Source: Octopus sinensis
Lineage: Eukaryota
Direction of reading: 5' to 3'
Assembly: GCF_006345805.1 (NCBI RefSeq)
Contig: NC_043007.1
Coordinates: 45,632,001-45,696,000 of the forward strand
Length of the DNA: 64,000 nucleotides
Within the stretch, counting starts at the first letter, position 1, and every line of letters begins with the position of its first letter. The translations under genes and the position numbers were made by a program. Below the pieces are notes generated by a model, which had not been told where the DNA came from, ran no database searches, and worked only from the letters and a program-made list of their open reading frames with translations. Below, piece by piece: positions 1 to 64,000 of the stretch.

Positions 1-9
1 TCGTTTATA

Positions 10-200
10 TTTTATTGTTTCAGTCACTGGACTGCGGCCATGCAGGGGCACCGCTTTGAGGAATTTTAGTCGAATTAATCGACCACAGTACCTATTTTCT
101 TTTTAAGCCTGGTACTTATCCCATCGTTCTCTTTTGCCGAACCGCCAAGTTACGGGGACGTAAACACATCGACGCTGGTTGTTAATAGATGGTGGGATAG
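10..200 (-). mobile_element. SINE family B, 3' half
   Basis: TTGTTTCAGTCA..GACTGCGGCCATGC..GCCGAACCGCCAAGTTACGGGGACGTAAACAC matches the full copy at 53865-54266. Confidence 0.8.
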
Positions 201-403
201 TGTCAGACATAGAAAGACAGACACACACACTCTCACAGAGAAACATCTCATATCATATATGTAAATATATATATATATATATATATGCATATGCGCATAT
301 ATATGTATGTCTTTGTATATGTGTATATAGATCTAGACATACACACATATACATATATACATACATATATATATATTTATGTATTTATATATATATATAT
401 ATA

Positions 404-468
<65 letters not shown>

Positions 469-1129
469 TGTGTGTATATATGTTCGTGCTTATCTGAAAT
501 GTAATAGCGCTGTGAACGGAATTCGTAGGTTGAGGTTATCTAAATTATGTCATCTATGTATTTACCCTCCCCTTCCCTCCCAGTGCCACCATCACCTTCT
601 CTTGAATACATTTCATTGTCTGCCTACCCTTGGGAATATGCAGTAACTTTTATATTTTATATGAAGGGCAACGTTTTCCCGCCTGCCGTTGATATAAGCT
701 TACCTGATCTCTGGTCGTAGACCCGGTAATCATATCCTATAGCTTTTCAGGACTGAATACCCATGGCAGTCTGTAAGGAACTACATTGCTAGGTGGTTTT
801 TATAGAGATTTTATACAATGTGACAGTTAAAATCTCTCAGCCAACAACTTGTACAATCCATTTTCTAGAATACGGCACACAATCCATTTCACCATTTCCA
901 TTCACAAACTTTGAGTTTAAAACAATTCCAAGCTGTGCACCTGCATGGCCGCAGTCAAATGACTGAAACAAGTAAAAGAAGATAAAAGATTTTGGTAGGA
1001 GATATTAAAGTCAAGACACAGCGCAGTGGGATCGAAACAATGATCAGATGATTGCGAGATTAGCTGCTTACCGCAGCAAAGCTTCCTTTTGTAATTAATT
1101 TCAATTTTTTGTAATTTAAGTTCAAATCT

Positions 1130-2252
1130 GGTAGTTTTGATGGGAAGGTATTAGTCGATATCACATACCTCAGTAATTGACTGTTACCTTATTTTATCGG
1201 CCCCGGAAAGACGAAAGGCAAAGATGAAATAAGCTGGAATTGAACCCAGAATGTAAAGAGGCAGAAGAAAATCCTAAAAGTATTTTTTCCAACGCCCTAA
1301 TCAATTCTTCCAATTCACTGCCTTAGAATGAAGATGATTATGATGATAAAGATGTTGACGGGGATGATAGATTCAAAGTTTGGCTCGAGGCCAGCAAGTT
1401 CGGAGGATGGGGTAAGTCGATTATATAGACCCCAGTATTCAACTGGTACTTATTTTTATCGATTTCGAAAGCATGAAAGGCAAAGTCGACCTCGGCGAAA
1501 TTTGAACTCGGGAAGACGGGCGAAATGCCGCTAAGTATTTTGCACGCCATGCTAACGATTCTGCCTTGCTCGCCGACTTGATAATGATAATAATAATCCT
1601 TTCTATTATAGGCACAAGGCCAGAAATTTGAAGGAGGGGGTGTTGTCGATTACATAGACACCAGTTTTCAGCTAGTACTTATTTTATCGACCCCGAAATA
1701 ATGAAAGGCAAAGTCGACCTCGGCGGAACATGAACTCAGAACGTAAGGACGGACAAATACCGATAAGCATTTTGCCCGGCATGCTAACACCTCTGCCAGC
1801 TCTCCACCATGATAACAATAACAATAACAACAACAACAACAACAATGATAATAATAGTCTTTTCTACTCAAGGCATAAGGCCAGAAATTTTGAGGGAAGG
1901 GGCCAATCGATTAGATCGACCCCAGTACGCAACTGGTACTTAATTTATCGGCCCCAGAAGGATGAAAGGCAAAGTCGATCTCGGCGGAATTTAAACTCAG
2001 AATGTAGCGGTAGACGAAATATCTATTTCTTTACTACCCACAAGGGGTTAAACACAGTCGACAAACAAGGACAGACAAACGGATTAAGTCTATTACATCG
2101 ACCCCAGTGCGTAACTGGTACTTAGTTTATCGACCCCGAAAGGATGAAAGGCAAAGTCGACCTCGGCGGAATTTGAACTCAGAACGTAACGGCAAACGAA
2201 ATACGGCTACGCATTTCGCCCGGCGTGCTAACGTTTCTGCCAGCTCGCCGCC
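1130..2252 (-). mobile_element. Cluster of 4-5 SINE family A copies (tRNA-like head)
   Basis: Repeated ATCGACCCCGAAAGGATGAAAGGCAAAGTCGACCTCGGCGGAATTTGAACTCAGAACG...CTGCCAGCTCGCCGCC. The reverse complement carries B-box-like GAGTTCAAATTCC. Confidence 0.85.
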
Positions 2253-3118
2253 TTGATTGAAAATGAATAAATAAATAAATGAATGAATGAATGGATGAAT
2301 AATAATTTGAAATTTTGACTGAAGCCTGGAAACTTTAAGGGCGAGTTAGTTGATAACGTGGACCCCCCCCCCCAAAAAAAAATGCAGAGGAGAACTCGAA
2401 TGGATATTGCACCCAGAAAATGAACCGCCGGAATATATCCCTTAATCTATTTTTTCCGACAATTCTGTCGATCCTGCTTGCTCACCGTTTAACCGATATA
2501 TCACAAGCTTGCAGCGTTAAAGGTAAATTTCGCATGCAGACGTGAGATCGAACTAAGAGTCATGGGATTCCCAATCTAACTTTTTAACAACACGACCAAA
2601 CCTGCGACTATAATTAATGCTGTATCATATGACTTCAATGTTAGGTACAACCCTACCCACGGATATGATCTATAATACAAGTGCTTTACAATGTGTGACT
2701 GCTTCTCTGAACAACAACAAACTTGAGATGACAAAATTCTTGTTCATATCTTTACATCGCCTACTCAACTTTCATTTTCACAATCATATTTTTACTCTCT
2801 TTCTTTCACTAAAATTTTTCACTGATATATCTTTCACACAAGTTTTCTTTCATTCTTCTCAATCTTTTTCTCTTATTTTCTCTTGTGTATTTGTTTTATC
2901 TTTGTTTCTCCATTTTTCTTTTCTGCATCTTTTCTTGCTTCCATTCTTCTTTCTATTTGTTCATTTTTATTTAATTGCTTGTTTGTTTGTTTGTTTCTTT
3001 TATTATTTTTTTCCTTGCGTACTTGCTTTCTCTCACTCTCACTTTTTCATCTTCTTGTCACTCTCTCGTTACTTACCCCCTTCTCTCTGCCTGTCTCTCT
3101 CTCTTTATCTCTCTATTC

Positions 3119-3151
<33 letters not shown>

Positions 3152-3405
3152 CTTCCTTTATTGTACAATTTCTTTCTCTCTCTCTTTCTGCCGCTTTCTT
3201 TTACTTCCTCGTTCGTTCGTTCGTTCCTTCATTCATTTACTCATTCATTAATTCTGTCATCCCTATCTCCCTTTCCTTATAGTTTTATATCTTTATAATT
3301 TTTAATTCTCTTTTCTATCTCTCATTTCTTTCCATTTCATTCATTCTTTCCTTTTTCTTTCTTCCTTCCCTTTCTTCCGCCTAACTTTATCTCTCTCTCT
3401 CCCCC

Positions 3406-3507
<102 letters not shown>

Positions 3508-3684
3508 CTCTCTCTATATATATATATTTATCCATCTATCTATCTGTTTGTCTGTCTATCTGTCCATCTGTCTGTCTTTTATTACGTTGTATTTAAAACA
3601 CGCTTGTCTTTCTGAATTGCTTTTTCTTTGTCTTTTTTTGTCACCAACAGCAACAACAACAGCAACGATATTAATATTTTTAAA

Positions 3685-4437
3685 TTCTGACACAAGACTA
3701 GTAATTTCGATTCGGACGCTTAACTAAAACTTCATTTTATCGACCCAGAAAGGATGAAAGGAAAACTTGACTTGAGAGGAATTTGAACTCAGGGATTTGA
3801 ACTCGGAAGAAAATGCCGCTAATCATTTTGTCCGACGTGTGAACGATTCTGCCAGCTGACTGCCTTAACAGCAACAACAATAATGGTTACAACTGTTTTC
3901 ACAAGGACAGCAAGTACGGGAGAGTGGATGAATCGTTTACGTTGACCCCAGTACTCATATAGTACTTGTTTTATCAACGTCAAAAGGACGACAAGCAAAG
4001 TTGATCCCACCGGAATTCAAACTCAGAACATTAAGACGGTTGAAATGCCACTAAGCATTTTGCTCGGCGCGGTAACGATTCTGCCAGCTCGCCACCTTAG
4101 CAATAACAACAGCAATAAGAACTACAATAATAACTATAATCCTTTCTAATATAGGCACAAGGCCTGAAATTTGGGGGTAGGAGTGAGTCGATTATATCGA
4201 CCAAGTGCGTAACTTGCACAACACCCGAAACTCTACCTAAAAGTCTGAACGAAACTGGAATTGAAACTCGCATTGCAAACCTGCAGAAAAGTACCATCTT
4301 ATATTCAAGAAGATTCCCAAGAAAGATTTTCGGCGTTTGAGGAGACATGTTTCGCTAGTCCTCAATATAAAATACATGCGAAATATTTTAGCTTGTACAA
4401 GTGAAATGATGTGATGATGATGATGATGATGATGATG

Positions 4438-4498
<61 letters not shown>

Positions 4499-4984
4499 GA
4501 AGAAGAAGAAGAAGAAGAAGAATGAAAATAATAATAATAACAATGGTTTCAAATTTTGCCACAAGTGCAGCCATTTTTGGGTAGAGGTTAAGTCGATTAC
4601 ATCGACACCAGTCTTCAACTGGTACTTATTTTATCGATCCCGAAAGGATGAAAGGTAAAGTCAACGTTGGAATTTGAACGCAGAGTGTGAATACAGCAGT
4701 AATGCCGCTAAGCATTTTCCCCCGGCGCGATAATGATCCTGCCAGTTCGGCACCTCGCTAAGAACAAATTTAATCCTTCGTATTATAAACAGAAGACTTG
4801 AAATTTGGAGAAGGGGACAGTCGATTACATCGAATCCAGTACTCAACTGGCACTTAATTTGTCGAGCCCAAAAGGATGAAAGGCAAAGTTGACCTCGGTG
4901 GATTTTGAACTCAGAGCAGAGCGACAGGAGAAATAACGCTAAGCATTTCCTCCAACGCGCTAATTATTCTGCCAGCATGCCGCC

Positions 4985-4986
<2 letters not shown>
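3685..4986 (-). mobile_element. Further degenerate SINE family A copies separated by (TAA)/(GAA)/(GAT) tracts
   Basis: Same GGATGAAAGGCAAAGT/TTTGAACTCAG/CTGCCAGC motifs near 3750, 4010, 4640 and 4870. Confidence 0.75.
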
Positions 4987-5079
<93 letters not shown>

Positions 5080-5089
5080 AATAATAATA

Positions 5090-5135
<46 letters not shown>

Positions 5136-5179
5136 GTAATAACAACAACAACGACAACAACAACAACAACAACAACAAC

Positions 5180-5233
<54 letters not shown>

Positions 5234-5236
<3 letters not shown>

Positions 5237-5683
5237 GATCGGCTAACAGCAAATATTCTGCTCAATACCAAAGATTTGCTTGTCAGTTGATTGGCCTTAA
5301 CCAGTTCAGCATGTCCCTTAGTGGCTGACGATATGTGCATATCATAATCACGAGCATCATAGCCATGTGTTGAAAGGAATTCCTTGGGGTTTGAATAATT
5401 CACCTCTGGAAACATGGGTGTTTCGTTCAACATCCTTGAGCAAACCTTATTCGGGGACCTTTTGAGCGGGATGGGCTACTGGACCAGAAGAAAATTCTTA
5501 CTGGGCCCCACGTGCAAGATCATGCGCTGTTTATCTTGATATGAGATCACCATGTTGCGCACACATATGGTTGTGATGTATGTGCCTGGTGTACCCTTAT
5601 CAGACGGGTAGTCATCTGGGTATTCTAGGCTTCGTGTATTTTACTCCAGCGTCACTTTGATGGCATGCACTGCTCTCTCACTT
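5234..5683 (+). mobile_element. ~560-bp (TAA)n-flanked non-coding repeat, 5'-truncated copy
   Basis: Reverse complement of 8411-8951. Ends GTCACTTTGATGGCATGCACTGCTCTCTCACT followed by (TAA)n. Confidence 0.85.
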
Positions 5684-5689
5684 AATAAT

Positions 5690-5768
<79 letters not shown>

Positions 5769-6113
5769 GATTATATTTTAGGCCGAGGCCAACAATTTAA
5801 GGGGAAGAATTTTTCCGATACCATCATTCCCAGATTTTGATAGGTACTTTATTTAACGGACCCTGTATAGATGTAAGGCATATTTTAGCTTCAACCAGAT
5901 TTGAACTCAGAATGTAAAGTGCCAAGACGGCAAAGAATTTGAAGAACTTCGCCTTGGTTGTTTTCTAATTCGTTGCTTCTCCACCCACGTCTGTCTTCTA
6001 AACACTCAACACTGTTACTAACGCCACAGAAAAACCAATGAAACATTTCCTACTTCAGAATTTCTTTAACTGTGAGGTATAAAACTTTTCACCTCAAAGT
6101 TTTACTACTACTG

Positions 6114-6162
<49 letters not shown>

Positions 6163-7639
6163 CACCACCACCACTACTACTGCCGCTACCATGATGACGA
6201 TGATGACGATGATAATGATGATGGCGATCATCATCTACTACCACAGCAACAATAACACTGAAAGCAGCTAAGATACGTGGGAGATAGGACACTGCAACAT
6301 TCTTCTTCCTTTTCATTAATCTTTTCTTTCTTTCTCCTTCTACCTCTCCTCCTCCTCACTCTTCTCCTCCATCCTCCCTCTCTCTCTCATCCTTTGTCTT
6401 GTCTTTTCTCTTTTACTCTTTTCTTCCACCTACGTCCTACTGTCATGGCGGACAACTTCAGTTTGCGTAGGTTTTACACAATCATTGCAATAACAATGGC
6501 GCAACTGTTGGATTTGACGAGATTGCCGCTTCTGCTGTTGTTGTTGTTGCTGTTGCTGCAGTTGCTGCTGCTTCTGCTGCCGCTATTTCGGTGTTTGTTA
6601 TTGGTGATCTTAATTCAGCCTGTATTGCAGTTGTTTCTGCAAAAACTATTGCACCTGTAGTTGCCGAAGTAACTCTTGCTGCTGGTGCAACTACTGCTGC
6701 TACTGCTGCTGGTGCTGTTGTTGAAATGGCTGTTGCCTGAGATACACAAAATGGTAGGACTGTATGGACAGGAAGTTTATAGGTTCCATCTCACTGTAAA
6801 GCTCTTTGGGTTAACAGATTTCTACCATATACTTGGATAGACAGAAACTGAGGAAGCATGTCCCTCTGTGGTAGCGTTCATATTCTTACATGGTGGCCTT
6901 ACTTTTTCTCCTGGTTTAAAAATGCCAGATGACCTTTGTGTAGCAGAAGTTATGACCGCAGCCTGGCTCTTGAGTGCTTTTACTGGAATCCATTGTTTTA
7001 TAATCATCCGGTGTCGGTCTCTGGTCTTAGGTTAAGTTTTATCCTTCTCACCAGCCACAAAAACAATGAAAAATATCATTGGTGCTTACTTCTTTCACTG
7101 AAGTCATAAAGAAATACGTAGGTGAATAATGTTGCCGTTCTTGTTTCACTCATATTCGTCTATGTTGAGTAGCTCTAGACAATAGTCAAAGACAATTCAT
7201 CCGTGACCATCCCATCTTTTTACTTTTTCTTTTGCAGGCAACGTGTTGCCTGGATAACATTAGGTAATTTTCCCTCTTATTTTTAAAACCAGTATGATAT
7301 AACATGCTAGTTTTAACAGGTCGTGCGGCCACATGGTGACTTACTCTACAGATGCCGAGGTTCTTGATATAATTGTTAACTGAAATAAAAATATACCAGT
7401 TGTTGCTATTGGAGATGCAAGTATTTTTGGTACTCGCGTGATTGACTATTCATATCATCTCACCTCTTCTCATTTCTTTCTTTTGTCTTAGTTTTTCTCT
7501 CTTCTCCATCTTCAACCTGTCGCACTTTTCTCTCTTCTTTCAATCTGCTTGTCTCGTCTCTTTTTTTCAGGGGTAATGTCGATAAATCAAATTACTAGTC
7601 AAGTATCTGGGCCGATTTAATAGACAAATTTGTGGTCTT

Positions 7640-7975
7640 GTGCATTAAAGTGACGACCTGAACGAATTGATAGTATGTCGGACAAAGTGTTTCACGTCGT
7701 TTCTTCCGCCTTTTTACGTTCCAAGTTCAAATCGTCTCGAGGGCGACTTCGTCTTTCATCCTCTTGGGGTAGATTAAATAATGTACCTCTCAAGTACTGG
7801 TGTTAATGTAATCGAGTTACTGTTGCTACGTTCTGAGTTCAAATTCTGCCGAGGTAGACTTTGCCTTTCATCCTTTCGAGGACGATTAAATAAGTACTAG
7901 TTACGTACTGGGGTCAATGCAAACGATCTAATACCTTCCCACAAGCTGCCTTTGTGACAAAATTTGAAACCAAAA
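7640..7975 (+). mobile_element. Two partial SINE family A copies
   Basis: GTTCTGAGTTCAAATTCTGCCGAGGTAGACTTTGCCTTTCATCC at ~7830 plus a degenerate copy at ~7720. Confidence 0.7.
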
Positions 7976-7979
7976 TTTG

Positions 7980-8331
7980 AATTTTCATCAGGTCGAGTAG
8001 CCTTTGTCACTCAAAATATCCCTGAATAAGGTTTGCTCAAAGATATTGAACGAAACACCCATGTTTTCAGAGGTGAATTATCCAAACCGTAAAGAATTCC
8101 ATTCTGATGCTCCCCCACTACTTTTAACGATCAGAGATGCGCACATCATCAGCCACTAAGGGACATGCTCAACTGGTTAAGGTCAAGCAACTGATAAACA
8201 AACCTTTGGTATTGAGCAGAATATTTGATGTGGCCCATCTTTTTTACCAAGACAAAACAATGTACTTGATGACATTTCCAATCAGTTAAGATCAGAAGCC
8301 ACGAGACCACTGACTGGCACCGTGTCAGGGC

Positions 8332-8332
<1 letters not shown>
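7980..8332 (-). mobile_element. ~560-bp repeat, copy retaining the inferred 5' end
   Basis: Colinear with 8596-8951 and extends to TCAGGGCA before (TTA)n. Confidence 0.8.
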
Positions 8333-8410
<78 letters not shown>

Positions 8411-8951
8411 GAGTGAGAGAGCAGTTCATGCCATCAAAGTGACACTGGGGTAAAATATACGAAGCCCAATATACCCATCATGACTACCCGTCTGATAAGA
8501 GTACACCAGGCACATGCATCACAACCATATGTGCGCCACATGGTGATCGCATATCAAGATAAACAGCACATGACCTTGCAAGTGGGGCCCAGTTAAAATT
8601 TTCTTCAGGTTGAGTAGCCCATCCCGCTCAAAAAGTCCGTGAATAAGGGTTGCTTAAGGATGTTGAAAGAACCACCCATGTTTCCAGAGGTGAATTATTC
8701 AAACCCCAAAGAATCCCTCTCAACACATGGCTATGATGCTCCCCCACTACCTCTGCTCGTGATCAGAGATGCACATATCGTCAGCCACTAAGGGACATGC
8801 TCAACTGGTTAAGGTCAAATAACTGACAAGCAAATCTGTGGTATTGAGCAGAATATTTGCTGTAGCCCATCTTTTATACCAAGACAAAACAACGTACATG
8901 ATAACACTTCCAATTAGTTAAGATCAGAAGCCAAGAGAGCCACTGCCTGGT
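8411..8951 (-). mobile_element. ~560-bp (TAA)n-flanked non-coding repeat, near full length
   Basis: Highly similar to 16285-16824. (TTA)n on both sides and no conserved ORF. Confidence 0.9.
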
Positions 8952-8968
8952 TTATTATTATTATTATT

Positions 8969-9000
<32 letters not shown>

Positions 9001-9081
9001 CGTCGTCGTCGTCGTCGTCGTCATCGTCCTCGTTGTCGTAGTTGTTGTTATTGTTGTTGTTGCTGTTGTTATTGTCGGTAT

Positions 9082-9290
9082 GGCGGCGAGCTAGCAGAGT
9101 CGTTAGCACGCCGGGCGAAATGCTTAGCGGTATTTTGTCCGCCGCTACGTTATGAGTTCCAATTCCACCGAGGGCGACTTTGCTTTTTATTGTTTCGGGA
9201 TCGATTGAATAAGTACCAGTTACGCACTGGGGTCGATGTAATCTACTTAATCAATTCACCCAAATTTGAGGCCTTGTGCTTCCAGTTGAA
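9082..9290 (+). mobile_element. SINE family A
   Basis: GGCGGCGAGCTAGCAGAGTCGTTAGCACGCCGGGCGAAATGCTTAGCGG head. Confidence 0.85.
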
Positions 9291-9435
9291 AGAATGGTTA
9301 TTATTATTAGTGTCATTAAAGCAGCAACCTGGCTGTATTTCTCCCGCCGAAATCGACTTTGTCTTTCATCTTTTCGGGGTCGAGGAAACTAAGTACCCCG
9401 AAAATTTCAGACCTTGTGCCTTTTACAGAGGGAAC

Positions 9436-9487
<52 letters not shown>

Positions 9488-9488
<1 letters not shown>

Positions 9489-12226
9489 TATATTTGACTT
9501 TTGCTTTATGTCTGTACAAGTTGGCTCCAAGTCTCACCCAGAGACCTCAAGTGACAACAGGTTGGAAGTTCACGTTGTTGTTATGCCTAGTGTGCCATAT
9601 ATTTGGGTTTTTTTTTGGTGTTGTACTAGTGAATGTCTAATACATGAATTTAAAAAAAAAAAGAATTTTGATTTAAACCTTGGGATTACATAGAGAGTAT
9701 TTTGCGTAGGATATGAGCAGTTCCCATGAGCACTATCTTTTGACTTTCTGCCATTTTGGGGTTTCCTGGTGTCTGAGTTAGGTAGCAATCAGCCCCTTTC
9801 GCTATCATTCCCATGGCACCTATGACAACAGGTATTGTTTTAGTCTTCAGATTCTACATTTTGCTGATTTCTATTTCAAGATCTTTATATTTGCTCAGTT
9901 TTTGGTAGGTTTTGACAGATACGTTTATATCAATTGGGACAGTCATATCAATGAGGAGGCATGTTCTTTGTCTGAAGTCTTTCAATAAGATGTCTGGCCT
10001 ATTTGTATATAGGTCCCAACTTTTTGTGTCTGCGAATATATTCCTTCTTAGCCAGGACTGGGCTATATATCTTTCTGTCAGTTTGAATGGTGAAGTTCCA
10101 GAGGAGTGAGATGTGGTCATTTTCAAGCACTGGCGGTGGATTGTGTTCCCACCAGTTTTTTTTCTGGGGCAAATCCAGGTTTTTGCAAATTACCCAGTGA
10201 ATATATTGTGCAGCTCTATCATGCTTGTTGAGGTACTCTGTAGGCGCTAGAAGACTGCATTTGGAGACAACTTGATCAATGGTTTCATTTTGTTGTTGAC
10301 ATACACGACATGTTGGGCTACTGCCGTTCTTTAATATGTTGGCTTGGTAGTTTCTTGTTGGTCGGCATTGATCTTGAGCTGCTATGATAAACCCTTCTGT
10401 TTCAAATTTTAAGCCAGAGGCCATTAGCCATTGATGGGTCAGGGCTTTGTCAATATCTGCATTATTTGCTCTCTTAGGGTATTTGCCATAGAGAGGTTTT
10501 TCTTGCCATTTATTTTTCAGAATATCTAAGGCCGCAGTTTTTGCACGGGTTTTCATGCGCCTAGCTTTTTCTGTGCTTGTTTCTTGTATGTCTATCTCTA
10601 ATTCCGAAATGTGTTGTATTCGGAAGTCACTTAGATGTTCCTTTGCCTGTTTTGTTACTGAGTATGATGCTTTCTTGTTATCATGTTTTGAGACAAGTTT
10701 TAACATCCAGTCCTCAGACTTTTTCAGGTAGGTGTCTAGGCCAATTGTAGCAATCTTCATTGTTATTGCCAGTTGCAAAAGACCACGGCCTCCCTATTTT
10801 CTTGGCAGATAAAGTCGTTCTGTATCTGCATTAGGGTGGTGCATTCTATGCATTGTCAACAGTTTTCTTATTTTTCTGTGGAGCTGACATATTTCAGTAA
10901 TTGACCAGTTAACGATATTGAAACTGTAAGTCACGACTGGTATGGCTAGTGCATTGATCGGTTCGATCCTGTTTCTTGCATTCAGCTCTGTCTTGAGTAT
11001 TGCTCTCACTCTTCGATAACATTCTCTCCTGATCCTTTCCTTCATCTCTGAATGCCTTATTCCGTTCCCTTCAATTACCCCTAGGTACTTGTAGCTCTCC
11101 GCTGGGTCTAGTTCTTTTATGACATTCTGTTGGTCAAGGTTAACGTTAGATGTTTCTGTCATTTTTTCTTTGATAAAGGTAGCTTTTGCACACTTATCGA
11201 GGCCGAATTGCATTCTGATGTCGTCACTGAATTGTTTGACTATCGCTAGTAAGCTTTAAATCATCCATGTAAATGAGATGATTTATATTTTTATTAAACA
11301 TTTTATACCCGTACTGCGCGTCATTGAGCAGTTTTGAGAGAGGTATTAAGGCTAAACAAAAGAGGAGAGTGGTGACAGTGAGTCACCCTGGAAAATGCCA
11401 CACGAAATTTTTACATCACCAGCATTTAGGGATTCGTTGTCACTGTTCAGAGTTAGTGTGGTTCTCCATGATCTCATACTTACAGTCAAAAAGTTTTGCA
11501 GAGTAGGTGCTACCTTATACATTCCCAGGCATTTCCTAATCCAGCTATGTGGTAGGCTATCAAAAGCCTTTTTATAGTCTATCCAGGCTATTGATAAGTT
11601 TTTGTGTCGTTTGTGACAATCTTCTAAGATCATCTTATTGAGGAGTAGTTGATCTTTACAGCCGTAGGATCCACGTTTACATCCTTTCTGTTCATTAGGG
11701 AATATGCTGCTGTGTGTTAAAAAACTATAGGTATATTCCGTCAGGACATATGTTAGCGTTTTATACATAGTTGTTAAGCAGGTTATGGGTCTATAGTTTT
11801 TTGGTTCATTTGTTTCTTCACTTTTTGGAAGCAGGAATGTTAACCCATTAACTAGCCAAGGAGTTCTGTACAGTTCGGTTAGCAGTTCATGGCTCTCTGG
11901 GAAGGCATTCAGCCAGAAGTTAGGAATTTTATCCTTTCTTGGAAACTTCCATTTGCTTGACATCCTGAGAGCAGATCTTATATCTTCTACCTTGACACCC
12001 TCCCACCTTTGCTCTTCTAAGGGGTCCAGTTCTGTAGATATTCTATCAATCTTTTCGTTGTGTGTTTTTTCTTCTGCCCAAATTTTATTCCAAAATCCCC
12101 GCACTTCTTCTTTTGATGGTACAGACCTTGCAGTAAACGCTGTTTTTCCTATCTTCCTGTAAAAATTCTTGGGGTTATTTTTGAACATGTTGTTATCCTT
12201 GAAAAATCTAACACGCTTTTCATACC
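9488..12226 (-). mobile_element. 5'-truncated, frameshifted R4/Dong-like non-LTR retrotransposon (RT + CCHC + restriction-like endonuclease)
   Basis: Successive minus ORFs give NYRPITCL, EQKGC, WIDYKKAFDS, GIFQGDSLSPL, MQFGLDKC, YKYLG, CRVC..ETID...C, RPDI..IDMTVP..KYKDL. ~300-bp 3' UTR followed by (TAA)n; (TTA)n at both junctions. Confidence 0.92.
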
Positions 12227-12285
<59 letters not shown>

Positions 12286-12288
12286 GTT

Positions 12289-12396
12289 GAGTGAGAGGGC
12301 AGTGCATGCCATCAAAGTGACACTGGGGTAAAATATACGAAGCCCAATATACCCATCATGACTACCCGTCTGATAAGGGTACACCAGGCACATGCA

Positions 12397-12397
<1 letters not shown>
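12289..12397 (-). mobile_element. ~560-bp repeat, heavily 5'-truncated copy
   Basis: Matches 8411-8519, with (TTA)n on both sides. Confidence 0.85.
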
Positions 12398-12454
<57 letters not shown>

Positions 12455-12455
<1 letters not shown>

Positions 12456-12857
12456 TATGTTTGAGTTTTGCATATATTTGTACAAGTTGGCTCCAAGTCT
12501 CACCCAGAGACCTCAAGAGACAACAGGTTGGAAGTTCATGTTGTTGTTATGCCTAGTGTGCCATATATTTGGGGGGGGGGCGAGTTTTTGGTGTTGTACT
12601 AATGAATGTCTAAAAAAAAAAAATTTTTTTTTTTTAAAAACCGAAAATTATGTTTGTTTTAAACCTTGAGATTACATAGAAAGTATTTTGCGTAGGATAT
12701 GAGCAGTTCCCATGAGCACTATCTTTTGAAATTATGCCATTTTTGGGTTTCCTGGTATCTGAGTTAGGTAGCTATCAGCCCCTTTTGCTATCATTCCCAG
12801 GGCACCTATGACAACAGGTATTGTTTTAGTCTTCAGGTTCCACATTCTGCTGATTTC

Positions 12858-12862
<5 letters not shown>
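12455..12862 (-). mobile_element. Short 3'-end copy of the same R4/Dong family as 9488-12226
   Basis: Colinear with 9488-9877 (GTACAAGTTGGCTCCAAGTCTCACCCAGAGACCTCAAG etc.); (TTA)n flanks. Confidence 0.9.
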
Positions 12863-12946
<84 letters not shown>

Positions 12947-12999
12947 GTTGTTGTTGTTGTTGTTGATATTATTATCATTATTTATTATTATTATCATCA

Positions 13000-15900
13000 C
13001 TTTGCGTATCTCCTGTAGTTTGCTTTGATGCTCTTATTGTTACTGTATTGAAAGTGCTTTACGTAGGATGTGTACGGTGTCTAGTGGTACTATTTTCTGT
13101 ATCCTATATATACTTGTACGTCCTGGTGTTTTTACTATGTGTTTGTCTGAATAGTTTTTATCATACCTGAGTCGCCTACTATGATAGGAATTGTTTCTGT
13201 TTCTAGACTCCACATTCGTGTTAACTCTATTTCCAGGTTTTGTATTTTCAAAGTTTTCCTGTTTCTTTTAGAGAAACATTGTCATCTGCTGGTATTGATA
13301 CATCGATTAGAAAGCGGTTTTTTCTTGGTGATCTCTAACAACTATATCCGGCATATTGTCCTTAATTTCTCTATCTGTGGGTATTGGCATATCCCATAGT
13401 ATGGTTGCTTTCTAGTTTCCTGTTACCTTTCTGGCGTGTGCCTATACCATCATTTTTCTGTTTTTATTCCATAGTGTTCGCATAGCTTCCAATGTATATA
13501 GGTCCCAACTTTTTGTGTCTGCGAATATATTCCTTCTTAGCCAGGACTGGGCTATATATAGTTTATTGTTTCTCGTCCATCTCCACATATTCTGTAGTTG
13601 GTAATTTTTGGTAATTTCTGGTGTGTGTGTGTGGTCTTGTGCAGCAATTAAAAATTATTCAGTCTTTGCTTTGGTCTTGTGCAGCAATTAAAAATCCTTC
13701 AGTCTTTGCTTTGAGTCCCTGCGCTTCTCGACCATTGTTGGAATTTTGCTTTGTCTATTTCTTTTCTGGTTAGTTTAACCCAGTATTTGCCATGAACGGG
13801 GTTTTCTTGGCATCATAATCTGCTACTGTTCCAGTTTCACCTCGGATCTCACTTGCTTCAATCCTTTTGTTGTTTCTTCTTTTTCTTCATAGTTGTTAGG
13901 TACTATGACTTATTGCTTGTATTTGTCAGCTTCCTTAAAGACTGAACACAAGTTTTTGTTTTGTGCGTGTTTTGTGGCTATTTGTAGTAGTTACCGTTGA
14001 CTATGAAGTAGGTATTTCTGTATTCCTATGGTGGTTACTTTATGATAGCTTTCTAGTTGTATAAGACCTCTACCACCTTCGCTACACTGCATATATAACC
14101 TTTCTAGGAAGGTTATATATATAACCTATCTATGTCAGATTTTGGGTGAGGTATCCTAAATCCAGTCATTATTTTTCTTGTTTCCTGTCAATTTTGATTA
14201 GTTATTTTAGTGTCCAGTTAATAATATTGTAGCCATAATTTGTAACTGGCACGGCTATTATCTTGGTATTCGCATTGAGCTCTGTTTTCAGTATTAATTT
14301 AACTCGTCTATAGTATTCTTTTCTTATCTTCTCTTTCGTTTGTGTGTGTTGTATCGTATCTAGTTCATTGATTCCTAAGTATTTAATGTCTGGCTTTGAT
14401 CTAATTCTCATATTTCATTTGTTTTATCCAATTTGATGTTGCTACTCTTATCTTAACCAGTTTTACTCTTTTCAAGGTTGCTTGGACACATTTTTCTAAG
14501 TCAAATTTCATATTTCTTTCTTTGGTAAATCCATCTACTGTCTATGATAAGGTTTCCAGTTGTTTATCATTTGTAGCGTACAGTTTTACATCATCGATGT
14601 ATAAGAGATGGCTGATGGTTTTGCCGTAAAAGTTGTACCCATATTCAGTTGTTTAGCATGTGAGATAAAAGTTTCAGATAAAGGAGTGGCGAGTGTGTCT
14701 CCCTGGAATATTCCTCTACTAATCGAGATGGCTTCGATTTTTACGAGTCCCTCTTTTACCTGGAGCTGTAGCACTGTCTCCCATTTATTCATGGAATAGC
14801 TTATATTTTATGATTATTGGTGCTATCTTGTTCATGTCTACAGTTTCTTGGCAATCGAACCAGGCGATACTTATACCCTTCTTCCTTCCGTAGCTGTCTT
14901 CAGTGATGGTTTTATTGATCAATAGTTGATCTTTACAGCTGTATGAGCCATTGCAGCATCCCTTCTACTCTTCTAGAAGCAGTTTGTTTTCTTGCCTATT
15001 CTCTGCAATATTATTGCAGTAAAGGCTTTGTAAATTGTAGGGAGGCAAGTTATCGATCTGTAATTTTGTGGGTTTGCCTTTACAGTGGATTTGAGAATTG
15101 AGATAGTTTTTCCCTTTCGCGAGCCCCTCAGACATATTCTTTGACTCTGTTCGTATTACATTAAATTCATCAGCCAGCTTTTTATGTGTTCCTGTTGGGT
15201 ATTTTTTTTATCAGAAGTTGGGGATCTTGTCGTGCCCGGGTGCAACATCTAGTGTGATGTTGCTATTCTTAACTAGTTTTCCTGTTTTCAAGGTTGCTTG
15301 GACACATTTGTCTAAGCCAAATTTCATATCTATTTCTTTAGTAAATCCATCTACTGTCTGTAGTAAGGTTTCCAGCTGTTTATCATTTGTAGAGTACAGG
15401 TTTTGCAGTGCCTGGTTGACCTCTTCATTTGTTATAGAGCTCCAGAACTGTTCAGGTGCTATGTTCGCTGTTTTGTTAGACTTCGCCGACCATATTTATT
15501 CCCGAAATTCTTCCACTTCTTCTGTTGGTACTGCATTGATCTCTGTTTAATTTTGCCAGGTTCTTAGTAGAATCTTTTGGAGTTGGAGTTGAACTGTTTA
15601 CTTTTTCCAAAGAAACGTTGGCGTTTCTCATACCGGCGGATTCTTTGTGCTTTGGCGAAGATATCTTGCTTTAGCTGTTCTTTTACCTCAGGTATGCCTT
15701 GTTCTGTAATTTCGTATTTACCTAGTTTTTTGTCTTCTCTACTTGTTGCTCTAGTAGTGTTGATTGTCTACTAGTTTCATTAAGGATTGACAGATCCTGT
15801 ATCTTAGTTTCTATTTTTTCTGGATATCATTTATACATAGGTATTGGGGGGGGGGGTGATACTCATATCTGGATGAACTTTAGGGGCTATCCAGCTTCTT

Positions 15901-16100
15901 TTGTGGCTACAGAGGCTGCTGCATATATGATATCATTTAGCCTAGTCATATTGACATTTGTATCAGTAGCTATTAGATCTGTAGGGTCAGGTTCATGTTA
16001 TTTATTATTGATGTTGTTATATTATCAATTTTAATTTTGGGGAGGTACAATCGGTAGTCCATACTGAGATCTGTGTCTTTTAATTCTTTGGTTATTCTCT
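13000..16100 (-). mobile_element. Older decayed R4/Dong-like element, second subfamily
   Basis: RGIFQGDTL, KYLGINE...IRKEYYRRVKLILKTELN and a zinc-finger-adjacent PVLAKKEYI segment. Many stops and indels. Confidence 0.85.
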
Positions 16101-16109
16101 TTTTTAGAG

Positions 16110-16159
<50 letters not shown>

Positions 16160-16196
16160 CATCAACAACAATAACAAAAGCAACAACAACAACAAC

Positions 16197-16264
<68 letters not shown>

Positions 16265-16284
16265 TAATAATAATAATTATTATT

Positions 16285-16824
16285 GAGTGAGAAAGCAGTA
16301 CATGCAAAGTGACACTGGGGTACAAATATATGAAGCCCAGTATATCCATCATGACTACACGTCTGATAAGGTCACGCCAGGCACATGCATCACAACCATA
16401 TGTGCGCCACATGGTGATCTCATATCAAGATGATCAACATGACATTGCAGGTAGGGCCCAGTTAGAATTTTCTTCTGGCCGAGTAGCCCATCCCGCTCAA
16501 AAGGTCCGTGAATAAGGGTTGTTTATGGACGTTGAACGAAATACCCATGTTTCGAGAGGTGAATTATTCAAACCCCAAAGAATCCCTCTCAACACATGGC
16601 TATGATGCTCCCCCACTACTTCTGCTCGGGATCAGAGATGCACATATCTTCAGCCACTAAGGGGCATGTTCATCAACTGGTTAAGGTCAAACAACTGACA
16701 AGCAAATCTTTGGTATTGAGCAGAATATTTGCTGTAGCCCATCTTTTATACCAAGAGAAAACAATGTACATGATAACACTTCCAATCAGTTAAGATCAGA
16801 AGCCTTGAGAGCCACTGCCTGGTA
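16285..16824 (-). mobile_element. ~560-bp (TAA)n-associated repeat, near full length
   Basis: Colinear with 8411-8951. Confidence 0.9.
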
Positions 16825-16829
16825 ATCAT

Positions 16830-17290
16830 AATTGTAATTTTTGTGGGTATTCTATCTTTACATTTGTACCAATCTTTTTGACCGATGTTGGTAGTTGAGT
16901 GCTGATACTTCCAAGTACGCCAATTACTATTGGTATCATGTCTATTCTCCTCATTGACCACAACCTTCGTATTTCTCACTTCAAATCGTCGTAGTTGTTC
17001 AGTTTTTCTTCTTTCTCTTTGATCCTTTTGTCCCCGGGACATACTATGTCGTTTATCATGCAAGTTGTTTCCTTGTTATTCACCGCAACAATTCCCGGTT
17101 TCCAATGTCTGATCAGGTGATCGCACTGAATCATTGTATCCCACCAGATTTTGCAATTTTTTTCTCGGTACCTACTTCTAGGGTTTGCTCATATCACGTC
17201 TTTCCTCTTTGTAGGCTGTGATTTCCACAGCGATCCCAATGGATCATTCTTGCCACATTGTCATGGCATCGTTTGTAACCATCTGCCAAT
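16830..17290 (-). mobile_element. R4/Dong-like C-terminal remnant, third subfamily
   Basis: VGCLELADGYKRCHDNVARMIHW resembles the C..LA..Y..RHD.VA..IHW block after the CCHC finger. Confidence 0.65.
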
Positions 17291-18459
17291 TCAAGGCATC
17301 CGACCAAAACTTTTAATGGAAGTTTACTTGTTATTGCTGATGTTAATAATGAGAGGACACTTGTAGAGTTAAGCAAGAACTCATTAATTGATATATTCTA
17401 ATGGACACTCCGACATGGATATTCACCGGTCGACCATCCAATAAAATTCCATCGTCTGCCAGCTCGGTAGGGGAATGAGATGTTGCTCTTCTGACGTCCC
17501 ATATGATATACAAGATTGTCACATATGATGTGACTGAGTTGAAAAAATCCGACCACGCTCCATCAGATGATGATTATGTCGATGATGATGATAATGGTGG
17601 TGATGGTGATGATGACGAGGACAATGACGACGACGACGACGACGATGATGTGGTGATGATAATGTTGATGATGATGATGATTATTATGATGACGATGATT
17701 TATCGGCCATGTACGGTGGCCAATAAATGGACCATTAATCTTTCCTTAAAATTTGTGCCCGTTTTATTAAAATTATATCAGTAATTGAGTTGCGAAAAGC
17801 ATGAACACGCTTTTGTTGTAGTTCCAAAATGATTTAAGTCAGAGGCGAAGTTAATCAGAGTAAGAGGTGGGTTATACTCGTGCATGCCTTGTGCAGAGGC
17901 CCTCTAAGACAAACACTTGCCTGTTTATGTTGGAAATTCTTATTGCAGTTGTCCGTTATCTATTTGCTGTTATTGAGATTGTTGTCAGTAAATATGATAT
18001 CTACTTCAGAATGCATCTACAAGTCAACAGATCTCATATTTTTAGAAGAAACACCCTGGGATATTGAAGTATTTAAGCTTTTATTAAAGTTGTTAGGTAG
18101 CTAGGTAAAAATTTAATATCTTTTAATCTAGAAACCGTGTAAAGGAATGAAAAGAAGGCTATTTAAAGCATATTTTATAATTATTTCATGCGGTGATCGT
18201 AATAACTTTGTTGGGAAGGCGAAGCTACTCATTGATTAAAGGACCTGCAGATATTCCTGGTACTGCTTTAGGAACTCATATTATAATAAAACGAAAGCCA
18301 AACTAGCTATGATTTGAATTACGCCTGGAAGTTTGGAACTAGCCGTTGTCGTGTACTGAAGTGCCTTTCACATTTCCCTGCCATAGATATTGTTTAATGA
18401 TCAGTAAAGCCAACAGTTGCAAGACGTACCGATTACACTGGAGTGAAAACTAATTCAGT

Positions 18460-19050
18460 AGAACACCCCTGACAATATATGGGATATGTGCAATCAGAAA
18501 ACAGAGTATGTGAAGCAAAAATCAAAGGGAAGGAGATTGCTAGAAAGAGACTGAACAAAAGAATAAATAAAAACCAAAAACCTGGCAAATATGCAAACAT
18601 CAAGAAACATTCATATCAGAACTATAAAAGTTATTAAAGCGTTATGTATCGTCCACTCTGTGGAACTGAAATACTAACATTAATAAACGTATTAACAAAT
18701 AGATTAGATGGCTTTGACATGTGGACACGTAGAGGACTTCTGAGAATATCATGGACAGAAACCAACACCAATGATAAAACACAAAGGACAGCAAAATCTA
18801 AGAAAATTTTATTCGATGCCATCAAAGAAAGAAAACTACAATATGTTGACTTATTTTCTAAAATAGCTTACAGAGAGTGTTAAAAGAAAGGAAATTGGAT
18901 GAAGAAGCGAGAATGAGGAAAACCAGCAATTCCATTGATAGAGAGTATCATGAAGTTGACAGACATAAAATATAGTGAATGAACAAAGACACAAAGACCA
19001 AGAACGTATGCACGAGATTCGATCTGCTTGAGAGCGATCGGTATATGTTG
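18460..19050 (+). mobile_element. RTE-clade LINE 3' fragment with (GAT)n tail
   Basis: LCGTEILTL...RLDGFDMWTRRGLLRISWTE..TN is typical of the RTE C-terminus. Frameshifted. Confidence 0.7.
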
Positions 19051-19922
19051 ATGATGGGGATGATGATGATGATGACGACGACGAAGACCACGACGCGGAC
19101 GTCGACATGGTGACGACGACGGCGACGACGACGACAACGACGACGACGATGATGAGATTACGATAACGATGATGATGATGATGATGATGATGAAATAACA
19201 GGCCCTCTAATACGATTATAAAGGATGTTCGGGATGTTTCTACAAAACGGGTTGGATACCGTGTTGTTACAAGAGTTTTCTAAGCGAACAGCAAATAACT
19301 TTTTTTGAAGTTTTAGTCATGGTAAGAAGAAAGGAATAAATTATTGCTCAATAGAATGGAGCCTTCGTCACAAGATGGATTTGCTTAAAGGTACAAAAGG
19401 ACCAGGCTGACGGTGGTGTTTAACAGTGTGTATTTTGATCAGAAATAAATCTGATAGACATTTGAAATTCTATCAGAAATGAATAGCTTTCACATATATT
19501 ACAAAAATTATAGTGTTAACTATCATATGATAAGTAACATAGGCAGTAACCTTTTGCTACCATGGGTAGCAAATATAGAATACATGCAATAATTATCATT
19601 TCACTTTCATCATATTTCAAATGATGGCATGAATGTTAATTTTCAAAAGGAAAATATTCATTATATAAACAATTATCAATACTTTCAAATGGAAAAAAAA
19701 AAAACGTAATTTGGAACGAAAATTAGTCTCCATGTTCATTTTATATTATTGAAGTTCACACACCACCATCACCACCAAATTTCTCTCTCCATCTGTGTGC
19801 GGGTGTGTGTGCGCGTGTATGTGTGGTTGTCAAATCACATTGCTGCAATAATGTGTATATTATATTATAATATAATATAATATAATATAATATAATATAA
19901 TATAGTAACATTCAGCAGTTAG

Positions 19923-19955
19923 CACCTGATAATGACCGCTGAAACACTTGTAGTG
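19923..19955 (+). ncRNA. Degenerate minimal hammerhead-like motif
   Basis: CAC-CTGATAA-TGACCGCT-GAAAC-ACTT-GTA-GTG. Stem I intact; core G8 and stem II damaged. Confidence 0.3.
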
Positions 19956-20210
19956 ATTAGGAATATATCTTGTTCATTCCATCTCTCGTGTTAAAATGAA
20001 TACTTTACTGATACTTGCGGATTTCCGCATGTTTATACTGTAAAAGTAGAAGAGCAACTGTATAGTATAGCACTTGGCTGCTAATACCCGAAGAGAAACA
20101 GTTGAAAGGACGCTGCAATGTTATTACCCAAGAGACATTCAATTACAGACACACGCACACATTCACACACACATACTCAAACGCACGCACACACATTTTT
20201 TATTCTTTAT

Positions 20211-20748
20211 ATTATTTTACATGTTTCAGGCTTTTGACTGCGGTCATTCTGTAGCACCGGGTTGAAGGGTCTTAGTCGAACAAATCGATCCCAGGACTTA
20301 ATTTTTTAAGCCTAGTACTTATTCTATATTTCTCTTTTGCCGAACCGCTAAGATACAGGGAAGCTTCGCAAGCATAGCTGTGTGGTAGGAAGTTTGTTTC
20401 CCAACCACATGGTTCCGTGTTCTGTCCTACTATATGGCACTTTGGGCAGTTGTCTTCTACTTTAGCCTCGGGCCAATCAAAGCCTTGTGAGTGGATTTGG
20501 TAGACGGAAACTGAAAGAAGCCTGTCGTATGTATATGTGTGTGTGTGTGTTTGTGTGTTCCCTATCACCACTTCACAACTGGTGATGGTGTGTTTACGAT
20601 CCCGCAACTTAGCGGTTCGGCAAAATAGACCGATAGAATAAGTACAGGGCTTAAAAAAATAAGTCCTGGGTTCGATCCATTCGAGTAAAAGAAATTAAAA
20701 GCAGTGCTGCAGCATGGCCGCAGTTTAATGACTTAAACAAGTAAAAGA
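20211..20748. mobile_element. SINE family B inverted pair (minus 3' half, then plus near-full copy)
   Basis: 20211-20360 is the reverse complement of ~20605-20748. Confidence 0.8.
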
Positions 20749-20768
20749 CACACACACACACAAATACT

Positions 20769-20822
<54 letters not shown>

Positions 20823-22330
20823 GGTTCTTCAACTTTGTTTAGCCGAGAAGCGATTCTTTCTTCTTTAATAATAGTCTCACCACCGAAGGTAAAACATATT
20901 TGAAATTCTGTTAGTTTTTCTAAGACTATCCTCGGAAGCTATAGTTAAAGATGAATATGAAGAATATAAATTCTAACTCATTACGACGGATAACATAGTT
21001 TGAAGTAGCAACCAGAAATCCTTATCTTCATCCTAGAAGAGTATATTTAAAGGAGTTTGCGAAATTTGTTCGTTGCAAAAGCAGAAACTGTGGTTAGGCA
21101 AAGAATGTTTTTGTTAGGTTGAACTGCTCTGGAAATGTTTTATCTATATCTAAGAATTTTTTTTTTCTCTACTATTAACAGTTAACGGTTAAAATGTGGA
21201 AAAAAGGGTGTGGTGGGGATAGGGGTGCGGAGTGGAGATGTTGGTGAGGGGGTGGGTGAGTGGGAATGGAGTAGCGGTGGTAACAGTGAAGACAGGATGT
21301 GGGTAGGAGTGAACGTAGAATACAACTCGTGATCGAGTAAGACCACTTTCTAAACTTGGTAAGTCCATGCAAACGTTCTGTGACCCCAAGGAGTTCCTGT
21401 ATGCGAACTTCTTTTGAGTGGATAAAATGTTCTGTAGCATTTAACCCATTTTTCAGCGCGCATTCATCTATAAAACCAATGGCACAACATAGTTTGAGAT
21501 GCTCTGGAATCTTCATTTTTTTCCCCCTTTTTTTATAGTTTACTTTCTACAACAGATTTTTGTAAACATTTTTTTTATCGATAGATCCCTTTGATTATTA
21601 TTTCATTCTGGTTGACCTCAAAGCCATTCGATGCTTAAAAACTAGTTTTATAGATGCTTCTTTCAAAATTCCCATTTTGTTTTAAACACATTAACTTGTG
21701 TAGGTTGAACTATGTAAAATGTTAGAGAAAGAAACTTAGTTGTTACTTGCAATACATATCAATACATATTTTTAGAGGAAAATTTTTTCAGGGACCCTTA
21801 AACCAATGGCCGAGTTCTAACAAACACTACAGGTTCTTCATTTCTTGCGATTCACGTGATAATTAACACATGACTAGGATCCTTACAGATGTTAATAGTC
21901 CGGGTCAAAATAGACTTGGGAACAATAGTGGCTAAAACTGGTTCCATTGTGAAGGTGTGTATGTCTGTACAGACACAAACACACATTCCCTCTCATCGTC
22001 CTCTCATCTGTCTATGATTCTTTCCTTCTCACTTTGTGTGTAGTATTCCTTCACTGATTGCTCGCAAACAAGTCTTGCATGTGCATTAGTCCTGCACCTC
22101 TTATATTTTATGTTTTATCATTCACTTGTTTCAGTCATTTGACTATAGCCATGCTAGGACACCGCCTTGGAATATACTTTTACTTGAATGAATCCACCCC
22201 AAGAGTTACTTTTTAAGGTTGGCATTTTACTCTGTCGATCTCTTATGTTGAACCGCTACATTACGAGGACATAAACGCACCAGCACCGATTGTTAAGCGG
22301 TGTGGACACACTCACACACACACACACTCA

Positions 22331-22553
22331 CACGGGGGTGGGGAGGCTGAAAAGAGCCTGACTCTGAGTAAAAGAAAATAAAGGAGGATCAGTTAATTAT
22401 GATTTTATTCAACTTATTCCCGTCTCAGTTTCACAGATTTATTACAGCACTCGTTCAGTTTTTCTTAGCTCTGAAAAAAAAACTGATGCTTGGACCTCCA
22501 GCCAGGCCTTTCCCGATGGCCTTAAAGCCAGGAACTTTTCAGCGCCCCTCGTG
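22331..22553. mobile_element. Mariner-type MITE
   Basis: Imperfect TIRs CACGGGGG..GCTGAAAAGAGCCTGACT / AGCCAGGAACTTTTCAGCGCCCCTCGTG. Confidence 0.65.
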
Positions 22554-22769
22554 AGTGTATATATATATATCGGGGCCGATTCGATAATAACGGAATTTTT
22601 TATAAATTTCTGTTTCAAGACGCGTTCTTATAGTGATGAATTATATGGTTATTGACGATTTAAGTCTATTTTCAGCATATTTGGCATTGAAATTTTTTCT
22701 TTTGCCTTTGTTTATAAGTTGTATATGTATATAATTGCAGCGTGTAACATGTTTATAAGCCGTTTAAAA

Positions 22770-22835
<66 letters not shown>

Positions 22836-23609
22836 CAGTGGCGTATGGTGGATATCGTCATTGGGTGTGCTGCCACACTGACCATGCTGTGACTAGAATT
22901 ATCATTACACAAAATAGGCATACAAACTGTGTAGGTATTTGTATTCAAAATGTAAGATTCAAAATGTAAATAAAGTAAACTTAATTCAATTGGGATATCA
23001 ATATATGATTCTAAAGTAAACTGAATTAAAACTATCTTATAAATTGTAAGCATTCTAAAACAAGCTATAATTTTCTTATGCGCACAGACTGAAAAATAAG
23101 AAACCATACGACTTTACTTACTTAAATTATTTATAAGTTCTATACTTAAAATATACGATAGCCTCATCGTACACTGAACCACTATGCTTGAGCTGCATTA
23201 GTCCACGTGAGATAAGTTTTGTTTCTGACTTCTAAAAGTGTAATATTTGTTTTGAAAACTACTTAGCATCAAAGTTATACGATGATATTGCAAGAAATAA
23301 AAATATTAAAAAAAAAAATAGTTGTCGAATAGTTATGGAATTTAAGATTTATTTAGTTATACAATTTGAAGCCATGGAAACGAACTGCGACCGTTCTGTC
23401 AAAGCAGTCGCACACCTTACGCCATTAATTTTTTTGCCATTCTCCCTACTATCCTACGATACACTCGGTAGCATATTATGATACAATGCGCTGTGTATCA
23501 TAATACAGGTGTACAGTGTTATTTCAGGCCACCCACCACCAAATTTCAGATTAAATTAATGAGTAAGATTAACATTTATAATGAATTTGATATTTTCAGC
23601 GGGTATGCA

Positions 23610-23653
<44 letters not shown>

Positions 23654-23657
23654 TATA

Positions 23658-24100
23658 GTGACGTATTTTTGCCATATTGAAATGGCAAAAATACGTCACG
23701 ATGTGTTACCGCTACTGTATATAACTCACTTTGATATTTATCATTGTTTGATTTCACTTTTTCAATATCAGCGACAGTGGACGCTGGAAAAAGTATAAGT
23801 ATTTGTGAAGGAAATCTAATTCTCGGCGACAACTATGATTGTCACACGCTGACGAGAGGTCAATACCTCGAAACTCGAGTCCGTGTGTATCATAAGTTGA
23901 AGACGGGAAGGATGACTTCCTTTGCAAATACTGACAGGACACAGATAGTGTGTCTATGGCCAGCTGGAGGAGTGTGTCCTCCTGGGGCTAAAAACTACAG
24001 TAGCATCCACCCTTAGGGGTTAGCCATATTGAAATGGCAAAAATACGTCACGATGTGTTACCGCTACTGTATATAACTCACTTTGATATTTATCATTGTT
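23658..24100 (+). mobile_element. Terminally redundant non-coding element in (TA)n, putative retrozyme or non-autonomous Penelope-like element
   Basis: 78-bp direct repeats at 23671-23748 and 24023-24100 (period 352). 18-bp terminal hairpin at 23658-23699. Internal hammerhead; (TA)n on both sides. Confidence 0.8.
23843..23887 (+). ncRNA. Minimal type-I hammerhead ribozyme
   Basis: CACACG-CTGACGA-GAGGT(CAAT)ACCTC-GAAA-C(TCGA)G-TC-CGTGTG. Perfect stems I and II, full core, palindromic loop 3, GUC cleavage after 23881. Confidence 0.9.
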
Positions 24101-24155
<55 letters not shown>

Positions 24156-24444
24156 TATACATATGCATATACATATAGACATACTGGTAGAGTAACATGA
24201 ATTTTCAGAAGGAAAATGTGCTGACACTGTGAGTCAATTTGAATTTACGGCCTGCCTGCCGTTATCAGTCCGATAAGTGTCATAGACGAAACTCCTGTCT
24301 CTTTTACAACATTTTAACAATTAAAAATATGAAAAACTATATACACTCATATACTAAGTTGCTCCCCCCCCTGTTTCTTTGACTAAATCGATGATTATAT
24401 TTATCCATTTATCTAAAATTCTGTTTCTATTTCCAAACACAATC

Positions 24445-24538
<94 letters not shown>

Positions 24539-24703
24539 AATCTATCTGTCTGTCTGTCTGTCTGTCAGCCCGTCAGTCAATCTGTCAATCAATCAATCAA
24601 TCAACCTAGAAATGTATGTATGCATGTATGGATGTATATATATATATATATTATTTACATTATTTACAATTGACGGATATTTGTCCTCATCTTATCTGTT
24701 GTT

Positions 24704-24749
24704 AACACAATGTTTCGGCTGATATACCCTCCAGCCTTCATCAGGTGTC
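24704..24749 (-). ncRNA. Minimal hammerhead-like motif lacking helix III
   Basis: GACAC-CTGATGA-A-GGCTG(10 nt)CAGCC-GAAAC-ATT-GTGTT. The inverted copy reads GAAACGTT. Confidence 0.65.
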
Positions 24750-24831
24750 TTGGGGAATTTTTGAACCTGGGTTCTCATTCGTAAGGTATTTTTCGATGTT
24801 GTTGTTGTTGTTTTTGTTGTTGTTGTTGTTG

Positions 24832-24874
<43 letters not shown>

Positions 24875-24891
24875 CATTATTGTTTTTATCA

Positions 24892-24923
<32 letters not shown>

Positions 24924-24926
<3 letters not shown>

Positions 24927-24994
24927 TTCACTGCCTGGAATCGAACTCAGAATCTTGGGGTTAGTAGTCTGCGTTCTTTACCACTACGCCATAT
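24924..24994 (-). promoter_or_regulatory. tRNA-derived Pol III internal promoter (A and B boxes)
   Basis: TGGCGTAGTGG ... GAGTTCGATTCC with tRNA-like spacing. Cloverleaf imperfect. Confidence 0.7.
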
Positions 24995-25298
24995 GGTGAA
25001 GGCTGGAGGGTATATCAACCGAAACGTTATGTTAACAACTAACAAGATGAGGACAAATATCCGTAAATTGTAAATAATGTACGTAATTCCTCATCTCTTA
25101 AATATTGAACTGGATGTATATATGTATGTATGTAGGAATGTATGTATGTATGTATGTATGGATCAATGGATGGATCGATGGATCGATGGATGAATGTACA
25201 TATGTATGTACGTAGGTATGTATGTAAGTATGTATGTACGCATGCATGTATGTATGTATGCATGTATCTAAGTACGTAAGTATGTCTCTCTCTCTCTT

Positions 25299-25373
<75 letters not shown>

Positions 25374-25378
25374 GTCTG

Positions 25379-25429
<51 letters not shown>

Positions 25430-25430
25430 G

Positions 25431-25505
<75 letters not shown>

Positions 25506-25513
25506 GTCTATCT

Positions 25514-26225
25514 AGGCGTAGACATGGCTATGTTGTTAAGAAACTCGGTTTGCAATCATGTTGTTTCGGGTTCAATGTCACCGAGCTGAACCTTGAGTGA
25601 TAATCTTCTACTATATGCCTAAGTATCGAGGACGCCAGAGCTTGTTGTTAGGGCGTTGTTCCTTTAATTGCGAGAACGATGTCTCACTTTTAGCACAGTG
25701 TGGTGCGTGGTGTCCCTCAGAAAACACTTCGTTTTACTTTGAGATCAATTCAACACCTGACTTGTGGTACATATCGCGCCTGGCCGGGTAATGTCGATTT
25801 GATGGAAAGTGTGAGCTAACGTACAGAGTGTGAGCTAACTATAAAGAAATCATTTGTGCTAGTTTGTTCAGTAGCAAATTGCAGAGACCTCTGTTTCGGG
25901 CTACCAGAGATTACCACTCTACCCACGAGTCGATCTTTGCTCTGGAGGTGAAATTGATTGCCGGAAACTGGGAGAAGCATGTCGTATATTGTGTGTGCGT
26001 TCACGTTGGTGTGTGTTTTATGAGTGTGTGTTTGTTCCCGGTCCGCTTAACACGTGGTGTTGATTTGTTTACGTTACCATAACTTAAAGTATCGACAAAA
26101 GTGGGCGATGGAATAAGTTCCAGATATTTAAAAAAATCAACCCTATGATCAATTTCATCAAGGAAACCCTTTAAAGACTTTATCCCAGGAACGCCGCAGT
26201 CCAAATACTGAAACGAGTAAAAAAT
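25514..26225 (+). mobile_element. Degenerate SINE family B interrupted by another ~330-bp insert
   Basis: Head GGCGTAGACATGGCTATGTTGTTAAG..GGGTTCAA and tail ACTGAAACGAGTAAAA, with unrelated sequence at ~25650-25980. Confidence 0.5.
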
Positions 26226-26256
26226 AAAAAGATACAAACACACACACACACACACA

Positions 26257-26307
<51 letters not shown>

Positions 26308-26311
26308 CACG

Positions 26312-26352
<41 letters not shown>

Positions 26353-26378
26353 TAATAATAATATCACTGTTTTCTTAA

Positions 26379-26975
26379 GGCGGCGAGCTGGCAGAATCGT
26401 TAGCTTGCCGGGCGAAATGCTTAGCGGTATTTCGTCTGCCGCTACGTTCTGAGTTCAAATTCTTTGTCTTTCATCCTTTCGGGGTCTATAAATTAAGTAC
26501 CAGTTACGCACTGGGGTCGATGTAATCGACTTAATCCGTTTGTCTGTCCTTGTTTGTCCTCTCTGTGTTTAGCCCATGTGGGTAGTAAAGAAAGAGGTAT
26601 TTCGTCTGTCTTTACGTTCGGAGTTCAAATTCCGCTGAGTTCATCTTGGCTTTTAATCCTTTCGGGGTCGATAAATTAAGTACCAGTTACGCACTGGGGT
26701 CGCTGTAATCGACTTAATCCATTTGTCTATCCTTGTTTATCCCCTCTATATTTAGCCCCTTGTGGGCAATAAAGAAATAAGTAACTTTAGCACGCCTGGT
26801 GAAATGCTTAGCGGTATTTCGTCTGTCTTTATGTTCTGAGTTCAAATTCCGCCGAGGTCGACTTTGCTTTTCATCCTTTCCGGGTCGATAAATTAAGTAC
26901 CAGTTGCGTACTGGAAATTTTGGGAGTGGAGGCCTCCACTCCCAAAATTTCAGGCCTTGTGCCTAGAGTAGAAAG
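26379..26975 (+). mobile_element. SINE family A with internally triplicated body
   Basis: One head, then three repeats of GGTATTTCGTCTG..GAGTTCAAATT..CATCCTTTCGGGGTCGATAAATTAAGTACCAGTT. Confidence 0.85.
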
Positions 26976-27569
26976 AGATATTATGGCCATCGACAGATGT
27001 TACATTTGCTACAATTTTACATGATATATGATTATCTAAGGAGTGTTGTGCTATAAGTCATTATTACTGATGTTTTGGTTATTAAATATATATATATTTT
27101 TTTGGTGCTGTAATACTTTGAATCTCTAGTACAACTTCTGTTTCTGCTGCTGATGCTACAATTACTACTTCTACTAATACTACTGTTCTAATGAGTTATA
27201 GTAAGAGAAGCTAGAGGTGAAAGAAAAGTCACTGAGAGAGAGAGGAAGAGAGAGAGACACAGAGATGGGGGAGAGAGAAAAGACGGAAATATAGAAGAAA
27301 TATTTATTTTTCTATGTTTATTGTCCTTGGTGTTTTCATTCCAGAAGTGATTTAGATATTGAGCTAGAGTTCTTCAGTTTACACCCACACACCCACGCAC
27401 GGACACACATATACATACACACACATATATATATATTCAATATATACTCTATATAACTTTGTATGTGAAAATATCTATCTCTATATATGCATATATATGT
27501 GTGTGCGAGTATATGTGGGCGTATACACGCACATATACACATACATACATACATCCATCCATCCATGCG

Positions 27570-27725
<156 letters not shown>

Positions 27726-27805
27726 CTTACATACAGGCATACCTATATGTAAATCCAAGAAAAGCAATCTACTAATATGTACATATTTTATACTATCTGT
27801 CTATC

Positions 27806-27895
<90 letters not shown>

Positions 27896-28088
27896 ATTAC
27901 CTGTCTGTCTGTATATGCTTATGTGTGTATGTATGTATGCATGCAAACATGTATGTATGCATGCGTATGAGTGTGTTTAGGTGTACATGCTTATTAATAC
28001 AGGAATGTGTGTGAAAAAGAGCGTCAGTTATGTGTATGACTCTGCATATGTCACCTGTGATAACTCTCACAAGAGACATTGTCATTTG

Positions 28089-28128
<40 letters not shown>

Positions 28129-28451
28129 GGTGCTGCTAGTGCTGCATCTGCAGCTGCAATCAGTGCACTCTATTATGCATTGTTATAGCTTCAGTTGGAA
28201 AGATTGTTGCACCCTGCTGTCGAGAATGTGACTTGGTGTTCATCTGTTGTTCGTTGCCGAGTAACCAACGCCGGATGATGTGGTCGCTGTGGAAGCATGA
28301 CGACATAAAACGATGCGTGTATGTTGCAAGTAGCACGCGCAATATACACGTGAAGACAGACACTGCATACATACACACATAAGTACATACATACTGACAG
28401 ACATCCATAAATTCGAGTATATAAATACATACATACATATGTATAAAATGC

Positions 28452-28511
<60 letters not shown>

Positions 28512-28576
28512 CATCTATATATATATGTATATATATATAATATATATATATACAATCTATATATATATATATGTAC

Positions 28577-28630
<54 letters not shown>

Positions 28631-28678
28631 TACATACATATATGGATGTGTATATATATATATTTGTAGATATATATA

Positions 28679-28711
<33 letters not shown>

Positions 28712-28800
28712 CAAACATACATACATGCACATACGGATATGTATGTAATCTACTTATCTATATATACACATATAGACATATACATACATATATATGTATA

Positions 28801-28869
<69 letters not shown>

Positions 28870-29637
28870 ACACTTATATGTATATATATAATATTAACAG
28901 TTATGAAAGCTAATTTGAGAAAGGAAATCAAAACTGGCCCATTGAGTAAGTCCAAATCAAGAATCTTCTTCAGTCCAGGAGAGCGTATAACCATTCACAG
29001 AACATAACACATTTTCTCCTGTCTAACCCTCTCACTTTCTCTTACTCCCTCTCCCCCCTCTCTCTCCCTCATTCTCCCTCCCTCTTTATCTCACTCTCTC
29101 TTCCCCCATCCCTTTCTCCAATTAGTAGACATTACTGAAAACTATAATGTAATTTGTCCGAAGTCTGTTTCTGACAATACAAAGTATTATACAATTTTTC
29201 ATTGGCTGAATCAATAAATGGTCTGGTCTGGTTATATATCTTTTATTGTTTAGCATATATACTCTACAAGTTTTAAGTTCAAATCTCACCAAATTTTGCA
29301 TTAGAATTTTATGAATCGTGGTCGAAGCATTAGACATTAATCAATTTCTTTCTTTGATATTATCGATGATACCTTTCAACGTGGTGCAATAATCCAGTGA
29401 TTATAATGAATCAAGGAATAAAAGGCTACTCATAGACAAATAAATTATTCCAAATTAATCTCTTAATTATATATTATCGACGTTTTATTGGAGTATGTTA
29501 ATTATTCATGTCTTCCATGTAATCGGTTAGCAATAGAAGTTTGGTTCGAATAACCACAAAAATCGGTTATCATGTTCAGCATGCTCAGGTTTACAAAGGG
29601 TTTATTTATGCAGAAAAAGATAATAATCGTTTATGTG

Positions 29638-29687
<50 letters not shown>

Positions 29688-30003
29688 GTGTGTCTGATGA
29701 CTGAAACAGGTAAAGATAAAAGATATATATACACCTTTTATCTTTCACATGTTTCAGCCATTAGACTGTGCACTACCGTGAAATTTCAATCGGATTAATC
29801 GCCCTCAGGGTGTCTTTTTTAAATTGGTACTTATTATATCGGTCATTTATCTGAACCGATAAGTTATGGGGATGCAAGTGTATCAAAATCGGTTGTCAAG
29901 CCGCAATGGGTGGACAATCACAAAGACGAAGACGCGCACACATACACACACAGAGAGACGTACATACATACATACATACATATATACATACATACATACA
30001 TAT

Positions 30004-30054
<51 letters not shown>

Positions 30055-30055
<1 letters not shown>

Positions 30056-30256
30056 TACTTTATATAATTAGGGTTCAGCCCAAAAATTTGCTTAACCACA
30101 TACTAAAAGTTCGCCATGTGGTTAAGCAAATTTTTTTGCTGCAGCCTAATTATAGAAAGTAATGATTAAGTTTACCGTAAAGTTTACATGCTGAACACTG
30201 CTTGGGAAAATTATTAATTACTAATTAATTAATTAATTTTACCCTTTATTATTAAA
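30055..30256 (+). mobile_element. Fold-back element in (TA)n
   Basis: ~47-bp arms (30055-30162) plus a one-sided extension. The extension recurs inverted at ~33765-33878. Confidence 0.65.
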
Positions 30257-30289
30257 TATATATATATATATATATATACATATATGTAT

Positions 30290-30320
<31 letters not shown>

Positions 30321-30390
30321 TACATATATGTATATACATATATACATATATATATATATATGTATGTATATATGTATGTATATATATATA

Positions 30391-30460
<70 letters not shown>

Positions 30461-30480
30461 ATATTATATATATGATATAT

Positions 30481-31360
30481 TAGGTCGACAAGGTACGAAA
30501 TTTGTAGTAAGGTATATGGTAAACTTTGACGGCTGCTTATTTTGCTATTTTTGTTTAGAAATAGATAAGTCGGAAATTCGTACAGTTTTGAAATATGAAT
30601 TCTTTCCTGAAAATACAGCATCACAGACAGCTTGGAGACATTAACAAATTGTTTTTTCAGAATTTCGTTCTGGTAACTTGGACCTCAAAAATGAGCAATC
30701 AGAAAGAAAGTTGGATAATGACGACCAGAAACAAAGGTCGATAATGACAAATAGAAAGCCACCATCGAGTCAGATCCATCTCAAAATGCCCATGAACTAT
30801 TGTTGTTGTTTTGTGTTACCAAGCAAACAATACTGACTCACCTAGTTCTAATTGGTAAAGTGAAAAAGTTGGATAAGTGGTTTCCACATGAACTCAATGA
30901 AAATCCATTATGATTTCATTAAAACTAGCTCATCAATCACAGCCAGCTGGACCAAATGATGCAGAAACTTACAATAAACAGCCTAGATTATTCAACAGAA
31001 CCACTTCAATTTTCTTGCAAGACAATGCCAGATCACACATCGCAAAAATAACATTGGCGAAACTACAGGATTTGTTGTTGGAAGTACTCCATCATCCACC
31101 ATACTCACCTGATCTTGAATTTGGATAACTTTTTGATTTGTAAAAAATTTAATTCCGACGATGCTGTAAAACAGGCCTGTCAAGAATTCTTTACTCTAGG
31201 TTGCCAGGCTTTTACAGTTCCGGGCTGGACAAGCTACCGCTGAAATGGCACAAGTGTAGTGAAAGTATGGGTGCATGCTTTGATGAATAAACTATTCCTT
31301 GTATTTATAAAACATTAGCAAACTTCTTTCTTTTCTAACAATTTCATACTTGACGACCTA
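30481..31360 (+). mobile_element. Decayed mariner transposon
   Basis: TIRs TAGGTCGACAAGGTACGAAATT / AATTTCATACTTGACGACCTA. Remnant peptides WFPHEL, LQDNARSH, HPPYSPDL. Confidence 0.88.
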
Positions 31361-31439
31361 GTACATGTATATAATAATATTAATAATAATAACAACAACA
31401 AAAACAACTACGATAATAATAATGATGATAATAATAAAA

Positions 31440-32250
31440 AGTGACAACAAAAGAACGAGACCTCGATATTTGGTAAATACAGGATTATTTATACATGTAT
31501 AGTTTAGGACAATCCGTAAGTTGTTGTACTCAGAGAATGCATTATATATCTTGGCTCTGGCATTTGAAACTCTTGAATACTATAATGACAACTTACTCAT
31601 TGTCCTATCAGCCCTTTCACACTTATTCGTTCATTCCACTCTTTGTTATTTCGTTTCCCCTCTCTCACATTTCCCTGCCTTCTCTTCTTGCTCACTTTCC
31701 CTCCACTTTCACTTCACTGTGTCCCTGTTATTTTTTCTCGACCCTCCTTAATACTTCTGTCCCTCTGTCTCTACCTATTCCTCTTCTCTTCCCACGTGAC
31801 TGGTATTCGGCCAAGCCTGATCTTTCTTTCTTGGTACGGCTGTTGTCCGTGAAACATCGCTATTCCTCCCTGTGCCTGTGAAATCTTGTATCCCTGCCGT
31901 ATAGCTTTATTTCCACACACGCCAACTTAATTTAATTCGTCCTTAGTCGAAAGACACCTGTTGTTATGTCCTATTATTATTATTTTTATTGTATTTGTGT
32001 AACATTCTCCGTTTTTGTCTATGTTTTCGTATACATTCGCTGCTTTCTTCCAAGAATCTAATACTCTTAGATTAGGTTTTCCTTGGGCCTGGCAAGATTG
32101 GAGCAATCTCGAGTATAATCTGCCGAAATTGCGAGGATGATCTGGTACTCGACTGAGGAAAGAAAAGTCCGAATGACCCGTCCTTGTTTTCTTTGTATCG
32201 TCTATCTGGATGTTTTGTCGTCCCATTTTGTATCATCTAACTATCCGGAT
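31440..32250 (+). mobile_element. Possible Penelope-like non-coding remnant
   Basis: Inverted 20-mers TAGGACAATCCGTAAGTTGT / ACAACTTACTCATTGTCCTA near the left end. The right end resembles the reverse complement of 33480-33600. Confidence 0.35.
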
Positions 32251-32259
32251 GTATGTATA

Positions 32260-32520
32260 TGGTAGTTGTCTGCTCCTTATGCAGAGCTTGACCATCTCCT
32301 GTATCTACACCTTAGAACCATCATAGTATCTGATGTGGCGTTTTAAGCCAGACAATGTTCTGAAAAGACAGCCACATAGATTGCATATCCGATTGGGACG
32401 AGCAAGAGCTGCAGATGAATTCTGATCTTTGTGGATCTTAAAATGCGTTTTGAGGCCTCCGTTAGATTTGCAAACCTTCTGGCATGCATTGCATTCACAT
32501 GTATGCACAGACATATAGGC
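32260..32520 (-). mobile_element. Probable RTE-like LINE 3' end encoding two C2H2-type fingers
   Basis: CNACQKVCKSNGGLKTHFKIH and CNLCGCLFRTLSGLKRHIRY, then stop, short UTR and microsatellite tail. No TGEKP linker. Confidence 0.55.
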
Positions 32521-32799
32521 AGAATAGTTGGTGGAGTCTCGATTTCCATGGGTTCGTAAATGAGATTAGGGTCCAGCAAAATAAAGGTATGGTCTGTCAC
32601 AAACTGTATATGTATATACATAAAATCTACAACGGACTTCTTTCAGTTTCTGTCTACCAAATCCACTCACAAGGCTTTGATCAACCCGAGGCTATAGTAC
32701 AAGACACTTGCCTAAGTTTCCACGCAGTGGGACAGAACCCAGAACCATGTGGTTGAGAAGCAAGCTTTTTAATACACAGCAATGAATGGGCCTGAAAGT

Positions 32800-33015
32800 A
32801 AGTACTATATGTAGTAAATGAACAAAACGGAGAGAAAAAGAAAAAAATCAAATAGACGTGTGTATGTAGCACAAGTAACGTACTAATAAGACGCCCAGAG
32901 AATGGAAAGTGTAGTAGTTTTACGTTTTGAGCTTATCTCTTCTTCGGAAACAGGAAAAACAGGGAAGTCTAAGACGAAGGTGGAAAAAGATCGCCAACAA
33001 TCACGTGACCGGAAG
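32800..33015 (-). mobile_element. Relative of the 41190-41392 element with a degenerate hammerhead-like motif
   Basis: Minus strand GTTGGCGATC... and GTTT-CCGAAGA-AGAGATAAGCTC-AAAACGTA-AAAC (32917-32951). Confidence 0.55.
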
Positions 33016-33393
33016 TAGAAGGAATGAGGAGAAATTCTGTGTGTGTGTGTATGTATGTATGTATGTATGTATGTATGTATGTATGTATGTGTGTGTGTGT
33101 GTGTGTTTGTGTTTGTAAGTGTTTGTGTGTGTGTGAATTAACACCTGTGCCTCTTTGTTACTCATTTGTACTTCATTCAACCACCCTGAAATCTGCACTT
33201 CGGAAATAGTATAGAAAGTATTTCAATATAAAATACATGTCTAAATAGTCAGGAGTGGATCTCTTCACTAAGCTGGATCGTATTATCTGCATACAGTGCA
33301 AGAATATCAGGTGCTGGGACTTCTGCACCGAGTTTGATATCCACCTAACACGGTGCCTCAATTTAAGTACTTTATCTTACTGAATCTTAATTG

Positions 33394-33478
<85 letters not shown>

Positions 33479-33871
33479 TATAAAGGAAACACAAATGGAA
33501 CAAGACGTAACAGGTGACAAGAAGAAAATATTCGGATAGGAGGTGATACAAAAAGGACAGGAAAAATCAAGGAGGAGTCATTTCAATCTTCAGTCGACAG
33601 GGTGAGTAAGAATTTAAGGAGAGATTTATATTTATAGATAAAAAAAACAGTTATATAATAACAGATAATAATTTTATTTATCAAAAAATGCTGTGGGGAG
33701 AACCATTCAGTCTGCGGTGAAATAGCTAAAATTTGCCCTGTTTATAGTTATTAAATAAGTTATATATATATCAATAATAACAAAAGGTAAAATTAATTAA
33801 GAAGTAATCAAAAATTTCACCAAGTAGAATTCGGCATGAAAAAAGAGCATTTCACGGTAAACTTAAGTAAT

Positions 33872-33945
<74 letters not shown>

Positions 33946-33956
33946 ATATATATATA

Positions 33957-33989
<33 letters not shown>

Positions 33990-34012
33990 CATACATGCAT
34001 ACATACACACAC

Positions 34013-34137
<125 letters not shown>

Positions 34138-35439
34138 GGATTAACTGAATGGTTCCTGAGTACTTTTTAGTAACCACATTCTTTTACAAGGAAAAAAATT
34201 TTCGAATAATCAGCTTCTTGACCTCTTTATCAGACTGACTGATAAAGCAATCATACCCAAGATTCGAAGTCATTGTCAATCCTTTCTTTGTACAAGTTAG
34301 TACAAGCATGCATGTATGTACACACACGCAAATATACATACGTTTACAGATATTAGCATACATACATGCTCACACACATATTTTGGTAAGAAGCTTACTT
34401 CCTAATCACATGGTTCCAGTTTCAGTCCTATTACGTGGCACCTTGGGATACTGTCCTTCACTATAGCCCCGGGTCGATCAAAACTTGCCAGTGGATTTCG
34501 TAAACTGAAACTGAAACAATACACACACACACACACAGACGCGCGCACACACACACGCACACACACACATGCATACATACAAACACACACACACACACAT
34601 ACACACATATGCTTATCAATTATTTAATGATGGTTCAGCTGATATATCGTATGCTATTTCAGATATGCTATATCTAAGACTACAAAGTATTATATTGATC
34701 TATATATTCTGCTTTAAGAGACGTAAGTTTTATTTTGAAGGGCATTTTGCTCGTTATTTCTAACAAGTTGTACTACATACACGGTCACATTTTTAATCAA
34801 GGTTTGTCAGATTTGACAATTTCTAAGATTGACTAAAGCATTTGCATCTTTATTGTGTTACTATCAATATAATGGTAATTATCAGCGAAGAACGTATTGC
34901 CGCACGCAATAGTTTATTTGTTGTTAGTATATGCAAGCCTCATATCTGATACAGAATCTGTGGAGGCTGTATCATTACAACCTTAATTATGATCAGGTAA
35001 ATCATTCGAGAATAGTATCAGAGATAGAAAACAAAGATTGGAAGTAGGTTCCACCATTGAGAAATGGAGAAATGCATTGATGGAAAAATAAATGAATGAG
35101 ATTTTGCTAAGGGGAAAAAGGAATGCAAAGTTGTACTTGAACTGATCAGTCTTGGCAAAAAGATTGAAATCTAAATTCGGGAATCAATATTACATTCCCT
35201 CAACAAATGTTTTACCTACTAGACTAACAGAAAATCAAATGGGCTGAACTGAAATAGGGTCTGTAGTGTGCATGTATAAGACGGAAACTACTTGTACCAA
35301 TCATCAAGGCCAGGGTACCATGAAGTGAGCGCTACCTTATCTTACGAGGGGATGGGAAGTTTTATAAGAGTTCTGGGGACAAAGGCTATTCTAGGGAAGA
35401 AATACATTTGTCGTTTAAATGCTCTAATTTTGAAAAATA

Positions 35440-35963
35440 TTGGGTTGTCCGGAAAGTTCGTGCCGATTTTTAAAGGAAAGAAAAAGGTCAATAAATACTT
35501 GCCATTACATTTTTAATCAACCAAATATGAACCAATTTGTTGCACAATGCGTCTCCATCTTTCCTTTAACTTGAAAATACCCTCTTCCCAGAATTGAGGT
35601 GGGTTCATGGCAAATAATTCATCAAGGTATCTTTTTACGTCATCTAAGGAATTGAAATTTTTACCATTAAGACTATTCTGCAGAGACCTGAATAAGTGGA
35701 AATCCGAAGGAGCAATATCTGGTGAATATGGAGGGTGGGGTAATACATCCCAGCCGAGCTGCAGCAATTTTTGTCTGGTTCCCAAAGCATCAAGTGCCGA
35801 AAATGAACTTTCTTATCTTCCATTTTAAAGGGTTACAGAATTAACAAAGGTCATAGGAACATAAACCTTGTGGTCAAATCCTATTTCGTGGACTCGACCA
35901 TGTTCTAAAATAAGTTGAAATGTAATCTACTATAAATCGGTACGAACTTTCCGGACAACCCAA
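35440..35963 (-). mobile_element. Internally deleted mariner, young
   Basis: ~31-bp near-perfect TIRs TTGGGTTGTCCGGAAAGTTCGT, TA target duplication, and clean C-terminal frame GWDVLPHPPYSPDIAPSDFHLFRSL (35513-35785). Confidence 0.93.
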
Positions 35964-38900
35964 TATTTTCAGTTTCAATTCTGCGTGTGAATCACCTAGT
36001 AATGTTTGTGGTCGAAATAAGGCGGCGAGCCGGCAGAATCGTTATCATATCGGACAAAATATTTTGCACCATTTCTTGTGGTTTTACGTACTGACTTCAC
36101 ATTCTGCCGACGCCAACTTTGCATTTCAACTTTTGGGGGAGGATAAAATAACCACTGGGATAGATATAATTGCCCAGCTCCTCACCCTGTTAAAATGTTA
36201 GGTTTTGTGCCTAGAGTAGAAAGAACATCAGTGATCAGATTGTTGTTTTGATATCTCATGTTATATTCATAGGATCACCCGCGTGCAAATAGTCTTTTAA
36301 TGACTAACTTGTCCACAACAATTCTTTATGTGTATTTAACTCAGTGGAATCGGAGCTAAGGTTGTTGGAATAGTATTAGTAAAAATAAAAGTGGTAAGGA
36401 AAAATGACTAAAATAAAATTTCAGCAGCCCAGACCTAGTCTATTCTGGAGAAGGAACCACTGACTTTCTTTGGCAAGAAACAACAGAGTGTTTTCATCTA
36501 CGTGGTAGCTATAGTGAATGAAAACGTATTTTGCAATGAGTTGAAAGTCTTGAAAAGAGAGTTTTTTCTTTCAGACCAAGATATCATTACTTCATGAGAT
36601 ATTAGAAGATGAAGGTAAAGTTGGGAAATTTCTGGCAAATAACAAATTTTATTCAGTTTAATTACATTCTTTCCGCGTTTACATACGTGTGTTTATTGCT
36701 GTTTGTCCTTACCTCTGTGACATTTTTCTGTCTATTCAAAATGCATAAATATGTGTGTGTTGTGTGTGTGTATGCGCATATACACGCACGCATACACACA
36801 TATGTACATATAAAAATGCGTATTAATGCATGTGCATATGCGTGTGTGTGTAAGTGCGAGAGTGTATGTATGTATGCATTTTGTGTGTGTGATTTGAGTG
36901 TGTTTACTCCAGCTTCACTGCATATTTACATTTAATTCTATTTAATTCTCTTTAATCCTCTTAGAAATTCTATTTCTGAAACCCTCGAAATCTGTTGCTT
37001 TTATTGTTTTCTCTACGTGTTCGAAGGGACAGGACAAGTGTTTGCTTAAAGGACAGAGGGGAGACGGAGTACTGCTTTTAGAGTCGATTCTGTTGCTGTT
37101 GATGTTATTCTTTTGCTATATTTTTAGTTTTCTACCTTTAATCTTTATTCCAGCATTGTTACCCCAAATCTTCAACCATTTCAGCAATACTTTTACACAT
37201 TTATTAAATAACATTTATTCTTTGCAGGCATTTTCTTCTTAATTTTCTCTACCTTCCCATTCTTCAAGTATAACAACAAGCTGTCAATCTTTTTTCTGCA
37301 TCTGTCCACTTTCCTCTCTGTATTACGTGTAAATTTAAAAATAATTTTTGCTTTTTTTTGTCCCATTATAATTATTTCATTTATATGAAAACCACATTCA
37401 TCTTCAATCACCTCGAATGGCTAAACTAACATTAAAGTCACAATTACACACTACTCCTACCGCTTGAAATAGTTATCGACGAGAAATTTTTAAGTGGGGC
37501 TTAGTTGCACCCTTTAAATTTTGATTTGAAATTCTGCTGAGGCATTTGAAGTTGTGCGAAAAAGCGCCAACATAAATGACCAAATGATCTTTATCAAGGC
37601 TTCTGCGAGAATGAAAAGAAGATTTCTTTTGTTTTATTGCAGGGGATCAAACAAGAATCCTTACAAAATAATGGACGCCAGTAAGAGCAAGCTATGCTGT
37701 AGTGAAATTAAACTGGGCGACTGTTTAAATCTACCCGCTAGAAACACGACGTTGTCTTTTATGATAATGCGGTGCATAACAATAAACTACCATTCAAATA
37801 CAATCCTAGATAATCATAATATGCCTATTCGAAACATCTACCCTTCGTCATTATTTTAATTAGAATACTATCAGTCTGTTGACAATGGTCGCGTATTCAT
37901 CAAGACAGCACAATGTCGAATGTTGGATCTCTATTGTTCGACGGAGACAATTCAGTGATTTAATCAATGTTAATTACCTGCTCCTGAATTATCATGTGAC
38001 TGAGCATTCAACAAATACGTGTACCCTTAACGTACTCTCCAGGCAGAATCAGCAAGACAGTGAGAAGGACAAGGATATGTCGCTGAATTCCATGCTTTGG
38101 TGTACATTAGTTCGTCATTGGTCGCTTCTGATAGTTGATTAATTTTCCTAGATGAGAAAGTTGCTGACCCCTCACTCATAGCTTCCTTATTTCTGGAGAA
38201 ATGGACGTCGTGAATGCTCCTCTGCAACTCTTCTTGCAGTGTAATATAATCGATTTTGAAAATGAATTAGAACGAAGAATCGGTTTCAGGTCTTGGTTAG
38301 TACTTTATTTTTGGATCCCGGTAGAATAAAGATATTGAAAACTCGTCAGGTTTTGAACTCGAAGAGCAATTACCGTAAAGCTCTATATCTCACTCAGCCT
38401 TGGCATGCTACATTATATGTACATGAAATAAAAGAGAGAAAGAGGAGGATAGAAAGAGAGGAGGAAAAGGACAGGAAGTATGAAAAAGTGAAACAGAATT
38501 AAAAGCACAGTGATTTATGTGTCGGTGGAAGAAGGGGAGAGGGAGGAAACGTTAAAGACAAAAAGAAAGGCGAAGCAAAGAAACAGACATACACATACAC
38601 ATATATAGATACAAACGTAAACATGAACACACGCAAGGACAGGAAAGACACATTCATGTACGCACATACAGACGCAAACACATATAAACAAACACACACA
38701 TATCCATAAACACATAAAACCGGACACGCACACAAGTCCACAAGTACACTTAAAAAGCTGAACACATGGACGTATACACACACACACATGTATATACACA
38801 CATGCGTACACGAACAATTACAGAAGCTGGACAGACGTATATATATGCACATGAATGTACGCACGCATACATTTAGATACCTATACAAATATCAAGATAG

Positions 38901-39448
38901 ATACACACACACACACTCATATATACACATACACATTTATACAGAAAACACGGATGTACGCACGGATAGGCATAAACAAAGACACACACAGGTTCGTATG
39001 CACTGGGAACTGGAGAGTGAGACAGAAAAAAGAAAGATAGGGAGTGGTAGTAAGAAAAGAGATAGAGAAAGAGAGAAAGTGAAACTGAGAGAGCGAGAGA
39101 ATCAGAAAAGACAACACAGAGAAAGAAGGAAGGAAGAATAGAGACGGAGATGGATAATTATGGTAAAATAAGGAAGAAAAATATGTTAAACAGATAGAAT
39201 GATAGAGTAAAGTAAAACTATCCATATTTGTAGGAAGCTAATGATACTATACAGCGTTACCTAGAGTACCTTCCTCCATGTCGTCTATCTGATAGAGTTT
39301 ATAAAGAATTACAGACTGGAGCGGGCTTCGGGATACCCTTTTCTCATTCATTAAACTCAGAACGTGTGTATGTATGTATGTATGTATGTATGTATGTATG
39401 TATGCATGTATGTATGTATGTGCATGTGTGTGGTGTATGTATGTATGT

Positions 39449-40461
39449 GTGGGCCGCTCCTCTTTATAATTTACATAAATGACCTTTCCAGCGTCGTAAA
39501 TCACTGCAAAGTGAAAATAGTTGTTGATGACCCTAAGCTCCAGCAAATCATCAACGAAGAAGACCGAACTCAACTCCAGTCTGATCTATATGCTATGAGT
39601 CAATGGGCAGATAAAAACAAAATGCAACTGAACGAGGGAAAATTTGAGCTGATGCACTTTGGAAGAAAGTCTATACTAAAACAGCCATACTCTCTTCCTT
39701 CAGGGGAACTGCTCACAGCCTCTAACAATATCAGAGACCTGGGTGTAATTGTAGATAACAATCTCAGCTGGAGTGCCCACATCAACAATAAGGTCGATAT
39801 AGCTCGTAGGATGAGCTCCTGGATCTTAAGAACCTTCCGGTCCAGAGAACAAGGTGTCATCATTCCACTTTTCTCCTCCTTTGTACGGTCACACCTTGAA
39901 TACTGCTGCCCCTTGTGGTCTCCCCATACAAGACAAAACATCTCGAGGACTGAATCACCCCAGAGGGCACTCACTACACGAATTGAAGGCATGACTGATC
40001 TCGATTATTGGGACCGCCTTAAAACCTTGAAACTCTATCTCTCCAGCGCCGCCGCGAGCGGTACATTATTTATACAATGTGAAGAATATACCGCCAACAT
40101 TGCCCAAACGACCTGAGCTTTAGTTTCAAGGTTCATCCAAGGCTGGGACCATGGGCCATACGTCCCCTGCACAATTCAGGATCACAATATATAGGTACAC
40201 TGCGACGTAATTTATTTTCCTCAACAGGCCCTGCCCTGTTAAACATTGTCCCGAAAGAGATCAAAGAGGAAAATGATCCCATCACGTTTAAACGGAATCT
40301 GGACAGATTTCTTCAAGGAATACTGGATAAGCCACCCATACCTGGATGGACCATAAACAAAACTTGACTTAAACAGAATTTAGATAATCCTATCAGGTGG
40401 TGCTATTAAGTTAGACATGCCCTGGACCAATCTTTGGTGAAAACATCTAAGTTTTATCTAA

Positions 40462-40465
<4 letters not shown>
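39449..40465 (+). mobile_element. CR1-like LINE, 5'-truncated 3' fragment
   Basis: GPLLFIIYINDL, VDDPKL (degenerate ADD), LQSDL, DLGVIVD, RSHLEYCCPLWSP. Short repeated ATCTAAG tail; inserted between microsatellites. Confidence 0.88.
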
Positions 40466-40511
<46 letters not shown>

Positions 40512-40555
40512 ATAAGGCTTACTTGGAAATGGATGCGTGGCATTCTATCATATAG

Positions 40556-40696
<141 letters not shown>

Positions 40697-41130
40697 ATAT
40701 ATAAATATATGAATATATTCATACATATATGTACATCCCTACATATATATGTATGTATATATAATATATATGCATGCATATATGGGTACAGGACATCAAA
40801 TAAACGTTGAACACAATGAGAAACGAAAACATAAAAGCAAAAACAGAAACGAACTTTTTCGAACAACGAAAACAAACAAAAAAAGCAAACAGTGAGGGCT
40901 GTTAAGCCAAGACGATAGAAAAATTATTATGAACGCTAGGAAGACGAGCTTATGAAGGGGACAGTATAAGCACGTTTTGTCTTTACGAAGGTAGTGGTCA
41001 GAAAGGTAGAAGCTCTTTCGTCATGTGTCCACGACGAGAAAGTCGAAGAGGAGGAGTAAGAGAGAGAGAACGGTGAAGTGGAAAGGAGAAGAATAGGGAA
41101 GGGTGGGAGAGAAAATCAGAAAGATATATA

Positions 41131-41177
<47 letters not shown>

Positions 41178-41189
41178 GCGGTCTTTCAA

Positions 41190-41392
41190 AATGTTACCTC
41201 GTGTGTACCGTTGGCGATTTTTTTCCTCTGTCTTCCCTTCTCGGGATCTTTCCTTCTCCTATGTTTCCGACGAAGAGCTCCGCTCGAAACGTTAAACCCT
41301 CCTCTTCCCTTCTTTTCTGGGCGTCCAATAATACTATATTTGTTCCACGTCCTCGCCTTGTGTTTTTTGTGTGTTTTCTTGTTTGGATTAAC
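41190..41392 (+). mobile_element. Short (TA)n-embedded element with a variant hammerhead-like motif
   Basis: GTTT-CCGACGA-A-GAGC(TCC)GCTC-GAAACGTT-AAAC at 41263-41297. Its 3' end recurs at ~44265-44344. Confidence 0.65.
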
Positions 41393-41583
41393 CATATATA
41401 TACATACATACGTGTACATGCCTAGGCGCAGGAACGGCTCTGCGGTAAGTAGCTTGCTTACTAGCCACATGGTTCCGGCTTCAGTACCACTGCATGGTAC
41501 CATGTACAAGTGTATTCTACTATATCCTAGGGCCGACCAAAACATTGCGAGTGGTTTGGGAGACGGAAACTGAAGAAGTATGT

Positions 41584-41619
<36 letters not shown>

Positions 41620-41662
41620 AACAGTCTTCTATCAGTTTCCGTCTGCCAAATCCACATAGATA

Positions 41663-41693
<31 letters not shown>

Positions 41694-41704
41694 CATTTAT
41701 TTTG

Positions 41705-42094
41705 CTTTTTACTTGTTTCAGTCATGTGACTATATTCATGCTGGAGCACCGTCTCTTGTCGTGCAAATCGACCCCAGGACTTATTCTTTGTAAGCCTAGT
41801 ACTTATTCTATCGGTTTCTTTTGCCGAACCACTAAGTTACGGGGACGTAAAGACACCAGCATCGGTTGCAAGCGATCTTGGGGGACACATAAACATATAC
41901 ACACATACACACATATATATATATGCATATATACGACGGGTTTCTTTCAGTTTCCGTTTACCAAGTCCACTCACAAGGCTTTGGTAGGCCCGAAGCTATA
42001 GTAGAAGACACTTGCACAAGGTGCCACGCAGTGGGACTGAACCAGAACCATGTGGTTTGTAAGTAAGAAGATATTACACACAGCCACTCCTACA

Positions 42095-42142
<48 letters not shown>

Positions 42143-42663
42143 ATATATATATATATATATATATGTATGCGCGCGCGCGCGTGTGTGTGTGTGTTTGAAT
42201 ATGTTTGTGTGTCTGTATTGTGGCCCCACCATCGCTTGACAAATATATGTTGGTGTGTTTACATCCTCGTAACTTCGTGGTTCGGCCAAATTAACCGTTG
42301 GAATAAATACTCGGCTTACAAAGAATAAGTCCTTGGGTCGATTTGTTCGACTAAAAGTCGGTATTCCAGCAAACCCGCAGTCAAGTGGCTGAAACAAATA
42401 AAAAGTATAACAGAATAGGAGAACATATAGCTCTTTTCTGTTAATTCTTTCCAGTCAGCTGACTGCGGCAATGCTAGGGCACCGCCGTGTAGGATTTTAG
42501 CCGAACAAATCGCCCCGGGGATTTATTTTTTCAAGCCTCATACTTATTCTGTCGGTTAATTTTTCCAAACCGCTAAGTTACGGGGACACACCAGCATCGG
42601 TTGTCAATCGACGTTGGGGGTCGAACACAGATACACAAAACATAATTACACCACACGACACAC

Positions 42664-42756
<93 letters not shown>

Positions 42757-42895
42757 TCTTTTTCTTCGACGGGCTTCTTTCAGTTTCCGTCTACCATATT
42801 TAGTTAAAAATCTTTGGTCGGCCCGAAGCTATAGTAGAAGACACTTACCCAAGGTGCCACGCACTGGGACTGAACCCGGAACGATGTGGTTCGTA
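41705..42895. mobile_element. Three SINE family B copies in alternating orientation
   Basis: Minus 41705-42096, plus ~42195-42410, minus ~42435-42895. Confidence 0.85.
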
Positions 42896-42916
42896 ATAGA
42901 CAACATATTCTCAAGT

Positions 42917-43471
42917 ATAAAATAGTGTACATTTACACACAGGAGAAAACTGCCTTCAACAGTTAGTTTTTTTTTACGCGCTAGAAGTAGACAAGACGAC
43001 TAAAACCACATTTAAGAGAAATCTTCAAAAGGAATGAGAAATAAAAACTTTTACCATGTTATTTTATTCCGGTCAAATAAATTAATTTGATAGGCGAAAT
43101 TTTTCATCAATAACCGCGCCATAACAGTAACATATAATTACGAGACGATTAACACGTGTCTCTTCCTTATACATTATAATTTTGCGCGGTGAATTTGAAA
43201 AATTATAATGTATAACGAAGCGACGTGTTAGTGGTCTCTTAATTATATGTTGCGTTTATGGCGCGGTCATTGATGAAAAATTTCGCCTATCAAATTATTT
43301 TATTTGCTAAAAAATTTAGTAACGTAAGTCTGACTTGAATAAAATAACATGGTAAAAGTTTTTTTTCAATCCTTTTGAAGATTGCTATTAAATGTGGTTT
43401 TGGTCGTTTTGACTACTTCTTCTTGTGTTGAAGGCAGTTTTCCCTTGTGTTGAAATGTACAGTATTTTATA
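42917..43471. repeat. Large imperfect palindrome (~265-bp arms, ~14-bp spacer)
   Basis: Examples: AAAACTGCCTTCAAC/GTTGAAGGCAGTTTT, AATTTGATAGGCGAAATTTTTCATCAAT/ATTGATGAAAAATTTCGCCTATCAAATT, TATACATTATAATTTT/AAAATTATAATGTATA. Confidence 0.9.
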
Positions 43472-43511
43472 TATGTATATATACATATACATATACATAT
43501 ACATACATACA

Positions 43512-43545
<34 letters not shown>

Positions 43546-43727
43546 CATACATACATATATATATATACCCGACGGGCTCCTTTTCAATTTCCGTCTATCA
43601 AATCCAGTTACTAGGCTTCGTAGGCTCGAGACTGCAGTAGGAGCCACTGACACAAAGAGCCACGCAGTAGTACTGAACCCAGAACAACGTTATTCGGAAG
43701 CAAGCTTCTTACCACACAAGTTTCTTG

Positions 43728-43788
<61 letters not shown>

Positions 43789-43815
43789 TTGGAAAAAAAA
43801 CATCTTTTATCAATT

Positions 43816-43915
43816 NNNNNNNNNNNNNNNNNNNNNNNNNNNNNNNNNNNNNNNNNNNNNNNNNNNNNNNNNNNNNNNNNNNNNNNNNNNNNNNNNNNNN
43901 NNNNNNNNNNNNNNN
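43816..43915. other. Assembly gap (100 N)
   Basis: Run of N. Confidence 1.
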
Positions 43916-43940
43916 ATATACACACATACACTCACATATA

Positions 43941-43976
<36 letters not shown>

Positions 43977-44205
43977 CACACATACATATACATCTTCTCA
44001 TCTTGCGTGCAGAGTTAGATGCTGGACTGTACATGAACTTACTACTAATAGCAGTATCAGTAGATATAGAGTTTTATCGTCCAGTATGATTACCGTATGA
44101 TGAATGGTTACTACTGCAATCAGTAATAGTCTACTTATGATATACAGACCGCTCGTAGTGAAAGTAAATATATTACATGCTATATATTATATATATATAT
44201 ATATT

Positions 44206-44259
<54 letters not shown>

Positions 44260-44340
44260 TATATAATCTTCCCTTCTTTCCAATAATACTTTATTTGTTC
44301 CACATCCTTGCGTTGTCTTTCTGTTTTCTTGTTTGGATTA

Positions 44341-44419
<79 letters not shown>

Positions 44420-44529
44420 GTAATGTATATGCATACACACACACATTCAACACACGAATGTTGGTATAAAGAGGAAAAATAGGACTCAATATATGAGTAT
44501 ATGTATATTCTTACTGATGTTTAACAGAA

Positions 44530-44745
44530 GGCAGCGAACTGGCAGAAACGTTAGCACGTCGTGCGAAGTGCTTTGGCGGTAATATTTCGTCTTTCTTTAC
44601 GGTCTGAGTTCAAATTCCGCCGAGGTCAGCTTTACCTTTCATCTTTTCGGGATCGATAAATTAAGTATCGTTTGCGTACTAGGGTCGATCTAATCGACTG
44701 CCCCCTGACTTAACATTTCGGGCCTTGTGCCTAGATTAGAAAAAC
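44530..44745 (+). mobile_element. SINE family A
   Basis: GGCAGCGAACTGGCAGAAACGTTAGCACG...GGCCTTGTGCCTAG. Confidence 0.85.
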
Positions 44746-45175
44746 AATATTTATCAGAAGTAACAGAATGACTAGCGCGATAAGTGCCAAAGAACGAAAC
44801 TTACGGACCTTGAGTAACTCTATTGCTTCTTCTAAATTTTAATGAATACACACACACACACACACACATATATAACGCCCACCCTTGCGTAGAGACATAG
44901 AGAAAGAAATTTTGAAATTAGACAATTAGAAAACAAATATAGACTATGATTATTAAGCTTACGATTTGTTAATATATTTAGTAATAAAATTTTTTTCCTC
45001 AAGTAATTCCGAATAACATCTATTGTTTGCAAGCACACCTACTCACTAATATGGGTTTTGAAATGCTTCATTTAGCATTAAAAATTATCGTATGAAAAAT
45101 CACGGCGCACCTAGATACTCCTAGCCTCGCAGCGTGGGTACTTCTACCTACCTACCTACCTACCTACCTACCTAC

Positions 45176-45220
<45 letters not shown>

Positions 45221-45237
45221 CATCCATCCATCCATCC

Positions 45238-45312
<75 letters not shown>

Positions 45313-45333
45313 CATCCATCCATCCATCCATCC

Positions 45334-45406
<73 letters not shown>

Positions 45407-46026
45407 CCTATCTATCTAGCTGCCTGTCTCTCTGTCTGTTTGTCTCTCTGTCTATTTGTCTGTGTCTCTATCTCTCTGTCTCTAACTATCAATCTTTCTT
45501 TCTATCTCCTTTCTTACTATCATTCTTTCTGTCTGTCTTGTTTATGAATTTTTTTTTATTTTATCTAGTTTCAGATCACGAGCTCTGGCCATGCTGGGGC
45601 ACCGCCATTATATATATATATATATATATATGCATACGCACAGACATATATGTATGAAGAATGAAAGATATAAATGAGACAAAATCACAGAGGGTGTTAG
45701 ATTTCATACGATGTGTCTCAAGTGGTATGCATATATATACACACATACAAACATACATATACATACATACATACATACATACATACATACATACATACAT
45801 ACATACATACATGCATACATACATATATATATGCATACATACATACATACATACATGCATAGATGTTTTGCAAACAACTTTCACATGCAAGTGCTACCAG
45901 TCGACAACTCCGCATACCGGAAGTTAACAAGTGTATGGGGTCATATATATACACACGATTGTATATGTTTATATATAGATACACACACGAGCATATATAT
46001 ATATTGCGAATAAGCCACATTCAATA

Positions 46027-46077
<51 letters not shown>

Positions 46078-46359
46078 GTGTGTGTGTATATATATATATT
46101 ATATATATATATATATGTATACATATATATACATATATATATAAATAAATATATATATATATATATATAATATATTATATATCTAATGTTTTATATATAT
46201 GTGTATATATATATGTAATATATACATATAAATATATGTGTGTATATTTATATGGATATTATGTGTTAAATATGTATATATACATATGTATGTATATATT
46301 ATCTCTCTCTCCCTCTCTCTCTCTCTCTATGTATATATATATATATGTTATACATATAA

Positions 46360-46438
<79 letters not shown>

Positions 46439-46439
46439 C

Positions 46440-46479
<40 letters not shown>

Positions 46480-46786
46480 CGAACAGAGACACACACATAT
46501 TCTACATCAATGAGACGTTATTCATCAGAATTTTAAGATATGTTATAATTCTCTATGGTTGTATGATAAAATCCTAAGACTTCCTCTCAGTTTCTTAATG
46601 CAATACTGTGTGTATAAGCGTGTATGTGTGTGGGTGTGAGTACTTCCGTGTGGACATGAATGTATGTACCTGTGCGTCTAAATACATATATGTGTGTGTA
46701 TACGAGTTGGTGCGTGTGAGTAGTGTATTGTATATGCGCACGCACACAGACACGCGCGTTCAAACAAACAAACGTGTGTATATATA

Positions 46787-46817
<31 letters not shown>

Positions 46818-47726
46818 CTGTATACGTGTATTTTTCTTTATAGCTCATTCTCTGTCTCTCTCTCTCTCTCTCTCATCTCTCTATTTCTCTACGAAGAGTC
46901 ACTTTTATAAAAATAGTCCTACTGTCTCATTCACAACATATAATTCCATAAATGGCCAACGCTATCATTTATGGAACATTATTACAGGCCCCTCCCTCTT
47001 TTCCACCACACCCTGCAATTTTAAGAATTACTAACAATATATATTGGCATTATTTTCATTATTTACTATTTATTACCTTGGTTATCAATCGTTCTGATCA
47101 TTACCGTCGTCTTCAGTTTTATTATCAATATTATTGTCTTCATCAATATAAACGACATCAATGCAGCTTTGCATTAGTATATAGAATATATCTTAGAACT
47201 ACTTTACCAAACATCGTTGGTTCGATTCTGGAATATTTCGTTTATCCTCTTTTATCTGTGAATTGTTTTAGATATTGGACTGCGGCCTTGCTGGGGCCCT
47301 GTTTGAAGAGATGTAATTGAACACATCGACGTAATCATTCTTTCTCAAGGTTGGTATGGTGCTAATTATATCTGTCTCCCTGGCTGAACCGCTAGGTTAC
47401 GGGGAAATAAATCAACACCAGTTGTCAAGCGGTGATGGTGGGACGAACACACACACACACCTTTATATATACACACACACACACACCTTCATACACACAC
47501 ACACACACACCTTTATATATACACACACACACACACCTTCATATACACACACACACACACACGCCCACACACACGAAAGAAAACACCTTCACACATATTT
47601 CTATCAGACAATTTCAAATAAGTAAAAAAATACATTACACTATTTGTTCTCCTGATGTCAAGACTAGTTAGTACTTAGATGAGTAACTGCTTGGGAAAGC
47701 TAGGTGCTGTAAGCATCTTACTTTTA

Positions 47727-49005
47727 AGGCGGTCAAGTGGCAGGATCGTTAGCACGTCGGTAAATACTTAGCAGCATTTCACCCGTCTGAGTTCAAATTC
47801 TGCCGAGGTTGATTTTTGCCTTTGCTTGTTTCGGGGTCGATAAGTACCAATTGGTTATTGGGGGTCGATGTAATCGACGTACCTTCTTTCCCAAGCTTGC
47901 TGGCCTTGTGCCAACATTTGAAACAAATATCTCTTCTCCTGAAGACAGCGAGCTGGCAAAAACGTTAGCATAGGCAACACGATTAGCGGCATTTCGTTCG
48001 TCTTTACGTACTAAGTTCAAATGCCGCCGAGATCGACTTTGCCTTTCATCCTCCGAGTTCGATAAAATAAGTACCATTTGAACGCTTGGGTTGATAAACT
48101 CAGCTTTCACCCTTCCCTAGTATTGCTGGCCTTGTGTCACAACTTGAAGCCAATATTCCTTTTCTTAAATGCGGTGAGCTGGCAGAATCGTTAGCACGCC
48201 GGGACAATAGCTTAGCAGGATTTCGTCCGTCTCAATTCAAATTCTGCCGAGATCGACTTAGCTTTCATTTTCTCTCCATCTGTAAAATAATTGAGTGGTG
48301 GGGATCGGTGTATTCGACTTACCCTTCCCTCGGGCTTGCTGGTCTTGTGCCAAAATTTGAAAGAAATATGTCTTCTCATGAAGGCAGCGAGCTGACAGAA
48401 TCGTTAACACGCCAAGTAAAATATCTAGCGGCATTTCGTCAATCTTCAAGTTCTGAATTCAAATGCTACCGAGGTCGACTTTGACTTTCATCCTTTCGGG
48501 ATCGATAAAATAAGTAACATTCTTATCCCGAGTTGGCTGGCCTTATGCCAAAATTTGCAACCAGAATGTCTTGATCTAAAGACCGCGAGCAGGCAGGACC
48601 GTTAGCAAACCGGGCAAAATTCTTAGCGGTATTTCGTCCGTCTTTCCGTTCTAAGTACAAATTCAGTGGAGGTCGAATTTGCCTATCATCATTTCCGGGT
48701 GAAATATAGAAAGGACTAGTTGTGCACAGGAATCGAAGTAATAAACTCATCGCTTCCCCTGGAATTGCTGGCCTTGTGCCAAAATTTGAAACCAGTGCTT
48801 CTTGCCGTTAAGACTGCGAGCTGACTGAATCTTTACTAATCTAGATAAAATACTTTGTGGCATTTCTTCCGTTACCTTTACTTTCTGAGTTGGAATACCG
48901 TCGAGTTTTACTTTAGCCCTTAATCGTTTCGGCCTTGATAAAATAACAAACACTTGCTTCATCACTCAAAAATTGATGACCATGTGCCAAAATTTGAGAT
49001 CAATA
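47727..49005 (+). repeat. Head-to-tail array of about six diverged SINE family A units (~200-230 bp)
   Basis: Heads near 47727, 47945, 48170, 48382, 48582 and 48812. Each unit ends GCTGGCCTTGTGCCAAAATTTGAAAC. Confidence 0.85.
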
Positions 49006-49706
49006 TTTGTTTTCAATCTCTGTTCCACGATTTTAAGCGGCCTTTCGGGTTTTATATAACAATGTTTGTTGAAGCGGTTGATTGATAGGGTTATTTGAGA
49101 ACCGGAATAAGATGACCTGTAGTATTTGCTCAAAAGTGTGGCGTTCCGAATTGTTCTGTTTCAGATCTAATACGTCATCCAGCTTAAAACTTCCACCACC
49201 TCGAGTGTCGTAAGTGGTATTCATTTCTGGTATAAGTAATTGGGCAAAATTCTTCGGTTTGCGAACTGCCTGCCTAGAAAAATAAACTACCATGATTTCT
49301 GCTCTTGTTGATTAGACATCTGACAGAGAATCAGCTCTCTAAACAAATTTGATTATGGTGGATATTGATAAGTGGAATCCATGCAAAAGTTTATTGAATG
49401 TCTTGACATCTTCTTGAGTGACTAACGTCATCGTTCACCCAGTTTAACACCAGTATCACCTGGCACATTTTTACCATCACTAGCAACAACCGACACAGGT
49501 CTTCACTTAAATTCACCATAAATTAAAAAGTCATACTTGTATTTTGCTTCGATTCACAATTATTTTGAGCATCGGAAATATTCGTCGTCCTACTCAGCGA
49601 TTTAGACGAATGGGTAAAGCATTTATGGTAAAACTTTAGCTTGGAAAACTTCATGACTCGGTTAACAGATAACATGTAATTGATTTAGCGTCTAGTATTT
49701 CTGTTA

Positions 49707-49950
49707 TGGTGGAGGCGCGTAGCTTGTCAGCATCACGGTCGTCAGATTGTGGTTTCGATTCCTGGACTGGGTGGCGCGTTGTGTTTTTGAGCAAAACATT
49801 TCATTTCACGTTGCTACAGTCCACTCGGCTAGCAAAAAGGAGTAACGCTGCGATGGACTGGTGTCCCGTCCAGCTGAGGAACACATACGCCATAGAAAAC
49901 GGGAAACCGGGCCCATGAGCCTGGCTAGGTTTTAAAAGGGCGCATTTATT
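49707..49950 (+). mobile_element. SINE family C (tRNA head plus CORE-like block)
   Basis: GGTTTCGATTCC B box, TTGAGCAAAACATTTCATTTCACGTTGCT, CTGCGATGGACTGG, (TTA)n tail. Related head at 56127-56250. Confidence 0.7.
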
Positions 49951-51054
49951 ATTATTATTTATATTTCTGTTATCAAATTTCTGTGTAACAAAATACTTGA
50001 GTATTATGGGCATTAAAATAAAAGTAGGGCCAGTATTCACAAATTGTAACATGTACCTTATTACGTACTAAAAAGTCTCTCTTCGACGATATGTAATTTC
50101 GAATTCAAATCCTTTCAGTGTCAACTTAGGCAAATATCTTCCAGCATGACAACGATTTGACGAAAACCTTGAAGTGAAATAAGCTAGCAAGAATCTATGT
50201 TGTTGGTTACTGGATATATATATGCATGCAAATGTGTGCGTTTATTTGTGAGGGATTTCTGATGTATTTGTGACGGATATGATAAGTGAATCGAAAATAA
50301 AAATCTTTACTCTAAGGTCAATTTAGCCTATCTTTGCTTTGGTGGTAAATAAATTTATTGCATGACTGAAATAAATACCGAGGTAAAAATATTCCACCAC
50401 AAACATTTGAAGGAGATGCTGTAACGCAGGCACAGTTCAATGACAGAAACAAGGGGAAAAAATGAAATATTTTCACGGTATTCAGTGGATCTGTTGTATT
50501 TACATTCGATCTTCATATATTTTGGTTGAAATAGAGACGGTGGTCAGTGTGCGCTCTACAGAGATCAAAAGGAAAATGAAGTTTATTAACATCAAGCTGT
50601 CTGCAAATGCTGCATAGAAAGAAATGAAAAGCAACATTATCCAGCAACATCCAAGAATATGAATAATCGATAATATGCAAACTTATTCGTCGTGAATATT
50701 TAATCGGTGTTAGTGAGAGAAAAAATCACAAGCTATAAAAACATAGATATACGGTAGCATACTTTGAAAGAGATCACCAACTCCAAGTGAAAGACATTAT
50801 CTTGACTATTTATACACCTGTTATTTCCAATATAAGTGTCGTTGTTGACATATGAAGGAAACCGAGAATGATAAGAATGAGTAAATATAGGAGAGACGAG
50901 TAAGAGGAGGAAAATGTTTATTGATAAAGCAATAATCAAAGCTGGAAAGAAAAATCAGTAAGAAAGCATGAATAACAGGGGTATCTTATGAAGAGTATTT
51001 TTGCGCCATATATAATTATCATCCCGTCTTGAAATGCAGAATTCCTGGGTGCAT

Positions 51055-51089
<35 letters not shown>

Positions 51090-51090
51090 A

Positions 51091-51366
51091 GGCGGCGAGC
51101 TGGCAGAAACGTTGGCACGCCGGGCAAAATGCTTAGCAGTATTTCGTCTGCCGCTACTTTCTGAGTTCAAATTCTGCCGCGGTCGACTTTGCCTTTCATC
51201 CTATCGGGGTCGATAAATTAAGTATCAGTTACGCACTGGGGTCGATGTAATCGACTTAATTCGTTTGTTTGTCCTTGTTTGCCCCTCTGTGTGTAGCCCC
51301 TTGTTGGTAAAAAAGAAACATATATAATTATCATCCCGTCTTGAAATGCAGAATTCCTGGGTGCAT

Positions 51367-51425
<59 letters not shown>

Positions 51426-51835
51426 TTACTACTAAGGCGTCGACCTGGCAAAATCGTTAGCATTCCAGGCGAAATTATTAGCGGTATTTCGTCTGCCGCT
51501 ACGTTCTGAGTTCAAATTCCGCCGAGGTCGACTTTGCTTTTCATCCTCTCGGGGTCGATTAAATAAGTACCAGTTACGCACTGGGGTCGATATAATCGAC
51601 TTAATCCGTTTGTCTGTCCTTGTTTGTCCTCTCTGTGTTTAGCTCCTTGTGGGTAGTGAAGAAACGGGTATTTCGTCTGCTGCTACTACTTTCTGAGATA
51701 AAATTCCGCCGAAGTCGACGCTGCTTTCATCCTTTTGGGGTCGATAAATTAAGTATAAGTTGAATACTGATGTCGATGTAATCGATTATCCCCGTCACCC
51801 CAATTTCAGGCCTTGTGCCTACAGTATAAAGAGAA
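51091..51835 (+). mobile_element. Two SINE family A copies separated by duplicated flank
   Basis: Heads at 51091 and 51436. Confidence 0.85.
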
Positions 51836-51843
51836 AGGCTTAC

Positions 51844-51897
<54 letters not shown>

Positions 51898-51899
51898 TG

Positions 51900-53090
51900 T
51901 TTTACTTCTCAGATCGTTGGGTCCTTGTTCTGGCAGATTCTGTGAGAGCAGACAGCAGCCAGCTGTCAGAGGTCTCACAGGGTCTCTCTTTTCTACTTGG
52001 TTACTAATTATCGTTGAAGACATTCAACATCCAAGTACAAATCTCAAAATCGTAGCTATCCACAGCAGGTTAGTTTTTGGGGATTGCTCTGCTCTCATGT
52101 CGATTCCGATTTCTTTGGCATATTTCTCGAACTTGGTTGTTAGTGCTCCGAGTGCCCCTACAACTACTGGATTGACAGACACTCTCCACTTAGTCTACAT
52201 TCTTGCAATTTTGTATTTTAGTAGTCTGTACTTTTCGATCTTTTCTACTTCTTCGTCACTTATGCGTGCATCTCCAGGTATTGCAATATCTATGATTAGG
52301 GAGCACATGGGATTGTAAAATATCATAGTATCTTATGCTCCTTATTTTCGGTGACTTCTTTTGGTTCATGTTCGTACCATTTTCGTGATCTGTTCCGGCC
52401 ATACATTTGACATAGCCTCCAGTGCTTTTCGGCCAGCTTGGTACACCCACTTACAATATGTGAGATTGTTTCGTTTCTGTTGCCACACATCCTACAAAGG
52501 AACGTTTTGCTACTCTTGTCTATTTGGTACTTGGTGTCATTAGTTCTCACAGCTTGTTCCTGAGCGCTAAATATCAATGCTTCAGTGTACTCTATCAGAT
52601 CAATTCTTTTTAGCCATTTCCGAATGTTGATTTTGTCTTTTCCTTCAATTTCTCTGATGTATTGCCCATGCAGTGGTTTCATTTTCCAGTTGTTTACTCT
52701 TTCTTCTTCATCTTGTTTCTCAAATGTTTGTGGGAGCATCACATTTTCGGTGGACATTGTATTGTTAATTCTAACAGCGGCAAACAAAGATTCACCCTGC
52801 TTTTTGATGTACATTCCCAGACTGTTCTTTTCGTTCTTTTATTATGCATCCTATTAGACCTCTCCCACTCATGCATCCTATTAGATCATGCATCCTATTA
52901 GACCTCTCCCACTCCTGTATCTAGGCACATACAGTCTGCCAGTATCGCTTTTGGGGTGTAGCTCCTTCTTAACTGTCATCACTTTTCTAGTTTTTCTATC
53001 CATTTCCTCAAGCTCGTCCTTTGTCCACCTAAAAACACCTGCGCCGTATCCCATTAATAAAACAGCCCCTGATTTTGTTTTTGTCCATTA
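51900..53090 (-). mobile_element. R4/Dong-like C-terminal remnant ending in (TAA)n
   Basis: WKMKPLHGQY, TEALIFSAQEQA.RTN, CRMCG..NETISHIVSGC. Confidence 0.85.
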
Positions 53091-53129
53091 AGTTTACTTC
53101 CCATGATTAATTTCTTAATTTCTCCTTCT

Positions 53130-53194
<65 letters not shown>

Positions 53195-53243
53195 TTCTTC
53201 TTCTTCTTCTTCTTCTTCTTCTTCTTCTTCTTCTAACTCAGAG

Positions 53244-53281
<38 letters not shown>

Positions 53282-53341
53282 ACACTACCACCACCACCAC
53301 CACCACCGCCGCCGCCGTCGCTGCTGCTGCTGCTGCTGCTG

Positions 53342-53410
<69 letters not shown>

Positions 53411-53776
53411 TTTTTATTATTATTATCAAAGGAAAAAAAATGAATGCTTAGCAGACCAAATATATTACAAATAGCCTAACCAATACTTTTGAAAAGAATA
53501 TTTAGAGCAACAACATTCGCACGGAAACAAAGATCCTATATTCTTCATAAACTAAATTCTCGTTCGAAATCCAGTTGATCTGTGTATCCATTTCTGAATC
53601 TCTCACTATGACTCTCAGTGTCTGTAGCATCGAAACCAAAGCTCCTATGATGAATGGATTTATCTAACAAGGTGTTAGGCATTATTGAACACATCCGCCG
53701 AAATTTTGACTTTCAAATTTATACATACGTATATAAATATGCAGATATATAGATATACACACACACACACACACAC

Positions 53777-53821
<45 letters not shown>

Positions 53822-53864
53822 TATATATATATAGTGTGTATATGAATAGATAGATGTATATATA

Positions 53865-54266
53865 CTCTTTTACTTGTTTCAGTCATTTGACTGCCGCCAT
53901 GCTGGAGCACCGCCTTTAGTTGAGCAAATCGACCCCGGGACTTATTCTTTATAAGCCCAGTACTTATTCCATCGGTCTCTTTTTGCCGAACCGCTAAGTG
54001 ACGGGGACGTAAACACACCAGCATCGGTTGTCAAGCGATGGTGGGGGGGGGCAAACATGGTCACACAAACATATACACACACATACATATATATACATAT
54101 ATACAACAGGCTTCTTTCAGTTTCCGTCTACCAAATCCACTCACAAGGCATTGGTCGGCCCGAGGCTATAGCAGAAGACACTTGCCCAAGATGCCACGCA
54201 GTGGGACTGAACCCGTAACCATGTGGTTGGTAAGCAAGCTACTTACCACGCAGCCACTCCTGCGCC
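53865..54266 (-). mobile_element. SINE family B, full length (tRNA head, CORE-like block, internal microsatellite, 3' tail)
   Basis: Minus strand GGCGCAGGAGTGGCTGCGTGGTAAG..GGGTTCAGTCCC..CTTGGGCAAGTGTCTT...ACTGAAACAAGTAAAAGAG. Resembles octopus OR-type SINEs from memory. Confidence 0.88.
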
Positions 54267-54728
54267 TATATATATAATATAATATAACTTATATATTTAT
54301 GTATTTATATAGAACATTTTTCATATGGATATGAATATACATTATATTATATACATATATGTGTATACACAAACACACGCACACACATTTATACACATAT
54401 GCACACACGTATGTATATGTATGTATACACCCACACCCATACATCCACAGAACCACATCCACCATATGCACACGAATACATATCGTCTCTTAGTATACTA
54501 TTACAATATATTGGAAATTGCAGGGTACATTACATCGCCCCCTTCCTCTTGGCACCAACGTGCTACATATAAACCAACCAGAAACGCACAAATAAAGATA
54601 TCCATTCCTGTTAATGCATCTGAACATGCAACTTGTTAGCCATAGTTTAACAGAGAAATATTAAACTGCTTTCGCGAAATTTATTTAGGTATACGTTGTT
54701 TTCGTACATATACACATACACACATACA

Positions 54729-54798
<70 letters not shown>

Positions 54799-55102
54799 TG
54801 GTAGAGTATATTGTCAAAGTGCTTCACCGTATTTTTTATTGAGTGTGTATGCCTCCATGATCAACTTTACTTTCGTTAAAGTGTCTATAAAAAGGGGTCT
54901 AAACCAAGTTGGCAATATGGAAGAACTATAAGAAGACAGCAGAGGATGTTCTGCTTTTTTACGTGCTGAGTTCAAATCGTACTATACTGCTTAGGTAGCA
55001 GATTTTGTTTCATCAACTGGAACTTCGTCAGTTATGAACATGCAGTGGGATGACTATTCCAACAACCTTGTATTAGTTTAACAAGCCTAAGCAAGCAATA
55101 TT

Positions 55103-55490
55103 CTTTTCTACTCCAGGCACAAGGCCTGGAATTTTGGGGGATTGGGCCAGTCGATTACATCGAACACAGCGCGCAAATGGTACTTAATTTACCGATTCCG
55201 AAAGGATGAAAGGCAAAGTTGACCACGGTGGAATTTGAACTCAGACAGACGAAATACCTATTTCTTTACTACCCACAAGGGGCTAAACACGGAGAGGACA
55301 AACAAGGACAGACAAACGGATTAAGTCGAGTATATCGACTTCAGTGCGCAACTGGTACTTATTTAATCGACCCCGAAAGGATGAAAGGCAAAGTCGACCT
55401 CGGTGGAATTTGAATTCACAACGTAACGGCAAATGAAATACCGCTGAGCGTTTCGCCTGACGTGCTAACGCTTCTGCCAGCTCGCCGTCT
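55103..55490 (-). mobile_element. SINE family A, dimeric form
   Basis: Same structure as 1860-2252. Confidence 0.85.
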
Positions 55491-56080
55491 TCAAAGCCAG
55501 CAATATTGAGACCGTTATTATCAAATAACATCTCAGATGAGCCGGTAATGTCCTTAGCATGAATGACAACATACTGCCATGCCAAACTTTGTGCATCTAA
55601 CTCAGTATCGACAACAGCTCATGCGGCTGCACCCAAGCAATGCTACAAAAACCAACAGAAGCAGACGATGAAGAATATTAATATCAACTGTAAATATGGA
55701 GAGCAATACGTAGAAGACTAAATAACGTGGCGTCACATGATGAAGTGTAACGAAGAACATGTTGAAGAACGTTGCTGAAGTGAAGAAATGAAGTAGATAA
55801 ACGGCTACGGCGAAAGATCTGCGAACCTCGATCAAGGCTGTCACCGATTACTAATTGTAGCCGGTGCAGAAGATTGTTCCACTCTCAGATCAGTCTTGTC
55901 GGCCATCAGAAGCACTGCAATACTGACACAACATAAATGAGCAAAGTAATACTCGGAAACATACATACACACATTCATACATACATACATACATACATAC
56001 ATACATACATACATACATTCAGACATACATACATACATATATACATACATATATATATATACACACACACACACACATAT

Positions 56081-56112
<32 letters not shown>

Positions 56113-56386
56113 GTGTGTGTGTGTGTGAAGGTGCGTGACTTAGTGTTTAGGGCATTTGGCTCGCGATCGTAAGGTCGTGAGTTCAATTCCCGGCGACGCG
56201 TTTTGTCCTTGAGCAAGACACTTTATTTCACGTTGCTCGAGTCCACTCAGAAGGGTTTGGTCGGCCTGAGGCGATAGTAGAAGACACTTGCCCAAGAGGC
56301 CACACAGTGGGACTGTACCCGGAGCCATATATATATATATATATAATATATATATTATATATATATATATATATTTATATATACAC

Positions 56387-56602
56387 TGAGAAAAAGGATG
56401 TAGTCAGAATTTTGGATAATTTATTAGCGTTTCCGTTCGTTTAACCGACCTCATCTGAACAAAACTGTCATTTTGGTTTTAATTTCTAATTTGAAGAGTT
56501 CGGTCAAACGAACGGAAGCGGTAATAAATAATTATCCAAAATTTTGACTACCTCCTTTTCCTCAATATGCAATATCTGTGCACCACTTCAAACACTCTAT
56601 AC

Positions 56603-56605
<3 letters not shown>
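56387..56605 (+). mobile_element. Fold-back element in (TA)n/(CA)n with degenerate hammerhead-like motifs
   Basis: ~70-bp arms (56387-56564). Right arm TTGAAGA-GTTCG(GTCAAA)CGAAC-GGAAGCGGTA; left arm carries the inverse. Confidence 0.6.
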
Positions 56606-56657
<52 letters not shown>

Positions 56658-57479
56658 CTATATGTATACATATATATATATTATGCATATATATATATAT
56701 ATATATATATGTGTACGTACGTATATATGCATGTATATATTAAAAGAATTTATTCAATTTACTATTGTACACATGTTTCAGTAATGAACTTATACGTTTC
56801 ACTTAGCAAATATACTTAATACCTTCCTCAAATTTAATTTACATAAATGTCAAAAGGTGTTTGATATTATGCGTTGAAACACGCATGAAACGTAGGGTGA
56901 GCCAGGAAACAATGAATTTTAATGAATGGGAGGGAAATGCTCAAAACTAGAGGATTATGTAATAGTTAATTTTATAAACTCTATAGAAGATACACTGTTT
57001 GAAAAAGAATAACGCTAACAATTTCGGGAAATTTTTTGGAATGTGAGACTTTCCAGTTTTTTGGATCTGCTTCAATGATACACACATATAAACACATATA
57101 GAAACACAAGCATAATTCATTGCTCTTATTTCAAAAAAATCTCACCGAAATCAAACCAACTCCCATGTCTTCCTTTCGAGGACAATAAAATTTCAATTGT
57201 AGGGAGTCGATCTCCCGTGTCTTTGGATTTAACCCGTAATTCAAATATCCAGCCTTGTTGTCAAGCTGATTGAAGTTGAAAAATAGAAATTAAGAGTACA
57301 CGTGTCAGTGGGGAACTCAACTGCTCATGTTCGTGTACAAACATCCGTCTGATCGAACAAGTGAATATTCATTTCGGAGACTGAAACACTTAGCAAATTA
57401 TGGGTCATTATGTTGGCTTGAAAGTTAAATCTGGTTATATTTTTTTCCGATTATTTTAAACCTTACTCTTCAGCAAGAA

Positions 57480-58340
57480 TTTTAACAAATCAGTCAATAA
57501 ATATTCTTCATTTTATTCCCAACGTTTCAAGAGCTTGTCATTGTCTTACCGTTAGTTGTCACTGGTTCTTAACTCGAAGAATTCATCAAGCAAAATTTTT
57601 AGCTTTCACGTTGTTGTCGATTGAAACGCTTCGCAGACTGATGGACGGCGACCGAAAAGGATGATAGCGTGAAGGCGCTGTAATAGGAGAAAATGGTGGG
57701 CGCAGTCATAATCGAGCTCTTGATAACATTATTAGTCACATTAGCGACGTGGGAGTGAGCATTTTCGCGCTCTAAAAGCACGCTGTGTCACTGGTCGAGT
57801 CGTTTTGACTGGATTGTCACGTTGAGTCGATGCATTTGCTAAACGTAAAGCTATGCATTGACCGTGTGGTTGTTTTCAAGCTTTTCATAGTGGATTAGCC
57901 CTTCCTAATCCTATCAAACGCAAACTATTGTCGCCCGTAGATGTAGATTTGATTTGACTCGAGGTATTGGTTGCTAGTCTGGACTCAATCATTCTTTCCT
58001 CGATTTGATATTGACGTAGAGACGGTAGTCTTCATTGCTGGCGACGATGCGGTAAAGGAATTTCTGTCTCCAGGTGTAACCTGGTGTCAAACGAGCAAAC
58101 TGGCGGTGATAGAGGAGTTCTGGCATTTGTGTCTTTGTGCCAGAGCGTGTGACACCCACGCAAGGAGATTGTGGACGTTAGCTATCAAGCAGATGCGACG
58201 GTCGATGGTATCATGAAGACACCATCTGTTGGGCTAATTGTCTTGGAGATAAGCTCGGATATTCGTGGTTGATATGGTTCAATCGATACTCATTGAATTG
58301 ACGAGATCGGCCGGAATGCCGAGAGTCTGTGATTTTTAGT
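57480..58340 (-). mobile_element. Highly decayed mariner transposase
   Basis: Minus-strand remnants RIVASNEDYRLYVN..RKE*LSPD..PRVK.NLH and ENAHSHVANVT. Confidence 0.65.
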
Positions 58341-60415
58341 TTTTCCCCCTTGAAGAGATGTACGGGTTCAAAATCCTCCTTCCTTTTCTATTTGGTTCTC
58401 CATCGTCATATGGCATATGTAAAATTCATTCAAATTTCGAAAATGATAATCAAGTTGGAGAGGAAGAATAGAACAAAGAAAAAAAGCATACAAAAACAAA
58501 ACAAAAACATAATAGAGAATTATAAAAATATTCATCTTGTTAATTCAAATAACATTGGAAAGAAACGAATAAATTTATCTTACACCCTAACACTTGACTA
58601 AGTAGTATAATCGTCCACCATTTTACTATTTTTACTACGCGAAGAAAAATATATTAAATTCAAGCTAGTCATATCTTCTGTAAGGTTATTTGAAATTATT
58701 GAAACTTTTCTCTTTTGCATCGTGCTTGATGGAATATAAGTTTTCCATTTATGAGTTCAGGTGTACCCGTTATTTCAAGCTCCGTTTCGCAGCATAGCAC
58801 CTTAGATACGTGGTTTGTATTAATAGCCTTGGTACTAACCATACACTGTGAGAGAAATTTCATATCAGGAAATGTGTGGAAGCGTATGAAAGGACCGTTG
58901 CACTGCTTGGCTCATTACTTAATACATCATCACCGAACACTTGGGTGCCTTTGAGCATAATTCTCATTGTTAAAAGAATTAGGGTTTATTGTTCCGTTTG
59001 TACATTACTTTCGTTCTCCTGCCTGTCACTGAAACTTTGTAAAAGACAAATGTCTAAAGCCATTCCTTCCCTGGTTATTAATCTGTTAATGATAAATTAA
59101 AGAGTTTTCTATATGAATGGGTAACATAACCAGAGGTGCATGTTTTTATCTAAAGAGAAAACATTTACAACAATGTTTTCACCTCACAATAAACATCTAC
59201 AGAACTACATTCAACAAAACTGTTTATTTTCCTATATTTGATATGGCAAACAAATATTGTATCAGATCGATATTAAATAAATATCAATATATTCAATTTT
59301 TCCCATCATAGAATTCCTATCTTTATATCTAAATAACAAATTCTCACTTCCTCATCAGTAATCAACTTCATTTCTATGAGAGGAACGCCGCCGCGTTTTT
59401 CAGCATGCATTTTGCTTTCTTATTTATCAAAAGTCGATTAACTGTGTCTATTCAATTTCTGTTCTGAATCAAATATTTACGTGTGATTTAATATTTCATG
59501 GAATTTGGATATTGATAAATTTAGAGGAAAAAAAAACCCCGCCGGTAAATTGCATGATAAAAATACTTTGTATAATATGTTTTCATTAACTTAATTTAGT
59601 CATTTTGACTTGTGCGTTCAAATCTCGTCAGAATCAACATGACTTTTCATTTAGCTTTGCTGAAATGAAAGTAATGTTATTTAGTAGTATCCATATAGAT
59701 TTTGTGTTGAAATCTCTTCAGCACTGTTTGTCTTTTAACCTTCCCATGTCAAGAATATATATATATCTGTGTTAAACTAATGTCAATACAATTAGTTTCA
59801 TCTTCGCTAACAAATATGCGGTTTTTCTGTCGCTCTAAGAAACCGTTAATTGCTTTAATAAATATCGAACGTTCTAAAAGAACTCATAACTGAATGAAAC
59901 ACGAGAAGACGGCTATTATACCTTCGCTAACAAATATTTGGTCTTATATCAGTCTCAGAAATCGCTAGAGCGTTAATTAGTTTCAGTAATATCGAGAGCA
60001 GTAGATAAAGTCGATGCAAACACAGGCCAAGGTTCAGTTCTTATTATAATCCATTTATTTTTCACATATTGTGCTGAAACTCCTGGAAAAGACATCGATG
60101 TTCTAGGATAACACTTTAGCGTCAAATATATAAAATATTTGCGCAAAGTGAAACGGTAGCCAATAATTAGTGTGTGAGCGAATGAGGAAGGTTTTAAATG
60201 ATTATTCGCCCTGTTTGAAATAACAACCAAATCTTGCTAAATTTTCCTAGTCAGACGATTTTTCACGCACACAATATGAGTCGATTCGAAACTATAGGAT
60301 ATTTGCCCAAGGTGATGTTCTATATTATTAACCACGAACCAAGAGTGGTTACGAAGCTAACTTCTGAAGTATTCCAGCGTACTGCGGCTATACACAACAC
60401 AAACACATATGTGCG

Positions 60416-60465
<50 letters not shown>

Positions 60466-60984
60466 AGTGTTTTTGTAATAGAGAAATAGAGTTGCGAGAG
60501 AAAGAGAAAAAAAGACATTTCAGTATATAGAAATTATAAGAGAATCTCTTGTTATTATTCGTGGAGTTATTCTCTAAATTTTCATAACAGGTTTCATAAA
60601 TCACACTCTCAAATAACTTTGATCACAACCCTAACAATAACACCACCTCTATTTTTCCAGCAGCTCATTTTATATTTCCCTTATTTCGTATTTCACAATC
60701 AATTTCTCTTTGAAAGCTTCACAGAATATAGAAAATAACATTTATTGAAATAGGGAATTAAATACGCTTAGCTAAACAGTTTGCTTTGAAAGCTGTTGCT
60801 AGATAGTATAGACGGTCTCAACGTGGGAAACGCTACGAAATGAAATTTCTTATCTGTTAGAGGGTTTTGACAGTTTTTTTAAAGTTGTCCACATATTGTG
60901 TCTAGAGTTTATTTCACGTCACACGTAGATTACATAATAATGCTTATATATACGTATGTATGTATATACTCTGTTTTTTTTTCT

Positions 60985-61305
60985 ATACTTTTACTTCGTG
61001 TTTCAGCCATTAGATTGTGGCCATGCTGGGGCACCGTCTTCATGAACTTTAGTCGAACGAATCGACCCAGTACTTATTATTTTAAAACCTGGTTCTTATT
61101 CTATTGGTAGTTTTGCCGAACCGCTAAGTTACGGGGACATTTTCATACAATTATCGTTTGTTAAGCGGTGTTGGGAGGCAAACAGAGACATCACATAAAG
61201 AAACACATACACAGAAATACGGCGAATTCTTTCAGGTTTTCTTCCAAATCCACTCAAGCATTTGGTCGACGTGAAACTATGGAAACAAAACATTTACCGA
61301 AGGTG
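60985..61305 (-). mobile_element. SINE family B, degenerate
   Basis: GGCCATGCTGGGGCACCG...GCCGAACCGCTAAGTTACGGGGAC. Confidence 0.75.
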
Positions 61306-61496
61306 TCATACCTTCTTCTTCTTCTTCTTCTTCTTCTTCTTCTTCTTCTTCTTCTTCTTCTTCTTCTTCTTGTTTGCATAACAATCACTATATATATATA
61401 TATATATAAAATATTATTCGAGACAAAACCACTATTTTGCAAAACAAACGAGGAAAGACTTAATACATAAATTTTAATAAATAGTCAAAAAAACCG

Positions 61497-61539
61497 CCAC
61501 TACAATCGTTTCCTGTCTTGATCGACAATCTTCAGGTGG
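61497..61539 (-). ncRNA. Minimal type-I hammerhead ribozyme (inverted arm)
   Basis: Reverse complement of 61611-61653. Confidence 0.8.
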
Positions 61540-61610
61540 ACTTCCAATAATTCAGTGTCAAATTAAGAAGTCTTATTGACTTCATAATTTGACACTGAAT
61601 TATTGGAAGT

Positions 61611-61653
61611 CCACCTGAAGATTGTCGATCAAGACAGGAAACGATTGTAGTGG
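61611..61653 (+). ncRNA. Minimal type-I hammerhead ribozyme
   Basis: CCAC-CTGAAGA-TTGTC(GATCAA)GACAG-GAAA-C(GATT)G-TA-GTGG. Full core, stems I and II, GUA cleavage triplet. Confidence 0.82.
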
Positions 61654-61822
61654 CGGTTTTTTTGACTATTTATTAAAATTTATGTATTGATTAAGTCTTT
61701 CCTCGTTTGTTTTGCAAAATAGTGGTTTTGTCTCGAATAATATTTTATAATATTTTACTATAAAATCGATTTAATCCTAAATCTGATTTTTCCCTGTAAA
61801 TTTGGATTTATTCCCTAATATT

Positions 61823-61859
<37 letters not shown>

Positions 61860-61903
61860 TATATATGTATATATATATGTATATATATATATATATAATA
61901 TAT

Positions 61904-61982
<79 letters not shown>

Positions 61983-61990
<8 letters not shown>

Positions 61991-62160
61991 ATTTCGGAAT
62001 GGTCATTTTGCTAGTTTAGTCAATAAGAACACACGCACTATATATTTCGTGTTACTTCGCTTCAGTGTTATTGGCTAAACTGGCAAAATGATCATTCCGA
62101 AATACAACAATGTCTGTTTCAACACACGATTTCACGTAAAAAATATTGCACAACAAATAT
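61983..62160 (+). mobile_element. Small fold-back element in (TA)n
   Basis: ATTGTTGTATTTCGGAATGGTCATTTTGCTAGTTTAGTCAATAA versus TTATTGGCTAAACTGGCAAAATGATCATTCCGAAATACAACAAT, plus a one-sided extension. Confidence 0.7.
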
Positions 62161-62177
62161 ATAAATATATATACGTA

Positions 62178-62246
<69 letters not shown>

Positions 62247-63820
62247 TATGCGTAAGAGAAATGGAAAATGGGTATTCACTTAGTACTCCTTTAGTCCATC
62301 TGTTAATTATGTTTCGTTTTTCTGTAATGCATGCACTCTATAGATGTCATCTGTAGGTGCACCCTATAAGGGCCAACATGTTAAGCAAATACATCAGCAG
62401 ATAATTGAAAGAGAAATACCAGAAGCAACCAGAAATGAAATTTTAACTCTTCGAGTCTAACAAGTGAGGGGAACAGGAAGAGGTAAGTTGGGTTTCCAAC
62501 GCACATAACCACAATTTTTTCTGGTATTCGTAGGAATAAGGATTAGTCTCTGTGCAGAAAATGGGGAGGCAGGTCGCATTTATGTGACCTTGTGATAGAG
62601 GAGGTGTGGACGAATAGTCAACCATCTGCCCATTTTCCTTTTCGCTTGTTATTGCTGTGCTTTTTGAGATTGTGTCATAATCCACCTTCGAATGCTGTGG
62701 TCTCATGTGTACCCAAGACGGTGAGAAGTTTAATACGATCAGTGCTGAAAGCTGAGTGGGCTCCGAGTGACCTATTTCAATGTCATGTTCGTCAAAATAG
62801 CAGTGATTCACAGGTCGACCAAAATCTTGTGAGTGTAATTGGTAGACGGAAAGTGAAAGACGCCCTCACCACACACACATACATGTGCAGGTGTGTGCGT
62901 GTGTGCGTGCGTGTGTGTGTGTGTGTGTGTGCACGCGCGTGCGTGTGTGTGTGTGCTTGTGTGTGTGTGTGTGTGTATGCGTATGTAGGTATGTCATGCT
63001 GAAGACAGTATAAATCGGAATTGAATTAAATATTTTAAACATAAAAGTGCCTTGATGTAGGTGAACTAATAATGTAACGTCATTCGTTCAATGCTATTGA
63101 TGTGCAGACACATAAGAAGAGAAGTCAAATGATGGATTACGTTCACAGTTAGTTGACGGCTGTCAGAAGCAGAAATACGCAGATAAGAATATCCTCCATG
63201 GTAATAGATTTACTAATGACTACTTTCTATTGTAATTGATCTATGCTATTGATTGGGAACTATTATCTCTGAAGAGCGGTCACCAAACTGTGAAATGTTT
63301 TGTTAGGTGACTCACTTCTTTTTCTTCGCTTATAAATCTGTAACATTGAAAGAATGTGTCTGTATTTTTATTTTACCTGCGTAAATCTTTACATTACAGA
63401 CATACGTATAAACACGCAGATACACAGAATCACACTCATACACATATATACTCACACTCAGATATATGTATATATGATATGTGTATATGTATGTACAAAT
63501 ATTTTAATTTTTATTAGAAAGCCACAAACAATGCAATGTATAAGGAATAACACAACTTGATGGTTTCTATATTTACACTGTATTTCAATATTTCGGTGTT
63601 AGGACACCTTATTCGGGAAATTGATTCACCAAACCCCGAAATATTGAAACTCAAAGGAAAAGTTCAAACAATCGACTTGTATTATTTTTTGTAACTTGCA
63701 TTTTCCGCATAAACATATTACAACCATTTATATGTATGAGACAAAGCTTCACACACACTATACTATACCAAACTGTACTACGTATGTATATATGTATGCA
63801 TGAATGTATGTATGCGTATG

Positions 63821-63854
<34 letters not shown>

Positions 63855-63947
63855 ATATCAAATCCGTTCTGTCTGTGTGTGTGTATCTCCTAGGAACTCG
63901 GGCATTCTCCATCCGATTGCGCTCAAATTTGATATGTAGATACCGAA

Positions 63948-64000
63948 GGCGGCGAGCTGGTAGATACGTTAGCACGCCGGGCGAAATGCTTAGTGGCATT
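63948..64000 (+). mobile_element. SINE family A head, cut by the window end
   Basis: GGCGGCGAGCTGGTAGATACGTTAGCACGCCGGGCGAAATGC. Confidence 0.85.

What the first reader, a model, noticed from the sequence alone, without database searches (positions are those of the whole stretch)
61405..61827. Young ~345-bp palindrome with a hammerhead on each arm
Seen: arms almost identical, each with a complete hammerhead core on opposite strands, a one-sided extension and (TA)n flanks. Transcription in either direction gives one sense ribozyme plus its perfect antisense. Cleavage would therefore compete with long hairpin formation depending on direction. The asymmetry fits PLE 5'-inversion during integration better than MITE TIRs (inference).
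Basis: partly seen in the sequence, partly recalled or inferred. Interest (0 to 1): 0.75.

Follow-up and report, generated by a model that had tools for sequence, protein, structure and literature searches.

The report
Spliced Penelope leader inserted head-to-head
This mirror-image DNA is two copies of the spliced front end of a Penelope-type jumping gene, one of a large family of such stubs in this genome. It was likely made by copying the element's messenger RNA from both ends of a DNA cut, which bears on an open question of how these elements insert, and its ribozyme is predicted to be masked.

Summary
The palindrome and both hammerhead motifs are real. Each arm is the spliced 5' leader of an autonomous Hydra-type Penelope-like element (PLE): a 23-nt exon 1 joined to the hammerhead exon, where parent copies carry a ~1.8-kb GT-AG intron. 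The genome has 480 exact spliced-junction and 1,188 intron-retaining hits. Of 74 pairs, 73 have one short and one long arm, and arms share rare variants. The likely mechanism is two cDNAs from one sense RNA source, joined by microhomology. This argues against the published antisense self-priming idea (PMC3846280) for this family. In both directions the antisense arm is transcribed first and the hairpin is favoured by 84 kcal/mol, so direction-dependent cleavage is not supported. Inverted pLTR plus tail is known PLE anatomy; my searches found no report of spliced copies. This scan noted similar cases before, including in this genome (e1-9957499).

The parts
61389..61407 (.). (TA)n target, left flank
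   Evidence: sequence; all 30 top-hit loci show TA runs at the tail end
61405..61572 (-). short arm: spliced leader copy ending at the inner end site
61497..61539 (-). minimal type I hammerhead motif of the short arm
61549..61571 (-). exon 1 (23 nt) of the short arm; splice junction at 61549/61548
   Evidence: mirror of 61579-61601
61573..61577 (.). 5-nt filler at the apex; each arm starts with a G that the parent lacks (parent has C)
61578..61826 (+). long arm: spliced leader copy ending at the outer end site
61579..61601 (+). exon 1 (23 nt), starting at the A of an initiator-like TCACTTC (likely transcription start, inferred)
   Evidence: the parent reads GT directly after this exon; arm starts pile up here
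61601..61602 (+). exon-exon junction; the ~1.8-kb intron of the parent is absent
   Evidence: loose ends at 61602 in other runs match the intron end
61611..61653 (+). minimal type I hammerhead motif; predicted cut after 61649
61750..61826 (+). tail (~75 nt) between the inner and outer end sites, with a conserved predicted hairpin
61824..61984 (.). (TA)n target, right flank
   Evidence: sequence

Best explanation
The palindrome is two head-to-head copies of the spliced 5' leader of an autonomous Penelope-like retrotransposon, likely made as two separate cDNAs from one sense RNA source during a single insertion into a TA repeat. Shown: an intron present in parent copies is missing at a GT-AG junction; one arm ends at an inner site and the other at an outer site ~75 nt further; the apex lies at one narrow position; the parent encodes a telomerase-like reverse transcriptase with Hydra-clade motifs. 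Inferred: the element's protein cuts both strands of (TA)n; each 3' end primes reverse transcription at one of two fixed sites on the spliced mRNA; both cDNAs run to the RNA 5' end; their ends anneal by 1-4 nt of microhomology or filler and repair completes the palindrome. The stub lacks the ORF and is likely a dead-end by-product whose hammerheads are masked in read-through RNA.
For: Splicing: donor and acceptor occur in single parent loci, L096 and L206, 1.8 kb apart; 480 spliced versus 1,188 unspliced exact hits, reversed-pattern controls 0. A sister family repeats this, with an ~820-nt intron in L234. Two coupled end sites: of 65 loci covering all first-100 spliced hits, 55 are short+long pairs, 1 is odd, 6 are short-only and 3 long-only; 18 further top hits are all short+long; no long+long pair. 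One source: G266T is on both arms in 17 loci and on one arm in 1 (about 26 discordant expected from free draws); G220A 11 versus 0; the window's A167G occurs in only 4 arms genome-wide, both arms of two loci. Two cDNAs rather than fold-back: the short arm reaches further 5' in 19 pairs, the long arm in 25, equal in 11; mirror-image junctions recur (6 and 4 loci); 7 of 40 junctions are zero-loop perfect palindromes; short-only copies exist. By-product: G220A occurs in both classes, 83 spliced and 42 unspliced. Parent protein: model pLDDT 84, top fold matches telomerase RT; motifs. In vitro support from another PLE: both strands are cut and extended, two internal RT start sites define the tail, a dimer is predicted, uncleaved RNA is the main template (PMC11167929).
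Against: No RNA data show the transcription start, the splicing or a cap: no holder is on record as RNA and all runs laid were contigs. The extra G is weak evidence: 27 of 41 arms have G before the start, but by inspection only about 4 cannot be supplied by the opposite arm, and 14 have another base. Later rearrangement at the palindrome centre could create one-sided truncations, and gene conversion or assembly polishing could make arms alike (44 one-arm variants argue against full homogenisation). In vitro, the Anolis element showed no strand difference in start-site use, which does not by itself predict strict short+long pairing. No intron-retaining copy with the window's A167G variant is in the assembly. 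Pfam does not recognise the parent ORF itself, and the fold search listed no GIY-YIG structure.
Confidence: 0.75

Rival explanations
1. One cDNA is primed at the outer site, runs to the RNA 5' end, folds back on itself and copies itself; the endonuclease resolves the hairpin at the inner site. The origin is still a spliced sense PLE RNA, with a different second step.
For: It explains identical arms and strict short+long pairing. Some junctions carry small snap-back-like inserts (L014, L016, L176). PMC8557442 ascribes the tail to endonuclease-mediated resolution.
Against: In 19 of 55 pairs the short arm holds 5' sequence that the long arm lacks, and in 3 the arms barely overlap (L128, L142, L170). 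Zero-loop and mirror-image junctions recur, and 6 short-only copies exist.
Confidence: 0.14
2. The stubs are a self-propagating non-autonomous family: the apex initiator drives outward transcripts that the PLE enzyme copies again.
For: Spliced arms outnumber unspliced ones about 2:1 in the young G266 lineage. The window's A167G is found only in two spliced loci.
Against: The common variants (G266T, G220A) also occur in intron-retaining copies, G220A in the ORF-bearing L093. There are 26 junction types in 40 loci. Upstream promoter sequence is absent from the stub.
Confidence: 0.07
3. Self-priming on an antisense template makes the head-to-head repeat, as proposed in PMC3846280.
For: It was proposed to explain head-to-head repeats and intron retention; 1,188 arms here retain the intron.
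Against: An antisense RNA would not be spliced at the sense GT-AG sites, yet both arms are spliced in 35 pairs among the first 100 hits. It would need an antisense copy of an already spliced RNA.
Confidence: 0.02
4. A MITE or fold-back DNA transposon, or an assembly artefact.
For: Near-fixed size and apex, inverted arms, TA flanks.
Against: Loss of an intron, asymmetric ends, single-arm copies and an RT-encoding parent; the same ends and both splice forms appear in other runs.
Confidence: 0.01

Closest known systems
Hydra clade of C-terminal EN+ Penelope-like elements, including Hydra-1_Obim (Craig et al. 2021, PMC8557442; read: passages, section 11, supplement hits)
   Same: DKT, CxCX5C linker, CxxC, no CCHH, hammerhead, (TA)n target; by eye the parent ORF follows the supplement's Hydra alignment blocks.
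   Different: Not Hydra-1_Obim itself (different protein and hammerhead by eye). Hydra elements are generally under 3 kb; this parent spans about 7.7 kb between hammerhead exons (C11145), with a 1.8-kb intron, ~1-kb tandem units and an N-rich insert. Spliced stubs were not mentioned in the parts read.
Inverted pLTR plus one-sided tail insertions of EN+ PLEs (PMC8557442 Fig. 2 legend; Adineta Pen2a, PMC3846280; passages read)
   Same: Head-to-head inverted copy, tail on one end, microhomology junctions, initiator-like TCACT, N-rich ORF inserts.
   Different: The tail is ~75 nt, not 30-40. The copies lack the intron, whereas PLEs are described as retaining introns. The apex is nearly fixed.
Drosophila virilis Penelope 5'-UTR intron (PMC2377424 passages; PMC4209133 parts 1-2 of 4)
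   Same: Short first exon and an intron that ends just before the hammerhead.
   Different: 75-bp intron there, 1.8 kb here. The passages read report spliced RNA but no spliced genomic copies.
Minimal hammerheads of metazoan PLEs (PMC4209133)
   Same: Type I, short stem I, tiny stem III with palindromic loop; dual motifs 100-700 bp apart on opposite strands were already noted in Schistosoma.
   Different: No G10.1-C11.1 pair (U.G here, U-A in most copies); no extra base after the core.
Poseidon of Anolis in vitro (PMC11167929, parts 1-2 of 4)
   Same: Two internal RT start sites define the tail; both strands are extended; uncleaved RNA is the template.
   Different: Different clade. That paper did not address inverted products or coupling of the two sites.
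Non-LTR retrozymes (bioRxiv 10.64898/2026.07.22.740005, part 1 of 5)
   Same: Non-coding, hammerhead-bearing PLE derivatives.
   Different: Retrozymes are head-to-tail tandem repeats; this is a head-to-head pair with a splice junction.

Membership tests
EN+ Penelope-like element (parent) | telomerase-like reverse transcriptase | tested here: met
   fold search top hits are TERT, E 9e-9; profile matches retron RT at E 0.003; RVT_1 in 4 of 50 aligned proteins, not in the ORF itself
EN+ Penelope-like element (parent) | C-terminal GIY-YIG endonuclease | tested here: inconclusive
   VYKC...YIGST at residues 669-695; Pfam GIY-YIG in 2 of 50 aligned proteins; no GIY-YIG structure among the listed fold hits
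EN+ Penelope-like element (parent) | pLTR with hammerhead flanking the ORF, tail at one end, inverted copies | tested here: met
   L093/L194 have hammerhead exons on both sides of the ORF; L199 and L203 have the exon directly before the ORF
EN+ Penelope-like element (parent) | intron retained in genomic copies | tested here: met
   met by 1,188 arms; not by the 480 spliced arms, this locus included
Hydra clade | DKT motif and CxCX5C linker | tested here: met
   DKT at 88, CTCRDKSNC at 649; 29 and 28 of 50 aligned proteins
Hydra clade | RWK motif | tested here: inconclusive
   the ORF reads RIKWK; a strict R.?WK pattern is met in 8 of 50 proteins
Hydra clade | no CCHH; CxxC and CxH near the C-terminus | tested here: met
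   one cysteine in the GIY-YIG core by inspection; CYLC present; CxH absent in L197 but readable in L093
Hydra clade | (TA)n insertion preference | tested here: met
Hydra clade | phylogenetic placement with reference Hydra proteins | not tested
   reference sequences were seen only as supplement text; no tree was built
Minimal type I hammerhead | conserved core, stems I and II, palindromic loop III | tested here: met
   core kept in five subfamilies; stem II and stem I letters change together; loop III ACGAUUGU, ACAAUUGU, ACGAUCGU (imperfect in L033)
Minimal type I hammerhead | G10.1-C11.1 pair | tested here: not met
   U.G in the window, U-A or A-U in relatives
Minimal type I hammerhead | self-cleavage | not testable with these tools
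   needs an assay; the truncation hint near the cut site is inconclusive
MITE | symmetric terminal repeats derived from a DNA transposon, no RNA intermediate | tested here: not met
   asymmetric ends, intron loss, RT parent
Non-LTR retrozyme | head-to-tail tandem units, each with a hammerhead | tested here: not met
   no direct-orientation neighbour within 20 kb among the first 100 spliced hits

The most novel reading that the evidence does not exclude
These stubs are an in vivo record that a PLE enzyme dimer copies one capped, spliced sense mRNA twice, from two hairpin-marked start sites on the two ends of a double-strand cut, and joins the cDNAs head to head. Intron retention in mobile PLEs would then reflect selection (only intron-retaining transcripts rebuild a full pLTR), not an antisense template, and splicing would act as a sink that diverts most insertions of the youngest lineage into harmless stubs.
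Probability: 0.45. Interest if true: 0.7.

Novelty: new variant of a known kind. Interest (0 to 1): 0.5.

Why it matters
How PLEs build inverted ends and why they keep introns are stated open questions (PMC3846280, PMC8557442). Spliced head-to-head copies show that a sense, spliced RNA can be the template. The strict short+long pairing with shared rare variants gives a precise model that an existing in vitro system (PMC11167929) can test. Such stubs will also be mis-annotated as MITEs or miRNA hairpins (Rfam returned only sub-threshold miRNA-type hits over the apex). Nothing suggests a function for this one locus.

Tried and rejected
Rfam: no hammerhead hit at E<=1. The Pfam GIY-YIG search of the genome fetched 30 loci; none was the parent, two held related stubs by chance. 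Pfam on parent ORF pieces: no relevant family. Single-sequence PDB search: nothing. BLASTP against another PLE ORF of the genome: no similarity. The protein atlas gave no result. RNA runs: no RNA holder listed; contigs cannot show starts, splicing or level, so expression of the parent or of this locus is untested. Cap-derived G: suggestive only. Truncations near the predicted cut site: 7 of 24 start within a 15-nt window (P 0.013), but the window was chosen afterwards, some loci were fetched for that reason, and a T run offers microhomology, so this is inconclusive. A host gene around the locus was not identified from long ORFs. Rows left out: of the 30 top hits, 18 entered the pair count, 9 were already in the unbiased set, and 3 (L023, L024, L026) were left out; two of these lack a second arm and one has a short remnant. 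Literature searches that found no report of spliced PLE copies or of two-ended priming. Arkhipova 2003 and 2006 and Evgen'ev and Arkhipova 2005 were not read and may bear on this; supplements other than that of PMC8557442 were not seen.

Full report
Observation. The inverted repeat spans 61405-61749, with arms of 168 and 172 nt and a 5-nt spacer; the right arm continues to about 61826, and (TA)n flanks both sides. Each arm has a hammerhead core pointing away from the apex. It is the minimal type: 4-bp stem I, 5-bp stem II, 2-bp stem III. Rfam does not detect it. Five related subfamilies keep the core while stem letters change together and loop III stays palindromic or nearly so, which fits the dimer-type motifs described for PLEs (PMC4209133). 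The host is likely an octopus: one protein hit is named from Octopus bimaculoides, at 78% identity over 16% of the query.

It is a family. A search with the long arm gave 1,206 candidates, of which 40 were scored. Among the 30 fetched loci most carry the inverted short arm ending at the same base, and the apex shifts by a few nucleotides. One copy (L025) had 105 extra bases at the apex of each arm. Searching with these led to larger parent copies. In the parents the first 23 nt of the arm are followed by GTAAGT, and the rest of the arm is preceded by a T-rich stretch and AG. In L096 and L206 donor and acceptor lie 1.8 kb apart. The window's arms join the two exons directly. Exact patterns give 480 spliced and 1,188 intron-retaining hits, with reversed controls at 0. 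A sister family shows the same split, with an intron of about 820 nt in L234. An RNA intermediate of sense polarity is the plain reading.

The parent. The hammerhead exon is followed about 55 nt after the tail by an ORF (L093, L199, L203). One copy has an 859-codon open frame whose first ~60 residues are not from the element. Pfam does not recognise it, but 234 relatives score at E<=1e-30. Of 50 aligned proteins, 4 match RVT_1 and 2 GIY-YIG. The model has mean pLDDT 84 and its best structural matches are telomerase RTs. DKT, CxCX5C, CxxC and the TA preference match the Hydra clade; no tree was built.

Apex. Among the first 100 listed hits of each pattern, spliced head-to-head pairs number 35, with gaps of 2-34 nt; intron-retaining pairs number 24, with gaps of 50-14,009 nt; no tail-to-tail pair occurs. 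Arm starts pile up at the A of TCACTTC; a minor class starts about 105 nt upstream at a similar motif. I infer a transcription start at which the enzyme runs off the RNA. Both arms of the window start with a G where the parent has C, as a copied cap would give; across 41 arms this is only suggestive.

Two ends, one source. In 65 loci covering all first-100 spliced hits there are 55 short+long pairs, 1 odd pair, 6 short-only and 3 long-only copies; 18 further top hits are all short+long. Five adjacent intron-retaining pairs are also short+long. Over 10,071 compared sites, 41 variants lie on both arms and 44 on one. G266T is concordant in 17 loci and discordant in 1, against about 26 expected from free draws. 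The window's A167G exists in four arms only, both arms of two loci. Either arm may reach further 5' (short 19, long 25, equal 11); in three loci the arms barely overlap; mirror-image junctions recur; and 7 of 40 junctions have no loop. These fit two cDNAs annealed at their ends better than one strand folding back, though later rearrangement of palindrome centres is not excluded. Both end sites fall between two AATATT hexamers that can pair, and the tail holds a conserved predicted hairpin. Work on the Anolis element supplies the biochemical precedent (PMC11167929). The antisense self-priming proposal (PMC3846280) does not account for spliced pairs.

By-product or element. G220A is found in 83 spliced and 42 intron-retaining arms. 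Intron-retaining G266 arms number 153, while about three quarters of sampled spliced pairs are G266. Both give roughly 2:1, which suggests repeated production from autonomous parents. The parentless A167G pair leaves a small opening for re-mobilisation.

Ribozyme idea. The antisense arm precedes the sense motif on both strands. The hairpin folds at about -284 kcal/mol, and enforcing the hammerhead costs 84.2 kcal/mol in either direction; even a single arm prefers another fold by 8 kcal/mol. No direction-dependent switch is predicted. Whether the locus is transcribed is unknown.

Verdict. The feature is real, and the overall anatomy is known PLE behaviour (PMC8557442, PMC3846280, PMC4209133). 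The spliced origin and the coupling of the two ends were not found in eight literature searches, though three older key papers were not read. Earlier unreviewed notes of this scan reached like readings on other DNA; I formed the spliced, two-cDNA reading before seeing them and do not count them as support. New variant of a known kind; interest 0.5.

Noticed in passing
window 61981-62125: A second, older imperfect palindrome (arms 76% alike) between TA runs, with a homologue beside L011.
   Followed up: no
window 60986-61215: Common dispersed repeat, 8 hits in the window and present in 45 sequences searched; SINE-like by recall only.
   Followed up: no
window 61641: A>G at hammerhead position A15.1 in contigs of two runs guessed to be RNA (26 of 372 and 12 of 133 depth, 1 and 2 contigs) against 48 of 818,531 in X16. 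A weak hint of editing that needs raw reads and DNA of the same animal.
   Followed up: no
L096 3165-6225; L091-L093: The parent's 3' region holds ~1-kb tandem units, each with another copy of exon 1 and its donor, so several promoters or donors may feed one acceptor.
   Followed up: partly
L197 ORF residues 455-559: Asparagine-rich, low-confidence stretch between the RT and the endonuclease region, like the N-rich inserts of Adineta elements (PMC3846280).
   Followed up: no
L025, L063-L069: Minor spliced class that starts about 105 nt further upstream at a similar motif, likely a second transcription start.
   Followed up: partly
L094 2172-4107: A whole palindrome duplicated in tandem, about 950 bp apart, 99.4% identical.
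   Followed up: no
L186: Spliced short arm followed by three direct partial units that include the ORF start.
   Followed up: no
L241, L005, L166, L180, L242, L202: Several truncated arms start within about 10 nt of the predicted hammerhead cut, one possibly at it; inconclusive.
   Followed up: partly
window 10002-12311 (minus strand): Broken ORF pieces that look like a non-LTR retrotransposon RT by eye.
   Followed up: no
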